The notes below the pieces were generated by a model, which worked only from the letters and a program-made list of their open reading frames with translations, did not search any database and was not told the origin of the DNA. A stretch of DNA of 64,000 bases, from positions 128,001 through 192,000 of the forward strand of contig CAVUWD010000008.1 of assembly GCA_963745025.1 (NCBI GenBank), given 5' to 3'. How positions within the stretch are numbered: position 1 is the stretch's first letter; the number at the start of each line of letters is the position of its first letter. Both the position numbers and the translations under genes were made by a program. Source of the stretch: an uncultured delta proteobacterium. GTDB lineage: Bacteria > Desulfobacterota > Binatia > JACPRU01. Positions 1-64,000 of this stretch are shown piece by piece.

Positions 1-8
1 GGCGCGAC

Positions 9-587
9 GTGAACGTACTGCTGCTCGACACCGAGGTCTATTCGAATACCGGCGGGCAGGCGTCGAAGGCGACGCCGCGTGGCGCCGTCGCCAAGTTCGC
101 CGCCGGCGGCAAGCAGGCACCGAAGAAGGACCTCGGGATGATTGCCATGAGCTACGGCACCGTCTATGTCGCCCGCGTCGCCATGGGCGCGAAGGACGAG
201 CACACGCTGCGCGCCTTTCTCGAAGCCGAGGCGTATCCCGGCGCCTCGCTGATCATCGCTTACAGCCACTGCATCGCCCACGGCATCAACATGGCCACGG
301 CGATGCAGAACCAGAAAGCCGCCGTCGATTCGGGGCAATGGCTGCTCTACCGCTACAACCCCGAGCGCGCCGCGAAAGGCGAGAACCCGCTGCAGCTCGA
401 CTCGCAGGCGCCGAAGATCCCGCTGGAGAAGTACATGTACATGGAGAACCGGTTCAAGATGCTTACCAAGAGCAAGCCGGGAGATGCGAAGCGGCTGCTG
501 CAGGAGGCGCAGGACGACGTCGACACGCGCTGGAAGCTGTACGAGTACCTGGCAGCGAGGAAAGGAGACGTTCCTCGTGAAGCGTGA
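9..587 (+). CDS. nifJ: Pyruvate:ferredoxin (flavodoxin) oxidoreductase, C-terminal part (5' end outside window)
   Basis: TPP-domain motifs [49 protein letters not shown]. Confidence 0.95.
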
Positions 588-643
588 AGCGTATCGCATC
601 CGCTGACTCCGACGAGATACGCTTCACGTGCGAAGGAGCCACG

Positions 644-1255
644 ATGGATTTCACCACATCATACGTGGGCCTGACGCTGCGCTCGCCGCTCGTGCCCTCG
701 GCGTCGCCGTTGTCGGAAGAGATCGACAACATCCGGCGCATGGAGGAGGCCGGTGCGGCGGCGGTGGTGCTGTACTCGCTGTTCGAGGAGCAGTTGGTGC
801 TCGACCGCTTCGAGCTGCACCACCACCTCACCGCGGGTACGGAGAGCTTCGCGAAGGCGTTGACCTAGTTTTCCGAGCCGACGGAGTTTCACCTCGGACC
901 CGAGGACTACCTCAACCACATCCGCCAGGCGAAGGAGGCGGTCGACATCCCCATCATCGCCATGCTTGAACGGCACCTCGCTCGGTGGTTGGACCAACTA
1001 TGCGAAGCTGATGCAGGAGGCGGGGGCCGACGCGCTCGAGCTCAACGTCTCCTACATCCCCACCGACATGCAGCAGACCGCCGAGCAGGTGGAGCAAGCC
1101 TATGTGGACATCTTGCACGCGGTGAAGTCGGTGGTGACCATCCCGGTGGTGCTGAAGCTCGGTCCGTTCTCCAGCAACATGGCCCGCATGGCGAAGCGGC
1201 TCGACGACGCCGGCGCCAACGCGCTGGTGCTCTTCAACCGCTTCTATCAACCCGA
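644..1255 (+). pseudogene. Dihydroorotate dehydrogenase-like protein (usual nifJ partner), disrupted and truncated
   Basis: [18 protein letters not shown]...LYSLFEEQ, in-frame TAG at 866-868, frameshift near 961 before LNGTSLGGW, similarity ends after LFNRFYQP. Confidence 0.85.
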
Positions 1256-1414
1256 GGGCGAGCTCGGAGCCAAAAAAGAATGATGGAGCGGCAGCAGCCC
1301 GAGGCACGAGGCCTCGCGACTGCTGCCGCTGAACGATGGGTAAGAGGGGTAGGAAGGGATGAGGGAACGAGGGATCGTCTTCGATGACGAACACGCTCTG
1401 CTTGCTGTGAACGT

Positions 1415-3355
1415 CTAGACAGAAGTTCCTCGACTTCCCAGTCTTGAAGTCTGGAGGAAGGGTCGAGGAGTCAGGGGGTTAGCGATTTTATGCCCCTGCA
1501 TTGTGTAGCCATGTAGATTCGTGTGTGTGGCTTGAAAAGATGGCATCAATGTGTATAATGCACCCATGCATGTCGATGTGGTGCCGAACCGCGGTTCTCG
1601 CCCGGCGTATCTGCTGCGTGAATCGTTCCGCGAAGGCGCCAAAGTCAGAAAGCGCACCCTCGCCAACCTCTCCTCCCTGCCCGATGAGCAGATCTTCGCC
1701 ATCCGTGCGATCTTGCGAGGCGAGAAGCTTCACCCCGCCGATGAGCTCTTCGAGGCCATTGCCTCGAGGCCTCACGGTCACGTCGAAGCCGTGCGTGTAG
1801 CCATGCAGCAACTCGGTTTCGAGCCGCTCGTGGCCTCACGTGGGTGTCGGGAGCGCGATCTGGTGTGCGCGATGGTGGCCGCTCGCATCATCGCCCCGCA
1901 CACCAAGCTCGCCACCACCCGCTGGTGGCACACCACCACCTTGGCCGAGGACCTCGGTGTGGCCGATGCCGACGAGGACGATCTCTACGCGGCGATGGAC
2001 TGGCTGCTCGAGCGTCAGGGGACGATCGAGAAGAAGCTCGCCACGCGCCATCTCGGCGAGGGGAGCCTGGTGCTGTACGACTTGAGCTCGAGCTACTTCG
2101 AGGGGACGACCTGTTCGCTGGCCAAGCTCGGGCACGATCGCGACGGCAAGAAGGGCAAGCTGCAGGTGAACTACGGGCTGCTCACCGATCGGCGCGGTTG
2201 CCCGGTGGCGGTGTCGGTCTACGACGGCAATACCAGCGACCCCAAGACCCTCATGCCGCAAGTCCACAAGCTCAAGAAGGACTTCGGCATCCAGACCCTG
2301 GTCCTGGTCGGCGACCGAGGGATGATTTCACAGAAGGCCATCGACGAGCTGCGGGAGCAGGACCAAGTCGCCTGGATCACGGCGCTCAAGACCCGTCAGA
2401 TTCGAGCGCTGGTGGAAGGGGGGCAGCTTCAGCTCGGGCTCTTCGACGAGAAGAACCTCTTCGAGCTCTCGCACCCGGACTTTCCTGCCGAGCGCCTGAT
2501 CGCATGCCGCAACCCGCAGCTAGCGAAGCTGCGCAATCACAAGCGGCAGTCCCTGCTCGATGCCACCGAGAAGGAGCTCGAGAAGGTCAGGGGCATGGTC
2601 GAGCGGGGGCGCCTTTCGGGCCGCGACGCTATCGGCGTGCGCGTCGGCAAGGTCGTCAACAAGTACAAGGTCGCCAAGCACTTCGCGCTCGACATCGAGG
2701 AGCACCGCTTCGGCTTCCATCGGCTCGAGGACGACATCGCTTCGGAAGCGGCCCTCGACGGCATCTACATCATCCGCACGAGCCTCGGGAAAAAGCAGAT
2801 GACGGCCGCCGACTGCGTGCGTAACTACAAGTCCCTGGCTCAGGTCGAGCGGGCGTTTCGATCGCTGAAGACCATCGATCTGAAGATCCGCCCCATCCAC
2901 CATCACCTCGCCGACCGCGTCAGAAGCCACATCTTCCTCTGCATGCTCGCCTACTATGTCGAGTGGCACATGCGAGAGGCCTGGCGCCCCTTGCTCTTCG
3001 CCGACGAGGATCCACTCGCCAAGACTACGCGCGATCCGGTGGCGCCCGCCAAGCGCTCCGCGGCCGCCGAAGCCAAGGCCGCCTCTCATCTCCTCGACGA
3101 CGGCACCCCCGCCCACAGCTTCTCCACCCTTCAACAGGAGCTCGCTACCATCGTCCGCAACACCTGCCGCGCCCCCCACGCCGGCGACGACGCCCCAACC
3201 TTCAAGATCACCACTACTCCCAACCCGAAGCAGCGTCGCGCCCTCGAACTCCTCAACGCCATCCACTTGTAGACAGAAACTCGCACACCTGACTCGGCCT
3301 ATCTGCACGAATTATCAAAGGAATCCCCTCGAAGCAGCGAGGAACTTCCGTCTAG
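1415..3355 (+). mobile_element. IS1634-family insertion sequence
   Basis: 18-bp terminal inverted repeats ctagacagaagttcctcg (1415-1432) and cgaggaacttccgtctag (3338-3355), 1 mismatch, enclosing a DDE transposase; no target duplication visible. Confidence 0.9.
1566..3272 (+). CDS. IS1634-family DDE transposase
   Basis: LLRESFREGAKVRKRTLANLS, LYDLSSSYFEG, LVGDRGMI, VERAFRSLKT, HIFLCMLAYYV. Confidence 0.93.
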   Translation: MHVDVVPNRGSRPAYLLRESFREGAKVRKRTLANLSSLPDEQIFAIRAILRGEKLHPADELFEAIASRPHGHVEAVRVAMQQLGFEPLVASRGCRERDLVCAMVAARIIAPHTKLATTRWWHTTTLAEDLGVADADEDDLYAAMDWLLERQGTIEKKLATRHLGEGSLVLYDLSSSYFEGTTCSLAKLGHDRDGKKGKLQVNYGLLTDRRGCPVAVSVYDGNTSDPKTLMPQVHKLKKDFGIQTLVLVGDRGMISQKAIDELREQDQVAWITALKTRQIRALVEGGQLQLGLFDEKNLFELSHPDFPAERLIACRNPQLAKLRNHKRQSLLDATEKELEKVRGMVERGRLSGRDAIGVRVGKVVNKYKVAKHFALDIEEHRFGFHRLEDDIASEAALDGIYIIRTSLGKKQMTAADCVRNYKSLAQVERAFRSLKTIDLKIRPIHHHLADRVRSHIFLCMLAYYVEWHMREAWRPLLFADEDPLAKTTRDPVAPAKRSAAAEAKAASHLLDDGTPAHSFSTLQQELATIVRNTCRAPHAGDDAPTFKITTTPNPKQRRALELLNAIHL

Positions 3356-3899
3356 TCCCACGTACAGTTTCATCGGGTTCATCCTCCCTTCTCGATTGGG
3401 ACACCCCTGCGGTGATCCCGTGGTCCGCCGTAGACCTTACTGCGGCCTGCGGGGAGGACATCCCACCTTCTTCGATACGGTAAATCGCAACACTCTCGCC
3501 GCGCGTTATCGGACCCTGGCACCCGGCCCGCCTGCGAAGCAGCTTTCTCCGCCCTCCGGACAAATAACGAGCATCGTCGTGCGCTTCCCGCAGCCTTCTA
3601 CTCCGATCGTATATTCGGCTCGCTGGACGCCGGAGACGAGAGGCCCTTGGACCGCAGGCTGAGTTATCTCCCTTGAGAGCACTTGCCCCGCCGCCTGCGG
3701 ACTCGCCTTTGGCATTGCGGGAACCCTAGAGTCTCTCTACCTGCTTGCCGGAGGAACGGTCCCGGGGACGATCATCAACGCCATCTATATGCCAACCATA
3801 GAACTGATGTGAGGAGGGAAAGCGGCGACAGGGCGACATTGGTCGGTGCGCCTAGCGCTGGCGTCGCGGGACCTCTCCCTGCGCGGAACTTGAGCATGG

Positions 3900-4230
3900 C
3901 GTGGCTGGAACGGCGAGCATCGGCCGGTACGTGCCGATGAAGGCCTTCTCGTCCGGCCAGAGGATGTGGGCGGTGTCGCGGATCGCCTGGCCCAGCTCCT
4001 CGACCGACATGTCGATCCAGAACTCGGCGATGCCGTCGTAGGGCGGTGCCTCGTCCCCGCGACCAGCCGCGCGTGTCGAGTGGTAGGCCGACGTTGGTCA
4101 CGTACTTGATGATTTTGTCCCCGAAAGTCTTCTTGACGAGCGGCGCATGGACTTCCGTCCAGTGGCGGACCGCTTGTTCGTGCGTCATATCGGGCCGGCG
4201 CGTCCAAAGCTCGAAGAGCTTGATAATGGA
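3900..4230 (-). pseudogene. EthD-domain protein, frameshifted (boundaries approximate)
   Basis: RRPDMTHEQAVRHWTEVHAPLV, then PPYDGIAEFWID in another frame. Confidence 0.65.
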
Positions 4231-4390
4231 TTCGTTCCTTCGTTCGTCGTCCGCATCTCAGTTCCACAGCCGGCTCGTCAAGGCGATCCGGGCTTCGGAT
4301 GAAGTCGCGAAGCCCAAATCATGCTATGAGCCAACCGCCCTCGGGAGGGGTCTTACCGCGCAAGCGAGAACCGTAACGACCGCGACAGGT

Positions 4391-5053
4391 TTGGTCCACG
4401 TAGCGGGCATCAAGGACCTTGCAGAGGCAAAGATGCTCGTCGAGTGCGGCGTCTCGTTTCTGGGTTTCCCGCTGGTTCTCGACGTTAACCGGGAGGACCT
4501 CACGGTGAACGAGGCCGCAGCAATCGTGGCGGCGATGCGCAGTCGCGCCACGTTCTTTCTGATCACGTACCTGGCTCGCTCGGCGGAGATTCTGGACCTT
4601 TGCCAGCGGTTGGGGGTTGGCATGGTGCAACTGCATGCCGCTACTGACGTAGCGGACCTCAAGCGTCTGCGCGAGAAGCGGCCGGGGCTCCGTATTGTGA
4701 AGAGCCTCATCGTGCATTCCGACAATTGCGATGAGCTGGCGGATGAAGTGGAGCGCTTCGCGCCGTGGGTCGATGCGTTCATCACCGATACGTACGACCC
4801 TGCCACCGGCGCGAGCGGCGCAACGGGCAAGACCCACGACTGGTCGGTGAGCCGTCGGTTGGTACGCCTGTCGCCGAGGCCGATCGTCCTGGCCGGTGGG
4901 CTCAATCCCGGAAACGTTCGTGCGGCGATCGCCGCCGTGCGCCCCGCCGGAGTCGACGTACACACCGGCATCGAGGGGCCCGACGGGCGCAAACGCGGGG
5001 ATCTGACCGAGCAGTTCGTAGCGGAGGCCCAGGCAGGGTTCGCGCGTGGGTGA
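4391..5053 (+). CDS. trpF: Phosphoribosylanthranilate isomerase-like (start approximate)
   Basis: VQLH, GASGATGKTHDW, IVLAGGLNPGNV, VRPAGVDVHTGIE. Confidence 0.8.
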   Translation: MVHVAGIKDLAEAKMLVECGVSFLGFPLVLDVNREDLTVNEAAAIVAAMRSRATFFLITYLARSAEILDLCQRLGVGMVQLHAATDVADLKRLREKRPGLRIVKSLIVHSDNCDELADEVERFAPWVDAFITDTYDPATGASGATGKTHDWSVSRRLVRLSPRPIVLAGGLNPGNVRAAIAAVRPAGVDVHTGIEGPDGRKRGDLTEQFVAEAQAGFARG

Positions 5054-5399
5054 GGGCGGAGGCCTTGCCCGTAGTCCAACACCGCATTTGCCGCAAAAAC
5101 GCTCGTCCGGCTGATTGCTCGCGCCGCACCCGAACGCGATCGCGCTTCGGATCGGCGGGAGGCTCATAGAAGTATTGCGAAGTGACGTCGCCGGGATTCT
5201 CGCCGACGATGAGGCATCGGAGAGGCTTTGGCATCCATCGACGCTCAACCTGCCAGCGATCCCAAGGGTGAGAAGCAGCATCACAACAGCTAGCCATCGA
5301 GATCTCTCCCTAGCGGCCGTCTAGTACCTCCAGGCCGGAGAAGTCGAGTCTCTTGCTCACCTCTCGCATCCCGGTAGGTCCCCGGTCCTGGCGGCGATT

Positions 5400-5540
5400 G
5401 AATCCGCGACCAGCTCGTCGAGCTCATCGGTGATCGTCGTCTCCGCGTAGTGTGGTGCTCGATCATCTCCAGACGGGTTCCGGTCTGCCGGGCGACGAAG
5501 AGCGCATCAACACCGCCGACGTCAACGAGAGTGCTGAAGA
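5400..5540 (-). pseudogene. Tyrosine integrase C-terminal remnant
   Basis: VDALFVARQTGTRLEMIEHH(Y) resembles integrase box II; followed by an arm-like repeat ggaccggggacctaccggg. Confidence 0.5.
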
Positions 5541-6059
5541 TACAGCGACCGTCTCCGCCCATCGGCATCCGTGGGCGCCGATTCTTCGAGGTCATCGTTC
5601 ACAGCCGCATCCGGGTCGGCTTGCGGCAAGACGTTGAGCGTCGACCGGCCCTGATTCGGCATGATCTGCAGCGGCCGCTTCTCGAGCATCAAAGAGGGTG
5701 GCGGGACTTGCACCTCGGGTCGACGCAGCTTCGGTCCGGAGGGGGTGGGGACCACGAGTGGACGTGGCTCGGAGTCCATGACTCCAGCCACCACGCCACG
5801 GGCCGAGAGCAACGACAGCCATCCGATGGTCAGACCCCTCAATAGGCGCCGCACTGGACGTTCCATCCCGCTGTGACGAGGTCAGCGTCGATCCGCTCGC
5901 GGGCTGCCGCTTCCGGGCCCTTGGGCGGGGTCATGGGGAGCCGCTCGGGGTTTCAGGCGTTGCGGCCATCGAGAGTCGGATCTTACCGAGGCCGCGCTAC
6001 GCCGCTCAAGTCTCGCAGCAGGTGCTTACGGAGCGGCTGAACCAGCAGGGGTGAACGGA

Positions 6060-6320
6060 ACTGACCGCTGAGCATCTTGAGCGTCTCGGGGCAGACTCGA
6101 AGCTGCTCGTATACGCCCTTGGTGAGCACGACCAACGTGGCGCCGTGCTCCAGCAACTCGGTGACCTCGTAGGGCTGGATTTCGGGCACGTGAGCAGTAT
6201 CGGTCTCCGACCAGTCCCACTCTCTCGCTCCGCCGGGAAAGAGCTTGGCGTCCTTGAATGCGGGCCGACCCTCGACCTCGAGGTGGCCCCAGGAAAGACG
6301 GGTGATCTTCGGAGAACGAG
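6060..6320 (-). pseudogene. Mth938-like (AAMDC) domain protein, truncated
   Basis: SPKITRLSWGHLEVEG..FKDAKLFPGGAREWDW..H.PEIQP. Confidence 0.7.
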
Positions 6321-6409
6321 CGCTGCGGACAGACGATCGTGCTCCGAGGCCGCGACTACGCCGCTCGGCGTGGAACGTATGCATCGTGTTCCGCAGAGAG
6401 GGTGTGCTC

Positions 6410-6570
6410 AGGCTGCCGTTTCTCGATCCATGCCTCTATGGCCGACCACTTGAAAATCGGCCGCCCGGGCCGCTTCCCTCGACCTGGCGTGCGGAAAAAG
6501 TGCGTACCTTCGATCAACTCGCCGCGGTGCATGTAGGCGCGGATCGCCGCCGCACTTAGGGTGAGCGTAG
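6410..6570 (-). pseudogene. Excisionase-like small DNA-binding protein remnant
   Basis: LSAAAIRAYMHRGELIEGTHFF...RPIFKWSAIEAWIE, next to an integrase shard. Confidence 0.45.
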
Positions 6571-6579
6571 AAGCGCACC

Positions 6580-6690
6580 ACATGTCTCGACGCGGTCGCC
6601 GACCTCGGCGGCGATCTCGGTAAGTGGCTTGCCGGCCTTGAGCGAACGGGTCACGAACGAGTGGCGGAGATCATAGAGCCCGTGCGCAAG
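6580..6690 (-). pseudogene. Tyrosine integrase remnant
   Basis: GLYDLRHSFVTRSLKAGKPLTEIAAEVG (H-x-x-R-like box). Confidence 0.6.
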
Positions 6691-7495
6691 CCCGGGTTGC
6701 CAGGAGCGTATCCAACCCGACACTCGTCCACCCGCGATCGTCGAGCAGGCGCAGTAGCTCCGGCAGAGCCCGCACGGACGCCGGTTCGAAGTCGTCGTGC
6801 TCGGAGGCATCGTGGAGCATCACGATGGCACCGTCGGTCACGCTGCGCGCGACGCGCGCAACGACGGCCTCCGACGTTCGCCCCCGGATGCCGTCGAGGC
6901 CTCGGGTGGACCAGCCGACGACGACCATCCCCGCGCGACGCACGCCCCAGGTGGTGGTGATGCTCGTGTGACCGAGCGGCGGACGGAAGAAGCGGGGGCG
7001 GAGGCCCGTCGCGTGCTCGACTGCCCTCGCCGCCCGGAGGAGCTCGTCGTGCACGCGCCACGGCATGCGGAAGGCGTGGAACCGGTCGTGACGATCGCCA
7101 TGCACCCCGAGCGTATGGCCGGCCGCATGAATCTCCCGAACCACGTCCGGATGACGACGCGCCTTCGCGCCTAGCACGAAGAACGTCGCGCGATGGCGGG
7201 TCGCGGCGAGCACGGCGAGAATACGGCGCGTCGTCACCGGATGCGGCCCGTCGTCGAACGTTAACGCCACTGACCGCCGACCGGCGGGACCACGCGATAC
7301 GATCGGGCCGTACATCTCGAGCCTCGGGAAGAATACCCCGACGGTGGCAACGGCGTACCACGCGGCAGACATGGCCCCGAGCCGTAGCAGATCGAGCTGA
7401 CCGCGCACGGCGGCCAGCCCGGCCAACATCCCGAGCGCCGTGCTCCACGCGAGAAATGCGATGCGAGCCGGGCTGCGTGTGCATCCCGTGACCAT
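6671..7495 (-). CDS. Polysaccharide deacetylase (NodB/CE4); start approximate
   Basis: VALTFDDGP, ATFFVLG, FFRPPLG, GAIVMLHD. Confidence 0.88.
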   Translation of the reverse strand: MVTGCTRSPARIAFLAWSTALGMLAGLAAVRGQLDLLRLGAMSAAWYAVATVGVFFPRLEMYGPIVSRGPAGRRSVALTFDDGPHPVTTRRILAVLAATRHRATFFVLGAKARRHPDVVREIHAAGHTLGVHGDRHDRFHAFRMPWRVHDELLRAARAVEHATGLRPRFFRPPLGHTSITTTWGVRRAGMVVVGWSTRGLDGIRGRTSEAVVARVARSVTDGAIVMLHDASEHDDFEPASVRALPELLRLLDDRGWTSVGLDTLLATRACARAL

Positions 7496-7693
7496 ATTTC
7501 TGGAGAGGCCGCCCCGTCTCCCCCATCGTCGTTTCAGATTACCGAATTCGCGCATAGACGGCATCGGCAGATGGGGATCGCCGGGCGGTTTGACCTGCGC
7601 AGCGCCGCGTTCGAAGCGACGATGCGTTTCTGCGAGCGACTCGTGCGACCGAAGCCGGCACAACGGCTGATCTTCGACGACACGTGGCCTCCG

Positions 7694-8434
7694 TCACGGC
7701 CGGCGGCAGGCGAGCAGCAGCTCGCCGACGCCCGCGACGTCGATCAGGCCGGTACGCCACTCGAGCCGCCGCTGGATCAGGAGTCCGAGGGGAAGCAGTA
7801 CGGCATTGTACCAACGCAACGCCCGCACGCGCCGCTTGGTGAGGCCCCACACCGCGAAGTCGAGCAGCCATCGGCTCCGCAGCTCCATCCCGAATACGGC
7901 GGTGCGCTCGAGCACCAAGCCGTGCTCGCGCAGGAGGACGAGGAGGTGGTCGGGCTCGTAGCGCCGTACGTGACCGACTAGTGCGTCGAACGCGGTCCAG
8001 CGGACCTGATGGAGCGGCGCGGAAAGCACCACGCTGGCGCCACGCCTCGCGACGCGGCTCAGCTCGGCGAACACCCGGCGGTCGTCTTCCACGTGCTCTA
8101 CGATGTCGAAGGCGCACACGAGATCGAACACCCGATCGCGGTAGGGGAGCGCGGTGACATCGCTCAGCGTCGCGAGGCCGCCGCGCTCCCGCAGCCGCGC
8201 GAGCGCCGGTGCGCTGACGTCGACGAAGTGCGTGCCGCACACCGGTAGCCGAGGATGCAGACCCGGACCGACCTCGAGCCGAGCGGTCGCCATGGCAGCA
8301 AGCACGGAAAGTTCCGGCCACGTATTGAAGCGGTGCGGGGGGACCAGGTACCCCGCCGACCAGAGCGTGTCGTAGAAGCGACGATTGGCCGCCCGTACCC
8401 TACGCGCCGCATCGGTATCCTCGGGCAATGACAT
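7694..8434 (-). CDS. Class I SAM-dependent methyltransferase
   Basis: LEVGPG, LPYRDRVFDLVCAFDIVEHVEDD, GHVRRY. Confidence 0.85.
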   Translation of the reverse strand: MSLPEDTDAARRVRAANRRFYDTLWSAGYLVPPHRFNTWPELSVLAAMATARLEVGPGLHPRLPVCGTHFVDVSAPALARLRERGGLATLSDVTALPYRDRVFDLVCAFDIVEHVEDDRRVFAELSRVARRGASVVLSAPLHQVRWTAFDALVGHVRRYEPDHLLVLLREHGLVLERTAVFGMELRSRWLLDFAVWGLTKRRVRALRWYNAVLLPLGLLIQRRLEWRTGLIDVAGVGELLLACRRP

Positions 8435-8804
8435 GAAGTCGAGCGCGGCGGACCGCCTCTGGGCCTATCTAGCGGCGTTCGACGGCGCCGAAAAGGCCTT
8501 TCTCGCGGCGGAGCTCGTGGCCCCGAGAAATCTCGACCGTCTTCCCGTGCCCCTGTTTCGTTGACAACCCCTACTAGCTCGGCTGGGCCGGTTGATTAGC
8601 CCGCCGGCGCATTCTCGCCCCCTGAGATCGCCAGAGGCTCGCAAGCAATCGCTGAGAACCCGTAGGGGGCACGAGGGGTTAAGCCTCGGTCGCTGACCGG
8701 AAATCAGCGGGTCCGCTCCACGGTCGAGACGCGCTCGCGCAGGTGCGGAGGATACGATAGTGGTACGTTGCAGAGCCATTGTTGGCGAACGGAGGAGGAC
8801 CGAT

Positions 8805-9322
8805 ATGACCATGCGGTCGAATCGAATGTGCGCACTGCTCATCATGCTCGGGGTCGTGGCCGCCGTGGGTGAGTCGGTACCAACCCACGCTGAGGACACG
8901 GAACAGATGATCACCTTGAACCCGGAGACATTGAAGTTTACGCCGATCCCCGACATGCCCGCCTGTGCGTCTGCGGCGATTCTTCGCGGCAATCCGCGCT
9001 GTGGGCCAGCATGGGTGCTCCTGAAGCTGGCTTCAGGCTGCCGAGTCCCGTGGCACTGGCACACGGCGAACGAGACTCTGGTGGTCATCAGCGGGCGGGG
9101 TACCGTGGCGATGAAGGACGGTCCGCCCCTCCAGTTCGTGCCCGGCGCATACGCCTCCCTGCCCAGTCATCACATGCACCAGGCCAGCTGCTCTCGCACG
9201 TGTCTGCTCTTCAACGGCGCCGATGCTGCCTTCGACATCCACTACGTGGATGCGAGCGGGGAAGAGATCTCCGCCGACGAGGCACTGAGACGTCCGCAAG
9301 GGCGAAGGGGAAGAAGAAATGA
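8805..9322 (+). CDS. Secreted cupin-domain protein (probable frameshift near 3' end)
   Basis: Signal peptide, PWHWHTANETLVVISGRG, PSHHMH; RBS ggagga. Confidence 0.8.
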
Positions 9323-9329
9323 CGGGTCA

Positions 9330-10202
9330 TCCGCCCGCTCCGCGCCGTCGGGTGAAGATACCGGTCCAGCCACGCAAGGGTGGCCTGCCATGCGTGGGTC
9401 GCCTGCTGCGGCTGACGGAAGTTGAACAGGCGCCCTCCGTCAGGCACGACCAGCACCTCCGTGGTGTCGCCGGAGGCCTTCAGACGTTCGGCCATGCGCT
9501 CCGATTCCTCCAGGGGGCAGCAGCGTATCGTGTGCTCCGTGCACGAACAGGACGGGGGCGCGAACGAACTCGGCCATGTACAAGGGCGATGCCAGCCGTA
9601 GCATCGTTTGGAAGTCGTCGTCGTTGGAAGCGCCGGATTCGACCCGCATCTGCCAGCGCGCCAAGGCGAAGAGAGCGCGTGCAAGAGAGGCCGGAGCGCT
9701 CGCCCGCATACCAATACGGGAAAGTCGGTGATCGGGTAGTAGGCCACGACCGCCTTGATGCGATCGGGATCATGCGCGGCCATGAGCAAGCTGACGACCG
9801 CGCCTTCCGAGAAGCCGAGCGCACCGATGCGGTTCTGATCGACCTCCGGGTATGCGCGCGTCGCATCGATGATCAACGTGAGGTCGCCGGTCGATTGCCA
9901 GGCGAACATGCTCGGGCGGTATTTCCCCTCGATGCGGCGTTGATAGTCAGCGGCGATCGCGACGTATCCGCGCGCCGCGAGATCCCAGATCACTCCGTGC
10001 ATGTCGGAGGCTGTCGCCTCTTCCTCCGGAAGAACGATCACCGTGGGGAACGGTCCTATACCGGGCGGACGCGCCCCCTCGATGTGCACCTTGAGCTCAT
10101 CGCGGGCGAAGTCGGCCGACCAGACGATTACCTCCGGAGCCGCTTGGGGGGGATGGATGAGATGGTGATTCGTCTGCGCACAACCCACGAGAAGGATCAT
10201 GC
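9330..10202 (-). CDS. Dienelactone hydrolase / S9 peptidase-like alpha/beta hydrolase with two compensating frameshifts (boundaries approximate)
   Basis: GFSEG nucleophile motif, PVLFVHGAHD in an alternate frame, lipoprotein-like LLVGC. Confidence 0.75.
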
Positions 10203-10519
10203 CGATTCCGAGCAAGGTCGGCGCGCGAGCACGGATCCCTCGCCGCCATCTTGGCGGGTCGTCGTCTCGGTGGACCAGTCCCGACGGCAGGGAGGGTGGT
10301 CGATCCGAGACAGCGCGACACGTCTGGGGACCGTCCGTGATCATGGAACCTCACCTTCCAGCCGGAGCGCGTCACTCCATGCATTCCCGGTGACGATCCG
10401 TTGCAGCCCGCTTTCCCACGCAGCTACGGTGGCGTCATGTATCTGCCCACTTCATGCGTCGGGTCCACGCCTCCAGAAGGCCGAGAATTGCAAGTGAGCA
10501 CAGAATCCGTACCGACAAT

Positions 10520-10680
10520 AGTGTAGTGCGGTCTTTCAATCTGAAGAAGATCGGCTCGCCGGGCGCCATCGTCTTCATCGGCCGGATTGACTTGGGTGAC
10601 CAGAAATTGACCTCGTCCATGCGTCCGCGCTCCGCATGCGCGAACAAGAAATCGAACCACGCCTTGTCCGTGAGCGCGAT
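10520..10680 (-). pseudogene. N-terminal remnant of a putative HNH restriction endonuclease
   Basis: IALTDKAWFDFL...DEVNFWSP...GEPIFFRLK. Confidence 0.55.
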
Positions 10681-11049
10681 GCAGGGCTGGAGCGCCAATA
10701 CGACTCCCTCGCCAAGGCATATCAACGTCCGGGACGAGCTTTCCAGTTTTTGCGGCGAGGTAGCCGCCGTGGTATCCGCTCGTGAGTGGGGGTCGGCCAC
10801 CACCATGCTGGGCTACCAGGGTCGCCGGCCTTCGCTCTACGACCTCACCGAGGAGATCAAGCGCGTCGACGTGCCGACGCCGCAGCGCGCTGTCACCCCC
10901 AATCAATCATGTAGGACAGCAGGCGCGGGTCTGCGGCGTCGTCGCGAGTGCGCAGCTAGCGGCCGACGCGCGGGAGCTCCTCGAGCAAGGAGTCCACGTC
11001 TGTCGTGCTGAGCAGGGGGATGTACCGGCGCCACGCGCGCGCCCACGCC

Positions 11050-11884
11050 GAGAACGCGATGGCGTCCATTCGACGACCTGGACCTGCGAGAGCTTCGCCG
11101 AGCTCTACGGGCGATACCTTCCGGGTTGGCGGAACGACCCGTTCTCGCTCCGCTACGCGATCGGCATCCCGAAGGCCGAGATCTGGGAGGCGCACGCGGA
11201 GGCCAAGAGGCGGCTCCTCGACGAGGCGGCGAGGCACGGCCACTCTGGACTCCGCTACGAGGCGTTCACGATCGGGTTCGCGCGCCGGGCAGCGTACAAG
11301 CGCGCTGACCTCGTCTTCTCCGACCCGGGGCGCCTTGCGGCCATCGCCGAGGTTGTCGGACCGCTTAGCTCGTCTTCGCAGGAAAGGCACACCCGCGCGA
11401 CGCAGAGGGGAAAGATCTCATCCGGCGGGTATTCCGCTTCGCAAACCACCTCCGCGGCCGCGTCACCGTCGTCTATCTCGCCGAGTATGATCTCGAGCTC
11501 GCGAAGCTTGTCGTCTCCGGGGTCGACCTCTGGCTGAACACGCCCCTGGCGCCGCTCGAGGCTTCGGGTACCTCGGGCATGAAAGCGGCGCACAATGGCG
11601 TGCCGAGCCTGAGCACGCTCGACGGTTGGTGGGTCGAGGGGCACGTCGAAGGAGTGACCGGCTGGTCGATCGGCGGCGGGCCGGAGGCTTCGAGCCCTGC
11701 GGAGGAGCGGAGGAAGCAGGATGCGGACGACCTCTATCGGAAGCTCGGCGAAATCATCGTGCCGATGTTCTACCGCGATCGCGAGCGCTGGCTCGACGTG
11801 ATGCGCCAGACGATCGCGTTCAACGCCTCGTTCTTCAACACCCATAGGATGGTTCAGCAGTATGTCGCCAACGCATACCTATAG
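11050..11884 (+). pseudogene. glgP: Alpha-glucan (glycogen) phosphorylase C-terminal fragment, frameshifted
   Basis: TIGFARRAAYKRADL, LEASGTSGMKAAHNGVPSLSTLDGWWVEG, FNTHRMVQQY. Confidence 0.85.
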
Positions 11885-12198
11885 TCGTCGGTCGCGCTCG
11901 GAGGCCGGCGAGGTTGAGTCGCTCGCCGCCCTTCTCGACGAGAAGGGAGAGGTCAGTTGAGCAGAGGCAACATGCCCTGCGGATCTCAGCGAGTTTACCG
12001 CCGAAACAGGCACGCCGACCATCGCGGCCGGCTTACCCGGCTCCCGCCTTTGGGAACCCGGCGAGCGTTCCTTCCCAATTTGCAGAAGGACAGAAGCTGA
12101 GGCTGCAGAAATCCGTGATCTCGGAGCGGTATAACCCTTGCGAGGGCTATCCTTGTCCGCATCCCGCGGACCAGAACAGGGTAAAGGAGATTGGGAAA

Positions 12199-12570
12199 AT
12201 GAGCAGATTCCAAAGACGCATAGGGCTCGTCGTGTTGGTCTTCGCGGCGCTATCGCTCGCGGCCACGAGAAGCTTTGCTGCCGAAGACTTCGACGTCGAC
12301 AAGGCAATCGCCACGGCCAAGACCCCCGCGGACCATGAGGCCATCGCGGCCTATTACGACAAGGAGGCGGCAGAGGCCCAGGCGAAGGCCGAAAGCCACT
12401 CCAAGATGGGAGAGGAGTACAAGAAGGCGAGCGGCCATTTGACAGAGAAGTTGCACATCGACCAGCACTGCGAGCGGTTGACCAAGAGCTACGCGAGAGC
12501 AGCAGACGAAGCGAAGGCGCTCGCGGCCGCTCACCGCGAGATGGCGAAGCAGGCAGAGAAGCAAAAGTAG
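12199..12570 (+). CDS. Small secreted helical protein with several His and one Cys (possible metal binding)
   Basis: Signal peptide; AKTPADHEAIAAYY..HSKM..HCERL..HREMA; RBS aaggag. Confidence 0.75.
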   Translation: MSRFQRRIGLVVLVFAALSLAATRSFAAEDFDVDKAIATAKTPADHEAIAAYYDKEAAEAQAKAESHSKMGEEYKKASGHLTEKLHIDQHCERLTKSYARAADEAKALAAAHREMAKQAEKQK

Positions 12571-12728
12571 TCGTCGCGAAGGACGTGGCGATACCGGAGG
12601 TCGCTACGGGAATCGTCGGCTGGATCGAACGAACCGCTCGGAGCGATCTTCCGACCGTTCCTCGTCGGCAGCGATGAGCGATCTCGTTTTCACGAGCCCT
12701 TTTTGCTGACAGGAAGGAGCATGTCGCA

Positions 12729-13343
12729 ATGAGAACGATGCGCATGTGGAAGACACTTGCCCTGATCGGAGTCCTCGCGCTGGCCGCATGTGGCGGTGGA
12801 GGCGGCGGCTCTACCGGAGGCGGCAGCTCTGCCGAAACGAACATCACGGGCCAGGTCGCCAACCGAACCGCGAGGGCCGTGCCGGCGGGGCGGCAGAGGC
12901 CCACGAGCCGCTCGTGGCTGGCGCGGTTGAGCTCCGTCGGGGTCGCTTACGCTCACAGCGGAGTGAATGCCCTCGACGTGTGCGCCGAGACGTGCCCTTC
13001 CGGACTCGATTCTTCGGGTCGCTGCCCCGATCCGCAGCCGACGGGCTTCTGTTCCCAAACCGATGACATGGGCTCCTTCAGGGTGCAGGGGGACATGAGC
13101 GGGGACCTTTGTGTCCATTTCACCGACCCGGACGATTCCAGCTTCACGCCGACGGCGTGCGTTCGCGGCGTTCCGCAGGGCGCACAGGTCAGCATGAACG
13201 GAATGAGCTGCTCCCACGGCAACGAGACTTGCACGTCCGGCCAGATCGAGATGACAGACCCCATGGGAAACCACTCGAGCTGGGATGGAAACCGGCACCA
13301 ATGGGACGGCGGCGGCCAGCAGGGAATGAACGGAATGAGATGA
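12729..13343 (+). CDS. Cys/Met-rich lipoprotein, hypothetical
   Basis: Lipobox LAAC then a Gly run; multiple Cys; RBS aggag. Confidence 0.7.
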   Translation: MRTMRMWKTLALIGVLALAACGGGGGGSTGGGSSAETNITGQVANRTARAVPAGRQRPTSRSWLARLSSVGVAYAHSGVNALDVCAETCPSGLDSSGRCPDPQPTGFCSQTDDMGSFRVQGDMSGDLCVHFTDPDDSSFTPTACVRGVPQGAQVSMNGMSCSHGNETCTSGQIEMTDPMGNHSSWDGNRHQWDGGGQQGMNGMR

Positions 13344-13381
13344 CGAGCCTCCCCCTATCGGGCGAGGTCGGAAAACGAAAC

Positions 13382-13493
13382 CTGCTACCGCTCTGCTACC
13401 ACGCCAGGACCAACCACCCCGAACCAGGAGCAACTCGTATCACTCGGAATCCTCGTCCGTAGGCGGAGTTGGTTGCTCCTGGTTGCTCTCCGT
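13382..13493 (+). repeat. ~112-bp att-arm-like repeat, copy 1 of 3
   Basis: Tandem ctgctacc, invariant cggaatcctcgtccgtagg, internal IR aaccaggagcaac/gttgctcctggtt. Confidence 0.85.
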
Positions 13494-13637
13494 CGCTCCG
13501 CTGATTCTGAAGCTCAGCGTTGACAACCCGTTTCGCGGCGTCGATTTCTTCGAGACCGAGTGCGGCGGGTTGGAGATCGGCGGGTAGGCTCGCGGGGCCT
13601 GCGGCAACATGATGCGAGTGGTCGACATCGGCGCCGT

Positions 13638-13672
13638 GCCAGTATCGGCGTCCGGGATCGACCGTTACGTAG
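13638..13672 (+). repeat. 35-bp direct repeat, copy 1 (res-like)
   Basis: gccagtatcggcgtccgggatcgaccgttacgtag; 33/35 identical to 14769-14803. Confidence 0.85.
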
Positions 13673-13732
13673 CTTTCCGGCCCTTATAACCGCTATGCTC
13701 ACCGACCGCATGGCGCAAACGAGAGCGAGAAC

Positions 13733-13954
13733 ATGCGCGTGACCGAGCGGATCACGCGAATCGACGAGGACACGCTCGAGTACTCGTTCACGGTCGTCGA
13801 TCCCGACACGTGGGGCGAGCCTTGGGGCGGCGTCTATCCGCTGACGGGACTGAACGGCCTGCTGTTCGAGTACGCGTGCACGGAGGGCAACTACGGCATG
13901 GCGAGCATTCTGTCCGGTCAGCGCGTTGCGGAAAGAGAAGCGGCGAAGAAGTAG
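13733..13954 (+). pseudogene. C-terminal fragment of a conserved hypothetical protein
   Basis: VTERITRIDEDTLEYSFTVVDP..W....LFEYACTEGNY; lacks N-terminus. Confidence 0.55.
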
Positions 13955-13968
13955 TCGAAAGCGTGTCG

Positions 13969-14580
13969 ATGCGCGCAATCGTGCTAAAGCTGACCGGCGT
14001 CGTCCTCACGGCCTCGCTGCTCGTCGTGGCCCCCGCGAACGCCGTCGAGGTCAAGTTCATCGCGTTCTCCGCGGCGGACCAGTGGGACGCCCGCACCTAT
14101 CGCGCGATCTGGGAAGAGTCCGGCGAACGCATCGTGGCGGCGTTCGAGGCCGTGACCTGTCTCCCCTTCGCCGAATCGATCGTGCCCGCGGTGGTGGCCG
14201 AGGACGTGAGCAACTCCGGCGGGCCCGAGCATCCGATGCAACTGCGCGCGAGCTATGTCCGTGCGGTGAAGCAAGCCACGCTCGTCCACGAGCTCGGCCA
14301 CCGTGATCTGTGGCAGCTCACCAAACGGCTCGGTGGCGTCGACGGGCATATGACGCTCTATCTCGTCCTCGACCGCGTGTGGGCGTACGTGTGGGGCGAG
14401 AAGTTCGCGGAGGAGCGCATCCGAGACGAATCCGGCTGGCGCGCGAGTTACGCCTACGGCGCGGCCTGGAAGTGGGCGCGCTCGCTCGGACGCGCAGAGC
14501 GCGTGCGGCTGTGGAACGAGCTGCTGATCAAGAACGGCTTCCCGGGCGGCTGCAACGGCTCGCTCGACGGCGCCGGCTGA
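13969..14580 (+). CDS. Secreted hypothetical protein with HExxH motif (putative metallopeptidase)
   Basis: Signal peptide; TLVHELGH. Confidence 0.6.
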   Translation: MRAIVLKLTGVVLTASLLVVAPANAVEVKFIAFSAADQWDARTYRAIWEESGERIVAAFEAVTCLPFAESIVPAVVAEDVSNSGGPEHPMQLRASYVRAVKQATLVHELGHRDLWQLTKRLGGVDGHMTLYLVLDRVWAYVWGEKFAEERIRDESGWRASYAYGAAWKWARSLGRAERVRLWNELLIKNGFPGGCNGSLDGAG

Positions 14581-14768
14581 CAGCACGCCCGCTGACGATC
14601 GTTCGAAATCGCGGTCACTGTCCGCGCGGTTCGCTCGACATCGCGGCGCGCCAGTCGCTCCAGCCCGAGTCCATGCCGTACGGCACGGCTGCAGCACGGA
14701 TTCCCGTTCGATGCCGGGCTCCGAGCACGCGCGGCGCGGCGTACCGTCAAAACGGGCCGTAGAGCCCG

Positions 14769-14803
14769 GCCAGTATCGGCGTCCGATATCGACCGTTACG
14801 TAG
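14769..14803 (+). repeat. 35-bp direct repeat, copy 2
   Basis: gccagtatcggcgtccgatatcgaccgttacgtag. Confidence 0.85.
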
Positions 14804-14822
14804 GGCGGGCCGCCACGCGCAG

Positions 14823-14890
14823 TTAAAGAATCCTCCGCACCACCGACGGATCCTCGATCGTGGCAAGCAAGCGGAGCCTTCCGCCGCAGG
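14823..14890 (-). pseudogene. IS91/ISCR-type transposase C-terminal remnant
   Basis: CGGRLRLLATIEDPSVVRRIL*. Confidence 0.6.
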
Positions 14891-15220
14891 CATCGGGCGT
14901 GATGCACCCGTAGGCAAAGACAGTGCCACGAACGGCGGGTGTTCAACTCCGCTATTTACACTTCTGAGTCCCCGCCCGCACTGGTGGTGGTGGCCGAACT
15001 TTCCGCAGATCCGGTCAGAGCCGTCGGAGCGGACCTCGCCGGCTCGGGAGGGGCTGTCCTTCGCCAGAATCGCATCCGACTTCTTGGCGACGGTCCGTGC
15101 TCTTGCGACGGTCACCACACGCCAGGAGGCCGGTGACAGGTGTCCGACGTCGTTTCGGTGAGGGACAGACCTCGACCTGAATGAACGCTAATGAGCGCGG
15201 CCGCGCTTACGGCGCGCGCT

Positions 15221-15469
15221 CTACGTGAAGATCCCGAGCGCCTTCAGGAGGAAGATCAGGACCGCAGCGCCGATCACCGCCACCACCCATCCCATGATGG
15301 GGCCACCCACCGAAAGCCCCAGCACGCCGGCGAGCCAGAACCCCAGGCTCGAGCCGATGATCCCGACGATGACGTTGGCGATGATGCCCATCTGGGCGTT
15401 GGTCTTCATCACCATGCTTCCCAGCCAGCCGACAATCCCGCCCACGACGATCGTGATGATCCAGTTCAT
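15221..15469 (-). CDS. GlsB/YeaQ/YmgE (transglycosylase-associated) membrane protein
   Basis: MNWIITIVVGGIVGWLGS...NVIVGIIGS..AVIGAAVLI. Confidence 0.9.
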   Translation of the reverse strand: MNWIITIVVGGIVGWLGSMVMKTNAQMGIIANVIVGIIGSSLGFWLAGVLGLSVGGPIMGWVVAVIGAAVLIFLLKALGIFT

Positions 15470-15691
15470 CAGTCTTCTCCTCCAGTTCTTGCGGGTGAGG
15501 CTACGGGTCCGGCCTTGGGGCGGAATCCGCGGAGAGAGTGTCCTCCTTCGTGGTTTCGCGCGCAACAGGTATTTGGGGCAGCGAGGGGAAGAAGGGCTAT
15601 CGGCCACTCGCCTCCGTCTTGGCAACCTCTCTCGGCATCTTTGGGGCACACGGCGTCAAGAGATGCTCACCGAAGCGTTCGCTCGAGCGGA

Positions 15692-15723
15692 GAGGATAGC
15701 CGGGATAAGCGGCCGAGTTGACG
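15692..15723 (+). repeat. 32-bp direct repeat (IS-end-like), copy 1
   Basis: gaggatagccgggataagcggccgagttgacg identical to 16842-16873. Confidence 0.9.
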
Positions 15724-15849
15724 TAAAGCCTCAATATCTGACGCTGCCCAAACACGAGACGCCTCGTTTCTACGGGGCGCATAGTTCGATCTGTCCTTCC
15801 GTACCGCCCGGAAGGGCACTTGGGAGCCCATAGAGAGCCGTGCGGTTAC

Positions 15850-16651
15850 TCATTCCACCCGGAAGACACCTCTGACAAGCCGGATCTGGCCCTCCTGAAG
15901 ACTGCGCCGCGCGTTCGCGGCCTTTTGCGCGAGATTGTCGACGTACACCCCCAAGGTCAGCGGACTCGGTGCGGCGTCTGCGGTAGTCCTGCTCAGATGA
16001 GCGTCGCTGGTATCCTCGAAGAGTTCAGCGATGAATCCACTCTCGCCGAGAACCGAGCGCAGTCTCTTCGGCAGAGACAAGGAAGCTGTCGGCAGGGTCG
16101 GTGGCCCACGGAAGCGGAAAATAGGACGTAGCCGCTTCCCCGGCGGCCATCTCCTGGAAGGCGTACCGGCCGCCCGGCTTGAGGACCCGGTGGATCTCCC
16201 CGTAGAGCTTCCGCTTGTCCGCGATGTTCATGCCGACATTTTGCATCCAGACGACATCGAACGAATCGTCGGGAAAGGGCAGGTCGAGAGCGCTGCCCTT
16301 GTGCACTTCGATTCGGTCGTCGAGGCCGGTCAGCCGATTCAGCAGTACCGCACCGGCGCAGAAATCGGGCGACAATTCGAGGCAGTCGACGCGGCAGCCG
16401 AGCGCGGAAGCGAGCAGCCGGGCGGGACCGGCCAGCCCGGCTCCAATATCGAGAACGCGATCTTCGGCCCGAATCTGCGCCAGCTCCAGCAACTCGCGTG
16501 AAGCGCGGAGTCCGCCCGTGTGGAAATGGTCGAGCGCCCCCAGCTCCTCGGGCGACAGGCGTTGCTCGGGATTCAATCCGGCCGCGCGGACGGCCGCCAG
16601 GATTCGCGCCTCGATGTCGCGGGCCGAATAGTGTGCTTCCAGACCAGCCAT
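15850..16651 (-). CDS. SAM-dependent methyltransferase (frameshift near 16070)
   Basis: LDHFHTGG, VLDIGAGLAGPAR, LPFPDDSFDVVW, FPLPWA; C-terminus in ORF 15850..16080. Confidence 0.8.
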
Positions 16652-16841
16652 GAACAACCTCTCCTCAAGATCCGCCGTGTTCGGCACGCGCCGATTGCAT
16701 GCCACAGGCCCAACTACCATTCGCCTCCCGAACAAACTCTGCAACCCCCGCGAGGCCCGAGCATCTCCTGGGTCTCGGCGATGCCGCCGATCACCGAGCC
16801 CACGACCGCCTTGCGCCCCGAACACCAACAGAGCGGTGTTG

Positions 16842-16873
16842 GAGGATAGCCGGGATAAGCGGCCGAGTTGACG
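16842..16873 (+). repeat. 32-bp direct repeat, copy 2
   Basis: Identical to 15692-15723; preceded by a zinc-ADH-like shard (GSVIGGIAETQEML). Confidence 0.9.
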
Positions 16874-16899
16874 GCAGTGCGCCGAGGTCGATCAGCTCG

Positions 16900-17330
16900 T
16901 GAACGCGGGCGCGAAATGCCTCCGGCCGCGCCGCCTCCACGTCCGCGAACCAGTAAATCCAGGTGGCGCCTGGGCGTGCGCCGCCTGGTAGTTGTCGACC
17001 GCAAGCAGGGTCTTGCGATCGGCGGGCGCGAGCTTTCCCTGGTCGACCACGATCGCGCGCCACGGTTGGAGGTTCCCTGGGCAGGTGGTCCCCACCCGCA
17101 CGACCTCGAGGACCCGCTGAATCTTCTCCCGCTCGACCGCTCGCTTCGCATCGAAGATCCGAATGCTTCTGCGGAGACCGCAAACGTCCAGGAACTCCAC
17201 GAGGCACCTCCCTTGCGACCGGCCTCGGCCGGTCGATCCGCTCAATGCGGCTTCACGATCTGGATGAAGCGCGTCTTGTGCTCGCTCCGGGGCGGCTCGT
17301 TCGGCTCGAGCCGTGCGATGCCTTCGGCCA
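16900..17330 (-). pseudogene. Nitroreductase-family fragment
   Basis: LRRSIRIFD...GNLQPWRAIVV; frameshifted and cut close to the 32-bp repeat. Confidence 0.6.
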
Positions 17331-17333
17331 CGG

Positions 17334-18416
17334 CTAGCGGAAGGCGGGCATCACCATTTCGGCGAAATCCCTGATCACCTTGCGCTCGCAGTCCATCGGT
17401 GGCCACAGCGTGATTTCCCGAACGCCGACCTTCTCGATGGCGCGCAGTTGCGCGATGATTTCTTCCGGAGTTCCGACCAGGCAACCGGCGCGAATCGCCT
17501 CCGGGGTCACGAATCCGCGCTCCGCGGGCTGGAGGTACACCAGGTGGCCGTCGTGAATCTGCCGGAAGCGAGCCTTCTCGGGTAGGCTGAAGCGATTCAC
17601 GTGCTCGAGATAGTCGCTCCATACGTTGGCGAAATAGGGCGGGATCAGTTCGCCCTTCTCGCCCGAGTCTTTCCAGAGTTCATAGAAGAAATGCAGCTCG
17701 CACATCACCCAAGAGCCGGTTTCGTTGATCACGCGCTCGTCGGTGAGCTTCTCCCCGGGGCGGAGCACGCAGCTCGTAGTGATGAAGGCGGTGTGGAAAT
17801 CAGCGGGCAACGAGCGTCCGGCCCGCTCGGCGCCGCGTCGAATCAGTTCCAGCTTGGGCCCGGCGACTTCCGGCTTTCCGCCCACGGTAATCCATCCGTC
17901 GGCGAGAGCCCCGGTGGCCTCAAGCGCCTTGGGTCCGTTGGCCGCCGCGTAGATCGGGATGTGATTGTCGAGATTGATGAAGTAGCGGTCGCGATGGATG
18001 AACTGGATCTCGCGGGCCTTGCCCCGGTAGGTGTAGTCGACCGCCTGGCCGTCGAGCAGCGTACGCACCACGCGCAAGTATTCGCGGAACTCGCTGGTCT
18101 TCATCGGATCCTGACCCATCACGCGCATCGCCGTATGGCCGGTTCCGAGTCCCAGGAAGACCCGACCCGGCGCAATCTGGTTGATGCTCGCAATCGAGTG
18201 TGCGGTCACCGGCGCGATCCGCGTTCCGGCGATCGCGACCCCGCTGCCGATCTTGATCCGTTTCGTATGGTGCGCCGCGAGCGCCATCGTCGCGTAGCAA
18301 TCGGACCAGATCATCTGCGAATCGCCGACCCACGCGCGGTCGTAGCCGAGCTCCTCGAGGTAACGAATGATGTCCCAGTTCGTTATGTGGGCGCTGACGC
18401 CGAGACCGAATTCCAT
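17334..18416 (-). CDS. LLM-class flavin-dependent oxidoreductase
   Basis: GYDRAWVGDSQ, IAPGRVFLGLGTG, IPIYAAANGPKAL, LVGTPEEI. Confidence 0.92.
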   Translation of the reverse strand: MEFGLGVSAHITNWDIIRYLEELGYDRAWVGDSQMIWSDCYATMALAAHHTKRIKIGSGVAIAGTRIAPVTAHSIASINQIAPGRVFLGLGTGHTAMRVMGQDPMKTSEFREYLRVVRTLLDGQAVDYTYRGKAREIQFIHRDRYFINLDNHIPIYAAANGPKALEATGALADGWITVGGKPEVAGPKLELIRRGAERAGRSLPADFHTAFITTSCVLRPGEKLTDERVINETGSWVMCELHFFYELWKDSGEKGELIPPYFANVWSDYLEHVNRFSLPEKARFRQIHDGHLVYLQPAERGFVTPEAIRAGCLVGTPEEIIAQLRAIEKVGVREITLWPPMDCERKVIRDFAEMVMPAFR

Positions 18417-18984
18417 TGGGCGCTCCTCGCATCATCGAGCGGTTTGGGGGTCGGTACCACAGGGAGTTCGATCCGTCAAAATGGCGCGTCCCTAGGGCTA
18501 CGATCGAGCGTCGGTTTGTCAACGACCTTGGCCTCGCCGCCGCGTCTGCGGGTCAGGCCGGCGTTGCCGGAGCCTTGCGAGAACGGACGGACGTCGCGCC
18601 GTCCGGACGGACAGGTGCTGCTCAGAAAACGCCACCACTCCGCTAGACCGCGCGTCCAGGTGGGCGGGACGTAGTGCACTCCGCGCGCGAACCAGAACAC
18701 GCTGCGGCGCGCGAAGGCGTCACACCGGGCGCTGTCGTCGAGTCGCGGCGGCGGCGCGCAGCGGTAGATGACGCGCGGATCGCTGTGATAGAAGCGGATC
18801 GCCGCGGCATCGACGAAGGCGGGCAGTCCCTCCCCGGCGCCGCGGGCTCACCCCTCCTCGAGGAAGCTCTCGAGGTGCTTCAGCGGGGCCGGTGGGCTGC
18901 GCTGTTCCGGCTTCCCACCTCGCCCGCCCAGTGAGCACCTCCAGCACTCGATGGAGTGTCCTACGGATGCGCGCGTTCACGCGG

Positions 18985-19086
18985 TACCTCGAAGAAGAAC
19001 ATGGCCACCAGGTTCTCCCTGCGGCGCAGGTCGATCAGCACGTCCTTCCAGACGAGCACACGCAAGCTGGCCCAGGCGCCGGTCAT
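18985..19086 (-). pseudogene. Heme exporter CcmB N-terminal shard
   Basis: LVWKDVLIDLRRRENLVAMFFF, start overlaps the stop of the upstream gene. Confidence 0.5.
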
Positions 19087-20102
19087 GCCGCCTCCTCGAT
19101 TCCCAGGGCGCCGAAGAAGCGCAGGGCCGCGGGTGCCAGGCTCGGCACGTGGTAGCCGCCTTCCTGCAACACGAGGAGCGGGGTGCCCAGTTGCGCGATG
19201 CGCGCCGCCATGGGGCGGAAGTCCTCCACATTCAGCTTGAACGCGCCAATGGGATCGTTCGCCAGCGTGTCGAAGCCCAAGCTCACGATCACTGCCGCGG
19301 GACCGAACGCTGCCACCTTCTCCAGCGCCGTCTCCAGGGCGTGTTGATAGGCCGCCCACGCTGTACCGCCGGGGAGCGGCAGGTTCAGGTTGCAGCCGGC
19401 ACCCCGACCCGTGCCCGTCTCGTCCGCTGCCCCGGCGACATAAGGATAGGCTTCCGTGGGGTCGCAGTGCAGGGAGACATAGAGCACGTCGTCCCGGTCA
19501 TAGAAGATGTCTTGCGTCCCGTTGCCGTGGTGAAAGTCCACGTCCAGGATGGCCACCTTGCCCAGGCGCAGCAGGTGCGCCGCCGCCAGCGCGGCGTTGT
19601 TGAAGATGCAGTAGCCTGCATAGTAGGCCTTGCCCGCGTGATGCCCCGGCGGCCGTGCGAGCGCATAGACCAACCGGTCGCCCGACGCCACCGTTTCCGC
19701 CGCCGCCTGGGCGGTCGCCGCCGCACCGAGCGCCGCTGCCAGCGTCGTGGGCAGCAGCGGCGTGCTGGTGTCGATGGCGTAGTAGCCCATGCGGATGCGG
19801 GCATAGCGGGACTTGAGCAGCAACGTGATCTGCTGGCCGTTCTGTGGGAAGAACTGCTCCTGCGGCTTCAGCCGGCCGCACACTTCCTCCACTGTGCGCA
19901 GGAAGCCCGCGCTGTGCACGGCCTCCAGCGCGGACGTATCCAACGCGGGCGGCGTTACCAGTTCCGCACCGCGCATGCGCCGCACAGCGCCTAGCAGTTG
20001 CTCCGTGCGCTCCGGTATCTCCGGGTACATCGTGAACCGCCCGCCATAAAAGCTGCGGTCGGGCCGGTAGTCCTGCTCCGCCGGATGGTAGAAGACCTTC
20101 AT
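19083..20102 (-). CDS. Histone deacetylase family / acetylpolyamine amidohydrolase
   Basis: RPPGHHA, GYCIFNNAA, LDVDFHHGNGTQDIFY, SLGFD, QEGGY. Confidence 0.92.
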   Translation of the reverse strand: MKVFYHPAEQDYRPDRSFYGGRFTMYPEIPERTEQLLGAVRRMRGAELVTPPALDTSALEAVHSAGFLRTVEEVCGRLKPQEQFFPQNGQQITLLLKSRYARIRMGYYAIDTSTPLLPTTLAAALGAAATAQAAAETVASGDRLVYALARPPGHHAGKAYYAGYCIFNNAALAAAHLLRLGKVAILDVDFHHGNGTQDIFYDRDDVLYVSLHCDPTEAYPYVAGAADETGTGRGAGCNLNLPLPGGTAWAAYQHALETALEKVAAFGPAAVIVSLGFDTLANDPIGAFKLNVEDFRPMAARIAQLGTPLLVLQEGGYHVPSLAPAALRFFGALGIEEAA

Positions 20103-20269
20103 CGCAGTCTCATCCGATCAACGCGACCAGGAGCAAGCTCGTGGACGCCCATGGCCAGGGTCAGTTCAATGTCCGCCGTGCGCGAGGCGCAGTTCACGAA
20201 GACCAGGTTCGTGGGGACTGACCCTTGGTAGACGCCGCTGCGAATGAAGTCCAGCATGCGCGGGTGCAG

Positions 20270-20450
20270 GCGGCGCCTGGTCCACGATGGCCGGGATCTT
20301 CCCGTTGGGGTTCACCGCGCGGTAGCTGGCCTCGTGTTGTGCGCCGCCGGTGATGTCGATGGGAATCAGCCGATAAGGAATCACCAGTTCCTCGACCAGG
20401 ATGTGCACCTTGTGCCCATTGGGTGCCGGCCATGTGTAAAGATCGATCAT
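20270..20450 (-). pseudogene. Glutathione S-transferase (YfcG-like) N-terminal fragment
   Basis: MIDLYTWPAPNGHKVHILVEE...VNPNGKIPAIVD, then breaks. Confidence 0.75.
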
Positions 20451-20459
20451 GACCGCGCG

Positions 20460-21233
20460 TCACCGCTTGTGCATGATCTCCTGGCGGCGGCGATCCTGGG
20501 CGCGCCGGTTTCCTTCGTCGCTCATGCCGGCGGGCAGGCGTTCGTCCAGGGCCACCGTTCGCTCCTCAATCTGCCTCAGCACGCCATCCTGCAGGGCCTT
20601 TTTTGACATCGCGTAGGCCGTGTTGCAATCCGGCGTGATGCATCGAGCGTAGTTGATCGCTGTCGGAAGCAGCCTGTCGGGCTCGACGACCTCATGGAAA
20701 AAGCCAAGCCGAGCCGCCTCCTCAAGGTCGTACAATTTTCCGCGCAGTGTGGCCAGCACTCCAACCTGCTCGCCCAAGGCGTACTTGATGATCTCGACGT
20801 AGGCCGCCGGCATCGGGATGCCGATGGGCACTTCGTTGAGCCCGAAGCGCACGGGTTTGCGCGCCGCGATCCGGAAATCGCAGTCGAGCGCCGTGATCAA
20901 CCCGCCAGCGATGGCGTGGCCGTTCACGGCGGCCACCGTCGGCCGTGGGTAGCGGAAGATGCGCAGGTTCGTTTCGCGGTACACGCGGTACCACTCGCGT
21001 ATCTTGTCGAGGCTCCCACTGCCGAAGATCTCGAAGCTGTATTGGAAGTCGATCCCGGCCGAGAACACATCGCCCTGACCCGTCAGCACGACCGGCAGTT
21101 GGCTGAACTCGCGCTCGAGCCGGTCGAAGACCCCGTGCAGATCGGCGAAGAACCGGGCATTCTGGACGATCGCCTTATTGGTGTTCATGCGCACGACGGC
21201 GCATTCGTCCACCACCTCGATATCCCATGCCAT
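20460..21233 (-). CDS. Enoyl-CoA hydratase/isomerase
   Basis: FSAGID, PTVAAVNGHAIAGG, FGLNEVPIGI. Confidence 0.9.
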   Translation of the reverse strand: MAWDIEVVDECAVVRMNTNKAIVQNARFFADLHGVFDRLEREFSQLPVVLTGQGDVFSAGIDFQYSFEIFGSGSLDKIREWYRVYRETNLRIFRYPRPTVAAVNGHAIAGGLITALDCDFRIAARKPVRFGLNEVPIGIPMPAAYVEIIKYALGEQVGVLATLRGKLYDLEEAARLGFFHEVVEPDRLLPTAINYARCITPDCNTAYAMSKKALQDGVLRQIEERTVALDERLPAGMSDEGNRRAQDRRRQEIMHKR

Positions 21234-21551
21234 GTCGTCTCCTTGAGGTCTGTGGTAGAGGTGACCTGTATTTCAATCAGAGTAGCGGGCACTCGATCGG
21301 GGGCTGTCGTCAAGACGATAAGAGCCGTCGCCGTGCTCCTCGATGCGCTTGATGACTTCCTTGTCGGCGAGGATCTCGAACGCTAGCCACCCCTCCGACG
21401 TCTCCCACGCTACGCCCGTTTTTACGGAGCGCACAAGGGGCTCGTCAGCCGATAGTGCTCGCCGAGCGGAGCGCGACAGCAGCCGACTGATTCGTAGAGC
21501 TGCCTGGGTCGGTGCGCGACGGCTCTGTTCTTCCGCGCCCGAAAACAGCGC

Positions 21552-21662
21552 CTGCTACCGCTCTGCTACCACACCAAGACCAACCGCCCGAACGAGGAGC
21601 TACTCTTCCGTGTCGGAATCCTCGTCCGTAGGTGGACTCGGTTCTTCCTGGGTGCTCTCCGT
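21552..21662 (+). repeat. ~112-bp att-arm-like repeat, copy 2 of 3
   Basis: Same architecture as 13382; followed 16 bp later by a tRNA 3' half. Confidence 0.85.
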
Positions 21663-21678
21663 TGGGCTCCGCAGAGAA

Positions 21679-21720
21679 TTCGTAGTCAGCAGGTCGACGG
21701 TTCGAATCCGGCGGGTGGCT
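21679..21720 (+). other. tRNA-Thr(CGT) 3'-half (att-site scar, not a full tRNA)
   Basis: ttcgtag anticodon-loop-like, T-arm ggttcgaatcc, acceptor strand gggtggct; no D-arm or 5' half. Confidence 0.75.
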
Positions 21721-21734
21721 CTGTTGGTTTCACT

Positions 21735-21811
21735 CGGAAGCTGAAGCAGGTCGTGGCCGATGTGACAGTGGACAAGCAGATCCTGAAGAAGGCGTTGGGA
21801 AAGAAGTGGTA
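21735..21811 (+). pseudogene. IS3-family OrfA C-terminal remnant
   Basis: RKLKQVVADVTVDKQILKKALGKKW*. Confidence 0.7.
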
Positions 21812-21971
21812 GGGCCAGCCCGAAGATGGCGTCCGTCGGACATCCGAGTTGGTAGTTCCTCCCAAGCCGGTTCGGTTGTCGATCACACCCAAAGGGGGCA
21901 CGATCTCCGTCACAAGGAGATCGCGCCATCGGACCCGCCACGATACGTAAGATCAGAATTCAGGAGAAAGT

Positions 21972-22277
21972 ATGGCCGGACCCGTGGATCAATGGGGCGA
22001 CATCGCCAACCGCTTTCTGTTTGAGAACGACCGCGTCAAAGTGTGGAGCCTCGACCTGGCTCCGGGCGAAGCCAGTGCCTGGCACTGCCACGATCGCGAC
22101 TATGTGATTGTCGTGCTCGAATCCGACGGCGGGTTAGTAGCCGAGGAGAAGGGCGGCGAAGACGTCAGCCGCGGCATGAAACCCGGCGACGTCGCCTTCC
22201 GGGAAAAAGGCGAGATCCACCGCGCGGTCAATAAAGGGAGGGAGCGGTATCGAAATATCCTGATTGAGTTGAAGTAG
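21972..22277 (+). CDS. Small cupin-domain protein
   Basis: LFENDRVKVWSLDLAPGE..WHCHDRDY..HRAVN..IELK; RBS aggag. Confidence 0.85.
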   Translation: MAGPVDQWGDIANRFLFENDRVKVWSLDLAPGEASAWHCHDRDYVIVVLESDGGLVAEEKGGEDVSRGMKPGDVAFREKGEIHRAVNKGRERYRNILIELK

Positions 22278-22320
22278 TCCTCTCTGATGGGCGGTGCTTG
22301 GCGGACGCTCATCCTTCGGA

Positions 22321-22362
22321 TTCGTAGTCGGCAGGTCACCGGTTCGATTCCGGCGGGTGGCT
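22321..22362 (+). other. Second tRNA-Thr(CGT) 3'-half scar
   Basis: ttcgtagtcggcaggtcaccggttcgattccggcgggtggct; followed by an arm-like repeat tgccaaacgtgtgcca. Confidence 0.75.
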
Positions 22363-22523
22363 TACGTTTTTTTGTTCGCGTATGCCAAACGTGTGCCATC
22401 CGACGCGAGTCGAACGCCGCTACAAGCAACGAGATCAGGGCAATCCACACGCCTTGGGATCGGATTGCCGGCGCGATACCATCAGTCGTAGAGCCTCAGA
22501 CGTGAATCGGAAGAGGCATTGCC

Positions 22524-23111
22524 ATGAACGGCCGGTTGCGGCTCCCTGCATTCTTGTTCTTCCTCGCCGCCTCGTGCGCGACGCCCCACCCCGCGCCGCC
22601 ACCGATCAGCCGGGGCCAGGTGATCGCCGTACTGCCGCCCAACAACCAGACCGGAAATCCGCTTTTCGTATCCGGCACCTCGTCCCTCGACCAGTCCGCC
22701 TTTGATGCCGAGCCCGTCACGGTCGGCGACCTGCTCGTGCGTGAAGCGCGCAGCCAGCTCGCGGGGCGTGGCTTCCGCGTGACGCCGGCAGAAACGGTGA
22801 ACGCGGCGGCCGAAGGACACGTGGCGCGCACCCCGCACGCGGCGGCGGAGATCGCCGCCCACGGTAAGCTCGATGGTCTGGCGCTCTACCTGGAGATCGA
22901 CCGGTGGGAGCCTGATGCCCCCGTTCACACCCAGCACGTCATCGTGGGCCTCTCGGCGAGCCTCGTCGACCCGCCAACCCGGAACGTCGTCTGGGAGTTC
23001 TATCGCCAGCCAGAGGCGGTTGCGACGCCAGGCGAGGTCACGCTCGAGGAGGTCTACGAGGCCGCAGCCCGGAAGGTCATCGCACAGGTCTTGGAGGGGT
23101 TTAGTCCGTAG
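22524..23111 (+). CDS. Lipoprotein (GNA1162/DUF799-like)
   Basis: LAASC lipobox, IAVLPPNNQT, ASLVDP..VVW. Confidence 0.65.
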   Translation: MNGRLRLPAFLFFLAASCATPHPAPPPISRGQVIAVLPPNNQTGNPLFVSGTSSLDQSAFDAEPVTVGDLLVREARSQLAGRGFRVTPAETVNAAAEGHVARTPHAAAEIAAHGKLDGLALYLEIDRWEPDAPVHTQHVIVGLSASLVDPPTRNVVWEFYRQPEAVATPGEVTLEEVYEAAARKVIAQVLEGFSP

Positions 23112-23146
23112 CGGCTATATGCGGCGGCCGAGGAGCGGTAGGCACC

Positions 23147-23172
23147 GGCGGCTCAACCGCAGGACGTTAAAC
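23147..23172 (+). other. Right half (L'-R') of an attC-like site
   Basis: gctcaac-N8-GTTAAAC (fits GTTRRRY), same spacing as the attC at 29774-29795; left half not seen. Confidence 0.4.
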
Positions 23173-23489
23173 GGTGGATGAAGCGAGGCGAGGCGTGAAC
23201 CCCTCTTCCCTGTGAACCCCTCTTCCCTTGCCTTCCGGCACGGGGCCTCCGTACGATCTTCGGTGGAGAACTCCGGTGTCGTCAGCTGATTCTGAGCGAA
23301 TCGCAGTTGGAGTAGCTGCTCTGCGCAGTCGCAACGGCAGGCGGGGCTCCATCGCGTGCGCGAGGCGCTTCGGCTTCGCCATCGGAGCCCGAAGATCAAG
23401 AAGGCCTACGCCGGCTGTGCACCCGGTGATTTCGAATGGATCCTATAAGGCTGGCGAGCCATCGCCTCGGGCCGATGGGCGAGCCGCGC

Positions 23490-23827
23490 GTGGCAGCCGC
23501 TGGTACGCTCTCGCCGTGGTCCTCGCCCTGCTGTTTGGCTGCGGCAAGTCGAGCACGCGCCCGACGGGCGGCACTGCGGCGGAACCCAAGCCGCAGGAAG
23601 AGACCAAGAGCACTGGCGCAATAAGCCCCGTCAACCGCGATCTGATGCGGGTCCAGCGCCGGCTGAAGGAGCTCGGCCACGATCCCGGCCCGATCGACGG
23701 CCGGTTAGGCCTACAGACGAAGGCTGCGCTGAAGGCCTTCCAAACGGACTACGGGCTGGCCGCGACGGGCGAGATCGACGCTGAGACGCGGGCGGCGCTC
23801 GGGCTCGGCAGGAAGGGACCGCCGTGA
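23490..23827 (+). CDS. Peptidoglycan-binding-domain lipoprotein (start uncertain)
   Basis: LLFGC; VQRRLKELGHDPGPIDGRLGLQTKAALKAFQ..TGEID. Confidence 0.8.
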
Positions 23828-24744
23828 GCATGCGCTGCGTTCGCTGCGCGATCGACCACCCTGACGACAAGCGATTATGTATGGCCTGCGGCGATCCGCT
23901 GGCCTCGACCGATGAAACGAGTCCGCCGTTTCCGCGCTGCTCCAACTGCGGCGATGCGGTCTCCGCCACCGACCATTTCTGTCCCGGATGCGGCACGCGC
24001 CACGGTGACGAGCCGCTAACCGCGCCCGCGGCTAGCGCACCTCCTACTCGAGAGTTCGTGCTTTGTCCCGCCTGCAGCGGGCACGCGTCCCTCACCGACC
24101 GGATCTGCGATCTTTGCGGCGCTGATCTGACGCGGGACCAGCCGCCCGGCGACTCCGAAGAGGCTCTGTTCGCGATTCTGCGGCGCCGGGACGAGAAACG
24201 CCGTGAGCTACGCCGTGCGAACAGGTTCGGGGTGGTCTCGGCGCTCGTCCTGGCGCTGCTTCTCGCCCTCGGTGTCAACGTGTACCGCTCGCGCGGCGGG
24301 CGCGTCGCGGTGGCTCCAGTGCCTTCCGCCACTTCGCAGCTAGCGATCGGCCAGGTCGCCACGGCGGACGACATCGGCATCAAGATCGCCGGCGCGGGAG
24401 CAGCCGACCCGGGGCGGTCCGAGGCGGTGATCAGGCACACCGTCGAGCAGCATTTCGCCGAGCTGCAGCAGAGCTATCTCAGCGCACTGGAGACCGATTC
24501 CAACGCCGAGGGCGTGGTGACGCTGCACATGACGGTCGCCGCCGACGGCACGGTCGCGTACGTGCGCTCGACTCCTCTCGGGCTCGCCGACCGCGGGTTC
24601 GTCACAATCGTCGAGCGGCAGGCTGCGGCCTGGCGCTTCGTTCCTTTCCGGGTGGGGCTGGTGAGCGTGCACTATCCGCTGGTCTTCCACCTAGGGAAGA
24701 CCGACCCGCACGAGCTCGTCCTCCGCCTGCGAGAGTCGAGTTGA
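23824..24744 (+). CDS. Zinc-ribbon + TM + TonB-C/AgmX-like domain protein
   Basis: Six CxxC motifs, one TM helix, C-terminal GVVTLHMTVAADG...WRF..YPLVF. Confidence 0.7.
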   Translation: MSMRCVRCAIDHPDDKRLCMACGDPLASTDETSPPFPRCSNCGDAVSATDHFCPGCGTRHGDEPLTAPAASAPPTREFVLCPACSGHASLTDRICDLCGADLTRDQPPGDSEEALFAILRRRDEKRRELRRANRFGVVSALVLALLLALGVNVYRSRGGRVAVAPVPSATSQLAIGQVATADDIGIKIAGAGAADPGRSEAVIRHTVEQHFAELQQSYLSALETDSNAEGVVTLHMTVAADGTVAYVRSTPLGLADRGFVTIVERQAAAWRFVPFRVGLVSVHYPLVFHLGKTDPHELVLRLRESS

Positions 24745-24950
24745 CCCGTGGCGGGGGCTGAGCGGCAGGCGGGATCTCCCCGGCGGTTTCGGGGTCAGAA
24801 CCATGTCTCGGTCGAAGACTCCGATGATCGTCGCCTTCGCCTTCGGCACGGCCCTTTTCACGGCGCGGCGTAGATCGTGTTAATAGCTGCGCAGCTAGTC
24901 GGGCCGGATCGTCGAGAGGCGGCTACCGAAGGCGAGTCCGAGTGAGCGTC

Positions 24951-25511
24951 CTACGCTCTTGGCGCTGCGGAGGCGGCCACCTCGAGCGACGGCACAAGCA
25001 GGTCCTCGAGAAAGAATGCGGCCAGCTCCGCCCGACCGGCGAGCCCCGCTTTCGCGTACACCGCGAGCGCCTGCTGCCGGACGGTGCGCTCGCCCGCACC
25101 GCGCACGGCGGCAACCTCCTTGAAAGTCAACCCCTTCAGCAAGAGGAACGCGACCTCCTTCTCCGCCGGGGTCAGCTGCCATTCATCGAGCTGGCGATCG
25201 ATCGCAGCCGAGAGTCCGCGGAGCACGTCGGCATGTCGCGCCCGCCAATGCTCGGCTTCCGCTCTCGCCCGCTCGATCGAGCCGCCGGCTTCGGACAGTC
25301 GCGTCCGCACCTGGAGGTAGCGGATCCAGAGACGCGCGACTCCGAGTGCCGCGAGGGCGGCGACCGCGAGCTCGATCGCCAGGTGCAGCGGCGAGCCGCC
25401 GCTCTCCCAGTCGCCGGCCGCATCCGCGAACATGAGCAGCGCCACCGCCGCGAGGATCACGGTCACGACCAGCCGGCTGCTGAGCGAGAACCGTTCCCCG
25501 TCGTCCGTCAT
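24951..25511 (-). CDS. Membrane-anchored LuxR-family regulator
   Basis: Two TM helices, then LTPAEKEVAFLLLKGL..KEVA..TVRQQ..VYAKAG. Confidence 0.88.
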   Translation of the reverse strand: MTDDGERFSLSSRLVVTVILAAVALLMFADAAGDWESGGSPLHLAIELAVAALAALGVARLWIRYLQVRTRLSEAGGSIERARAEAEHWRARHADVLRGLSAAIDRQLDEWQLTPAEKEVAFLLLKGLTFKEVAAVRGAGERTVRQQALAVYAKAGLAGRAELAAFFLEDLLVPSLEVAASAAPRA

Positions 25512-25608
25512 CCGCCCGATGTCTCCGCGAATCGGCCCTTGTACGTCACTTGACGGATGGATCGTGTGCCCACCCGGCCGCATAATCCGCGGCAAGGAGG
25601 ATTACCCT

Positions 25609-26151
25609 ATGCTCAGCATCTCACCCGCGCAAGTTCACCTTGCCCTCAATCACCTGCCGGTCGTCGGCGCCTTGCTCGCCTCGGCCGTGCTCGCGCTCGC
25701 GGCGCTCGTCAGACACGCGCCGCTGCGCCACTTCGGGCTCGGTTTGCTCGTGTTCGCGATGGTCGCCGCGCTGCCCGTGTACTTCAGCGGCGAGCCGGCG
25801 GAAAAACGCATCGAGCACCTACCGGCCGTCTCGGAGCAGACGATCGAGCATCACGAGGACGCCGCGCTCACGGCGCTCATCGCGATTCTCGTGGGTGGCT
25901 CGATCGCCGGTGCGGCGCTGCTCGCGGCCGGTATGCGGCGAGACAAGGCGGCGCAGGCGCTCTTCGCGCTCGCCCTCGTCTCGTCCGTCACCGCGACGGC
26001 GCTGCTCGCCCGCGCAGCCCACCTCGGAGGGCAGATCCGTCACGACGAGCTCCGCGCGCCGACTGACGCGGGCGCACGCCTCGAGTCCGGGCACGGAAGC
26101 TCGCGAACGCCGGCCAGCGCGGCGCGCACTGACGACGACGATGACGATTGA
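25609..26151 (+). CDS. 4-TM membrane protein (DUF2231-like)
   Basis: HLALNHLP, SGEPAE, IEHHEDAA, AHLGGQIRH; RBS aaggagg. Confidence 0.75.
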   Translation: MLSISPAQVHLALNHLPVVGALLASAVLALAALVRHAPLRHFGLGLLVFAMVAALPVYFSGEPAEKRIEHLPAVSEQTIEHHEDAALTALIAILVGGSIAGAALLAAGMRRDKAAQALFALALVSSVTATALLARAAHLGGQIRHDELRAPTDAGARLESGHGSSRTPASAARTDDDDDD

Positions 26152-26159
26152 AGGCGATC

Positions 26160-26315
26160 AGGATGCTGCGGGGCCGGTCCCTACTTCCAGGCTTCATCGA
26201 CGCTCACTGCCAGATCGCGTTTCTCGGAACCTTCCTTGGGGGCATCAACTGCAATACGCCCGGCATGGAGTCTGTCGAGAGGATCGTGGCTGCAATCCGA
26301 GATCGAGCCGTTGAT
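26160..26315 (+). pseudogene. Amidohydrolase shard
   Basis: LRGRSLLPGFIDAHC. Confidence 0.55.
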
Positions 26316-26348
26316 CCCTCTGACGGCGAAGCCTAAAGTTCGCCTGTC

Positions 26349-26520
26349 ATGTACGAGCGAATCCTCCGGCGGATGCGCCAGAAGGTCCGCGCCGCCCTGG
26401 ACTACGTGGTAACGACGCACGCGGAAGAAGAGATGAAACGACGACGATCTCACCATTCTCGATATCGAGCACGCGATCTTGAGTGGTAAGATTCTTGAGC
26501 GGCAACGCGATGCCGAGATC
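26349..26520 (+). pseudogene. DUF4258 toxin-like fragment, frameshifted and truncated
   Basis: MYERILRRMRQKV..YVVTTHAEEEM..DLTILDIEHAILSGKILERQRD across frames. Confidence 0.6.
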
Positions 26521-26804
26521 CCGGGTCGTTGATATGGCGGGTCCTGTCAATTGCTGGCAGTAATCCCGCCTCACGGATCCGTGAGTTTCTATGGTCGTCG
26601 AGACGCGCTTTTCGGCGGCGCCGTGTTCTAGCGACGATTGATCCTGCTGCCATGGACCTGCCTCCTTGCATTGTGGCTCTGTGCTCGAGAGCCGGTTCAC
26701 ACAACCGCGAGCATAACCCACGGCCTGCAGGAGGCAGTCCTCTTTAGCTCTCAACCATCCTGTCTAGGCCGCTTCGACCCCGTCCACTTTTCTTTGCTAC
26801 CACC

Positions 26805-28013
26805 GTGCACCACGAAACCACACTGATCGCCACCATCGCTGTTAGTCTAGCCTTTGCCCTCGCCGGAGGCTTCATCGCTATCCGGCTGCGCCTGCCGTCT
26901 CTCGTCGGCTACTTACTGGCTGGCGTTGCTGTTGGGCCGTTCACTCCAGGGTTTGTCGCCGACGCGAAGCTTGCGCCACAACTGGCTGAGATCGGGGTCG
27001 TACTACTCATGTTTGGTGTCGGGATGCACATCTCGGTGCGCGACCTTTTGGCGGTTCGCGCGATAGCGGTGCCCGGTGCGGTTGTTCAGATCGCGGCAGC
27101 GACGGCGCTTGGTGTCGGTGTCGCTTTGCTGTGGGGCTGGTCGTTGGGCGCCGGTCTTGTCTTTGGGCTGTCCCTCTCGGTGGCCAGCACGGTCGTGCTC
27201 CTCCGTGCGCTCGGGGCATGGGGCATCCTGGACTCGAGCAATGGCCGCGTGGCGGTCGGCTGGCTCGTCGTCGAAGACCTCGTGATGGTTCTTACACTCG
27301 TGTTGCTCCCAGCGTTAGCAGGGTCGCTTGGCGGACAGCCGTCCAGCCACGCCAACGTTGGCACCGCATCACAGAATCTGTTGGCTATAGTAGCTCTGAC
27401 CTTTGGCAAGGTGGCGGCGTTTATCGTCCTGATGCTGCTGGTTGGCACGCGCGTCTTTCCGTGGTTGCTCGAGCGGATCGAGGAGACTGGGTCGCGAGAG
27501 CTGTTCACACTCGCCGTGGTTGCTCTCGCTTTGGGCGTCGCCTTCGGCTCGGCGGAGCTCTTCGGGGTATCGTTTGCTCTCGGAGCTTTCTTTGCCGGCG
27601 TGGTTATCAACGAGTCTGATTTGAGCCACCGCGCGGCAACCGATTTGCGGCCTTTGGAGGACGCCTTCGCCGTCCTCTTCTTCGTGGCGGTCGGTATGCT
27701 CTTCGACCCAAGCATCCTGCTGCGTCAGCCCCTTCAAGTTGTTACGGTCGTCGCAATCATTGTTCTCGGCAAGTCAGTAGCCGCTGGGGCCATCGTGTTG
27801 GCGTTCCGGTACCCTCTCGATGCGGCGCTGACGGTTTCCGCGGCGCTGGCGCAGATCGGCGAGTTCTCTTTTATCCTCGCTGCGCTGGGCGTCAGCCTCG
27901 GGCTCCTGCCAGCGGAGGCGCACAACCTGATCGTGGCGGGTGCGCTCGTCTCGATCACCGTTAATCCGCTTCTCTTTTCCGCAATCGCCAACGTGTACCC
28001 CGGGAAGCGGCCT
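26805..28013 (+). CDS. CPA2 cation:proton antiporter (Kef/YbaL-like) on a gene cassette; native 3' end displaced by IS110
   Basis: LVGYLLAGVAVGPFTPG, LAEIGVVLLMFGVG, LSVASTVV, WLVVEDL, LAQIGEFSFILA; no TrkA-N domain. Confidence 0.9.
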
Positions 28014-28038
28014 CCTAAGAAACAACGACAGTAGGGGT

Positions 28039-29436
28039 TTATAATTGCACGAGTTGGAAGCCGAGAGAGGCGGCGCGCTTGGAGAGAGAGCGGACGGTGC
28101 GCTCGCGGAATTTGAGTTCGTAGTAATCGATGCCGAGATCTTTGTAGGGTTGGCGGTGCTTCCACATTCGGTAGAAGATGCGCGAGAGCTTGTGGGCGGT
28201 GGCGGTGATGGCCTTGGGGGGCCCGAGTCGGGCGCGCATGCGGCGATGAAAGGCACCCAGAGCGGTGTGGCTGTTGCCGGCAGACTGAGCGGCTCGGCGT
28301 AAGGCAGTGGCCACACGGTTGGAGGCTTTTCGGGTCTTGGAGCTTTTCACTTCTCCTCCGGTGACACGGTTGTCGGGGCACAGCGCAAGCCAGGAGGCGA
28401 AGTGCTTCTCGGAGGGAAACTTCGAGGGATCGAGGCCGACCTCGGAAAGGATGGTCTGCACGGTGAGGGCATCGAACCCCGTGATGGCGGTGAAGTCGAC
28501 GCCTGAGATTCGATAGAGGTGGGTGCGCAGGTCGAAGCCAGCCTCGTTGCGCTGGGGCTTGCGGTGGGTGGCCTTGGGTTGTCCCAGGGGCGTGAGAGCA
28601 GGGTCGACTTGGGTGTCGAAGCCGCCCAGGCATTGCTCGATCCGCAGGTCGCAGTCGGCAATCATGCTGCGGTAGGTGTCATAGAGCGAGAGGCATTGCT
28701 CAAGTGCGAAGAGGTGCTCGGGTCGGTAGTCGCCCTGGAGGGATTGGGCGATGCGCTCGGAGGTGCTCTTGATGCGATGATCGCGCATCGCGGCCAGAAG
28801 CTGTGGATCTCGCTCACCGGCGAGGATGGAGCGAATGATTCTCATGCCGCTGACGCCGGTGATGTCACTGATGACCTTGTGAAGCTGGATGTTCATCTGG
28901 GTCAGGGCCTTCTGCATGCGCTGCACGTGAGCGGCCGCGTCGCGGATGAGAGTATCGCGCTGGCGGATGTAGCTGCGCAGCACGCAGGTCTGATCGTCGG
29001 GACGAAACGATCCCGAGAGTAGACCAAAGGTGTGCAGCTGCTGGAGCCACTGGCAGTCCTGGATGTCGCTCTTTCTGCCGGGCAGGTTTTTGACGTGGCG
29101 GGCGTTGACGAGCTTGACCTCGAAGCCGCGCGTCTCGAGGATCTGAAAGAGCGGGATCCAGTAGACTCCGGTGGATTCCATGACCACGGTGTCGACTCCG
29201 CACTGCTCGAGCCAGTCAGCCAGACGGTGCAAATCGGCGGTGAAGCACTCGAAGCGGCGCACGGGCTGCGGATCGCGGTCCTCGGGAACCGCCACGTAGT
29301 GCTCGGCGGATCCGACATCGATGCCGGCGGCGTTGAGGTGCACAGCCTTGAGGCTCGCGGGCAACCCCGTTCCTCGCGCGACGCTCTTTCTCTTTCGGCC
29401 TGCGCCGGGTTTGATAGACTCCTTCATCGAGTACAC
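28039..29436 (-). CDS. IS110-family (DEDD) transposase/recombinase
   Basis: GIDVG, MESTGVYW, KSDIQD, FASWLALCP..TGG, AITATAHKL. Confidence 0.95.
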   Translation of the reverse strand: MYSMKESIKPGAGRKRKSVARGTGLPASLKAVHLNAAGIDVGSAEHYVAVPEDRDPQPVRRFECFTADLHRLADWLEQCGVDTVVMESTGVYWIPLFQILETRGFEVKLVNARHVKNLPGRKSDIQDCQWLQQLHTFGLLSGSFRPDDQTCVLRSYIRQRDTLIRDAAAHVQRMQKALTQMNIQLHKVISDITGVSGMRIIRSILAGERDPQLLAAMRDHRIKSTSERIAQSLQGDYRPEHLFALEQCLSLYDTYRSMIADCDLRIEQCLGGFDTQVDPALTPLGQPKATHRKPQRNEAGFDLRTHLYRISGVDFTAITGFDALTVQTILSEVGLDPSKFPSEKHFASWLALCPDNRVTGGEVKSSKTRKASNRVATALRRAAQSAGNSHTALGAFHRRMRARLGPPKAITATAHKLSRIFYRMWKHRQPYKDLGIDYYELKFRERTVRSLSKRAASLGFQLVQL

Positions 29437-29448
29437 CTCCTTGGAGTT

Positions 29449-29620
29449 GGGATGTGCTCGGGCCGGGTGGGTCGAAGGTGAGAAATCTCCTAAACGGGAT
29501 AACCCTCCGTGCGAGGGAGGGCTTCACCAATGAAACAACCGCAAGCCCCCCGGAACCATGCTAACCCACGGGCGCGAAGGCACCATTGGCGCTACGGTCT
29601 TAGCTACCCGAGCACATCCC
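29449..29620 (-). ncRNA. Putative IS110 bridge RNA
   Basis: Closed by a perfect 14-bp IR (29449-62 / 29607-20); internal short matches to donor and target junctions. Confidence 0.55.
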
Positions 29621-29702
29621 GGTGTACTCGACGCACACCGGCGCAGCAAAGACACTCAGGTTTCTTCCATCAACAACACCGCGCCTCGCGCGGGGTCAAA
29701 TG

Positions 29703-29795
29703 CTAACACGGCGTTGGAACGGCCCCGCGCATGAACGGCGAGTCATCAAGGCGAGCCGCGGTGGGCGCGAGCCGCTCAACCTTCGGTCGTTGATA
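29703..29795 (+). other. attC recombination site (R'' box split by IS110)
   Basis: (GC)CTAAC-acggc-gttggaacggc...gccgctcaac-N8-GTT; L''/L' pair with one extra G and one mismatch. Confidence 0.75.
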
Positions 29796-30010
29796 TGGCT
29801 GACCCGACACACCCCTCTGGAGGTACCGTGGACGAGATCGAACTAGCCCAAGAACTTGCTACAGAGCTGGGTTGGAGTATCCAGGCCACCTATCCTGGGC
29901 TTCGAGCGGTCCACGCCCTCGGACGCGCCATCGACGCCGCACGCACGATCCACCTCCGCCCCGCCGGCCTGGTCGGCCGTCAGGGGCGGTTCACGCCTGC
30001 CTGACCGGGC

Positions 30011-30460
30011 TCAGGACTCGATCAGCTCGATCCGCACCTTCGCCACGCCGCGACGGACCATACCGAGGACGCGGGCCGCGCCGTAGGACAGGTCGATCGC
30101 GCGGCGGTAACGGTACGGCCCCCGGTCGTTGATCGTCACCAGGACCGAGCGGCCGTTGCGCAGGTTCGTCACCCGCACCTTGCTGCCGAGGGGCAGGGTC
30201 GGGTGGGCGCCGGTCAGGTCCTGCGGGTCGAACTCCTCGCCACTGGCGGTACGCCGGCGCGCGAACTCCTGACCGTACCAGGATGCCTGTCCGATCTGGG
30301 CCCCGTCCGTCGGCAGCTCATCCGCACGAGCAGGCGGGGCGAACGCCAGCAGGGTGACGAACGCAACCCAGGCGCAAACGCACCGTAACGCGAGCCGCTG
30401 GCCGGCATCGAAGTAGGGACCGGAGTTTGCTCCGAGGCCCCCGGACGAGGCAGTTTGCAT
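30011..30460 (-). CDS. rlpA: Septal ring lytic transglycosylase RlpA family (DPBB)
   Basis: GQASWYG..RTASGE, AHPTLPLGS, INDRGP, IDLS. Confidence 0.92.
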   Translation of the reverse strand: MQTASSGGLGANSGPYFDAGQRLALRCVCAWVAFVTLLAFAPPARADELPTDGAQIGQASWYGQEFARRRTASGEEFDPQDLTGAHPTLPLGSKVRVTNLRNGRSVLVTINDRGPYRYRRAIDLSYGAARVLGMVRRGVAKVRIELIES

Positions 30461-30469
30461 CGTTGGGCT

Positions 30470-30600
30470 CCTTGAACGCCGGCGAAGTTAGCTGACGGGT
30501 TCGGGCTCAAAGAGCGTAGCCCGTCCGGGTCCGTTGCCGCGACCCGGATTAGCCCCAAGACGCTGGGTCCTCCGCTCCCCTTCCGGGGATTAGGCGCGTA
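30470..30600 (-). promoter_or_regulatory. c-di-AMP (ydaO/yuaA) riboswitch
   Basis: Minus strand: CGCCTAATCC..GCGGAGGACCC..TTGGGGCTAATCC..CCCGAACCCGTCAGCTAACTTCGCCGGCG, ending at the rlpA SD (aaggag). Confidence 0.88.
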
Positions 30601-30751
30601 TTATGGGCGCTATTGCCGCAAAGCTGGGACCCCGTCAACGCCCGTGGAGGATGAACCTGGGCGCGTCCGGCGTAAATTGAGCTTATTCAGCCCCTTAGCG
30701 TGCGGTCGAGGAACCCGTCGGTCTCCCGAGTGTGCGGGGCAGGCGCGATCG

Positions 30752-31783
30752 TCAGCCCAATTTGGGCATGACGTGTCGCGCGAAAAGCTCCATCGATCGA
30801 AGCGTCTTCTTCGGATCGTTCCCCGGCATCGACATGTACGTCACGAGGTGCGAGCCCGGGGAACGCGCCAGGTAGTCCTGAAGCCCGGCCCTGACCTCGT
30901 CGGGCGTGCCGACGAAGGCCGGCTCGCCGAAGAACTCCCCCTTCTGTTCCTTGCGAAACTGTGCGGGCGTGGGCACTGCCTGCCCTTCGACGTCGCCCGT
31001 GATGTCGCCCGAAGCGACCGCCCAGTCGTGGTAATATTTGAGCACGTGGTGGAAGCCGTCGGCGATGTCGTCCCACGCCCCTTCGTGCGTATCGGCGCAA
31101 TAGCACAAGACGAGCTGGAGGATCTTGAAATCGGCAGGATTGCGGCCATGGCGCTCGAGCGCCGCGATGTACTTGGCGCGGTGATGTCCCACTCCGACGG
31201 AGGCGAAATGGAAGCCGAGACGCGCGGCGCGATCGATGGCCTTGTCGGCGCGCGCGCCCACCCAGATCGGAAGGTTCTGTTGCACGGGCGGCGGCGCGAT
31301 CTGGATGTTGTCCAGGTGGTTGTGTTCGCCTTGGAAGCTGAACTTCTCCCCGCTCAGCAGCCCGCGAAGAACGTGCAAGCCCTCCTCCATGCGGCGGGCG
31401 CGCTGGCCGTGGCGGATGCCGCGGGGGTCGAACTCGTAGGGGACGTAGCCCTGGCCGACACCGAGGTCGAAACGCCCGTTCGATATGATGTCCACCGTGG
31501 CGGCATTCTCCGCCACCGCGATCGGATCGTGCAGCGGCAAGAGCACCACGAACGTCCCGATACGAATCCTGCTCGTCCGCGCCGCCACCGCTCCGGCGAT
31601 CGCCATCAGCGAAGGCGAATAGCCGTCGGCGGCGAAATGATGCTCGGTGAGCCAGACGTGACCGTAGCCGAGCTTCTCGGACTCGACGATCAGGTCGAGA
31701 TCATCCCGGTAGAGGTCCGGCCACGGACGCTTTTTGAACGGCGGATTGCGAAATCCGAAGAGAACGCCACAATCGATGGCCAT
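30752..31783 (-). CDS. LLM-class flavin-dependent oxidoreductase
   Basis: VWLTEHHF, SNGRFDLGVGQGY, FVGTPDEV. Confidence 0.92.
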   Translation of the reverse strand: MAIDCGVLFGFRNPPFKKRPWPDLYRDDLDLIVESEKLGYGHVWLTEHHFAADGYSPSLMAIAGAVAARTSRIRIGTFVVLLPLHDPIAVAENAATVDIISNGRFDLGVGQGYVPYEFDPRGIRHGQRARRMEEGLHVLRGLLSGEKFSFQGEHNHLDNIQIAPPPVQQNLPIWVGARADKAIDRAARLGFHFASVGVGHHRAKYIAALERHGRNPADFKILQLVLCYCADTHEGAWDDIADGFHHVLKYYHDWAVASGDITGDVEGQAVPTPAQFRKEQKGEFFGEPAFVGTPDEVRAGLQDYLARSPGSHLVTYMSMPGNDPKKTLRSMELFARHVMPKLG

Positions 31784-31983
31784 AGAATTCTCCGAAGAGG
31801 GGTGTCTGCGAGCCGGACTCTCCCTTCCTCCTTGCCGCCGCCGTTCTACGGTGGTCGGCGGGATACTTCAACGCCAGTCCCTGCTCGTCTCGATCCGCGC
31901 GTCACAATCCCGAGAATCGTTGCTTGACCATCATGCGTGAGATGCGGTAGGCGCGATCGTTCGGTAGTGGCACGGGAGAATCG

Positions 31984-33177
31984 ATGGCAAACGAGTCCTC
32001 AGCGTACCCCGCGGGCGGAAAGGCAGTCCAGGGTCTCCGAGTCGTGGAGTACGGTGAAGGAGTGTCAGCCGCGTTCGCGGTGAAGGTGCTCGCCGACCTC
32101 GGAGCCGACGTCGTCAAGGTCGAGCCGCCCGAGGGTGATTCTCTCCGTCGGCGCGGTCCGTTTCCCGAGGACAAATCGAATCCCGAAGCGAGCGGCATCT
32201 TCCTCTACCTGAACGCCAACAAGCGCGGTGTCACCCTGGATCTCCGCCGCAACGAAGACCGCGGCGCGTTCGGTGCGCTGCTGCAGGGCGCCGACGTGTT
32301 GGTCCACAACGTCGCGCCGCCGCGCCGCGCGGAGCTCGGCCTCGCGAGTGACGACCTCACGCGGAAGCACCCGGCCCTCATCGTGACCGCGATCTCGCGT
32401 TTCGGCGACAGCGGTCCACACGCGAGCTACAACGCGCACGAGCTGACCGTCGCAAATGCGTCCGGCTGGGCGTTCCTCAGCCCCGGCGCGTCGCCTCATC
32501 CCGAGCTGCCGCCGCTCAAGGCGTTCGGGAGCCAGCACGAGATGCAGGGCGGGTTGCACGCGAGCATGACGACGATGGCCGCTCTCCTGTCCAAGCGAAA
32601 GACCGGCAAGGGACAAGCGATCGAGGTGTCTCAGCAAGAGTGTGTGGCGGCGATGCTCGAGATGAACTTCATGCACTGGACCTACTCGGGCCGCGAGACG
32701 TCGCGCTGCGGCAACCGACTGCTCGGCCCTTGGTTCATCCTCGACTGCGCCGACGGCCAGTGCTTCCTCGTCTGTGTCGAGGAGCACCAATGGCAGGCGC
32801 TCGTCGAGTTCATGGGCAACCCGGAGTGGGCGAAGGAGGAGATCTTCAAGGACCGGATCGCCCGCGGCTCGAACATGGACGCGCTCTACGCGCTGATGAG
32901 CGAGTGGGCGAGCACCTGGAAGGTGCTGGACCTCTTCCGCGAGGGACAGAAGCGCCGCATCCCGTTCGCCCCGGTCAATCGCATGGGGGAGATCTACGCG
33001 GACGAGCACTTGAAGAGCCGAGGGTTCTTCGTCGACATGACCCATCCCGTCGCGGGCAGCTACCGCGTCCCGAGCGTACCGTTCCGTTCGCAGGTCGGGA
33101 GCTACGCGCTGCGCCGCCCGGCGCCGCGCCTCGGCGAGCACAACGGAGAGCTGCTCGCAGGCAAGGCGCTTCGCTAG
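31984..33177 (+). CDS. Class III CoA-transferase (CaiB/BaiF), subunit 1
   Basis: LADLGADVVKVEPPEGD, LNANKRGVTLDL, APRLGEHN. Confidence 0.93.
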   Translation: MANESSAYPAGGKAVQGLRVVEYGEGVSAAFAVKVLADLGADVVKVEPPEGDSLRRRGPFPEDKSNPEASGIFLYLNANKRGVTLDLRRNEDRGAFGALLQGADVLVHNVAPPRRAELGLASDDLTRKHPALIVTAISRFGDSGPHASYNAHELTVANASGWAFLSPGASPHPELPPLKAFGSQHEMQGGLHASMTTMAALLSKRKTGKGQAIEVSQQECVAAMLEMNFMHWTYSGRETSRCGNRLLGPWFILDCADGQCFLVCVEEHQWQALVEFMGNPEWAKEEIFKDRIARGSNMDALYALMSEWASTWKVLDLFREGQKRRIPFAPVNRMGEIYADEHLKSRGFFVDMTHPVAGSYRVPSVPFRSQVGSYALRRPAPRLGEHNGELLAGKALR

Positions 33178-33202
33178 AGTCCACTTCACAGAGAGTGAAC
33201 CG

Positions 33203-34420
33203 ATGGCAAGTCTTCCCCTCGACGGCGTGAGAGTTCTCGACTTCACTTGGGCCTGGGCCGGGCCGTTCGCGACGCTCCAGCTCGCTCATCTCGGCGCCGA
33301 GGTCATCCGGCTCGAGACTGCGAAGCGGCCGTGCGTGACGCGCTCGATCCCGCCGTTCGCCGAAAATCAGCCAGGGCCGAACCGCGCCGGCTATTTCAAT
33401 CAATACAACCAGGGCAAGCGGAGCCTGACGCTCGACATCCGTTCGCCCGCGGGCGCCGAGATCGTCAAGCGCCTGGTGAAGGTCAGCGACGTCGTCGTCG
33501 AGAACTTCGCGGCCGGAGTGATCGCGCGGATGGGCTTCGGCTACGAGGCGCTTCGCGCCATCAAGCCCGACATCATCATGCTGTCGATTTCGGGCTACGG
33601 GCAGACGGGACCTTACAGCAGCTACATCGGCTATGGACCGCCCGCAGGCGCATTCGCTGGTTTCTTCTCGACGACCGGATACGATGGGCTGCCGCCCTCG
33701 GAGATCGGCATCTCGTACGCCGACCCCAACGCGGGCGTTTGGGGCGCGAACCTCCTGCTCGCGGCGCTCCTGCACCGCGAGAAGACGGGCGAGGGACAGT
33801 ACCTCGATCTCTCGCAGTGGGAGGCGGCGCTGATGATGATGGGCGAGGGCCTGATGGAGCACGCGATGAACGGCCGCACGCCCGAGCGCATCGGCGATCA
33901 CGATCTGCAGATGGCGCCGCACAACACGTACAAGGCGCTCGGCGACCAGGAGAAGTGGGTCGGCATCTCGGTCGGCAACGAAGCAGAATGGCGAGCGCTC
34001 TGCGGGGCGATCGGCGAGCCCGGGCTCGCCGACGATCCGCGCTTCGCCACGACGGCGCTCCGCAAGCAGAACGAGGCCGCGCTCGACGACGTCATCACGA
34101 AGTGGACGAGCACGCGCGATCGCTGGGAGACGACGCGGGCGCTGCAGCGGGTGGGTGTGGCGGCCTATCCCGCGCTCAGCAACAAGGACCTCGCCGAGAA
34201 CGAGCATCTGCACGAGCGGGGCTTCCTCGTCGCGCTCGAGCATCCCGAAGTCGGGAAGCGGATCCACGCCGGGGTGCCGTGGACGATGTCGGGGACACCG
34301 ACGAAGGTGCGAAAGCCGGCGCCGCTTCGCGGCGCCGACACCGATTCCGTGCTTCGCGACCTCCTCGGCTACTCGCAGGCGGAGATCGAACGGTTCCGCA
34401 CCGACGGCGTTCTCAGCTGA
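33203..34420 (+). CDS. Class III CoA-transferase, subunit 2
   Basis: LDGVRVLDFTWAWAGP, SDVVVENF, YADPNAG. Confidence 0.93.
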   Translation: MASLPLDGVRVLDFTWAWAGPFATLQLAHLGAEVIRLETAKRPCVTRSIPPFAENQPGPNRAGYFNQYNQGKRSLTLDIRSPAGAEIVKRLVKVSDVVVENFAAGVIARMGFGYEALRAIKPDIIMLSISGYGQTGPYSSYIGYGPPAGAFAGFFSTTGYDGLPPSEIGISYADPNAGVWGANLLLAALLHREKTGEGQYLDLSQWEAALMMMGEGLMEHAMNGRTPERIGDHDLQMAPHNTYKALGDQEKWVGISVGNEAEWRALCGAIGEPGLADDPRFATTALRKQNEAALDDVITKWTSTRDRWETTRALQRVGVAAYPALSNKDLAENEHLHERGFLVALEHPEVGKRIHAGVPWTMSGTPTKVRKPAPLRGADTDSVLRDLLGYSQAEIERFRTDGVLS

Positions 34421-34426
34421 CGCGCC

Positions 34427-34819
34427 GTGAGCCAGGACCGCCCCTCAGTCGCCGAGATCGTGCGCACCGTCGCCGAGTTTCTCGACGGCTTGCGGCCGAA
34501 GCTCGAGGGCGAGTCGCAATACGGTGCGCTGGTCTCGGCGTACATCCTTCGCATCGCCGAGCGCGAGCTCGCGCTCTCGGCGGCGCTCGACGCCCAGGAG
34601 CGGGAGGATCTCGTCGCATTGCTCGGGCGCTCGGCCTCCCTCGCCGAGCTGAATCGGATGCTCTGCGAGGGCATCCGCGCGGGACGATTCGACGGCGACT
34701 GGGAGCGCGTCTTCGACGTCGTCCTCGCGCAGGCGGTGCGGAAGCTGCGGATCGTTCGCCCGGAGCACCTCGCTCCCGTGCACGTCGAAACGCAGTCGTC
34801 GGGCTCCGCGCGTGAGTAG
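34427..34819 (+). CDS. DUF6285-like protein
   Basis: QDRPSVAEIVRTVAEFL, IAEREL, KLRIVRP; adjacent to an APH-family kinase. Confidence 0.7.
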   Translation: MSQDRPSVAEIVRTVAEFLDGLRPKLEGESQYGALVSAYILRIAERELALSAALDAQEREDLVALLGRSASLAELNRMLCEGIRAGRFDGDWERVFDVVLAQAVRKLRIVRPEHLAPVHVETQSSGSARE

Positions 34820-35828
34820 TGTGCCGGCCGCGTCGCCCGCGGATGAGGGCGTCCGAGACCTTCTCCGCGCGGTGCGCCGCCGCTACGGCGAATCCGCCGA
34901 GATCGAGAACATCACGATCCCGACGCTCGGCGGCGCGAACCGCACCGTCGTGTTCGATCTGGTGACGGGCGCTGCGAGACGGCGCCTGGTGTCGAGACAG
35001 GAGAGCTACGCCGCCGAGCACACCCCGTTCCTGTCGTCGATGGATCAGTTTCGACTGACTCGGGTCGTGTTCGAGAGCGGCATCGCGGCGCCGGAGCCGA
35101 TCTTCGCGTACGACGTCGACGACGCCATGGGCAACGGATACGTGGCGGCGTTCGTCGGTGGCGAGACCATGCCGAAGAAGATCCTGCAGAACCCGAGGCT
35201 TGCCCGCGCGCGCGAGCGCTTGGTCGCGGAGGTCGCGAGCTCGCTCGCGCGGCTCCATGCCATCGACGTCTCGAACGCGTCGTTTCTCGAAGCGCGCGAC
35301 GACAGCGTCGATCCCATCCGCGCGCAGCGCGTGCGGCTCGACAGCTACGACGAGCCGCATCCGGCGATCGAACTCGCGCTTCGCTGGCTTGAACGGAATC
35401 GACCTTCCGCGGCGGCGCGCCGCATCGTCCACGGCGATCTGCGGGTCGGCAACCTGATCGTCGCGGAGGACGGGCTCGCAGCGATCCTCGACTGGGAGTG
35501 TGCGCACGTCGGCGATCCCGCGGAGGATCTCGGCTGGTTCTGCGTACGCTCCTGGCGCTTCGGCCAGAACGACAAGCCCGCGGGAGGGATCGGCACGCGC
35601 CTCGAGTTGCTGGACGCGTACGAAGCGGCCGGTGGCCGTAAGGTCGACCTCGAGGAAGTCCGCTACTGGGAGATCTTCGGGCTCGCGCGCTGGGCGATCC
35701 TGAACGTCATGCAGGCGCATGGACACGTGTTCGGGGGGCGGCGATCTCCGGCCTTCGCGGCGTGTGGCCGAAACACGAGCATGATCGAGTACGACCTGCT
35801 CCTAACCCTTTGCGGCGACTACGACTGA
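34812..35828 (+). CDS. Phosphotransferase (APH-like) family protein
   Basis: VHGDLRVGNL, LDWECAHVGDPAEDLGW. Confidence 0.9.
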   Translation: MSSVPAASPADEGVRDLLRAVRRRYGESAEIENITIPTLGGANRTVVFDLVTGAARRRLVSRQESYAAEHTPFLSSMDQFRLTRVVFESGIAAPEPIFAYDVDDAMGNGYVAAFVGGETMPKKILQNPRLARARERLVAEVASSLARLHAIDVSNASFLEARDDSVDPIRAQRVRLDSYDEPHPAIELALRWLERNRPSAAARRIVHGDLRVGNLIVAEDGLAAILDWECAHVGDPAEDLGWFCVRSWRFGQNDKPAGGIGTRLELLDAYEAAGGRKVDLEEVRYWEIFGLARWAILNVMQAHGHVFGGRRSPAFAACGRNTSMIEYDLLLTLCGDYD

Positions 35829-35982
35829 AGCCGGGATCGCTCGGAGAAATTGAGCGCCGCGGTTGCCAGCGCGCCGGTCCGGCACTAGACAGGGGCCATG
35901 AAGATGCGGGCGGGTGCCGCCGCGCGCGCGAGGAGGCCGATCATGTCCGCACCTCTCGAAGGAATCCGCGTCGTCGAGATGA

Positions 35983-38010
35983 TCACGGAACGGCGACCTC
36001 GCATGTCTCGCACCGGCGGTCGCGCGGCGGGCGGACGCTTTGGATCGGGGCCGCCGGACGCAGATCGACATCGCCGGCTTGAGCCGCGGTCGCTCCGGAC
36101 GGTACGTAGAGCGTGTACGGGCCGCAGTGCTCGACGGCCACGTAGACCGTTCCCGAGGGCTCGTGTCGGAACTCGGGGCTGGAGTCGTTGATACGAACGA
36201 CTAGATCTGCGGCGACCAGGGGACGCGGGCGGAGGTCGGCATGGATGCTCGCCGGCACGAACCGCGGCGCGCGATCCAAGCCGCGCAAGAGCGCCTGTTG
36301 CACGAGGTACTCCCAGCCCTCTCGAAACGCGATGATGGCGACGCTTCGCGGAGCAACCCGGCGAGCGGCCTCGACGGCGCAACGTAGCGGCCCGCGCAGG
36401 TGGCGCTGGGTGCGGAGCATGTTCTCCTCCCAAGTGGCCGTGAACACGCTCGGCGAGCCGAGCAATGGCTTTTGCCGGCTCCAGAGAATCGACGGCATGA
36501 CCACGAGCAGGGCCACGACCGCGATCGCCGCCACGGCAACTGGACGCGCTCGGTCGAGCAGTGCGCCTGCTACCGCAGCGAAGAGGCTCAGGACCGGCAG
36601 GTGCAGCCGCGCGTGAAACGGCTGCCACTTCAGCATCGCGCAGAAGAGCACGAACGCAGCGCCCGTGGCGAGCGCCGCCGCCACCAGCAGCCGGTCGCGC
36701 CGACGTCGCCACAGCAGGACCGGCGCCACCGCGGCGGCGAGAATCAGGTGGAGTGGTGCGGGCGCCCTGTCTTCGTCGAACGGCATGTAGACGACGGCGA
36801 ACTTCGTTTTTCCGAACGTGGTGCGGCGGTCATCGGGGTCGACGCCGATCCACCGATGAAGATGAATCGTCGCCGATTGGAGCGCGCGATCGATCGCCTC
36901 GCTCGGCACGCCGGCGTGCAGCGTCACGTTGCGAACCGCGTTGGATACGACCACCGCAGGCGAGAACGTCTCGTTCACTAGGCGCCTCCGCACACGCCCG
37001 GATGCGACCGGCGCGCCGAACTCGCCGAGGTTACGCCCGAAGTGCCCGGCGTTGAGTGCGAGTGCGACGAGACCGATCGTGAGCCCGGTAGCGATCCGCC
37101 GCTGCTCCCGCGCGAAGATCGCTACACCCGTGACTACGCCGAGCGGAACGATGAAGGCGATGGCGGTGCCCTTGGTGAGCAACGCGAGGCCGAACGAGGC
37201 ACCGAGCAGCACCGCGCGGCTGGGCATACCACCAGGCCGCGTCCAGGCCGCAAGGGCGAAGTAGGCAGTCGCGCACACCCAGAGGGACAGCACCAAGTCG
37301 TTCTTCGTATTCGTGGCCTGCATCGCCGCCATCGGGTTCGTGACGACGAGCAAGGCCGCGAGAGTCTGGCCCCGCATCGCAGCGCCGAGCTCTCGCGCGA
37401 TGAGCGACGCCGCTATCGCCGTCATTGCCAGTGAAAACCATTGGATCAAGTTCGCCCAGCGGTCTCCGCCGGAAAGCAAGAGAAAATGTGTCCCGACGAA
37501 CTCCGCCATCGGCGGCATCATGATCTGCCGCAGATCGGAGGTGGGGTAGTGCTCCACGCTCGCCTGCTCGATCCAGTAGATCTGGCGGGGCAGGTGGTAG
37601 AGCTGCGAGTCGAAATTGTTGGGAGGTGTGACGGCGGCTACGATTCCCGTCAACAGCAAAACGAGCGCGACGACAGCGACGAAGCAGCGGCCTAGACTGT
37701 CGCGCCCGGCAGCAGCGGCCGTCCACGGTCGACCGTCCGGCTGCCAGCCGTGCCAGCTCCACCGCGCGACTACTGCGATAGACACGGTCGGAACCGCCCA
37801 CCAGAAGAGGACGGGATACGGCAACAGCCAATGCCAGCGGCTCAACAACTCCGTTCCGGTCACGACCCACATGCCGAAAACGATCGACGCGATCAGCAGG
37901 CTCTCTCTCAGGCCGGCTACACTGGCTTCCAGGGATCGACGCGGGAACAACGCCGCGACGCTGACGACGAAGAAGAGGATTGGGATGCCGCCGAGGATCA
38001 ACACGAGCAA
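35983..38010 (-). CDS. GT-C / ArnT-like integral membrane glycosyltransferase
   Basis: PPNNFDSQLYHLPR, TKNDL, GLALLTKGT, many TM helices. Confidence 0.75.
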   Translation of the reverse strand: MLVLILGGIPILFFVVSVAALFPRRSLEASVAGLRESLLIASIVFGMWVVTGTELLSRWHWLLPYPVLFWWAVPTVSIAVVARWSWHGWQPDGRPWTAAAAGRDSLGRCFVAVVALVLLLTGIVAAVTPPNNFDSQLYHLPRQIYWIEQASVEHYPTSDLRQIMMPPMAEFVGTHFLLLSGGDRWANLIQWFSLAMTAIAASLIARELGAAMRGQTLAALLVVTNPMAAMQATNTKNDLVLSLWVCATAYFALAAWTRPGGMPSRAVLLGASFGLALLTKGTAIAFIVPLGVVTGVAIFAREQRRIATGLTIGLVALALNAGHFGRNLGEFGAPVASGRVRRRLVNETFSPAVVVSNAVRNVTLHAGVPSEAIDRALQSATIHLHRWIGVDPDDRRTTFGKTKFAVVYMPFDEDRAPAPLHLILAAAVAPVLLWRRRRDRLLVAAALATGAAFVLFCAMLKWQPFHARLHLPVLSLFAAVAGALLDRARPVAVAAIAVVALLVVMPSILWSRQKPLLGSPSVFTATWEENMLRTQRHLRGPLRCAVEAARRVAPRSVAIIAFREGWEYLVQQALLRGLDRAPRFVPASIHADLRPRPLVAADLVVRINDSSPEFRHEPSGTVYVAVEHCGPYTLYVPSGATAAQAGDVDLRPAAPIQSVRPPRDRRCETCEVAVP

Positions 38011-38128
38011 CCTTCACGCCCAGCTAGGGAACGCGTATATGACAACCACCGCCAACAGGCGATCCGGCGTCCGGCGCCGAATGCGGTCGTAGCGAAGATC
38101 GCCGAGCCCTGAGAAGCCGGCGCGTTCC

Positions 38129-38460
38129 TCAGCGGAGCGACGACGAGGCGGCGAATCGCGTCGGTGAGAGCGCGTCGGCGTCGAACAGGCTCGTCCTGCC
38201 GCCGACGATGAGGTCGGCGGCGATCTGGCCGAGCGCAGAGCTGGTCTCGATGCCGCAGCCACCCTGACCCGCGAGCCAGAAGAATCCCGGCAGGGCCGGG
38301 TCGTCGCCGACCACGGGCACGCGGCCGGGAGAGAAGGTCCGCAGGCCTCACCACCGCTGGCCGAGCACGCGCGGCACCAGCGCAGGTGCGAGCGCGCGCA
38401 ACCGCTCGAGGCGCGCGGCGATGATCTCCTCGTCGGGCGCGGCATCGCACGGCGCCATCG
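38129..38460 (-). pseudogene. FAD-dependent oxidoreductase (DAO) C-terminal fragment
   Basis: GLRTFSP..PVVGDDPALPGFFWLAGQGGCGIETS. Confidence 0.7.
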
Positions 38461-38777
38461 CCTTGGCGACCTCGCGGTTACCGGGTTGATAGCCCCGTGA
38501 TCGCCCGAACGTCTGCGACGCGAATAGGCCCGGAGCGTTATCTCCACGTGGATATAACGCCACGGCCGGCGATGCAACGCCGGCCGTGGGCTTCGCGCCG
38601 TGCTTTCGGCGAGCCATCATCCGCCTCCGCCGCACCAGCGCGCATCCCCATGAAGCGGAACGCGGAACCGCGGCTCGTTATCCGGCGGGGGATAGATTTT
38701 TTGTGCCTAACTTCTTTACGTTTTGCGAAGATGTTTCGCTTTCCCACCCGCCCGCTCTTGGTCGAACGAGCCCGTTT

Positions 38778-38889
38778 CTGCTACCGCCCTGCTACCACAC
38801 CAGGACCAACCAGCCCGAACCAGGAGCACCTCGTCTCACGCGGAATCCTCGTCCGTAGGCGTAGTTGGTTGCTCCTGGTTGCTCTCCGT
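38778..38889 (+). repeat. ~112-bp att-arm-like repeat, copy 3 of 3
   Basis: Tandem ctgctacc, cggaatcctcgtccgtagg, gttgctcctggttgctctccgt. Confidence 0.85.
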
Positions 38890-38930
38890 TGCCGGCTCGA
38901 TAGTATCGAGCGAAGCGATTTCTTTCGTGG

Positions 38931-39060
38931 GGCACTGAATATAATACGGGGATCGTGGTGAGTCGGCTGAGATCGGTTGCGAAGGGGTGGTGTTCGACGT
39001 ACGGCCGCGTCGCAAGAAACCACGATGTAGCGGATGCGGAAGGCAGGCGCCTGGCTCGAC
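38931..39060 (+). pseudogene. ISL3 transposase N-terminal remnant
   Basis: VFDVRPRRKKPRCSGCG zinc-finger start; GGCACTG end-like motif at 38931. Confidence 0.5.
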
Positions 39061-39084
39061 CAGCACCGGCGCGCCGCTCTCTGC

Positions 39085-39350
39085 AATCTTGAGCGCCTCG
39101 AGGAAGTCAGCCATTGCGAAGCCGTTCATCAGCGGCAGGTATCCGCGAAACAGGACGCGGTCGAAGCATGAGAGCGTTCCCTGGACCTTGGCTGCGTGCT
39201 TGGCGATGAAGGTTTCCATGGCGACCATCAAACTCCAGGCCGGGGCCACGAGGGAAGCATTTCCTCGTCACGACGAACCACCCGCGGGCACCAGCCCGCC
39301 TTGGTTGCGGCCGAAGCGCCGCGTTAGCCGGCATAAAGGGCTGAGTTGTC
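39085..39350 (-). mobile_element. 5' remnant of a poorly classified transposase-like element
   Basis: METFIAKHAAKVQGTLSCFDRVLFRGYL from 39219; end motif 39325-39350 is 21/26 identical to the 32-bp repeat. Confidence 0.55.
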
Positions 39351-39507
39351 ATAACGATGGATCTCGGACACCGGGCCTGCCACTCTACCGCTCTACGCCG
39401 CCCGCTTTGACGGTGCGCACAAAGCGGTGGCCGAGCCGCGTATCACTACGTAGCGTGGGTAGTCCTCCGCATCATCCCATCGATGCTCTCGACGTCGCCC
39501 GATCCAC

Positions 39508-42500
39508 ATGACGTGTAACGGTTGCGGCTTCGAAGCGCCCGCCGATTTCGCGTTCTGTCCCAAGTGCGGGGCCAGGCTCGCCGCCGCTCCCGCGTCCCCG
39601 CTTCCGGCTTCCCCCGCGCCGGAGGGGGACCGCCGGCCGGTCACCGTACTCTTCGCGGACCTGGCCGGGTTTACCGCGCTTAGCGAAGGGCTCGATCCAG
39701 AGGACGTGCGCGCGATCCAGAGCGATCTGTTCCACGAGATGTCCGCGTCGATCGACCGCTACGACGGCTTCGTCGAGAAGTACGTGGGCGACGCGGTCAT
39801 GGCGGTCTTCGGTGCCCCGCGCGCGCACGAGGACGATCCCGAGCGCGGCTTGCGCGCCGCCCTCCTGATGCGCGAGCGGATGGACGCGCTCAATGTTCGC
39901 TGGGAGCGGCGGGTGGGTCGGCCGCTCGCGCTGCACATCGGGGTCAACACCGGCCCGGTAGTGGCCGGCCGGATCGGCTCGGCCGCCGACGCGGCCTACG
40001 CGGTGACCGGTGACACCGTCAACACCGCCTCTCGCTTGCAGAGCGCGGCGCCCGCGGGCGAGATCCTGGTCAGTGACGCGACCTACGAGTTCACGTATCA
40101 CGCCTTCGCATTCGCCCCGCGCGAGGAGATCCGGCTCAAGGGCAAGAGTGAGCCGGTGGCGATCCATCGCCTGCTGAGCCCGCTCGCGGCGCCGCGCTCG
40201 GCCCGCGGCCTCGAGGCCTTGGGCCTCGACGCACCGCTGGTAGGCCGCGAGCGCGAGCTGGGTCGGATGCAAGCGGCCTTCGACGAGATGCGGGCGGGGC
40301 ACGCCCAGGTGCTGAGCCTCATCGGCGAGGCCGGGGCGGGGAAGTCGCGGCTGCAGCGGGAGTTCTTCGCGCGCCTCGAGGCGGCCGGGCGCCTCGAGGG
40401 CGTCACGGTGCGGCGCGCGGCGTGCTCGGCGCTCGGGGAGCAGACCTACGGTGCCACGGCCGCGTTGCTGCGCGACGCCTATGGGGTCGAGCACGGCGAT
40501 TCCGTGGCGGTCGTGCGGAGCAAGATCGGGGCGGGTCTCGAGACACTCGGCCTCGGCCCGGAGGATCGCGAGGCGATGGTGGCCGCACTCTCCCAGGTGT
40601 TAGGGCTCGAGCGCGACAACGCGCGCATGCGCCATCTGGAGCCCGAGCAGCTCAAGCGTCAGATCTTCATGGCCACCCGCGCCCTGGTAGAACGGCGTCT
40701 GGCGACCGGCCCGCTGGTGCTGGTCGTCGAGGATCTGCACTGGGCTGACGCGGCTTCTATCGAGCTGCTGGGCGCAACCGCGGACCGGCTCGCCGATCGG
40801 CCGCTCCTGGTCCTCCTGATGTATCGACCGACGCTCAAGCCGGGTGCGCTCGGCACGAGCCGAGCTCCGCACACCGTGATCGAGGTTACCCCCCTGTCTC
40901 GATCCGACAGCGACGACCTGCTCGCCGCCTGGTTCGGAGACTCGACGCGTCTCTTCCCGGAGCGCCTGCGGGCCCTCATCCTGGAGAGGGCCGGCGGCAA
41001 CCCGCTCTACCTCGAGGAAGTGGTGCGTGCCCTGATCGCGGCGCGTGTGCTGGTCCGAGAGGGCGAGGTGTGGCACTGCACCGCGGAGGCCGCAACCGCG
41101 CAGGTGCCCTCGACGCTGCACGGGCTGCTGCTCGCGCGCCTGGATCAGCTCGCCGCCACGGAGCGACAGCTCATTCAGGAAGCGGCGGTGATCGGCCCGC
41201 GCTTCGAGTTGCCGCTTCTCAAGGCGGTCTCGACCGTGTCCGCCGCGGTGGACTCCGCGCTCGACGCACTCGTGCGCGCCGATCTGGTGACCCCGGGGCC
41301 GAAGCACCGGTTCCGCCATGGGCTCCTGCAGGAGATCGTGTACCAGAACATCCTCGTGGCGCGGCGCACGGAGCTACATACCCGTGTGGGCACGGCTCTC
41401 GAGGCCGAGGGCGCAGGCAGCCCGGAGAGTCTCGAGCGGCTGGTGGCCCTCGGCCACCACTGGGCCCTCGGCGCCGACAAGGGCCGGGGCGCGCGCTACC
41501 TGATGGCGGCCGGCGACTGGGCGCGCGGCATGTACGCCAACGCGGACGCGATCCAGCACTACCAGCGGGCCCTCGACGCGCTCGAGCATTGCGAGGCGGT
41601 CGAGACGGAGCGGCTCGTGGCTCGGGAGCGCATGGCCGACCAGCTCGGCCCGACCGGTCGGCGGGGAGCGGCGCTCGGCGAGTACGAGATCGTCGAGGCA
41701 GGGTACCGTGCGGCGGCTGACGCGCCGGCGCGGGCGCGGATTCTTCGCAAGATGGGGGGTCTGCACTGGGACGCCGGCGCACGGACGCGGGCGCTCCGGT
41801 GCTTCGAGGCCGGGCTCGCCCTGCTCGGCGCCGATCGCGAGCACATAGAGCGGGCGCACCTCTACCAAGAGATGGGTCGGCTGGCCTTCCGCAGCGGCGA
41901 CAGCCAGCGGGCGGTCGAGTGGGCGGAGCAGGCGCGGCTCCATGCCGAGCGGCTCGCCGAAAACCCTTCGCTCGGCGCCGACGGGCGCGTGGAAGCGGTG
42001 ACCGCCACGGCGCAGAGCCACAACACGCTCGGCGTGGCCTTGGCCCGCCTGGGCCGGCTGGAGGAGGCGGTCGGGCACATCGAGCGCAGCGTGGCCCTAG
42101 CCCGGGAGAGCGGGCTGCTGCAGGTGGCCTGTCGCGGGCTCGCCAACCTGAGCGTGCTCTACAGCACGCTCGATCCGGCTCGGGCGATCGAGACCTGTTC
42201 GGCCGGCCTCGAGATGGCCAAGAAGATCGGCGACCTGGGCTTCCAGTCTCGGCTGTACGCGAATCTCGCGGTGGCCTACTGCGCGCTCACCAACCGTTGC
42301 GACGAACAGGGAATCGGCGCGGCGCACACTGCGATCGATCTCGATCGGCGCCTCGGGCAGCTCGATCACCTGGCGGTGCCGCTCATCGTGCTCGGGCAGA
42401 TCTACCAGTGCCACGGCGATCCGACGCGCGCGATCGCGCACTACCGGGAAGCGCTCGCGCTCGCCGAGGAGGCCGACGAGCCGCAGCTGTTGTTTCCCTG

Positions 42501-42639
42501 CTACGATGGCCTCGCCACCGTCCACCTGGACCTGGGCGACGAGGGGCAGGCGGAAGAGTTCATGCAGAAGGCCCAGGCAGTTTGCGAGCGGGCCGGGCTC
42601 GAGCCCGACGCGCTCGTGGTGCTGCCGTTCCTGGATTGA
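39508..42639 (+). CDS. Zinc-ribbon + class III adenylate/guanylate cyclase + AAA ATPase + TPR protein
   Basis: VTVLFADLAGFT, KYVGDAV, GDTVNTASRLQ, GEAGAGKS, VEDLHWAD, TPR-like C-terminus. Confidence 0.93.
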   Translation: MTCNGCGFEAPADFAFCPKCGARLAAAPASPLPASPAPEGDRRPVTVLFADLAGFTALSEGLDPEDVRAIQSDLFHEMSASIDRYDGFVEKYVGDAVMAVFGAPRAHEDDPERGLRAALLMRERMDALNVRWERRVGRPLALHIGVNTGPVVAGRIGSAADAAYAVTGDTVNTASRLQSAAPAGEILVSDATYEFTYHAFAFAPREEIRLKGKSEPVAIHRLLSPLAAPRSARGLEALGLDAPLVGRERELGRMQAAFDEMRAGHAQVLSLIGEAGAGKSRLQREFFARLEAAGRLEGVTVRRAACSALGEQTYGATAALLRDAYGVEHGDSVAVVRSKIGAGLETLGLGPEDREAMVAALSQVLGLERDNARMRHLEPEQLKRQIFMATRALVERRLATGPLVLVVEDLHWADAASIELLGATADRLADRPLLVLLMYRPTLKPGALGTSRAPHTVIEVTPLSRSDSDDLLAAWFGDSTRLFPERLRALILERAGGNPLYLEEVVRALIAARVLVREGEVWHCTAEAATAQVPSTLHGLLLARLDQLAATERQLIQEAAVIGPRFELPLLKAVSTVSAAVDSALDALVRADLVTPGPKHRFRHGLLQEIVYQNILVARRTELHTRVGTALEAEGAGSPESLERLVALGHHWALGADKGRGARYLMAAGDWARGMYANADAIQHYQRALDALEHCEAVETERLVARERMADQLGPTGRRGAALGEYEIVEAGYRAAADAPARARILRKMGGLHWDAGARTRALRCFEAGLALLGADREHIERAHLYQEMGRLAFRSGDSQRAVEWAEQARLHAERLAENPSLGADGRVEAVTATAQSHNTLGVALARLGRLEEAVGHIERSVALARESGLLQVACRGLANLSVLYSTLDPARAIETCSAGLEMAKKIGDLGFQSRLYANLAVAYCALTNRCDEQGIGAAHTAIDLDRRLGQLDHLAVPLIVLGQIYQCHGDPTRAIAHYREALALAEEADEPQLLFPCYDGLATVHLDLGDEGQAEEFMQKAQAVCERAGLEPDALVVLPFLD

Positions 42640-42673
42640 CTCGAACACGAGTCTAATAGAAAGGACTCTGCTC

Positions 42674-43344
42674 ATGGCGTCCATGATCCTCTTCGACCCG
42701 GTGATCCCGCTCCCCACTTCGCGCTGCCCGCGGTCAATCGCGAGGGCCAGGTCTCGCTCGACGACTATCGCGGGCGAAGTCCGGTCCTGGTCGGCCTGTT
42801 CCGCGGACTGCACTGCCCCTTCTGCCGGCGCCAGCTCGTGCAGCTGGGCACCACGCAGGAGAAGCTCAAAGCGGTGGGGGTGGAGACGATGGCGGTGGTC
42901 AATACCCCACTGGAGCGCGCGCGGCTCTACTTCAAGTACCGGCCCGCACGCGTGCTGCTCGCTGCGGACCCGGAGGCGGCGACGCATCGGGCGTTTGGGG
43001 TGCCCGAAGGCACGCTCGTCGAGGACGAATCGCAAGCCTCGTGGCCCCTGGGGAGATTCACGATGGGCCAGCTGCAAGCGTCACTGGTCAATCCCACCGG
43101 AGAGCTACCCGCGCCGCAGAATATCCTCCAGGCAAACGAGACGTTGAACAAGCGGGACGGGTTCGAGCTGACCGAGGTCGACCAGCAGATGGTGGCGACG
43201 CACGGCTTTCAGCTGGCCGGGCACTTCCTCATCGATCGGGACGGGATCATCCGGTGGCTGCAGATCGAAGGCGCGGAGCGGATCGGCGACCTCGCCAAGT
43301 TCCCGAGCGACGAGGAGATCCTTCGGGCGGCCCGCAGCCTCTAG
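42674..43344 (+). CDS. AhpC/TSA peroxiredoxin-like protein (ATG one base out of frame)
   Basis: PGDPAPHFALP, FRGLHCPFCRRQL, FLIDRDGIIRW. Confidence 0.82.
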
Positions 43345-43514
43345 ACCGGTCCCAGCCCGGGCTTCGTGGGAAAACGCAGCGGCCAACCCGTGTTCGGTTT
43401 CACCCGGAATGGCCGTTCATTTTCGCCGGGATACGCGTTCGAACGCATCTTTTCTCGTCGATGTGGACCAGCGGGAATCGGTCCCGCAGGAGAGCTATCA
43501 TAGGAGGAGTCGTT

Positions 43515-44309
43515 ATGAAGCTGAGTGAGCTGACGGATGTTCTCTACGAGATCGATCGAGGCCTCGCCTGGATCACGATCAACCGCCCCGACCGGTTTAA
43601 CTCCTTTCGAGGGCGGACGATTGACGAGCTGCTCCGGTGTTTCAAGGCGGCGTGGGCCGACAAGACCGTCGGAGTCGTCGCGTTCACCGGCGCGGGGGAC
43701 AAGGCATTTTGCGCGGGCGGCGACCAGAAACAGCGGCAGGAGACCGGCGACTACGGCCCCACCGAGACCGGACTCTTCGAGGTCGAGTCGCTTCACCGCA
43801 TCATCCGCGAGATCCCGAAACCCGTCATCGCCGCGGTGAATGGCGTGGCCGTCGGCGGCGGGCACGTCCTGCACTTCCTCTGCGATCTCACGATCGCCGC
43901 GGAGCACGCGCGGTTCGGGCAAGCCGGCCCCCGCGTGGGCTCCTATGACGCCGGGTTCGGGAGCGCCTACCTCGCGCGGATTATCGGCGACAAACGAGCA
44001 AAAGAGATCTGGTATCTCTGCCGGCTGTACGACGCCGCCGCCCTGGAGCGGTGGGGTCTCGTGAACAAGGTCGTGCCCCTCTCCGAGCTCAAGGCCGAGG
44101 TCCGGCGCTGGGCGGACGAGTTGCTCGACAAGAGCCCCTACGCGCTCAGGGCGCTCAAGCACTCTTTCAACGCCGACACCGAGTCGATCGCGGGGATCGG
44201 GGGAATGGCCTTCGATAGCCTCGACCTCTTCGTCAAGACCCCCGAAGCGCGAGAAGGCGTAGACGCGTTCAACGAGAAGAGAAAACCGGACTTCACACCG
44301 TACCGGTGA
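43515..44309 (+). CDS. MenB/BadI-like crotonase
   Basis: WITINRP, AFCAGGDQ, GPRVGSYDAGFGS, AKEIWYLCR, EKRKPDF. Confidence 0.88.
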   Translation: MKLSELTDVLYEIDRGLAWITINRPDRFNSFRGRTIDELLRCFKAAWADKTVGVVAFTGAGDKAFCAGGDQKQRQETGDYGPTETGLFEVESLHRIIREIPKPVIAAVNGVAVGGGHVLHFLCDLTIAAEHARFGQAGPRVGSYDAGFGSAYLARIIGDKRAKEIWYLCRLYDAAALERWGLVNKVVPLSELKAEVRRWADELLDKSPYALRALKHSFNADTESIAGIGGMAFDSLDLFVKTPEAREGVDAFNEKRKPDFTPYR

Positions 44310-44442
44310 CCCCGGGTTCGGATCGCATCGCGGGCTCTCCGGGTAGCACCCGGATCCGAGCTCGCAGAACTCTGACTCCGTCTTCTACGTGCGAAAAGGG
44401 CGTCGAAGACGGAGTCCTTTTCCTTGATGAGGAGTGTCCGAG

Positions 44443-44877
44443 ATGGCCACGATTCGGAAAGCGACCCCGGCAGATCAGGCGAAGACCATTGGTCTGCTGA
44501 AGCAGTTTCCACCCGACCCTGAGCTGCCAAAGGTCAACTGGGACGACGCGGCCAAGGCCTTTGCGACGCTCGCTGAGGGCCGCAGCGGCTGCATCTTCGT
44601 GGCGGAAGAGGGCGGTGACATCGTGGGCGTGGTCACCCTAGGCTACTCGTATGTCCTGCGCTTTGGCGGAATATACGCGATGATCGAGGAGTTCATCGTA
44701 AGCGAGAAGATGCGGGGCAAGGGGATCGCGAGCCAGTTGATCCAGACAGCGATACAGGAGGCGCGCCGGATGGGTTGCCCGGAGGTCCAGGTCAACGGGC
44801 CGAGCCCGCTGGGCCGCCCCGTATACCTCCGCAACGGCTTTCACGAAGCAGGGCTCCACATGAAGATCCAGCTGTGA
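44443..44877 (+). CDS. GNAT acetyltransferase
   Basis: IEEFIV..MRGKGIASQLI, YLRNGF. Confidence 0.85.
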   Translation: MATIRKATPADQAKTIGLLKQFPPDPELPKVNWDDAAKAFATLAEGRSGCIFVAEEGGDIVGVVTLGYSYVLRFGGIYAMIEEFIVSEKMRGKGIASQLIQTAIQEARRMGCPEVQVNGPSPLGRPVYLRNGFHEAGLHMKIQL

Positions 44878-45013
44878 CGAGACGGGCGATGCCAAGAAGG
44901 ACGAGCACAGACAAGATCGAACACGAGCGGAGAGCTTGGGAGGTCGAGAAGACGCAGCCAATTCGTGCAAGATCATGTCGAAGGATGATCGTCTCGCGCG
45001 ACGCGGCGGGAGA

Positions 45014-46216
45014 ATGCCGATGGAAAAAGCCCTGGCGGGCGTGAAGGTCCTCGATTTGACGCAATTCGAAGCCGGCCCTTCGTGCACGGAGATGCTCGCC
45101 TGGCTCGGCGCGGACGTCATCAAGGTCGAATCGCCACAGCTGGGTGAGCAGGGGCGATGGCTGCTGACCGAAAAGCAGGGCGTCGATTCCTACTATTTCC
45201 TGCTGCTCAACGCGAACAAGCGCGGCATCACGCTCAATCTGAAGAGCGCCAAGGGCCAGGAGATTTTCCAGGACCTGGTGAAGAAGGTCGATATCCTGAG
45301 CGAGAACTACTCGCTCGGAACTCTCGAAGGCCTCGGCCTCGGCTACGAAACGCTCCGGGACCTCAATCCACGCCTCATCTATCTCACGATCAAGGGCTTC
45401 GGTACCACCGGGCCGTACAGCTCATACAAGAGCTTCGACATGATTGCGCAAGCGTCCGGCGGCGCGATGGCGTTGACCGGGTTTCCCGGCATGCCTCCAC
45501 TGAAGCCAGGGCCGACGATCGGCGATACCGGAACGGGTATGCACGCGGCGATCGGTGTCCTGGCTGCCTATATTCAGCGCCAGCACACCGGAAAAGGGCA
45601 GAAGGTAGAGCTCGCAATGCAGGAAGCGGTGCTGAACTTTTGCCGTGTCCCGATAATGGGTACCTATGTGACGCATGAGCCGGTGGAGCGCACCGGCAAT
45701 CGCCTCCCCGCCGGACTCGGGGATATCTACCGATGCGCCCCGGGTGGCGACAACGACTACGTCTTCATCCTCTGCAGCGTGACCGAAATGTGGAAGAACC
45801 TCTGCAAGGCGATCGGGCAGCCCGACCTCGCCGACGATGAGCGATTCAGTCATGCGCGGTCGCGCGCCCGCAATGTCGAGGCGCTGACCGCAATCATCAG
45901 CGAATGGACCGGCAAGCACACCAAGCACGAGGTGATGAAAATCCTAGGCGAAGCCGGCGTGCCGTGCGGCAAGGTGCTGGACAGTGTCGAGCTGCTGAAC
46001 GATCCGCATCTGAAAGAGCGCGGCATGATCGTCACCGTGAATCATCCGGTACGCGGCGAGTTCACGATGCCAGGATGCCCGGTGCGTCTGGAAGACTCTC
46101 CGGTCGAGGTCACGGCTGCGCCGCTCCTCGGACAACACAATGGCGAGGTATACGGCGAGCTGCTGGGGATGACGGCCGATGACCTGGAACGGCTGAAGAC
46201 CGACGGCGTCATCTGA
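45014..46216 (+). CDS. Formyl-CoA transferase-like class III CoA-transferase
   Basis: LTQFEAGPSCTEMLAWLGADVIKVE, IGDTGTGMH, PLLGQHN. Confidence 0.9.
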   Translation: MPMEKALAGVKVLDLTQFEAGPSCTEMLAWLGADVIKVESPQLGEQGRWLLTEKQGVDSYYFLLLNANKRGITLNLKSAKGQEIFQDLVKKVDILSENYSLGTLEGLGLGYETLRDLNPRLIYLTIKGFGTTGPYSSYKSFDMIAQASGGAMALTGFPGMPPLKPGPTIGDTGTGMHAAIGVLAAYIQRQHTGKGQKVELAMQEAVLNFCRVPIMGTYVTHEPVERTGNRLPAGLGDIYRCAPGGDNDYVFILCSVTEMWKNLCKAIGQPDLADDERFSHARSRARNVEALTAIISEWTGKHTKHEVMKILGEAGVPCGKVLDSVELLNDPHLKERGMIVTVNHPVRGEFTMPGCPVRLEDSPVEVTAAPLLGQHNGEVYGELLGMTADDLERLKTDGVI

Positions 46217-46400
46217 GCTGCCGGCCTGCATCTCTCGCCAGACCTTTTGCTGCGCATCGCCTCTGCTCTCTCCACCTTGGGTGATTCGCTCCTATCTTGC
46301 ACGCACGATCCGGAGGCGTCGTCGGACGCCTCGATGGGCCGACGCCACCGGCGAACCGCTCCACCTCGATCGTCGTGAAGCCCATGCCTGTCTCCTCCGT

Positions 46401-47177
46401 TTAGCGAATCCCCGCGTAGCCACCGTCCACGACGAAGACCTGTCCGGTTACGTAGCTCGACGCCTCGGAGGCCAGGTAGAGCGTCAGGCCGACGATCTCC
46501 TCGGGGTCGGCGAAGCGGCCCATCGGAATCTTGTCGAGCACTCGGCGATAGAGAGCGGCGTTCTTCATCAGGCCGCTCGTGAGGTCCGTGGTCACGTATC
46601 CGGGCGCGACCGCGTTGACGCGGACGCCATGCGAGCACCAGTCCGCGGCCAGCGTCTGGGTCATGGCGATGAGCCCGGCTTTCGCCGCGGTGTACGGCAG
46701 GCCGCGCTTGGTCCCGTGAAGCGCGGTCGCCGATGTGATGTTGACGATCCGGCCGCCGCGCTGCGCGATCATGACCTGCCCGACCTCGCGGCACGCCAGG
46801 AACGCTCCGCGCAGATTCACGTTCATGATCAGGTCCCAGTCCTCGGGCGTGAGGACCTCGGGGCGCTTGAACAGGGGATTGATGCCGGCGTTGTTGACGA
46901 GGACATCGATCCGACCGCAGCGACTCCTCACCTCGCCGACGAGCCGCTCGACGTCCTCGAGCCGGCTCACGTCCGTCGGAATCCCGTCGGCCCGGTGCCC
47001 GAGCGCCTTGATCTCCGCGGCCACCGAGTCGACCGACTCGGGCGAGCGGCTCGCCACGACGACGTGCGCCCCGCTGGCTGCAAGGCCGAGCGAGATCGCG
47101 CGCCCGATGCCCCGTGAGCCGCCGATGACTATCGCGACCTGGCCACCGAGGTCGTGCGCTTTCCGCTGCTGCTCCAT
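46401..47177 (-). CDS. Short-chain dehydrogenase/reductase
   Basis: GGSRGIG, NNAG, YTAAK, VDGG. Confidence 0.93.
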   Translation of the reverse strand: MEQQRKAHDLGGQVAIVIGGSRGIGRAISLGLAASGAHVVVASRSPESVDSVAAEIKALGHRADGIPTDVSRLEDVERLVGEVRSRCGRIDVLVNNAGINPLFKRPEVLTPEDWDLIMNVNLRGAFLACREVGQVMIAQRGGRIVNITSATALHGTKRGLPYTAAKAGLIAMTQTLAADWCSHGVRVNAVAPGYVTTDLTSGLMKNAALYRRVLDKIPMGRFADPEEIVGLTLYLASEASSYVTGQVFVVDGGYAGIR

Positions 47178-47192
47178 CGACGTCGTCGTCGA

Positions 47193-47325
47193 CTACCGCG
47201 TGAGGCGGTCGCCGGCTGTTTCCCGGTCCCAGGCGCCCTCGACTCCCCGCTTACGGAGCCGGCACTTCTGGACCTTCTCCTTGGGCGACTTGGGCAGCGC
47301 GTCAACGAGCTCCACGTACTGGAAG
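47193..47325 (-). pseudogene. Acyl-CoA ligase C-terminal shard
   Basis: YVELVDALPKSPKEKVQK..LR. Confidence 0.6.
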
Positions 47326-47374
47326 CATCGGTGCCGCGCGGCCTGCTCGGCGAGCATTCGCGGGAGCGTCGTCA

Positions 47375-48535
47375 TCACCCCTGGTCCTCGTCCCAGCGGT
47401 ATCCGTCGAGGAAGTTGCGCGCGATGACGAGCTGCTGGATCGTGGGAGTGCCTTCCTCGAGCCAGTTCAGGCGGGCGTCGCGATAGAGACGCTCGATCGG
47501 ATACTTGCGCGTGTAACCGACGCCGCCGTGGATGAGCAGGGCGCGGTCGGTCACCCGGCCCACGGCCTCAAGGCCGAACAGCTTGCACATCGACGCCTCG
47601 GCGGGAATTCGCTCGCCGCGATCGGCCTTGCGCGCGGCATCGTACACCATCGCCCGAAGCGCGTAGATGTCCGTCGCCATCTCGGCGAGATAGGTCTGCA
47701 TCGCCTGCCGCTCCGCGATCGGCTTCCCGAACGTCACGCGCTTTTTCGAAAACGCGAGCGACAGGTCGAGCGCGCGCTCCGCGGTCCCCAGCGACGTCGC
47801 CGCGATGAAGAGGCGGCTGACCTCCAGCGCGACCGTCATCTGGAGGAGCCCTTCGCCTTCCGTCCCCATGATGTTCTTCGCCGGCACGCGGCAGTCCTTG
47901 AACGTCAGGTAGCCGTGCTCGCCCCCTCGACATCCCATCAGCGGCGGCATGCTGCCGATCGTGAAGCCCGGCGTCTCGCGATCGACCAGCAGCGCGCTGA
48001 TGCCGTGGGCGCCACGAGTTGGATCGGTGTAGCAGAACGTCATGAAGTGACTGGCGAACTCGGAGTTCGTGATGAGGTGCTTCCGGCCGTTCAGGATGAA
48101 CTCGTCGCCGTCGCGCACCGCCCGCGACTTGAGGTCGCGGCCGGTGCCGGCATCCGGCTCGGTGAGCCCGAACGCAACGGAGTATTCGCCGCTCGCGATC
48201 CGCGGTAGCAACGCCTGCTTCTGCGGCTCGCTGGCGAGCTGGGCGACCGCCTTCGCCGTCGTGTTGTGGACGTGCACGATCACCCGGATGCCGCCATGGA
48301 TCTTCGAGAACTCGGCCAGGATCGGGACGTACTGGGAGGCCGAGAGGCCCACGCCCCCGTAGGCGTCCGGAACGAGCATGCCGAAGCAGCGCATGCGGCG
48401 GAGTTTGGGCAAGACCTTGTCGAGCGGCACCTTGTCGGTGCTCTCGATCTCCTCCTCGTACTGGTCGAGCTCCTCCCAGATGAACTCGAACATCTCCTTC
48501 TTGAACTTCCGGTACGCTTCTGCCGTCAGGGCCAT
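47375..48535 (-). CDS. Acyl-CoA dehydrogenase
   Basis: FGLTEPDAG, LNGRKHLITN, RVTFGKPI, HGGVGY, EGTPTIQ. Confidence 0.93.
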   Translation of the reverse strand: MALTAEAYRKFKKEMFEFIWEELDQYEEEIESTDKVPLDKVLPKLRRMRCFGMLVPDAYGGVGLSASQYVPILAEFSKIHGGIRVIVHVHNTTAKAVAQLASEPQKQALLPRIASGEYSVAFGLTEPDAGTGRDLKSRAVRDGDEFILNGRKHLITNSEFASHFMTFCYTDPTRGAHGISALLVDRETPGFTIGSMPPLMGCRGGEHGYLTFKDCRVPAKNIMGTEGEGLLQMTVALEVSRLFIAATSLGTAERALDLSLAFSKKRVTFGKPIAERQAMQTYLAEMATDIYALRAMVYDAARKADRGERIPAEASMCKLFGLEAVGRVTDRALLIHGGVGYTRKYPIERLYRDARLNWLEEGTPTIQQLVIARNFLDGYRWDEDQG

Positions 48536-48544
48536 GCGTCGTCT

Positions 48545-48700
48545 CCTTCGGGCTCAGGATTTCGTGTAGCGGTACACGCCGTGTCCCATCTTCCTGCCGA
48601 GGCGGTTGGCTCGCACCATCTGGCGCAGAAGCGGACACGGGCGGTATCGGTCTCCGATCTCGCGATGGAGGTACTCGAGGGTGCCGAACTCGAGCGAGGC
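48545..48700 (-). pseudogene. 3-hydroxyacyl-CoA dehydrogenase C-terminal shard
   Basis: [38 protein letters not shown]. Confidence 0.65.
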
Positions 48701-48894
48701 CGCCAGCATTCACCCAACATAGCAGTTGCAAAAACGCCCGTCGCTAGCCGAGGCTCGCGAGAGATTACGCATTGCGCTCGATCCCTCCACGGTGATAGCC
48801 AATGACACGGTGGCCTTCCGGGAAGCTCTCACCCGTGGTTCGCGCTGGGCGAGGCAGACCGCGAAGCGTGCCGTAGTCCCGTAACGGAGAGCAC

Positions 48895-49518
48895 ATGAGG
48901 ACACGAGTTGCGACGCTTGGCTGGTCATTGACGGGAATGGTGCTGGCGATACCCGTAGCAGCGCTCTCGGCGGAAGCGGCGCCGCAGCCGCCGCAGCCCT
49001 CCATCGCTATCGCCCCGGGTTACCAGGTCTCCCTCGAGTACACGCTCTCCGACGAGAAGGGCGTCGAGATCCAGACCAACAAAGGCGAAGCCCCTCTAGT
49101 CTATACGCCGGGGAAGAACGAGATCTTTCCCGGGCTCGAGAAGGCCCTCGACGGCATGCACGTCGGGGAGGAGAAGGACGTGAAGCTACCTCCCGAAGAA
49201 GCCTACGGGCCGGTGCGCAAAGACGCCTTCCAGGAGGTGCCGAAGAGTTCGATCCCCGCCGAAGCGTTGAAGGTCGGCACCCCGCTGCGCGCCCAAGCTC
49301 CGGACGGCCGCACCATGGTGGCGCGCGTCAGCAAGATCAAAGACAAGACAGTTGTCGTCGATCTCAATCATCTGCTCGCCGGCAAGACCGTGGCCTTTCA
49401 CCTGAAGGTCCTCGATGTGAAGAAGGCCGAGGAGAAGTCGGAGGCGACCTCCAAGTCCGCAGAGCCGCCACCCGCGCCGGACGCCAATACGGGCGTGGGC
49501 GACAAGCCGGCCAAGTAG
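48895..49518 (+). CDS. Secreted FKBP-type (SlyD-like) peptidyl-prolyl isomerase
   Basis: VSLEYTL, PGLEKAL, PEEAYG, VDLNHLLAGK; signal peptide. Confidence 0.9.
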   Translation: MRTRVATLGWSLTGMVLAIPVAALSAEAAPQPPQPSIAIAPGYQVSLEYTLSDEKGVEIQTNKGEAPLVYTPGKNEIFPGLEKALDGMHVGEEKDVKLPPEEAYGPVRKDAFQEVPKSSIPAEALKVGTPLRAQAPDGRTMVARVSKIKDKTVVVDLNHLLAGKTVAFHLKVLDVKKAEEKSEATSKSAEPPPAPDANTGVGDKPAK

Positions 49519-49944
49519 CGAGTCGGGCTCCCGGCGGGCGAGGCGGCTCCGCCCGCGACAGAGCCACTGCGCGATGGGACGATTCGACCGTTTTGGCGCG
49601 CTCGAACCGCCGGTAGGCCGCGAGCGCTGCGATGAACCATCCCATTTTGCCAGCAGCACCGAGGGATCGCGCCGTCGCATCAGCAACAAGAGGACAATCA
49701 GGTGTGCGCACAAGTCGGCGAGCCAGTACCGGGTGAAGATGCACTCGATGGCCGCCACGATGTCCTCGCGATACGGGCGACGGCACGCAGGAACGCCGCC
49801 GGGGTCGTTTTCATGTTCTTGTGCGCGACGATCTCCGACAGTCCCGCTCTTGCTCTTGATATCCAAATGCCGGAGGAAGGAAACGGGAAGCATTTGCCAA
49901 AGATCCAAAGCCGATCGATGCCAAAAACTATAGAGGAGAGCCAG

Positions 49945-50439
49945 ATGACCGACGTCCGCAAGTTGGAGGATCACGTCTCGATCATCCACGTGATCCAACA
50001 GGTCGCGAGAGCCTTTGACGAGAAGCTCCACGACGAGCTCCTGCCGAAGGCATTCGACGACAACGCGAGTATCCTCTACCGCCTCCGCGGCGCGCGGATC
50101 GATTTCTCGATGCCGAAGGGGCTCGCGCAGTTCAAGTACTTCCACGACCGCTGCTACTGGACGCAGCACCACGTGTCGCCCCACGTCGTCTCGATCGACG
50201 GCGACACGGCACGCGCGAGCACGCCGGTTCACGCCGTGCACCTGCAGATCCGGAACGACGGCAGCCACAACCACTGGGTGATCGCGGCGGTCTATCACGA
50301 CGAGCTGGTGCGACGGCCTGAGGGCTGGCGCATCCGCAAGCGGAAGGCCCTCTGCCCGTACGTTGAAGGCGACTTCCTCGTGGACGGCGTGCGCCTCTTC
50401 CCGACGTTGCCGGATCTGGACCGCGAAGGGGCGCCCTGA
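49945..50439 (+). CDS. SnoaL/NTF2-like protein
   Basis: TQHHVS..IDGDTA, YHDELVRRPEGWRI. Confidence 0.85.
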   Translation: MTDVRKLEDHVSIIHVIQQVARAFDEKLHDELLPKAFDDNASILYRLRGARIDFSMPKGLAQFKYFHDRCYWTQHHVSPHVVSIDGDTARASTPVHAVHLQIRNDGSHNHWVIAAVYHDELVRRPEGWRIRKRKALCPYVEGDFLVDGVRLFPTLPDLDREGAP

Positions 50440-50529
50440 TCGGAGTCCATCCCGAGCCCGTCGATCCGGCCAGACCAACCTTCACTGCCAACGGAGCCGG
50501 GATGAGGGACACGCTTCTGCCGGGAGGCG

Positions 50530-51516
50530 TCACTGCACCTTCGGCAGGATGTCCTCCTTCAACCTCCTCAGGTCCGTTATGGTCTTCGCCGTCGGTGTAC
50601 CCTTGAACGGCGGCCACAGGAGCGGAAGCGTCAAGCCGGCCTCCTTGTACCTCTTCAGGTTGTCGGTGATCTGCTGAGGGGTTGCCGTCATCGTAGGGGT
50701 CAGCTTCCCCCTGTAAGTCTGGTCCGTCTTCTCCCTCGTAATGTCGAAGAAGAGCATGCTCGCGATCTCGAGATCATCCAGTGATCGCGGGCTGCCGATC
50801 TTCTCGAGCTCCTCTTTGATTGCCGACCGCCATCTCATGATGTCCTCTGGGGTGTCCCCCACTCCGATCCAGCCTTGCAATCCATATTTGGCGACCCGCT
50901 TTGCCGCGATCTTCGGCTCTCCGAGCCCGCCGAAGAAAATCGGCGGGTGCGGCTTCTGAACGGGCTTTACTCCGAAGCCGCATTTCTGGAACGAGGCGAA
51001 CTCGCCATGGTACTCGAACACCTCCTGCGTCCAGATGCCCTGCATGATCTCGATGGTCTCCATGAGGTGCTTGTTCCGTCTTTCGTAGATGTGCGTCGCA
51101 CTCGCGGCCTCGAACTCCTCGGGCATCCAACCCGTTCCGAGCCCCACGTTGATCCTTCCACCCGAAAGGTGGTCCCAGGTCCCGATCTCCGCCGCCAGGA
51201 CTCCAGGGGCCCGATACGGTGTGTCGATCACACTGACGCCGAGCCTGACCTTCTTCGTGGTCGCAGCCAGATAGGGAATCAGCGGCAAGCCGTGCAAGAA
51301 CTCCGCTCTCGAAGCGACCGGGAGGGCACGAGGGAACTCTTTCATGAAGCCGAACGGCTTGCGCAGCTCCTGGCGGTCGGACGCTTCCGGGACCACGATG
51401 CGGTCCAGAGTCCAAACCGAATCGAATTCGAGCTCCTCGGCAACGCGAGCGAGATCGTCGATCTCACTGACGGTTATCTTGTCCCTGAAGTTTGGCAAGT
51501 AGAGTGCGAGTTTCAT
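50530..51516 (-). CDS. LLM-class (possibly F420-dependent) oxidoreductase
   Basis: FDSVWTLDRIVVP, LSGGRINVGLGTGW, KPVQKPHPPI. Confidence 0.9.
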   Translation of the reverse strand: MKLALYLPNFRDKITVSEIDDLARVAEELEFDSVWTLDRIVVPEASDRQELRKPFGFMKEFPRALPVASRAEFLHGLPLIPYLAATTKKVRLGVSVIDTPYRAPGVLAAEIGTWDHLSGGRINVGLGTGWMPEEFEAASATHIYERRNKHLMETIEIMQGIWTQEVFEYHGEFASFQKCGFGVKPVQKPHPPIFFGGLGEPKIAAKRVAKYGLQGWIGVGDTPEDIMRWRSAIKEELEKIGSPRSLDDLEIASMLFFDITREKTDQTYRGKLTPTMTATPQQITDNLKRYKEAGLTLPLLWPPFKGTPTAKTITDLRRLKEDILPKVQ

Positions 51517-52227
51517 AGAGAACCGACCTCCTCTTCGCTCGTCTTGTACGTCGTACGATTCATGTCACTTGCCGTCCGCCACGAAGCCCCGCCGGCGAAA
51601 GCTCGGTCTCGCGATCCGTCGCGTAGCCGCTTGCCAGCGCCATCCGTTGGAGTCTTCTTTTCCGCCCCTCGCTGCGCCCCTTGAGGTACAAGCACGCAAC
51701 GTGCCGCGGCCGGGGTGTAGCGCAGGACCAGGCATCATGCAATCTACATCAACGGTTCCGGCTCGTGCCAGATACCGGCAGGCACGACGTCGGCGGGGAG
51801 TGCTCACGGTGTGGCTCATGTGACGGAGTGTCCCGGGTACGGTGCGGGTGAAAAACTGACGCAGTTCATCTTGGCCGCGGGATGCGTCGTCTACCCACCG
51901 GAAAGCTGCAAGTCGGATGCCCGCCCAAAAGCGACCAGTAATCTGGGACTCGGATTGTACCCCTCATCTCGATCTGACGCCTTTCGCGTCATGGTGACTC
52001 CGAAAGGACATGCCGAAGCCTCGAGCACGCCGGCGGTGAGGCTGGGCGAGGCCTTTTCGCGATCTTTGCTTGGCACGTTGGGTGCTGGGTGAGGGAATGC
52101 AACTGTGGATCCACGCCTCACCCTTCCCGAAGAAGCCTGGAAACCCCGCCGGTCGCGCGGGAGAAGATCCAGAAGATGCTCGAGGCCGCGCGCCTCGCAT
52201 CGTTGTGTAAGATAAGGAAGAGCGCCC

Positions 52228-53595
52228 ATGAGTGAGGAACGTCCGTACTGGAACATGGAGGTCGAGCCGCTCCTGAACACGCCGACGATGCGTGCGCTGC
52301 AGTGGGAAAAGCTCCAGTACACGTTGCGGTTCGCCTACGACGAGGTGCCCTTCGATCGTGAACGCATGCAGGCAGCCGGGGTGACGCCCGCGGACATCCG
52401 GTCGCTCGACGATTTCGCCCGCGCTCTCAGGCCGTGCGGCCAGGCCGACTTCCGCACCGTCTTCGAGCGCTTCGACCTCGACATGGGCAAGGTCTGGCTC
52501 CACCTCTTCGGCCAGCGGCGGATGGACGATCTGTACTTGCTCACCACCACATCGGGCACCACCGGCGTGCCGACCCCGTACCCAGTGTTCCACCGGACCA
52601 CTGAACTGATGGCGGAGATCATGGCTCGCGTCGGCTGGCGGGCGAACATCCGGCCCGGGACGCGCCTGGCGGTGGGCTTCGGCCTGAGCATGCACGCGGC
52701 AGGCACGCCGCACCTGTTCTGGTTCATGAAGACCCGCGGCGTTACTCTGATCCCGATCGGCGCCGAGGCGGGCACCGAGCGCATGCTCCAGTTCCTCAAG
52801 CTCTTCAATGCCAACGCGCTCTCGTGCACACCGTCGCTGGCGCTGTACCTCATCGAGAAGAGCCCGGAAGTTCTCGGGCACCCCGTGAAGGACCTCGGCA
52901 TCCACACGCTCATGTGCGGCGCCGAACCGGGTGCCGGTATTCCCGAGATCCGCGGCCGCCTCGAGCAGGAGTACGGCGCCCGGGTATTCGACGTCGGGGC
53001 CGGATACGGCGTGTCGTGCGACCACCCACAGTACCAGGGCATGCACTGGGTCGCCGACGACTCCTGCCTGTACGAGTTGGTCGACCCCGAGACCTTCGAG
53101 CCCGTGCCGATCACCGACCGCGCGATCGGGCTCGCGTGTTTCACCCCGCTGCCGCCCGAGTCGGCGATCTTCTTCCATCATCTGCGCTTCACGCTCAACG
53201 ACATCCACCAGGTCTTCACGGATCCGTGCCCGTGCGGCCTGAGCGGGTTCCGGTACAAGATTGTTGGGCGCGCGGACGACATGCTGAAGGTGAAGGGGGT
53301 ACCAGTGTATCCGGCCGCCATACAGGGGGTCATCAACGGCTTCGTGCCGCGCGTCACTGGCGCCTTCCGGATCGTGCTGACGGAGAAACCCCCGCTCGTC
53401 GTTCCGCCGTTGAAGCTGAAGATCGAGCGCGGCGAGGGCGTCCCCGAGGCGGACGTGCCGGCTCTGCAGCGTGAGATCGAGAACAAGCTGCACACGGTGG
53501 TGAAGGTGCGTCCGGCGATCACCTGGCTGGAGCCCAACACGCTGGAGCGGGCGGTGAAGAAGACTCAGCTCCTCGAGAAGCAGTACGAACAATAG
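52228..53595 (+). CDS. Phenylacetate-CoA ligase (PaaK) family protein
   Basis: TSGTTGVP, CGAEPG, GRADDMLKVKGVPVYP. Confidence 0.9.
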   Translation: MSEERPYWNMEVEPLLNTPTMRALQWEKLQYTLRFAYDEVPFDRERMQAAGVTPADIRSLDDFARALRPCGQADFRTVFERFDLDMGKVWLHLFGQRRMDDLYLLTTTSGTTGVPTPYPVFHRTTELMAEIMARVGWRANIRPGTRLAVGFGLSMHAAGTPHLFWFMKTRGVTLIPIGAEAGTERMLQFLKLFNANALSCTPSLALYLIEKSPEVLGHPVKDLGIHTLMCGAEPGAGIPEIRGRLEQEYGARVFDVGAGYGVSCDHPQYQGMHWVADDSCLYELVDPETFEPVPITDRAIGLACFTPLPPESAIFFHHLRFTLNDIHQVFTDPCPCGLSGFRYKIVGRADDMLKVKGVPVYPAAIQGVINGFVPRVTGAFRIVLTEKPPLVVPPLKLKIERGEGVPEADVPALQREIENKLHTVVKVRPAITWLEPNTLERAVKKTQLLEKQYEQ

Positions 53596-53855
53596 GGCTT
53601 GCGGGGCGTCGTCGTCGTAACAGTTCTACGAGAACGTGATCGCAACACGCGTCGCCGGTCAGTTCGCCCACCGCTATCTGGTTGGCCCGTCGTGGGGTGC
53701 AGGCGCCGGCGATCCAGCGTGGATCGTCCTTTTGCCAAGATGTTGACACGCTTACCCGATTATCTCTCGTCTGCTGCACTGATGCTCCGTGCGTCGCACA
53801 GCTTCAACATACGGGCCATCATCGACGTGATCGCCGGAACGAAGGAGAAGAATGC

Positions 53856-54278
53856 ATGCCGACACTCTTCACGAGGATCATCGAAGGTGAGCTTCCGGCT
53901 CGGTTCGTCTGGAAGGATGAGCGCGCCGTCGCCTTCCTGACGATCGAGCCGCTCCGTCCGGGCCACACGCTGGTCGTGCCGCGGAAGGAGGTCGATCACT
54001 GGCTCGACGCCGACGTGTCTCTTCGCAACCACCTGATGGCGGTTTGCCACGCGATCGGCGGGGCAATCGAGCGCGCCTATCGGCCGCCGAAAATCGGTCT
54101 GCTGCTCGCAGGGCTCGAGGTGCCACACCTACACTTTCACGTGTTTCCGCTTTACGAGCTTTCCGACATCGACATCGCGAAGGTGGACCGCCGGCCGAGG
54201 TCCGAGGATCTCGATGCCGCGGCAGAGAAGATCCGTACCGCCCTCGGTGAGCTCGGTTACTCCGAGGTCTCGCGCTGA
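53856..54278 (+). CDS. HIT family hydrolase
   Basis: LFTRIIEGELP, GHTLVVP, VPHLHFHV. Confidence 0.93.
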   Translation: MPTLFTRIIEGELPARFVWKDERAVAFLTIEPLRPGHTLVVPRKEVDHWLDADVSLRNHLMAVCHAIGGAIERAYRPPKIGLLLAGLEVPHLHFHVFPLYELSDIDIAKVDRRPRSEDLDAAAEKIRTALGELGYSEVSR

Positions 54279-54473
54279 AGGAGGCCTTTCGAGAAAGTGA
54301 CTTCGATCGGGGGATGGATCGTTGTCAGATTGGATGAAGTGGCTGGCTACCTCACTCGCGAGGTCACGGTGATCGCGTGCCTCGATTTCACAACGCGGCC
54401 GCTTCGACGGCGAGTTCGTCGTAGGGACACCTACCTGGGTTTCGGGCCTCCCCTGCGCCGGCCGGAGAACAAG

Positions 54474-56378
54474 CTACCTCGCGGCCGAGAGCTCCGCACG
54501 GATTGACCCATCGACGCTCACCTCGAGCAGGATCAATGTCCCGGCTTCGGATCGACGCCACCACCCCTCGCGACGATAGAGGTACTTTCCGATCCGCGGT
54601 TGCCAAACTCCCAAGCGCATGGAGTAGGCGCCGGCCGGAGCCGATTGGGGTACGCTCACGCGGCGCGTATCCTTGATAGTCTCCCCGGCTTCCCAGCTTC
54701 CCGTACGGTGCTGGGGCACTCCTAGAATGTGGTCGTCCTGGAATCGGGAGCCGGGCCCGTCGAAATGGACAAAGGCCGCGTAGTCCGACCTCATTCTTCG
54801 CTGCGCCTGCCAGTAGTATGTGACGTCGAATTGCCGCGGCCCGACGGCCAGAAAATCGTAGCCGACGAGCGTCAAGAGGCCTGCAAAATCCCAGCCGACT
54901 CTCATCATCGGCGTGAAACGCTCAATTTCCAGGCGCTCCATTTCCTCGACGCCGTCCATCCTCTTGGCAAGCTCATACTCGTCCCGAAGTGCATTGATGG
55001 CACGATCGCTCCACGGCTCGCCCTCGATTTGTTCGCGGCGGTACCGCTCGAGAAGCGCGCCAACCGGTATCGGTATTCCGAGCTTTCGCTTCACAGTAGT
55101 CGTCACGCGCCAGTAGACTGGGTTGACGAGCTGGTTGTCGGTCCAGGACCAGAGTCGTCGCGGAGCCCTATCGACGTCCAGCGGATGCGCGTTCCAGCCG
55201 ATGTCATCCCAGAAAGCGCCGATCGAGTGCGTTCCGACGGACCAGAGGAGGGCGGCGACAAAGGCGGCTTTGATCCACCGGCTGCGGTTCAAGTCGTTGC
55301 GAAGTGGATAGAGGGCCAACGCGAGCAGGGGAGTGAGGTCGGCCAAGAGCCGCGGCCCGAAGGTGTGTCCACCCCACCAAGGCCACCACCTGCAGTACAG
55401 GAACACGACGAGCAGCGCCCCTACGCCAACGGCGCGAAGAAGAGGATCCCCGCCCCTTCTCCATGCCATTCCCAATGTCACGAGGGAAAAAAGAAAGATC
55501 GGCGAGTAGATGAACAATCCCCGTCCTGGACTGAACAGCAATCCGGAGAGTCCCTCCCAGAATCGCCCCGTCCAATGTTCCCCTTGGAGAATCGGAGCCT
55601 GGGTCCAGAACGCACTTCCCTGGTAAGTGACATTGTACCAGAGTTGGAATGCTATGGGTGGAAGAGCGAAAACCAGCAGATGGCCGACTTGTTTCGGATA
55701 GTGGAGCAGAACATAGAGGCCGAGAGGCACGGCAAGGAGCAGATCAGTGGGCCTGGAGATGATGGCAAACGCCAGAGGAAATCCGCTGACTGCAACCCAT
55801 CCCTCTGCCTCGCGCCCCTTCACGAGGAAATAGAGCGCCGCTGCGAGCCCGAGTTGGCTCGGGCCATGCTGCCAGAGAGCCTGGCTGCTGACGCTCAAGC
55901 TGCTCGTTCCAAATGCATAAGCCCCGGTGACGAGGAGTGCCATTCGGAGGGTCGTCAACCGGACGAGAGCGAGATACAGAAAGACGGCCGAGAGAGCGAC
56001 GATCGCGGCCGCCGAAGTCTTTTCGAGATCCTCCCAGACGGGGCTTTCGGGCGCTTCGCCTCTGAGCACCGCAGGGAGATAGATCGGAACCGCAAGCACG
56101 GCGCCGGTCACGGGATAAGACGACACGTACGTGCCCCTGAAATGGCGGACGTAATACGGGAGTTTTGGCGAATAGAGGAAGGGGAAGCCGTCCAAGTAAA
56201 AGCTGCCGTGCCGCAATATGCTCACGGGCAGATAGCGATTCGGTGTGGTATCGCCCGACGGAATCGCGTGCCCATTGAGAAGGTAGCCACCCAGCACCAG
56301 AGCAAATAGGCAGATCGTTTCGAGGAGTGTCCGGCGGCACCGAGCGAGCGACCGCGGCGGTGTGCCGTTGAAGAGCAT
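54474..56378 (-). CDS. GT-C-like membrane glycosyltransferase (start approximate)
   Basis: SQALWQHG, GLLFSPGRGLFIYSP, WWGGHTFGPR, C-terminal YWQA..FVHF periplasmic domain. Confidence 0.7.
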   Translation of the reverse strand: MLFNGTPPRSLARCRRTLLETICLFALVLGGYLLNGHAIPSGDTTPNRYLPVSILRHGSFYLDGFPFLYSPKLPYYVRHFRGTYVSSYPVTGAVLAVPIYLPAVLRGEAPESPVWEDLEKTSAAAIVALSAVFLYLALVRLTTLRMALLVTGAYAFGTSSLSVSSQALWQHGPSQLGLAAALYFLVKGREAEGWVAVSGFPLAFAIISRPTDLLLAVPLGLYVLLHYPKQVGHLLVFALPPIAFQLWYNVTYQGSAFWTQAPILQGEHWTGRFWEGLSGLLFSPGRGLFIYSPIFLFSLVTLGMAWRRGGDPLLRAVGVGALLVVFLYCRWWPWWGGHTFGPRLLADLTPLLALALYPLRNDLNRSRWIKAAFVAALLWSVGTHSIGAFWDDIGWNAHPLDVDRAPRRLWSWTDNQLVNPVYWRVTTTVKRKLGIPIPVGALLERYRREQIEGEPWSDRAINALRDEYELAKRMDGVEEMERLEIERFTPMMRVGWDFAGLLTLVGYDFLAVGPRQFDVTYYWQAQRRMRSDYAAFVHFDGPGSRFQDDHILGVPQHRTGSWEAGETIKDTRRVSVPQSAPAGAYSMRLGVWQPRIGKYLYRREGWWRRSEAGTLILLEVSVDGSIRAELSAAR

Positions 56379-56571
56379 TCCTTGCACGTTGCCAACGTGA
56401 TGCCTCACCACTTTCGTGTGCGCAAACGGCGCGTCGTGCGTTTCGCGCCTGGGATATCCGTTATTAGCGCCCGAAGTTGACGTCAGTTCCGATGTCAGAC
56501 GCCAACACGACCGCTCTCCCGCCTCGACGGGGCGCACAAAGGTACGGCGGCGGCACCAGCGAGCTGTGATG

Positions 56572-57885
56572 TCAGAAGATCAGCTGCACGCGCGCACCGA
56601 GGACGGTCGCGGTGGCGATGTACTCGCGAGCGAGCAGGCCGGTGACTTGCCGCCTCTGACTCGGCCCGATCATTTGAACGTCCGGCGTCACTAGCATCCA
56701 CGGCGTGAGCGCGAGGTTGTAGAACGCCTCGAAGCCCCATTCATCGCGCAAGAACGACTTGACCACGAACGGACGCTGAAACGTCGGGTTGTTGACGCTG
56801 GTGTAGAAGTACCCGATGCCGAATCGATCGAAATCGCGGCTCGGGATCATACCCTTGCCGCCTACGCCGATGCTGTAGAAATACTGTTCCGGAATCGGAT
56901 TGCCTTCGGAAGCGCCGAAGCGTCCGAACAAGCCGACGCCCTTCCCGGCGCGCTTGTCGGTCTCGTATAGAAATTGGTCGAAGTTGTAGAACACGGACCA
57001 GGTATCGTCTTTCTTCGCCAGCGCCCGGTTCTCGATGACGAAGCCGAGACGCTGATCGATCGACGTGTACTCTCTGTTCGAATACAGCGCACCAACCAGT
57101 TGATGTCCGGTCAGCCCGAAGAAGTCGGTGCGCACCCGGCCCGAACCCGCGAATATCGCTCCGTTCAGATCATCGAACCCCGTCGTGCTGGCTTTGCCGG
57201 TGGCCGAGAGAACGGAGAAGTTGACGATGGCCTGGTCGGGATCCGCCGTCGGCAAGATGATCGCCCCCGTGCCCAACGTCGAGTAGGGTACCACTAGCGC
57301 CACTGGATTGATGTTGAAAGCCAGATTGAAAAACTGCGTATCGCCCTTGCCGTGGGCAAACTCGTTCTCGTCGCCTGTGGAGATCGTCTGGAGCTTCCCG
57401 ACGAAGACGCCGAAGTAGTGCGAAAGAAACTGCGCGAAAGACAAATTCGGTAGGGCGACGTTGTTGTCGATCGGGAGTGGAAAGAGCTGGTTGGTGTTCG
57501 CTGGATTGAGCGCGCCGGTCTTGCCGTTGACCGACTCATTCCAGTTCCCTTCCAGTTCGACGGTGAGGAATCCGCCCGGCCACAGTCCGAGCTTCTGGGT
57601 ATCGAGATTGGCGGTGAGATCGCCGCGGCCGCCGTATTCCCAACTCCCGTTCTTCCCGCCGCTGACGACGCCTTGCTCGATCTGGGTGAGGCTCGCATCG
57701 AAGGTGATGCCCTTCGCCGCCAGATCGTTGCGCGCACCACCCCAATCACCGGTCAGGGTCGAGCGGTCGAAAAAACCGCCTGAGTATGGACGAGTGGATA
57801 CCGCTTCCGCCGCCGTAGCGGGCGACCGGAAGGACATCCCCAGCAGAACCAGAACACTTGCGACGATCATTGACCGCCTCATCAT
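56572..57885 (-). CDS. Carbohydrate-selective porin (OprB family)
   Basis: Signal peptide, LTGDWGGARNDL, EAFYN, TPDVQ, C-terminal F. Confidence 0.85.
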   Translation of the reverse strand: MMRRSMIVASVLVLLGMSFRSPATAAEAVSTRPYSGGFFDRSTLTGDWGGARNDLAAKGITFDASLTQIEQGVVSGGKNGSWEYGGRGDLTANLDTQKLGLWPGGFLTVELEGNWNESVNGKTGALNPANTNQLFPLPIDNNVALPNLSFAQFLSHYFGVFVGKLQTISTGDENEFAHGKGDTQFFNLAFNINPVALVVPYSTLGTGAIILPTADPDQAIVNFSVLSATGKASTTGFDDLNGAIFAGSGRVRTDFFGLTGHQLVGALYSNREYTSIDQRLGFVIENRALAKKDDTWSVFYNFDQFLYETDKRAGKGVGLFGRFGASEGNPIPEQYFYSIGVGGKGMIPSRDFDRFGIGYFYTSVNNPTFQRPFVVKSFLRDEWGFEAFYNLALTPWMLVTPDVQMIGPSQRRQVTGLLAREYIATATVLGARVQLIF

Positions 57886-58049
57886 TCTTACGCCCCCGTT
57901 GTCGGTTTCGAACCCGCTCCAGTCGATGCAGATTGTTCGCCGGTACGTGCTCCTGTTACCACTACGCGGGTGATGTCGCCAGCGAGAGTCCGGCCCGCTT
58001 TTCGAGCTGCGAGCGGGCGGCCCGTCAGCGCGGGGCGGGCCGTGAAGGG

Positions 58050-58200
58050 CTCCGGTACGCGACGAACTCGCGCAAATAGGCGAGGCTCGTTCCATACGTC
58101 CAGCCCGAGCCCGGGGTCTCGTCGGGAAAGCGCGTGCGCGACAGGCGCTCGCGAAGGTCGAGGAGAACAGTGTCCGGAACGGCGATGCGGAAGGTTCGAT
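58050..58200 (-). pseudogene. Epoxide hydrolase N-terminal shard
   Basis: FRIAVPDTVLLDLRERLSRTRFP...WTYGTSLAYLRE. Confidence 0.7.
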
Positions 58201-58305
58201 CTGGATGCGGCACGTTCTACTGTAGCCAGTAGCCCGAGGCCGGTAGGCTGTAGCCATTCCTTCCCTCTTGCGCCGCCTCTCCATCCGCGGTGTGATGGTT
58301 GGAAC

Positions 58306-60009
58306 GTGGTTCACGGAAACACCCTCGGTCTCGCGCCGAGCGAGCTTGCGGCTCTCGAGCGCCTCTACCGAAGACGCGTGCCGCCGAATCGCGTGACGAG
58401 CCCCGAGCTCGCCCGTGCGCTCACCGAGCGCTCCGCTGAGATCGGCCGCCAGGTCGGCGTGCTCATCAACCGCCGCGGACAGATCGAGTTCGTGATCGTC
58501 GGTGAGGCGGGGAAGCTCATGCTGCCCGACCTGGGTCGGCAGCGCGCTGGCCTCGGTCGCTTGCGCGGTCTCCGCCTGGTGCACACCCATCTGCGCGGTG
58601 AGCCGCTGACGCATGACGACCTCGTCGACCTCGGGATGCTCCGACTCGACCTCGTCGCCGCGATCACGGTCGAGGAGGGCGGCCTTCCCGGTCTGGCCTA
58701 CCTCGCCCACGTCGTCCCCGATCGCCCCGACCGGCCGCTCGACGAGCGGCCGCTGTGGGAAACGCTCGCGCCGCTGCGAGTGCACGATCTGGACCTCGAC
58801 TTCGAGGAGCTCGTCACGTCCCTGGAGGCCGAGCTTTCGCGGTCGACCCGCTTGCGCGCGCCCGGCGGGAAGAATCGGGCCGTGCTGGTCGGCGTGGGGA
58901 CCGGGTTGCGCCAGGAAGCGGAGGAATCCCTCGAGGAGCTGAAGGAGCTCGCGCGCACGGCCGGCGTCACGGTCCTCGACACGATTCTGCAGAGCCGCAA
59001 GCAGCTCGACCCGCGCACGCTGATCGGGCGCGGCAAGCTCGAGGAGCTCAATCTGCGCTGCCTGCAGTACGGCGCGGAGCTGATCATCTTCGATCGCGAT
59101 CTGACCCCGGCCCAGATCAACACGATCGCCGAGGCGACCGAGCTGAAGGTGCTCGATCGCACCCAGCTGATCCTCGACATCTTCGCGCAGAGGGCCAAGA
59201 GCCGCGACGGCAAGATTCAAGTCGAGCTCGCGCAGCTCCGCTATCGCCTGCCGCGTCTGCGCGGCAAGGGCGATGCGATGAGCCGTCTCGCGGGCGGCAT
59301 CGGCGGCCGTGGCCCCGGCGAGACCAAGCTCGAGGAGGACCGGCGCCGACTGCGCGAGCGCATTCACCGGCTCGAGCGCGAGCTCGACGCGATCGCCGTC
59401 AGTCGCGCGATGCGTCGCAAGCAGCGCGGGCGGAAGAAGCTCCCGGTGGTGAGCATCGTCGGCTACACGAACGCCGGGAAGAGCACGCTGCTGTCGGCGC
59501 TCACGGGAACGCCCGCGTACGCCGACGATTTGCTGTTCGCCACACTCGACCCGGCGAGCCGCCGACTGCGGTTTCCTCGCGAGCGCGAGGTGATCATCAC
59601 CGATACGGTCGGTTTCATCCGCGATCTGCCTCCCGACTTGGCAGCGGCGTTCCGCGCGACTCTCGAGGAGCTGCAGGACGCCGATCTCCTACTCCACGTC
59701 GTCGACGTCTCGGACCCGCACTTCGAGGAGCACATGAACGCGGTCGACGCGATCCTCGACGACCTCGATCTCGGGCGTGTGCCGAAGCTCGTGGTGTTCA
59801 ACAAGGCCGATCGGCTGGGCAACGGGTCGGAGTGGCTCGCGACCCTCACCCACCGCCATCACGCCGTAGCGGTGAGCGCGCTGCGCGGGGAAGGGCTCGA
59901 TCGTCTCGTCGAGACGGCGGACGGGTTGCTCGGGGAGCCGCAGGTCACGGCGGACACGGCGCGTTGGAAACCGGCGACCCACCACCGGCTACCACCAAAG
60001 ACACCGTGA
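58306..60009 (+). CDS. hflX: GTPase HflX (long N-terminal form)
   Basis: [39 protein letters not shown]. Confidence 0.95.
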
Positions 60010-60106
60010 ACTCTTTGCCCGTAGCCGATGGCCGAAGTCGCTCCGGAGAGCTTCGTGACGCAGACGCTCTTGCCAAGGTCGCCGGGCTCGCGTAGCCCGA
60101 GCGCTC

Positions 60107-61491
60107 ATGAAGACCGGAAGCGAGTACAAGAATACGCTCGAGGACGGCCGGGCGACCTACTTCGAGGGCCGTCGCATCCACGATCTGGCGAATCATCCGC
60201 TGCTCGGCCAGTCGGTCGAGCTGGTGGCCCGTGGATACGACCGCTGGTACGAGCCGGGCGCCGAGGCTCGGAACCCGCTGATGACGATTCCGCGCTCCAC
60301 CGACGATCTGCGCGCGCGCATTGCGATGCAACACGGCGCCGACATGGTCGCACTCGTCACCTACCAGTCGGTGATGACGCTCACCACGACGGCGGCGAGA
60401 ATCGGCGACGCCCACCCGAAATACGTCGAGCGTATCCGCCGGTACGTCGAGCGCGCGCAGCGAGACGACATTCGCATCACCGAGTGCATCACCGACGCCA
60501 AGGGCGACCGGAGCCAGCCGCCGTCCAAGCAGGACGATCCCGACTGCTACGTGCGCGTGGTCGACCGCACGAGCGACGGCGTGGTGATTCGCGGCGCGAA
60601 GCTGCACATCACGGGCGCCTCGCTCGGACACGAGCTGATGATCATTCCGACCAAGGCGATGAAGCCGGGAGAGGAGGACTACGCGATCGCCTGCGCGGTG
60701 CCGGTGAACGCCAGGGGCGTGAAGATCGTCAACACCACCTTCGCGCCCCGCCACGAGGATGTCCGCTCCTTCCCGCTTTCGGCGCGGATCCACATGCCCG
60801 AGGGCTTCGTCATCTTCGACGACGTGTTCGTGCCGAACGAGCGCGTCTTCCTCGACGGCGAGGTCGGTCATGCCGCTGTCGTTCGCGCATTCGCTCGGTC
60901 TCTGGGAACGACTCGGCGGCCTCTCCGACATGGTCGAGCAGGCCGACCAGCTCGTCGGCTTCGCGCAGCTCATCGCCGAGGCCAACGGTCTCGCCTCCGT
61001 CGTTCACATCAAGGAGAAGATCTCCGAGATGATCATCCACGCCACGCTGCTGCGCGCGGCGCCTCGAGGCCGCGGTGACGAACTGCGAGGTCGCGGCCGA
61101 CGGCGCCGTGTTCCCGAACGAGCTCTACATGAACGCGGCCAAGTACCACGCGGCGGCGAACTACAACCTGATGGTGCGCCATCTCCACGACATCGCCGGC
61201 GGCTCGGTGCTGACGGCGCCCGCGATGAGCGATCTGGAGAACCCCGAGACCGGGCCGCTGGTACGCAAGTACATGCGCACCATGCAGGCGGTCGACGGCG
61301 AGTACCGCTTACGTCTGTTCCACGCGATCCGCGACGTCACCGCCGACGCCTTCGGCGGCTGGCGGATGGTGACCAACATCCAGGCCGGCGGCGGTCTGTA
61401 CGCGCAGCGCATCGTCACCCGGCGCCATTACGATCTGCAGGGCGCGAAGAAGAAGGCGCTCCGCGCGGCCGGGCTGCTGCCAGAAGAATAG
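60107..61491 (+). CDS. 4-hydroxyphenylacetate 3-hydroxylase / 4-hydroxybutyryl-CoA dehydratase family; two frameshifts (~60875, ~61060)
   Basis: ITDAKGDRS, GVVIRGAKLHITG, IFDDVFVPNERVFL, HDIAGG. Confidence 0.85.
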
Positions 61492-61645
61492 CGCGCAGAG
61501 CCGCCTACGGAGAGCTCGGAATCGTTGCCCGGCGGTTCCGCAGCGCCGCCGACCTCCCGCCTCACCGGCGGCGGTGGCGCTAGGAGCGTGCGCCACGGAT
61601 CGCTCCCGTTGGGCGCGATCAAAGGGAATGCAACATCCTGCGGCG

Positions 61646-62395
61646 CTAGCGCGAAGGAAGGACGCGTCGGCGCGGCCGCTCGGCGCCGAACAGGCGCACG
61701 AGCGCGCCGAATACCCGGTCTGCGGTCGCGTGGAGATCGGTGATGCGCTCGCGGGTCTCTCGCCGGATCTCGTCGGGATGGATCTCGACGGCGAGACGTT
61801 CGATGTCATCGCGGTGGGCGGGGACTCGCAGCCACCGCTCGATCAACGGCTCGTCCACCTCGAGGTGGAACTGAAAGCCGTAGACGTTGGTGCCGTAGCG
61901 GAAGGCCTGATGCGTGCACCGCTCGGAGCTCGCCAGGTGGACGCCGCCGTCGGGCAGGTCGAAGACGTCACCGTGCCACTGGAAGAGCCGGGTCTCGCCG
62001 CCGAGGTGGCCGAGCAACGGATCGCTTCTTCCCTCGTCGGTGAGCGCGACGTCGTGCCAGCCGATCTCCTTCTTGGCGCCTGCCCGGACCTCGGCGCCGA
62101 GGGCCTTGGCGATGAGCTGCGCGCCGAGGCAGATTCCGAGAACCGGGATCTGTCGATCGATGGCATCGACCACGAGCTCCATCTCCGTGGCGAGATGCGG
62201 ATGGCGATCGACCTGATCGACGCTCATCGGACCGCCGAGGATCACGAGCCCGTCGTAGCCTTCGAGAGTCGGTCGGACGTGCGGGTCGCGGCCGAAGTTC
62301 ACGTAGCGGATGCGAAATCCCGACTCGCGCAGCTTCGGGTCGAGCGTTCCGAGCGGTTCGTAAGGGACGTGCTGGCAGACGAGCAGCTTGGGCAT
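61646..62395 (-). CDS. Type 1 glutamine amidotransferase
   Basis: LGGPMS, LGICLGAQL, QWHGD, QFHLE. Confidence 0.9.
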   Translation of the reverse strand: MPKLLVCQHVPYEPLGTLDPKLRESGFRIRYVNFGRDPHVRPTLEGYDGLVILGGPMSVDQVDRHPHLATEMELVVDAIDRQIPVLGICLGAQLIAKALGAEVRAGAKKEIGWHDVALTDEGRSDPLLGHLGGETRLFQWHGDVFDLPDGGVHLASSERCTHQAFRYGTNVYGFQFHLEVDEPLIERWLRVPAHRDDIERLAVEIHPDEIRRETRERITDLHATADRVFGALVRLFGAERPRRRVLPSR

Positions 62396-62446
62396 GCCTG
62401 GGCGTGGGGGAGTATGCCCCGCTTGACCCAAGTGTTCTAGAGCTTC

Positions 62447-63730
62447 ATGCTCAGCCCAGTGCAGCCGCGAGAAGAGTTGTCCCTCGACCAGATCCGACTC
62501 GGCGATCCGGAGTTCTGGAAGCTCCCGCTCGAGGTACGGGAGGGTGCGTTCCAGATGCTGCGTCGCGAGCGGCCGATCTCGTTCCACGAAGAGGTTTACG
62601 ATCGCGTGTTCATGCCGGGCCCTGGCTTTCGGGCGCTCAGCCGCCATGCCGACATCCTCTATGCGGGCACGCACCCGAAGCTCTTCTGCTCGGGCAAGAG
62701 TGCGACCTCGATCGCCGACATGCCGCAGGAGTTTCTCGAGTTCTTCGGGTCGATGATCAACATGGACAACCCGAAGCACGGGCGCTTACGGCGGCTGGTG
62801 TCGAGCGCGTTCACGGCGCGCCAGCTCTCCAACATCGAGCACTACGTCGTCGAGGAGGCTTCGCGGGTGATCGATGCGGTCAGTGAGAGGGGCGAGTGCG
62901 ACTTCGTGGTCGACATCGCCGCGCCGTTCCCGATCCGCATCATCTGCGACATGATGGGCATCGCCGAGAGCCAGCACGGCTTCGTCTTCGAGAAGACGAA
63001 CATCATCCTCGGCGGCGCGGATCCGGAGTACGTCGCCGAGACCGCCGATCTCGCCGCCGCCCTGCTGCAGGCGGGCGCGGATCTCGCGGAGCTGATGCGG
63101 GAGCTCCGCCGCGAACGGCTCGAACGTCCGACCGACGACCTCACCTCGGTCCTGGCCCACGCCGAGATCGAGGGAGACCGCCTGACCGAGCAGGAGATGA
63201 TGTCGTTCTTCATCCTCCTGGTCGCGGCCGGCAACGAGACCACGCGCAACGCGATCAGCCACGGCATGAAGGCGCTCAGTGATCATCCCGCCGAGCGCCG
63301 GATCTGGCAGCAGGACTTCGAGGGCGTGGCCCCGACCGCGGTCGAGGAGATCGTTCGCTGGGCCTCGCCGGTGATCTTCATGCGCCGGACCGCGACGTGC
63401 GATACCGAGATCGGCGGCCAGCCGGTCCGCGAGGGCGACAAGTTCTTGCTCTTCTACTGCTCGGGCAATCGGGACGAGTCGGTGTTCTCCGAGCCGTTCC
63501 GCTTCGACGTGCGGCGCGATCCCAACCCGCACGTCGGCTTCGGCGGTGGACCGCACTTCTGCCTCGGAGCCGAGCTCGCGCGACGCGAGATTCGCATGCT
63601 CTTCCGAGAGATCTTCCGCCGGCTGCCCGATCTCGAGATCACCGGGCCTCCGGACCGACTGTTCTCGGCCTTCATCCACGGCATCAAGCACATGCCGTGT
63701 AGGTTCACGCCGACGAAGCCGGTCGCCTAG
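62447..63730 (+). CDS. Cytochrome P450 (CYP124/125-like)
   Basis: AGNETT, EEIVR, FGGGPHFCLG heme motif. Confidence 0.95.
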   Translation: MLSPVQPREELSLDQIRLGDPEFWKLPLEVREGAFQMLRRERPISFHEEVYDRVFMPGPGFRALSRHADILYAGTHPKLFCSGKSATSIADMPQEFLEFFGSMINMDNPKHGRLRRLVSSAFTARQLSNIEHYVVEEASRVIDAVSERGECDFVVDIAAPFPIRIICDMMGIAESQHGFVFEKTNIILGGADPEYVAETADLAAALLQAGADLAELMRELRRERLERPTDDLTSVLAHAEIEGDRLTEQEMMSFFILLVAAGNETTRNAISHGMKALSDHPAERRIWQQDFEGVAPTAVEEIVRWASPVIFMRRTATCDTEIGGQPVREGDKFLLFYCSGNRDESVFSEPFRFDVRRDPNPHVGFGGGPHFCLGAELARREIRMLFREIFRRLPDLEITGPPDRLFSAFIHGIKHMPCRFTPTKPVA

Positions 63731-64000
63731 GAACCGCGAGGGTGTCTCTCGAGTCAGCCTCGGTTTGAGACGATCCTCGTTCCCGGTCTGTGCGCGGTAT
63801 TGGAGGTCCGCGCCGATCGTCCGTAATGCATCAGTCTTGGCCACACGCGCTGGAAATTGCTGAAGCGCTGGATCTTCCGGTCGGCCCGTGCTCGGGTCGA
63901 CCGGAAGATCCAGCCACCGCGCGCAAGCGCGGAGAGCAATAGACCATCTCGTGGGTTATTGGCTTCCGCGCTCTGCGCGGTGGCGGTCGGTCGTGATCGA

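Follow-up and report, generated by a model that had tools for sequence, protein, structure and literature searches.

The 64,000-nt stretch of DNA analysed here (the window), from an uncultured delta proteobacterium, contains an insertion sequence (IS) of 1,691 bp on the minus strand (28014-29704), a further IS110-type element not described before, whose preference for the attC sites of integrons is partial. It prefers attC-type hairpins without being dedicated to them. As an overall explanation, we consider it probable that this is a guided IS110-type element landing at the motif CTAAC, including the edges of attC hairpins at a frequency above chance.

The extent of the IS was derived from its copies in the genome (G000), from their junctions and from breaks in the contigs of public sequencing runs. 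Five insertion sites were found in the genome, every one reading ...CT|IS|AAC. The left flanks differ but all end in CT, and the right flanks all begin with AAC. The CT that the original prediction had pointed out at both IS ends of the window copy (28012-13 and 29703-04) hence recurs at all five sites, and the alignment of the flanks of the other genomic copies, proposed there as a check, gave the same pattern throughout. The CT at 28012-28013 is the core copy on the target side of the left junction and reads AG in the orientation of the IS, while the CT at 29703-29704 is the IS-terminal core copy, which regenerates CTAAC together with the following AAC. At 5 out of 5 sites the target duplication consists of one core dinucleotide alone, the flank and the IS end each contributing a single CT. 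The copies share 98-100% identity, three of them at 100% and two at 98%, and the IS appears to have been active recently. Twenty public DNA runs hold part of the stretch, and contigs of 4 of these were compared with the window. Contigs stop at 28012/28014 and at 29707, i.e. at the IS ends; one contig (X9, record 26, 27923-28420) spans the left junction, and the right flank (29728-30300) is almost without cover in the contigs of these 4 runs. In the same contigs, from which rare forms are dropped, 28013 was not joined to 29705, nor were the IS ends joined together. When the antiporter gene and the right flank were searched as DNA against 8 genomes of the order, no orthologous junction was found, and 7 relatives contained no further copy of the same IS except for a relic in one of them (G005). 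In metagenome contigs the exact 25-mer of the left IS end had no match, and a 22-mer around the target guide described below was found in three (L129, L130 and L131).

The transposase/recombinase gene (28039-29436, minus strand) encodes 465 amino acids if read from a GTG codon, although an ATG at 29427, preceded by AAGGAGG, is the likelier start. Both domains typical of the IS110 family are present, the N-terminal DEDD (RuvC-like) domain (Pfam DEDD_Tnp_IS110, PF01548, 78.6 bits) and the C-terminal Transposase_20 domain (PF02371, 43.2 bits), and the NCBIfam model NF033542 matched with 276.4 bits at a cut-off of 140. Non-coding sequence amounts to 268 nt 5' of the gene and 25 nt at the 3' end, which bears out the earlier assignment to IS110 and the description of a 5' non-coding region. 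The short right end (28014-28038, minus strand) terminates, in IS orientation, in ...GTTTCTTAGG followed by AG, and its GTTTCTT is kept throughout the IS clade. On the plus strand this motif reads AAGAAAC (28017-28023) and is matched in inverted orientation by the AAGAAAC at IS positions 39-45; these 7 bp (AAGAAAC/GTTTCTT) are the longest inverted match between the IS ends. Among the closest plasmid relatives of the IS (cyanobacterial, 60-64%; enterobacterial, 50%) none resides in an integron.

The 5' non-coding region (29437-29704, minus strand) presumably gives rise to a bridge or seek RNA. Its fold z-score is -3.78 and its scaffold is conserved across 12 relatives; no Rfam family matched in the IS or the hairpin (27000-31000). 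Two putative guides were located in this region. The left target guide GGGUUAG (29561-29567, minus strand) lies directly 5' of the conserved CAUGGUUC and carries the sense sequence of the left target followed by the core AG, and the equivalent 7-mers of the relatives match the relatives' own left flanks. The left donor guide UUAGGAG (29487-29493, minus strand), directly 3' of the conserved AUCCCGU, carries the sense sequence of the right-end tip, likewise with the core AG, and covaries with the right-end tips in relatives (TAGGAG, TGAAAG, TGAGAG). From a scan of 85 sources, comprising the window and 84 loci, the scaffold anchors were recovered in 25. In 22 of the 25 anchored loci the 7-mer before CAUGGUUC had a match with at most one mismatch 126-194 nt upstream (17 perfect, 5 with one mismatch), located where sister copies diverge. 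Likewise, the segment after AUCCCGUU was identical to the right-end tip in 13 out of 13 rows with a located end, in three variants. From this covariation of guides and flanks we infer that targeting is directed by an RNA guide, a proposal confined to the guides and not extending to a full bridge-RNA fold.

AG is invariant at the ends of both guides in the alignment of 12 sequences. Since the left target and left donor guides both end in AG, the core dinucleotide is, by this sequence evidence, AG in transposase orientation. The CT core of the IS621 type that had been assumed did not hold up, and the likeness is a coincidence of reverse complementarity. The guide GGGUUAG would account for the CTAAC common to all sites. 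The five left-target 7-mers in the genome are GTGTTAG, AGGTTAG, GGGTTAG, AGGTTAG and TTGTTAG, so that the guide match is perfect at only one of the five sites, whereas in the relatives it mostly is perfect. Right flanks differ among sister copies, and no specificity on this side was found; in 13 non-coding regions no consistent complement of the core plus right flank was detected that could represent a right target guide or a right donor guide. The RNAalifold consensus of the 12 regions is weak (-15.6 kcal/mol, 25 pairs) and, with this weak support, places both guides on the 3' side of loops, unlike the description of IS621.

The sequence 3' of the IS belongs to a family of hairpin repeats of about 97 nt with CTAAC...GTTAG boxes. 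In 30 members 92.9% of the cells are paired and 21 out of 31 pairs show compensatory changes; none of 500 shuffles scored as high and slid controls reached 30-39%. The R'' (RYYYAAC) and R' (GTTRRRY) boxes of the attC consensus pair at the base of the hairpin. In our family these boxes are present and pair as well, the AAC/GTT pairs (A-U, A-U, C-G) being kept in 27-29 of the 30 members, and the imperfect hairpin is conserved in structure more than in sequence. It includes an unpaired spacer, a variable tip and one-sided bulges in the 5' arm (alignment columns 18 and 25), which would correspond to the canonical extrahelical bases of attC. Co-oriented arrays of hairpins with a cassette-like spacing of 350-1,900 bp occur in three relatives (G002:C9, 7 matches within 5.5 kb; G001:C2, 6 matches; G004:C86, 3 matches). 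In G004 an intI gene (470 bits, cut-off 265) is followed by 4 hairpin matches on the same strand, and the ORFs 3357-4049 and 2811-3344 of this genome end a few nucleotides inside the 5' edge of a hairpin match; G003 has intI at a contig start. The 8 hairpins of G000 are scattered singly or in pairs, and the pairs on contigs C6 and C12 enclose toxin-antitoxin cassettes (BrnT with a BrnA-type partner; MazEF). No intI above the cut-off was detected in G000, which is 92.65% complete (best score 73.9 bits). The same outcome was obtained for 5 further relatives; all of these genomes are incomplete. Because of the covariation, the co-oriented arrays with cassette-like spacing and the adjoining intI in one relative, the family very probably represents attC. 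With their RYYYAAC...GTTRRRY-type boxes, their length, one-sided bulges and arrays after ORFs, the repeats resemble attC sites, CALIN elements and solitary attC sites. In contrast to a typical integron, no intI was detected in G000, and the intI of G004 is co-directional with the cassettes instead of divergent.

In the window, the left flank of the IS ends in ...GCGGCCT and the right flank begins with AACACGGCG. Upon in silico removal of the IS, the joined flanks yield the RYYYAAC-type box GCCT|AAC followed by GTTGGAACGGC (29713-29723), which pairs with GCCGCTCAAC (29771-29780), and 8 nt further by GTTGATA (29789-29795), as had been proposed from the sequence. That the IS lies at CT|AAC, in the R''-type box belonging to an attC-like hairpin, was borne out. 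We annotated an attC-like imperfect hairpin on the plus strand at 29699-29797 as a solitary, degenerate member of the family, composed of CTAAC (29703-29707), the L''-type arm (29713-29723), the L'-type arm (29771-29780) and the R'-type box GTTGATA (29789-29795). It is the sole match of our hairpin model R1 in the window and scores 77 bits across the junction, its sequence being one of the six from which the model was built. 6 out of 31 pairs are non-standard, and the R' box GTTGATA deviates from the consensus. Minimum-energy DNA folds of this single sequence, with or without the IS, did not reach the family fold; thus, the structure given here rests on the family alignment.

Two of the five IS copies, the window copy and one copy on C12, are located at or 5 nt outside the R'' box of an attC hairpin. 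The right flanks of the copies at C16 and C8:103160 had no match to the attC model, and that of the copy at C12:115257 is too short to be judged, as the contig ends 8 nt past the IS. These three sites are located at or near ORF ends. In addition, the related IS relic in G005, which belongs to another genus, abuts ...GCGGTCT right after the mazF stop codon, between two hairpins. The window copy, the C12 copy and this relic share the same orientation, antisense to the cassette and near the 5' end of attC. CTAAC occurs 819 times in the genome, and 5 of these sites fall in the R'' regions of the 8 hairpins. Under uniform choice, the finding of 2 out of 5 copies there has a probability of about 4e-4, a post hoc value from five sites that is equally open to explanation by targeting and by selection. 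The hairpin with a perfect guide match (on C4, ...CTAACCC) is empty, and none of the R' boxes bearing GTTAG is occupied. Relatives with 78% identity and the guide TTGTTAG (3 copies) reside outside such hairpins. The same holds for the two of the three metagenome relatives with an identical guide that could be placed (L130 and L131, at CT|AACCAGCGG...); model R1 had no match in L129, L130 or L131, and the junction in L129 is unplaced.

In the mechanism we propose, this IS110-type element combines a DEDD recombinase gene with a presumed bridge or seek RNA encoded 5' of it. Target choice would depend mainly on the 7-nt left target guide GGGUUAG, corresponding to (N)(N)GTTAG with AG exchanged and appearing as CT|AAC on the plus strand of the window. 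CTAAC probably also is the conserved inverse-core (R'') motif of attC hairpins in the chromosomal integrons of this lineage. Since the guide motif equals this conserved R'' motif, the IS would be found at the 5' edge of attC hairpins above chance, always antisense to the cassette, and would also land at other CTAAC sites, often at gene ends. The window copy would have landed at the R''-type box of an attC-like site that stands alone, is decaying and lies where an antiporter gene has its 3' end.

The original prediction went further and described an attC-targeting IS110 that locks the cassette by breaking R''. The first part of this claim is supported in that 2 out of 5 copies and the relic occupy R''-type boxes and run antisense to the cassette in every case; position and orientation are those reported for the IS1111-attC group (PMC3001079, as far as its text describes them). 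Specific targeting of attC did not stand, as two of the five sites lack an attC match on the flank, with a third site too short to assess, as the nearest relatives whose guides are of the GTTAG type lie outside attC-type hairpins, and as the guide comprises 7 nt, no specificity having been found on the right side. Locking is unsupported because the insertion regenerates CTAAC by means of the IS-terminal CT and leaves the whole hairpin on one side, where the model still scores it across the junction. In the window the insertion alters no more than two bases of the 7-nt box, both of them outer ones, and at the second site the IS lies 5 nt outside a fully intact box. A dedicated attC element that immobilises the cassette by destroying R'' is therefore unlikely. 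A stronger candidate, which we regard as possible though doubtful, is that any (N)(N)GTTAG site is taken and that the link with attC arises only from purifying selection, under which insertions persist where they meet a gene end or a non-coding hairpin. CTAAC/GTTAG contains TAA/TAG, and the three non-attC sites at or near ORF ends, the unoccupied hairpin with a perfect match and the relatives with GTTAG-type guides outside hairpins are in line with this view. However, 2 out of 5 copies on 5 out of 819 motif sites are hard to explain by selection alone in view of the many intergenic sites that must be among the 819, a total covering genic and intergenic CTAAC alike, and an independent relic is present at the same box in another genus. 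The attC bias may reflect targeting or the survival of harmless insertions.

It might also be argued that the repeat, instead of being attC, is a palindromic element of this lineage, REP-like or otherwise, such as IS110 and IS1111 elements usually prey on. The failure to detect intI in G000, the scattered single or paired copies in this genome, and the targeting of REP-like repeats by other members of the clade (e.g. GTCATTGCGAG, four times) agree with this explanation. It is nevertheless highly improbable in view of the basal CTAAC...GTTAG boxes, the bulges restricted to one arm, the variable tip, the co-oriented arrays with their spacing, the copies right after ORF stops and beside intI in G004, and the toxin-antitoxin cassettes between copies.

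Among known systems, the IS1111-attC group (ISPst6, ISPa21, ISKpn4, ISPa25) is closest in habit. As far as described in the text of the respective articles, these elements insert near the 5' end of attC and antisense to cassette transcription (PMC11187229, PMC3001079). Their tnp gene is followed by a long non-coding region, the transposase measures 330-350 aa and the inverted repeats are subterminal (PMC11187229). The window IS shares with them the DEDD transposase superfamily, presumed RNA-guided targeting, and the place and orientation of insertion. It differs in its upstream 268-nt region, its 465-aa protein, its inverted match of only 7 bp, features that do not conform to an IS1111-type layout, and in that only 2 out of 5 copies are at attC. 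The statement in the original prediction that IS1111-attC elements target attC and have their non-coding region 3' of the gene agrees with the literature searched: the texts of PMC11187229, PMC11208160, PMC3001079, PMC11089894 and PMC12444791 name attC targeting only for IS1111-family elements, whose non-coding region is at the 3' side, and supplementary target tables of more than 300 IS may list an IS110-type case. IS621, as described in the text of Durrant et al. (2024, PMC11208160), has a recombinase of about 326 aa, a CT core, and target guides of 9 nt (left) and 4 nt (right). Similarities to this bridge-RNA IS110 element are the presumed upstream RNA, guides representing the sense of left target and left donor plus core, a target guide preceding the donor guide, and a dinucleotide core common to target and donor. 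In contrast, the window IS combines 465 aa with an AG core in transposase orientation. Its left target guide has 7 nt, a right target guide was searched for without success, and the right flanks are unconserved among copies. The text of Siddiquee et al. (2024, PMC11187229) describes an IS110 subgroup with seekRNA, proteins of 395-455 aa and an upstream non-coding region, as well as ISEc21 with 358 aa and a linear target inside IS3-family transposase genes. The window IS resembles these elements in its upstream non-coding region and in the bottom-strand match coming first, and its 465 aa are close to the size given for the subgroup.

A more far-reaching interpretation, offered here tentatively, is convergent RNA-guided parasitism of integrons by the second branch of the family. 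The habit known from the IS1111-attC group would then have arisen independently in IS110-type elements that combine a bridge RNA encoded upstream with a long recombinase of 465 aa. With a 7-nt guide tuned to the inverse-core box of attC sites, they would colonise chromosomal integron cassettes of an uncultured lineage, always in the same antisense orientation, and ride inside these cassettes. If the attC bias is real targeting, RNA-guided IS would have made attC a landing pad at least twice, once with the guide RNA at one end of the element and once with it at the other, and environmental chromosomal integrons would carry such IS passengers inside cassettes. In practical respects, the IS clade provides a set of 7-nt guides that nature has reprogrammed, all with the core AG and without any apparent requirement on the right side, which is useful for approaching the minimal specificity of bridge recombinases.

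The effect of the insertion in the window is small, as only the last few residues of an accessory antiporter gene product are altered. The affected ORF (26805-28034, plus strand; 409 aa in its present form) encodes a CPA2 (YbaL/Kef-like) cation:proton antiporter (Pfam Na_H_Exchanger, 172.9 bits). The NCBIfam YbaL model matched over positions 1-388 of 547 only (526 bits, cut-off 700), so the protein lacks the C-terminal KTN domain. The last 7 codons and the stop codon lie within the IS, and the C-terminus changes from ...GKRPPKKQRQ* to ...GKRP|NTALERPRA* when the IS is removed in silico, in agreement with the ORF end claimed for the empty site. Insertion would have replaced the last 9 residues by 6 others, while beyond the IS neither CTAAC nor any part of the hairpin is disrupted. 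Beyond the hairpin, an ORF of 69 aa without a Pfam match or assigned function (29795-30004, plus strand) starts with an ATG overlapping the R'-type box. The sole Rfam match was a c-di-AMP riboswitch nearby.

The insertion sequence (IS) in the window occupies positions 28014-29704 on the minus strand (1,691 bp) and comprises a 5' non-coding region of 268 nt (29704 down to 29437), a transposase ORF of 465 aa (29436-28039), and a tail of 25 nt. The ORF carries the Pfam domains DEDD_Tnp_IS110 and Transposase_20 and reaches 276 bits on the NCBIfam model 'IS110 family RNA-guided transposase' (cut-off 140). Five insertion sites were found across the 5.65-Mb assembly of this genome (G000): the window copy, C12:72179-73869, C16:890226-891916, C12:115258-116952, where the contig ends 8 nt beyond, and C8:103161-104485. 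A 256-nt fragment is additionally present at the start of C20. Three of the copies are 100% and two 98% identical. In the C8 copy IS positions 220-583 are missing, which removes the last part of the non-coding region along with ~100 codons from the start of the transposase gene; this copy may derive from a deletion or reflect a collapsed assembly. All five sites read CT/IS/AAC, with mutually unrelated left flanks. In four public metagenome runs, unitig-like contigs end at 28012/28014 and at 29707, and one public-run contig spans the left junction. Together with the five-site pattern, these contigs show that the boundaries and the insertion are real. The sequence statements of the original prediction were borne out, including restoration of the antiporter frame to ...NTALERPRA-stop upon removal of the IS. 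A 7-bp inverted pair at 28017-28023 and 29660-29666 (GTTTCTT 4-10 nt from the right end, AAGAAAC at IS positions 39-45) is kept in 12 aligned relatives and may serve as a short subterminal repeat or as an additional contact between RNA and donor.

The window IS and its relatives on plasmids and genome contigs share a conserved scaffold in the 5' non-coding region, ...GACCG...UGGUGC...GCCCGU-(7 nt)-CAUGGUUC...CAUUGGUGA-hairpin-AUCCCGUU-(6 nt).... Each element has its own 7 nt before CAUGGUUC, which recur 126-194 nt upstream. This recurrence is located exactly where sister copies diverge and is the left flank plus core. Among 85 sources scanned for the scaffold anchors, 25 had them and 60 lacked the anchor motifs used; in the former the 7-mer matched the left flank perfectly in 17 cases, with one mismatch in 5, and not at all in 3. 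Nostoc and Gloeocapsopsis, for example, have TTAGGAG as left target, Kovacikia has ATCTCAG, and Paraburkholderia has TGTAGAG; a Binatia MAG with a 78% identical transposase has TTGTTAG three times, and TTGCGAG occurs four times within the REP-like GTCATTGCGAG. The 6 nt following AUCCCGUU are identical to the right-end tip of the same element (variants TAGGAG, TGAAAG, TGAGAG). AG closes both guides in each of the 12 elements aligned, and the core of the clade, in transposase orientation, is thus AG. An IS621-like CT core had originally been proposed; CT is indeed present at the junctions, but it is the reverse complement of the AG core. Otherwise the logic of left target guide and left donor guide is that of IS621, whose guides (PMC11208160) are sense copies of the left target or the left donor with the core included, the target loop preceding the donor loop. 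The target guide of the window IS is GGGUUAG and the five left targets in G000 are GTGTTAG, AGGTTAG, GGGTTAG, AGGTTAG, and TTGTTAG, so that GTTAG is matched at every site and the two distal guide positions only once. Support for both the IS110 identity and the RNA-guide logic is good. Right flanks are unrelated between sister copies in G000 and in relatives, and comparison of the non-coding regions with right flanks yielded no right target guide. The consensus fold was weak; a full structure is therefore not claimed. On the Nostoc and Gloeocapsopsis plasmids the left target, ...TTGTT(T/C)(C/G)TTAGG+AG, resembles the tip that other members of the clade carry at their right end, GTTTCTTAGG+AG; the guides of these cyanobacterial IS may direct them to the termini of sibling elements.

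The 99 nt directly after the window IS belong to a ~97-nt hairpin repeat family. Searches with blast, nhmmer, and R1, a covariance model built from six copies, found eight members in G000 and 1 to 17 per genome in seven other genomes of the order. The layout is (G)YCTAAC, 5 nt, GGTTGGAGCGG, variable stem/tip, CCGCTCAAC, 8 nt, GTTAGNN, where pairing of CTAAC and GTTAG forms the base, the spacer is unpaired and asymmetric, and two single-base bulges both lie on the 5' arm. In 30 members 92.9% of cells are paired, with compensatory changes at 21 of 31 pairs, in an alignment whose fitting to the model somewhat favours structure. None of 500 shuffles matched the observed covariation, and slid controls paired at 30-39%. 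In relatives the hairpins form co-oriented arrays spaced at 350-1,900 bp, e.g. seven matches within 5.5 kb of G002:C9, and two relatives encode an integron integrase (470 and 439 bits on TIGR02249, cut-off 265). In G004 a 358-aa IntI is followed by four matches on the same strand, and the ORFs 3357-4049 and 2811-3344 each extend a few nt past the 5' edge into a match. Both hairpin pairs of G000 (C12, C6) enclose toxin-antitoxin cassettes with a BrnT toxin ORF, the partner matching BrnA in C6 and lacking a Pfam match in C12; a MazEF cassette lies between two matches in G005. Covariation, arrays, the intI neighbour, and the toxin-antitoxin cassettes make it very probable that the family is the attC type of the lineage's chromosomal integrons. 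This identity is well supported, with the window copy as a stray; G000 contains no intI above the cut-off. The G004 integron (C248, 800-5175) has intI at 4099-5175 on the minus strand, co-directional with the four attC-type matches past its 3' end, an acyl-CoA dehydrogenase gene on the 5' side of intI, and a DDE transposase fragment within the array.

The proposed targeting of attC by the IS held in part, and a preference is plausible. The window copy sits at GCCT/AAC of the hairpin, and the C12:72179-73869 copy at CT/AAC 5 nt outside an intact box, amid repeated CTAAC. CTAAC occurs 819 times on both strands of G000, only 5 of them in R'' regions (5' boxes) of the eight hairpins; two of five copies at such regions corresponds to P ~4e-4 under uniform choice, in a post hoc test on small numbers. 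In another genus an 80% identical IS has left a relic with an internal deletion (G005:C6, 925-1180), which abuts ...GCGGTCT directly after the mazF stop codon of the MazEF cassette, between two family hairpins and in the same orientation as the attC-site copies of G000, followed by a GDT1-family ORF and the next attC-type match. Other findings speak against a dedicated attC specificity. The C16 copy sits in unrelated sequence, and the C8 copy has a 65-nt family hairpin 212 nt upstream but no R1 match in its own right flank (the C12:115258-116952 copy, with 8 nt of flank, was left out of this judgement). The hairpin that matches the guide perfectly is unoccupied, as are all GTTAG-bearing R' (3') boxes. 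The Binatia relatives with guide TTGTTAG and the two placeable metagenome relatives with an identical guide lie outside such hairpins, and the three metagenome contigs of identical-guide relatives contain no R1 match. Because CTAAC/GTTAG contains stop codons, insertions at gene ends may simply be those that survive.

Around the C12:72179-73869 copy (L002, 1470-1503 and 3195-3210) three to four CTAAC repeats, ...GGTCTAACCCCAACCT/IS/AACCTAAC..., may have been left by earlier recombination at the attC edge or by earlier IS activity there. Two diverged metagenome relatives with the same guide (L130, L131) are both inserted at CT/AACCAGCGGCTCCCCG; they share 16 nt past the junction and are unrelated beyond.

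In the literature passages covered, attC targeting is described for ISPst6, ISPa21, ISKpn4, and ISPa25, each of them an IS1111-family element that encodes its guide RNA downstream of tnp and has a transposase of 330-350 aa. Position and orientation at attC are common to these and the window IS, whereas the latter is of IS110 type by layout and size. The literature searched, whose scope did not extend to the key 2008 and 2009 papers and supplements, places no IS110-type element at attC. The window IS is an unnamed, new IS110-type element, and there is a modest chance that it represents convergent attC targeting.

The suggestion that the insertion locks the cassette by breaking R'' found no support. 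CTAAC is restored at the junction by the terminal CT of the IS; the 7-nt box is altered in its two outer bases only, the whole hairpin is contiguous, and nothing indicates a locked site. The IS may equally well become cassette cargo. The window hairpin, the sole R1 family member in the 64 kb, has 6 of 31 pairs broken, ends in GTTGATA, and does not reach the family shape when folded alone. It looks like a stranded, decaying attC behind an accessory antiporter gene. This YbaL-like CPA2 antiporter (26805-28034, plus strand) aligns with the 547-position family model over positions 1-388 only, has no C-terminal KTN/RCK domain of the kind typical of YbaL-type proteins, and is preceded by an ORF-poor stretch of 650 nt; a DNA-level search found no ortholog in the sister genome. 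A c-di-AMP (ydaO-type) riboswitch at 30463-30606 (minus strand, 87.8 bits) is located directly upstream of a DPBB_1/RlpA-like lytic transglycosylase gene (30011-30460, minus strand).

Follow-up and report, generated by a model that had tools for sequence, protein, structure and literature searches.

A probable bridge RNA gene, with candidate target and donor guides, in an IS110-family element from an uncultured Binatia bacterium

The insertion sequence and its copies

The DNA that we analyzed (the window) is a stretch of 64,000 nucleotides from an uncultured delta proteobacterium of the lineage Binatia (contig CAVUWD010000008.1 of assembly GCA_963745025.1). It contains an IS110-family insertion sequence at 28012–29704, whose gene and putative RNA are both on the minus strand. 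The transposase (or recombinase) gene (28039–29436, minus strand) encodes 465 amino acids from a GTG start, with an alternative ATG at 29427. In this protein a RuvC-like domain of the DEDD type is combined with a Tnp domain (Pfam matches PF01548, 5.8e-22, and PF02371, 5.4e-11), and it scores 276 bits against NCBIfam's NF033542, "IS110 family RNA-guided transposase" (cut-off 140 bits). Its similarity to the IS621 enzyme of structure 8wt6 is remote (phmmer E = 2e-4). The serine of IS621's "ESG" motif, which we take to be the nucleophile S241 of PMC11208158, aligns with T359 (28360–28362), so this protein has threonine where IS621 has serine. Serine and threonine alternate in the motif L-x-P-x4-[ST]-G: counting the last match in each of 81 sequences (80 relatives and our own), 44 have SG, 30 have TG, 5 have TA, and 2 have SA.

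The transposase start is preceded by 266 nt of non-coding sequence (29437–29702), and 27 nt follow the stop codon. A long non-coding region upstream of the gene is the layout described for IS110-type elements in PMC11187229 and PMC11208160. The dinucleotide CT (plus strand) is found at both junctions, 28012–28013 and 29703–29704. Counting one copy of this core, the element is 1691 bp long; the element proper is 28012–29702 or 28014–29704, depending on which copy of the core is assigned to it.

Searching the organism's genome with 27950–29800 identified at least five copies of the 1.69-kb element. Their common sequence is 28012–29707, and their flanks differ. In five of the hits, one or both ends of the element can be read. 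The search also turned up a fragment that is cut off by a contig edge, and a copy of the flanking repeat that is free of the element. One of the copies outside the window (L005/L007, C8:103159–104494) is missing 364 nt within the transposase gene. Also, a contig from a public run (X1) matches the element up to 29708 and then continues into another flank, which is a further insertion site with a CTAAC box.

The element has a sub-terminal inverted repeat as well. The right-end copy, AAGAAAC (28017–28023, plus strand), lies 5 nt inside the right-end core, and its partner GTTTCTT at the left end (29660–29666, plus strand) lies 36 nt inside the left-end core. In homologs, the repeat keeps its position and its two copies covary (AAGGAAC/GTTCCTT, GACTAAC/GTTAGTC, or GAGTAACT/AGTTACTC). 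Across the branch the repeat is 7–11 bp long (at least 7 nt in 12 of 15 types), with the left copy 30–40 nt inside the end and the right copy adjoining the right-end guide region.

To the left of the element is AAGCGGC (28005–28011, plus strand), which would be the other half of the interrupted target. These bases also end a reading frame for a Na+/H+ exchanger (26805–28034; PF00999, 1.2e-50), which continues into the element. Before the insertion, this frame ended inside the palindromic repeat described below, so its last codons have been replaced.

A conserved fold upstream of the transposase gene

We scanned one genome per species for relatives of the element and found 136, of which we kept the best 80 loci. 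Hosts of these best 80 include Binatia (78% identity), Wolbachia, Dehalococcoidia, Acidobacteriota, Verrucomicrobiota, Planctomycetota, Chloroflexota, and others, and all 80 have a long non-coding region upstream of the gene. Several multi-copy genomes gave us element ends that are independent of any RNA model.

A scaffold with two similar modules is common to 50 of 81 loci; the other 31 lack the motif CAUGGU. The first module reads ...GACCG-(variable)-CAAUGGUG-hairpin-CCCG-(8 variable nt)-CAUGGUY..., and the second reads ...CAUUGGUGA-hairpin-YCCCG-(8 variable nt)-AUUG.... From 30 distinct sequences we picked 22 non-redundant ones for an alignment, on which RNAalifold predicts five helices: P1 closes the structure, P2 and P3 frame internal loop 1, and P4 and P5 frame internal loop 2. 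The predicted partners can pair in 91.1% of 744 cells of the alignment, as against 36–46% if the partners are slid by 1–3 columns. There are compensatory changes in 23 of the 34 pairs, and none of 500 shuffles reached the observed covariation score. Near-invariant G-U pairs (alignment columns 81–132, 92–121, and 161–202) fit only the minus strand as RNA. The earlier note on this DNA had described the region as bridge-RNA-like, and the fold and the covariation across 22 homologs bear this out for the non-coding region at 29437–29702 (minus strand), which we consider a putative bridge (or seeker) RNA gene.

The closing stem P1 is formed by 29606–29620 (5' strand) and 29449–29462 (3' strand), both on the minus strand, and all 11 of its consensus pairs show compensatory changes. 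It coincides with the perfect 14-bp inverted repeat that had been noticed from the sequence (29449–29462 and 29607–29620; 144 nt between the arms and a span of 172 nt), with the right arm as the 5' strand and the left arm as the 3' strand.

Folding the element's own RNA as a single sequence draws the two main guide segments (described below) partly into pairs that are not conserved; their unpaired probabilities are 0.40 and 0.61, against 0.31 overall. Averaged over the 22 sequences, the values are 0.47 and 0.59, against 0.35 overall. An extra helix in loop 2 is visible by eye in several sequences (such as ACGGU/ACCGU in Wolbachia and GGCGAU/AUCGCC in L037). Because the alignment is loose there, this helix could not be demonstrated column by column.

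Rfam contains no family that matches 27500–30300 at E values up to 10, and none reaches the gathering score on L008 or L002. We found no sigma-70-like promoter in 27950–29800, which was scanned as the linear element. The only RNA run from the same study, a poly-A run, has 0 reads on this stretch and so is no test of expression; Logan contigs show the presence of the DNA only. Directly after the left-end start, the minus strand has a G+C-rich hairpin and then a U-rich run (29679–29693), and homologs have the same in this place. The hairpin resembles a terminator. It could keep outside transcription from entering the element, or the RNA could begin with it as a 5' stem-loop.

Guide segments and the sequences that they follow

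The earlier note had drawn attention to two short matches: CTCCTAA, which is indeed present at 28012–28018 and at 29487–29493, and ATGCTAAC, which is at 29558–29565 and at 29700–29707. Within the window, neither is compelling by its count. CTCCTAA occurs 3 times where 2.06 are expected (32 of 100 shuffles reach 3), and ATGCTAAC occurs twice where 0.42 are expected (3 of 100 shuffles reach 2). The significance of these matches comes from comparing homologs and not from the window alone. Among the findings that the note had named as speaking against its proposal are that the segments lie in stems and that they do not covary with their targets. We found that the segments lie in the consensus internal loops, not in the stems, and that they covary with ends and targets in the homologs.

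We begin with loop 2. Its 3' side (UUUAGGAG; 29487–29494, minus strand) ends in 7 nucleotides that equal the right-end terminus, including the core AG. For 21 of the aligned types, the contig includes the right end, and in 20 of these the 8-mer's final 7 nt equal the right-end terminus. By guide type (7 distinct guide sequences occur among the types), the 7-mer is found exactly at the element's own right end in 9 of 9 cases, but in only ~3% of 66 pairings with foreign guides. Because this segment tracks the right end across homologs, we identify it as the donor guide, as had been suggested for 29487–29493; it has the same sense as the right-end terminus.

A second donor guide would be expected on the 5' side of loop 2 (29530–29548, minus strand). 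We found no complementarity of this side to the left-end start. In homologs, we compared 6 nt of it to the left-end start at offsets of −1 to +2, and even for the best comparison 332 of 5,000 permutations scored as high. We also scanned for a left-end donor guide by 5-mer diagonals and by mutual information (all columns against 18 left-end positions) and found nothing consistent. Three loci with an unclear left junction (L030, L032, and L046) were left out of the diagonal and mutual-information scans.

The 3' side of loop 1 (29559–29568, minus strand) reads UGGGUUAGCA, that is, UGGGUUAG followed by CA. The 8-mer is the candidate target guide, and CA(U) is invariant scaffold, which equals the first bases of the element. 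In homologs, the 8-mer recurs in the same sense 119–153 nt upstream, directly before the conserved start of the element (CA...). Of 16 guide types, 11 match their own junction with at most one mismatch in the 8 positions, while foreign guides do so in 12 of 240 pairings, with every foreign guide being given the same search window. The left junction in our permutation test was located with the guide itself, so this search-aware comparison to foreign guides is the fair test. In a column-by-column scan of mutual information, the guide columns come out on top, with identities of 0.94–1.0.

In Wolbachia, the matched flank bases vary between copies (CCGTATAG, GAGTTTAG, CCATTTAG, TCGTTTAG), which implies that they are not part of the element; the flanks follow the guide UCGUUUAG, with 8 of 8 positions matching in two copies. 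In Dehalococcoidia, the matched bases likewise vary between copies of one element. The five copies in our genome read CGTGTTAG, TAGGTTAG, CGGGTTAG, CAGGTTAG, and CTTGTTAG, where the guide is UGGGUUAG. Since the loop-1 segment tracks the sequence just outside the left end, these comparisons identify it as the target guide. The earlier placement of this guide at 29558–29565 was partly right: that segment overlaps the guide (29568–29561 in the RNA sense), but its last three letters (CAU) belong to the invariant scaffold.

The 5' side of loop 1 (UAGCGCCAA; 29586–29594, minus strand) may be the guide for the right target flank, where its partner would be the RNA-sense strand. We compared 6 nt of this side to the right flank across 14 guide types and 37 sites. 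On average, 2.83 of the 6 positions are complementary, compared to 1.60 in permuted data, and none of 5,000 permutations scored as high. There is a second signal at an offset of +1. This test is not circular because its right ends were located with the loop-2 guide. The clearest case is Wolbachia, where AAUCUU faces a flank consensus of AAGATT. In our own five copies, the right target flanks fit the 5' side at just 6 of 30 positions, which is the chance level. The covariation with the right target flank is weak and is seen at the level of the family only. The poor fit in our own copies speaks against a role for the 5' side in this element; alternatively, these insertions may be of the "half-match" kind that is reported for IS621 in bioRxiv 10.64898/2026.08.31.748434.

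All of the loop-1 and loop-2 guides in the alignment, and in the loci of a later parse, end in AG. (The later parse succeeded for 51 of 85 loci; 9 of these 51 have no parse of loop 2 and are absent from the right-end and right-flank tests.) The core is thus AG in the sense of the RNA and the transposase, and CT on the plus strand of the window. The earlier note had placed a CT core within both guides, and the core dinucleotide is in both, but it reads CT on the plus strand only. The Chloroflexota relatives (L072–L086) have a variant scaffold, CGUGGUU, and their loop-1 guide, CGGUGCAC, ends in AC and matches their left junctions. This implies that the core dinucleotide differs within the branch.

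That both guides end in AG also argues that the CTAAC at 29703–29707 (plus strand) is the core CT plus three bases of the target, and that it derives from the target and not from the element. It is invariant in all five of our copies, and the bases beyond it vary. The element is therefore 5 bp shorter than the comparison of copies implies; we set its boundary after the core because the guide model places it there.

Rival readings and a proposed mechanism

We consider it highly likely that the minus strand of 29437–29702 encodes the bridge (seeker) RNA of this IS110-family element. The comparison of homologs establishes the structure, the position of the guides in its loops, and the covariation of the guides with ends and targets. 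Expression of the RNA, its binding to the recombinase, and its role in directing recombination are what we infer by analogy to IS621, ISEc21, and the IS1111-family elements.

One rival reading, which we judge to be very unlikely, is that the segments act at the level of DNA, as internal copies of the ends (such as binding sites for the recombinase), without any RNA. The sub-terminal inverted repeat shows that the element does carry features of this type. However, the helices around the segments keep G-U and compensatory pairing on the minus strand only, and the loop-1 segment follows target bases that lie outside the element.

Another reading, to which we give equally little credence, is that GTTAG (CTAAC on the plus strand) is the true left terminus, so that the loop-1 segment would be a second donor guide and the target would be chosen in some other way. 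GTTAG is invariant in all five of our own copies, and the match to the RNA extends into the element (GUUAG-CAU versus GTTAG-CAT); both facts are as this reading would have them. Against it, the copy of the flanking repeat without the element (L008) already has CTAAC at the homologous place. It is also hard to reconcile with the variation in matched bases between copies of one element in Wolbachia and Dehalococcoidia, or with both guide 8-mers ending in the same dinucleotide, as a shared core demands.

Least plausible of all is that the region is just a structured 5' leader that regulates translation of the transposase, with chance matches to the ends: the matches are short and near chance level in the window, and the 3' strand of P1 stops ~8 nt before an AAGGAGG ribosome-binding site, but the guide segments change with ends and targets in 16 and 9 guide types, which counts against this reading because a leader function needs no covariation between guides and DNA. 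A regulatory role besides guiding is possible.

Under the bridge RNA reading, we propose the following mechanism. The closing stem P1 encloses two stem-loops, each broken by an internal loop. The 3' side of loop 1 (UGGGUUAG), being the same as the left target flank plus the core, would pair with the opposite strand of the target DNA. For the 5' side of loop 1, the probable partner is the right target flank, on its RNA-sense strand. The donor would be the junction of the excised circle, and its opposite strand would be bound by the 3' side of loop 2 (UUAGGAG), which is the same as the right-end terminus plus the core. The RNA-loaded recombinase would then join the donor junction to the target ...GTT-AG (CT-AAC... 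on the plus strand), and strand exchange at the shared AG/CT core would produce the junctions at 28012 and 29704. The predicted circle junction has ...CTTAGGAG joined directly to CATTTGACC..., with a single AG core (...TTAGGAG + CATTTG...).

Comparison with known systems and the choice of target

The element shares many features with IS621, as that system is described in PMC11208160 and PMC11208158. In both, the RNA lies in a long non-coding end upstream of a DEDD recombinase, and of its two internal loops, the first serves the target and the second the donor. Also, the long guides each include a core that is shared by target and donor, and the guides covary with the DNA. In each loop of the IS621 bridge RNA, one strand of the left half and the core is bound by the longer of two segments, and the other strand of the core and the right half by the shorter one (PMC11208160). 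Viewed from the plus strand, where the core is CT, our element has the same arrangement as IS621, with a 5' side in the sense of the left target and a 3' side antisense to the core and the right target. The scaffold's CAU could pair with the donor bases that precede the core. IS621 has its handshake guide in this position (PMC11208158), so CAU may be in the handshake-guide position. CAU never varies, and so covariation offers no test of a handshake role.

There are also differences from IS621. The protein has 465 amino acids, as against 328 for the 8wt6 chain, besides having threonine instead of serine at the nucleophile position. In the RNA sense, the long bottom-strand guides are on the 3' sides of the loops instead of the 5' sides, and the core is AG instead of CT. 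In our element, a single closing stem encloses both stem-loops, and the second donor guide was not found.

The seekRNAs of PMC11187229 provide two more points of reference. Our element resembles ISEc21 in having its non-coding region upstream and in the short matches of the RNA to the two strands of the target. However, ISEc21 has the complement of the top strand 3' of the complement of the bottom strand, and this order is reversed in our element. The order that we see, with the top-strand complement 5' of the bottom-strand complement, is that of the IS1111-family seekRNAs. The sub-terminal inverted repeat of 7–11 bp may be another IS1111-like feature. IS1111 elements have sub-terminal repeats of 7–17 bp near both ends; our element has a 7-bp repeat that covaries in homologs, but its left copy is 36 nt inside the end. 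In contrast to the IS1111 elements of the same paper, the non-coding region is upstream instead of downstream, and the transposase has 465 amino acids instead of the 330–350 reported for that family. The placement of the left repeat copy 30–40 nt inside the end is also unlike IS1111.

Most of the IS110 and IS1111 elements in ISfinder have a predicted bridge RNA, and the shapes of these RNAs vary (PMC11208160). Thus, our RNA is very probably another example of the known bridge/seeker RNA system of the IS110 family, from a little-studied branch. Our literature search found nothing on a bridge RNA of IS110 elements in Wolbachia, although the ISfinder elements that were surveyed in PMC11208160 and PMC11187229 may include this branch.

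We also considered a bolder idea, that the branch represents a third architecture of IS110-family guide RNA. Taking its features jointly, we consider this doubtful. Such an architecture may combine an upstream RNA gene, which is IS110-like, with the guide order and the long sub-terminal repeat of IS1111, and it may nest both loops in one three-way junction. Just three guides may act by base pairing, the fourth (for the donor's left-end half) having given way to recognition by the protein or through the inverted repeat, and natural insertions may need the half-site GTTAG only.

RNA-guided recombination by IS110 elements has been known since 2024 and is under development for genome editing. Our analysis adds a well-supported natural example from a distant branch with long proteins: an alignment of 22 RNAs, complete with putative guides, the core, and the target sites found in nature. 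In this branch, features by which the literature distinguishes IS110 from IS1111 occur together, and a match to only one half of the target appears to suffice for insertion. Both points bear on the origin of specificity and of off-target insertion.

The attachment sites of integron cassettes (attC) are imperfect palindromes that begin with an RYYYAAC box and finish with a GTTRRRY box. To the right of the element's left end is an imperfect palindromic repeat of ~90–100 nt (29703–29800, plus strand), of the type CTAAC...GTTAG, which we judged by eye to be attC-like. The element is inserted in its first box. The paralog of this palindrome that lacks the element (L008) forms a long imperfect hairpin closed by CTAAC/GTTAG (z = −3.67). 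The repeat has 3–4 copies in the genome.

Elements of the IS1111 type that target attC sites were reportedly described by Post and Hall in 2009 and by Tetu and Holmes in 2008. They include ISKpn4, ISPst6, and ISPa25 (PMC11187229). Like these elements, two of our five copies are in the end box of an attC-like palindrome: the copy in the window and L002, which is in another member of the same repeat. Unlike them, the other three copies are outside attC-like repeats, and they have only CTAAC(C) in common.

The earlier note had gone further, in that its guides were meant to explain specificity for attC. This part did not hold up: all five copies have CTAAC, but only two of the five are in an attC-like repeat, and we found no integron integrase at the cut-off. 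(The best match to TIGR02249 scores 73.9 bits, where the cut-off is 265, in an assembly that is 92.65% complete.) Given the lack of an integrase at the cut-off and the repeat's 3–4 copies, we set the attC reading aside. The guide would instead select ...CTAAC(C)..., which is found in such boxes; a preference for attC is not supported by three of the five copies.

Some insertion sites contain additional guide-like units. The flank of L002 in our own genome has GTTAG three times in the RNA sense, and two copies in Binatia (L010 and L011) sit among GTTGTT units; these tandem units are similar to the target guide of the element itself. These extra tandem units could be preferred targets or the traces of earlier events.
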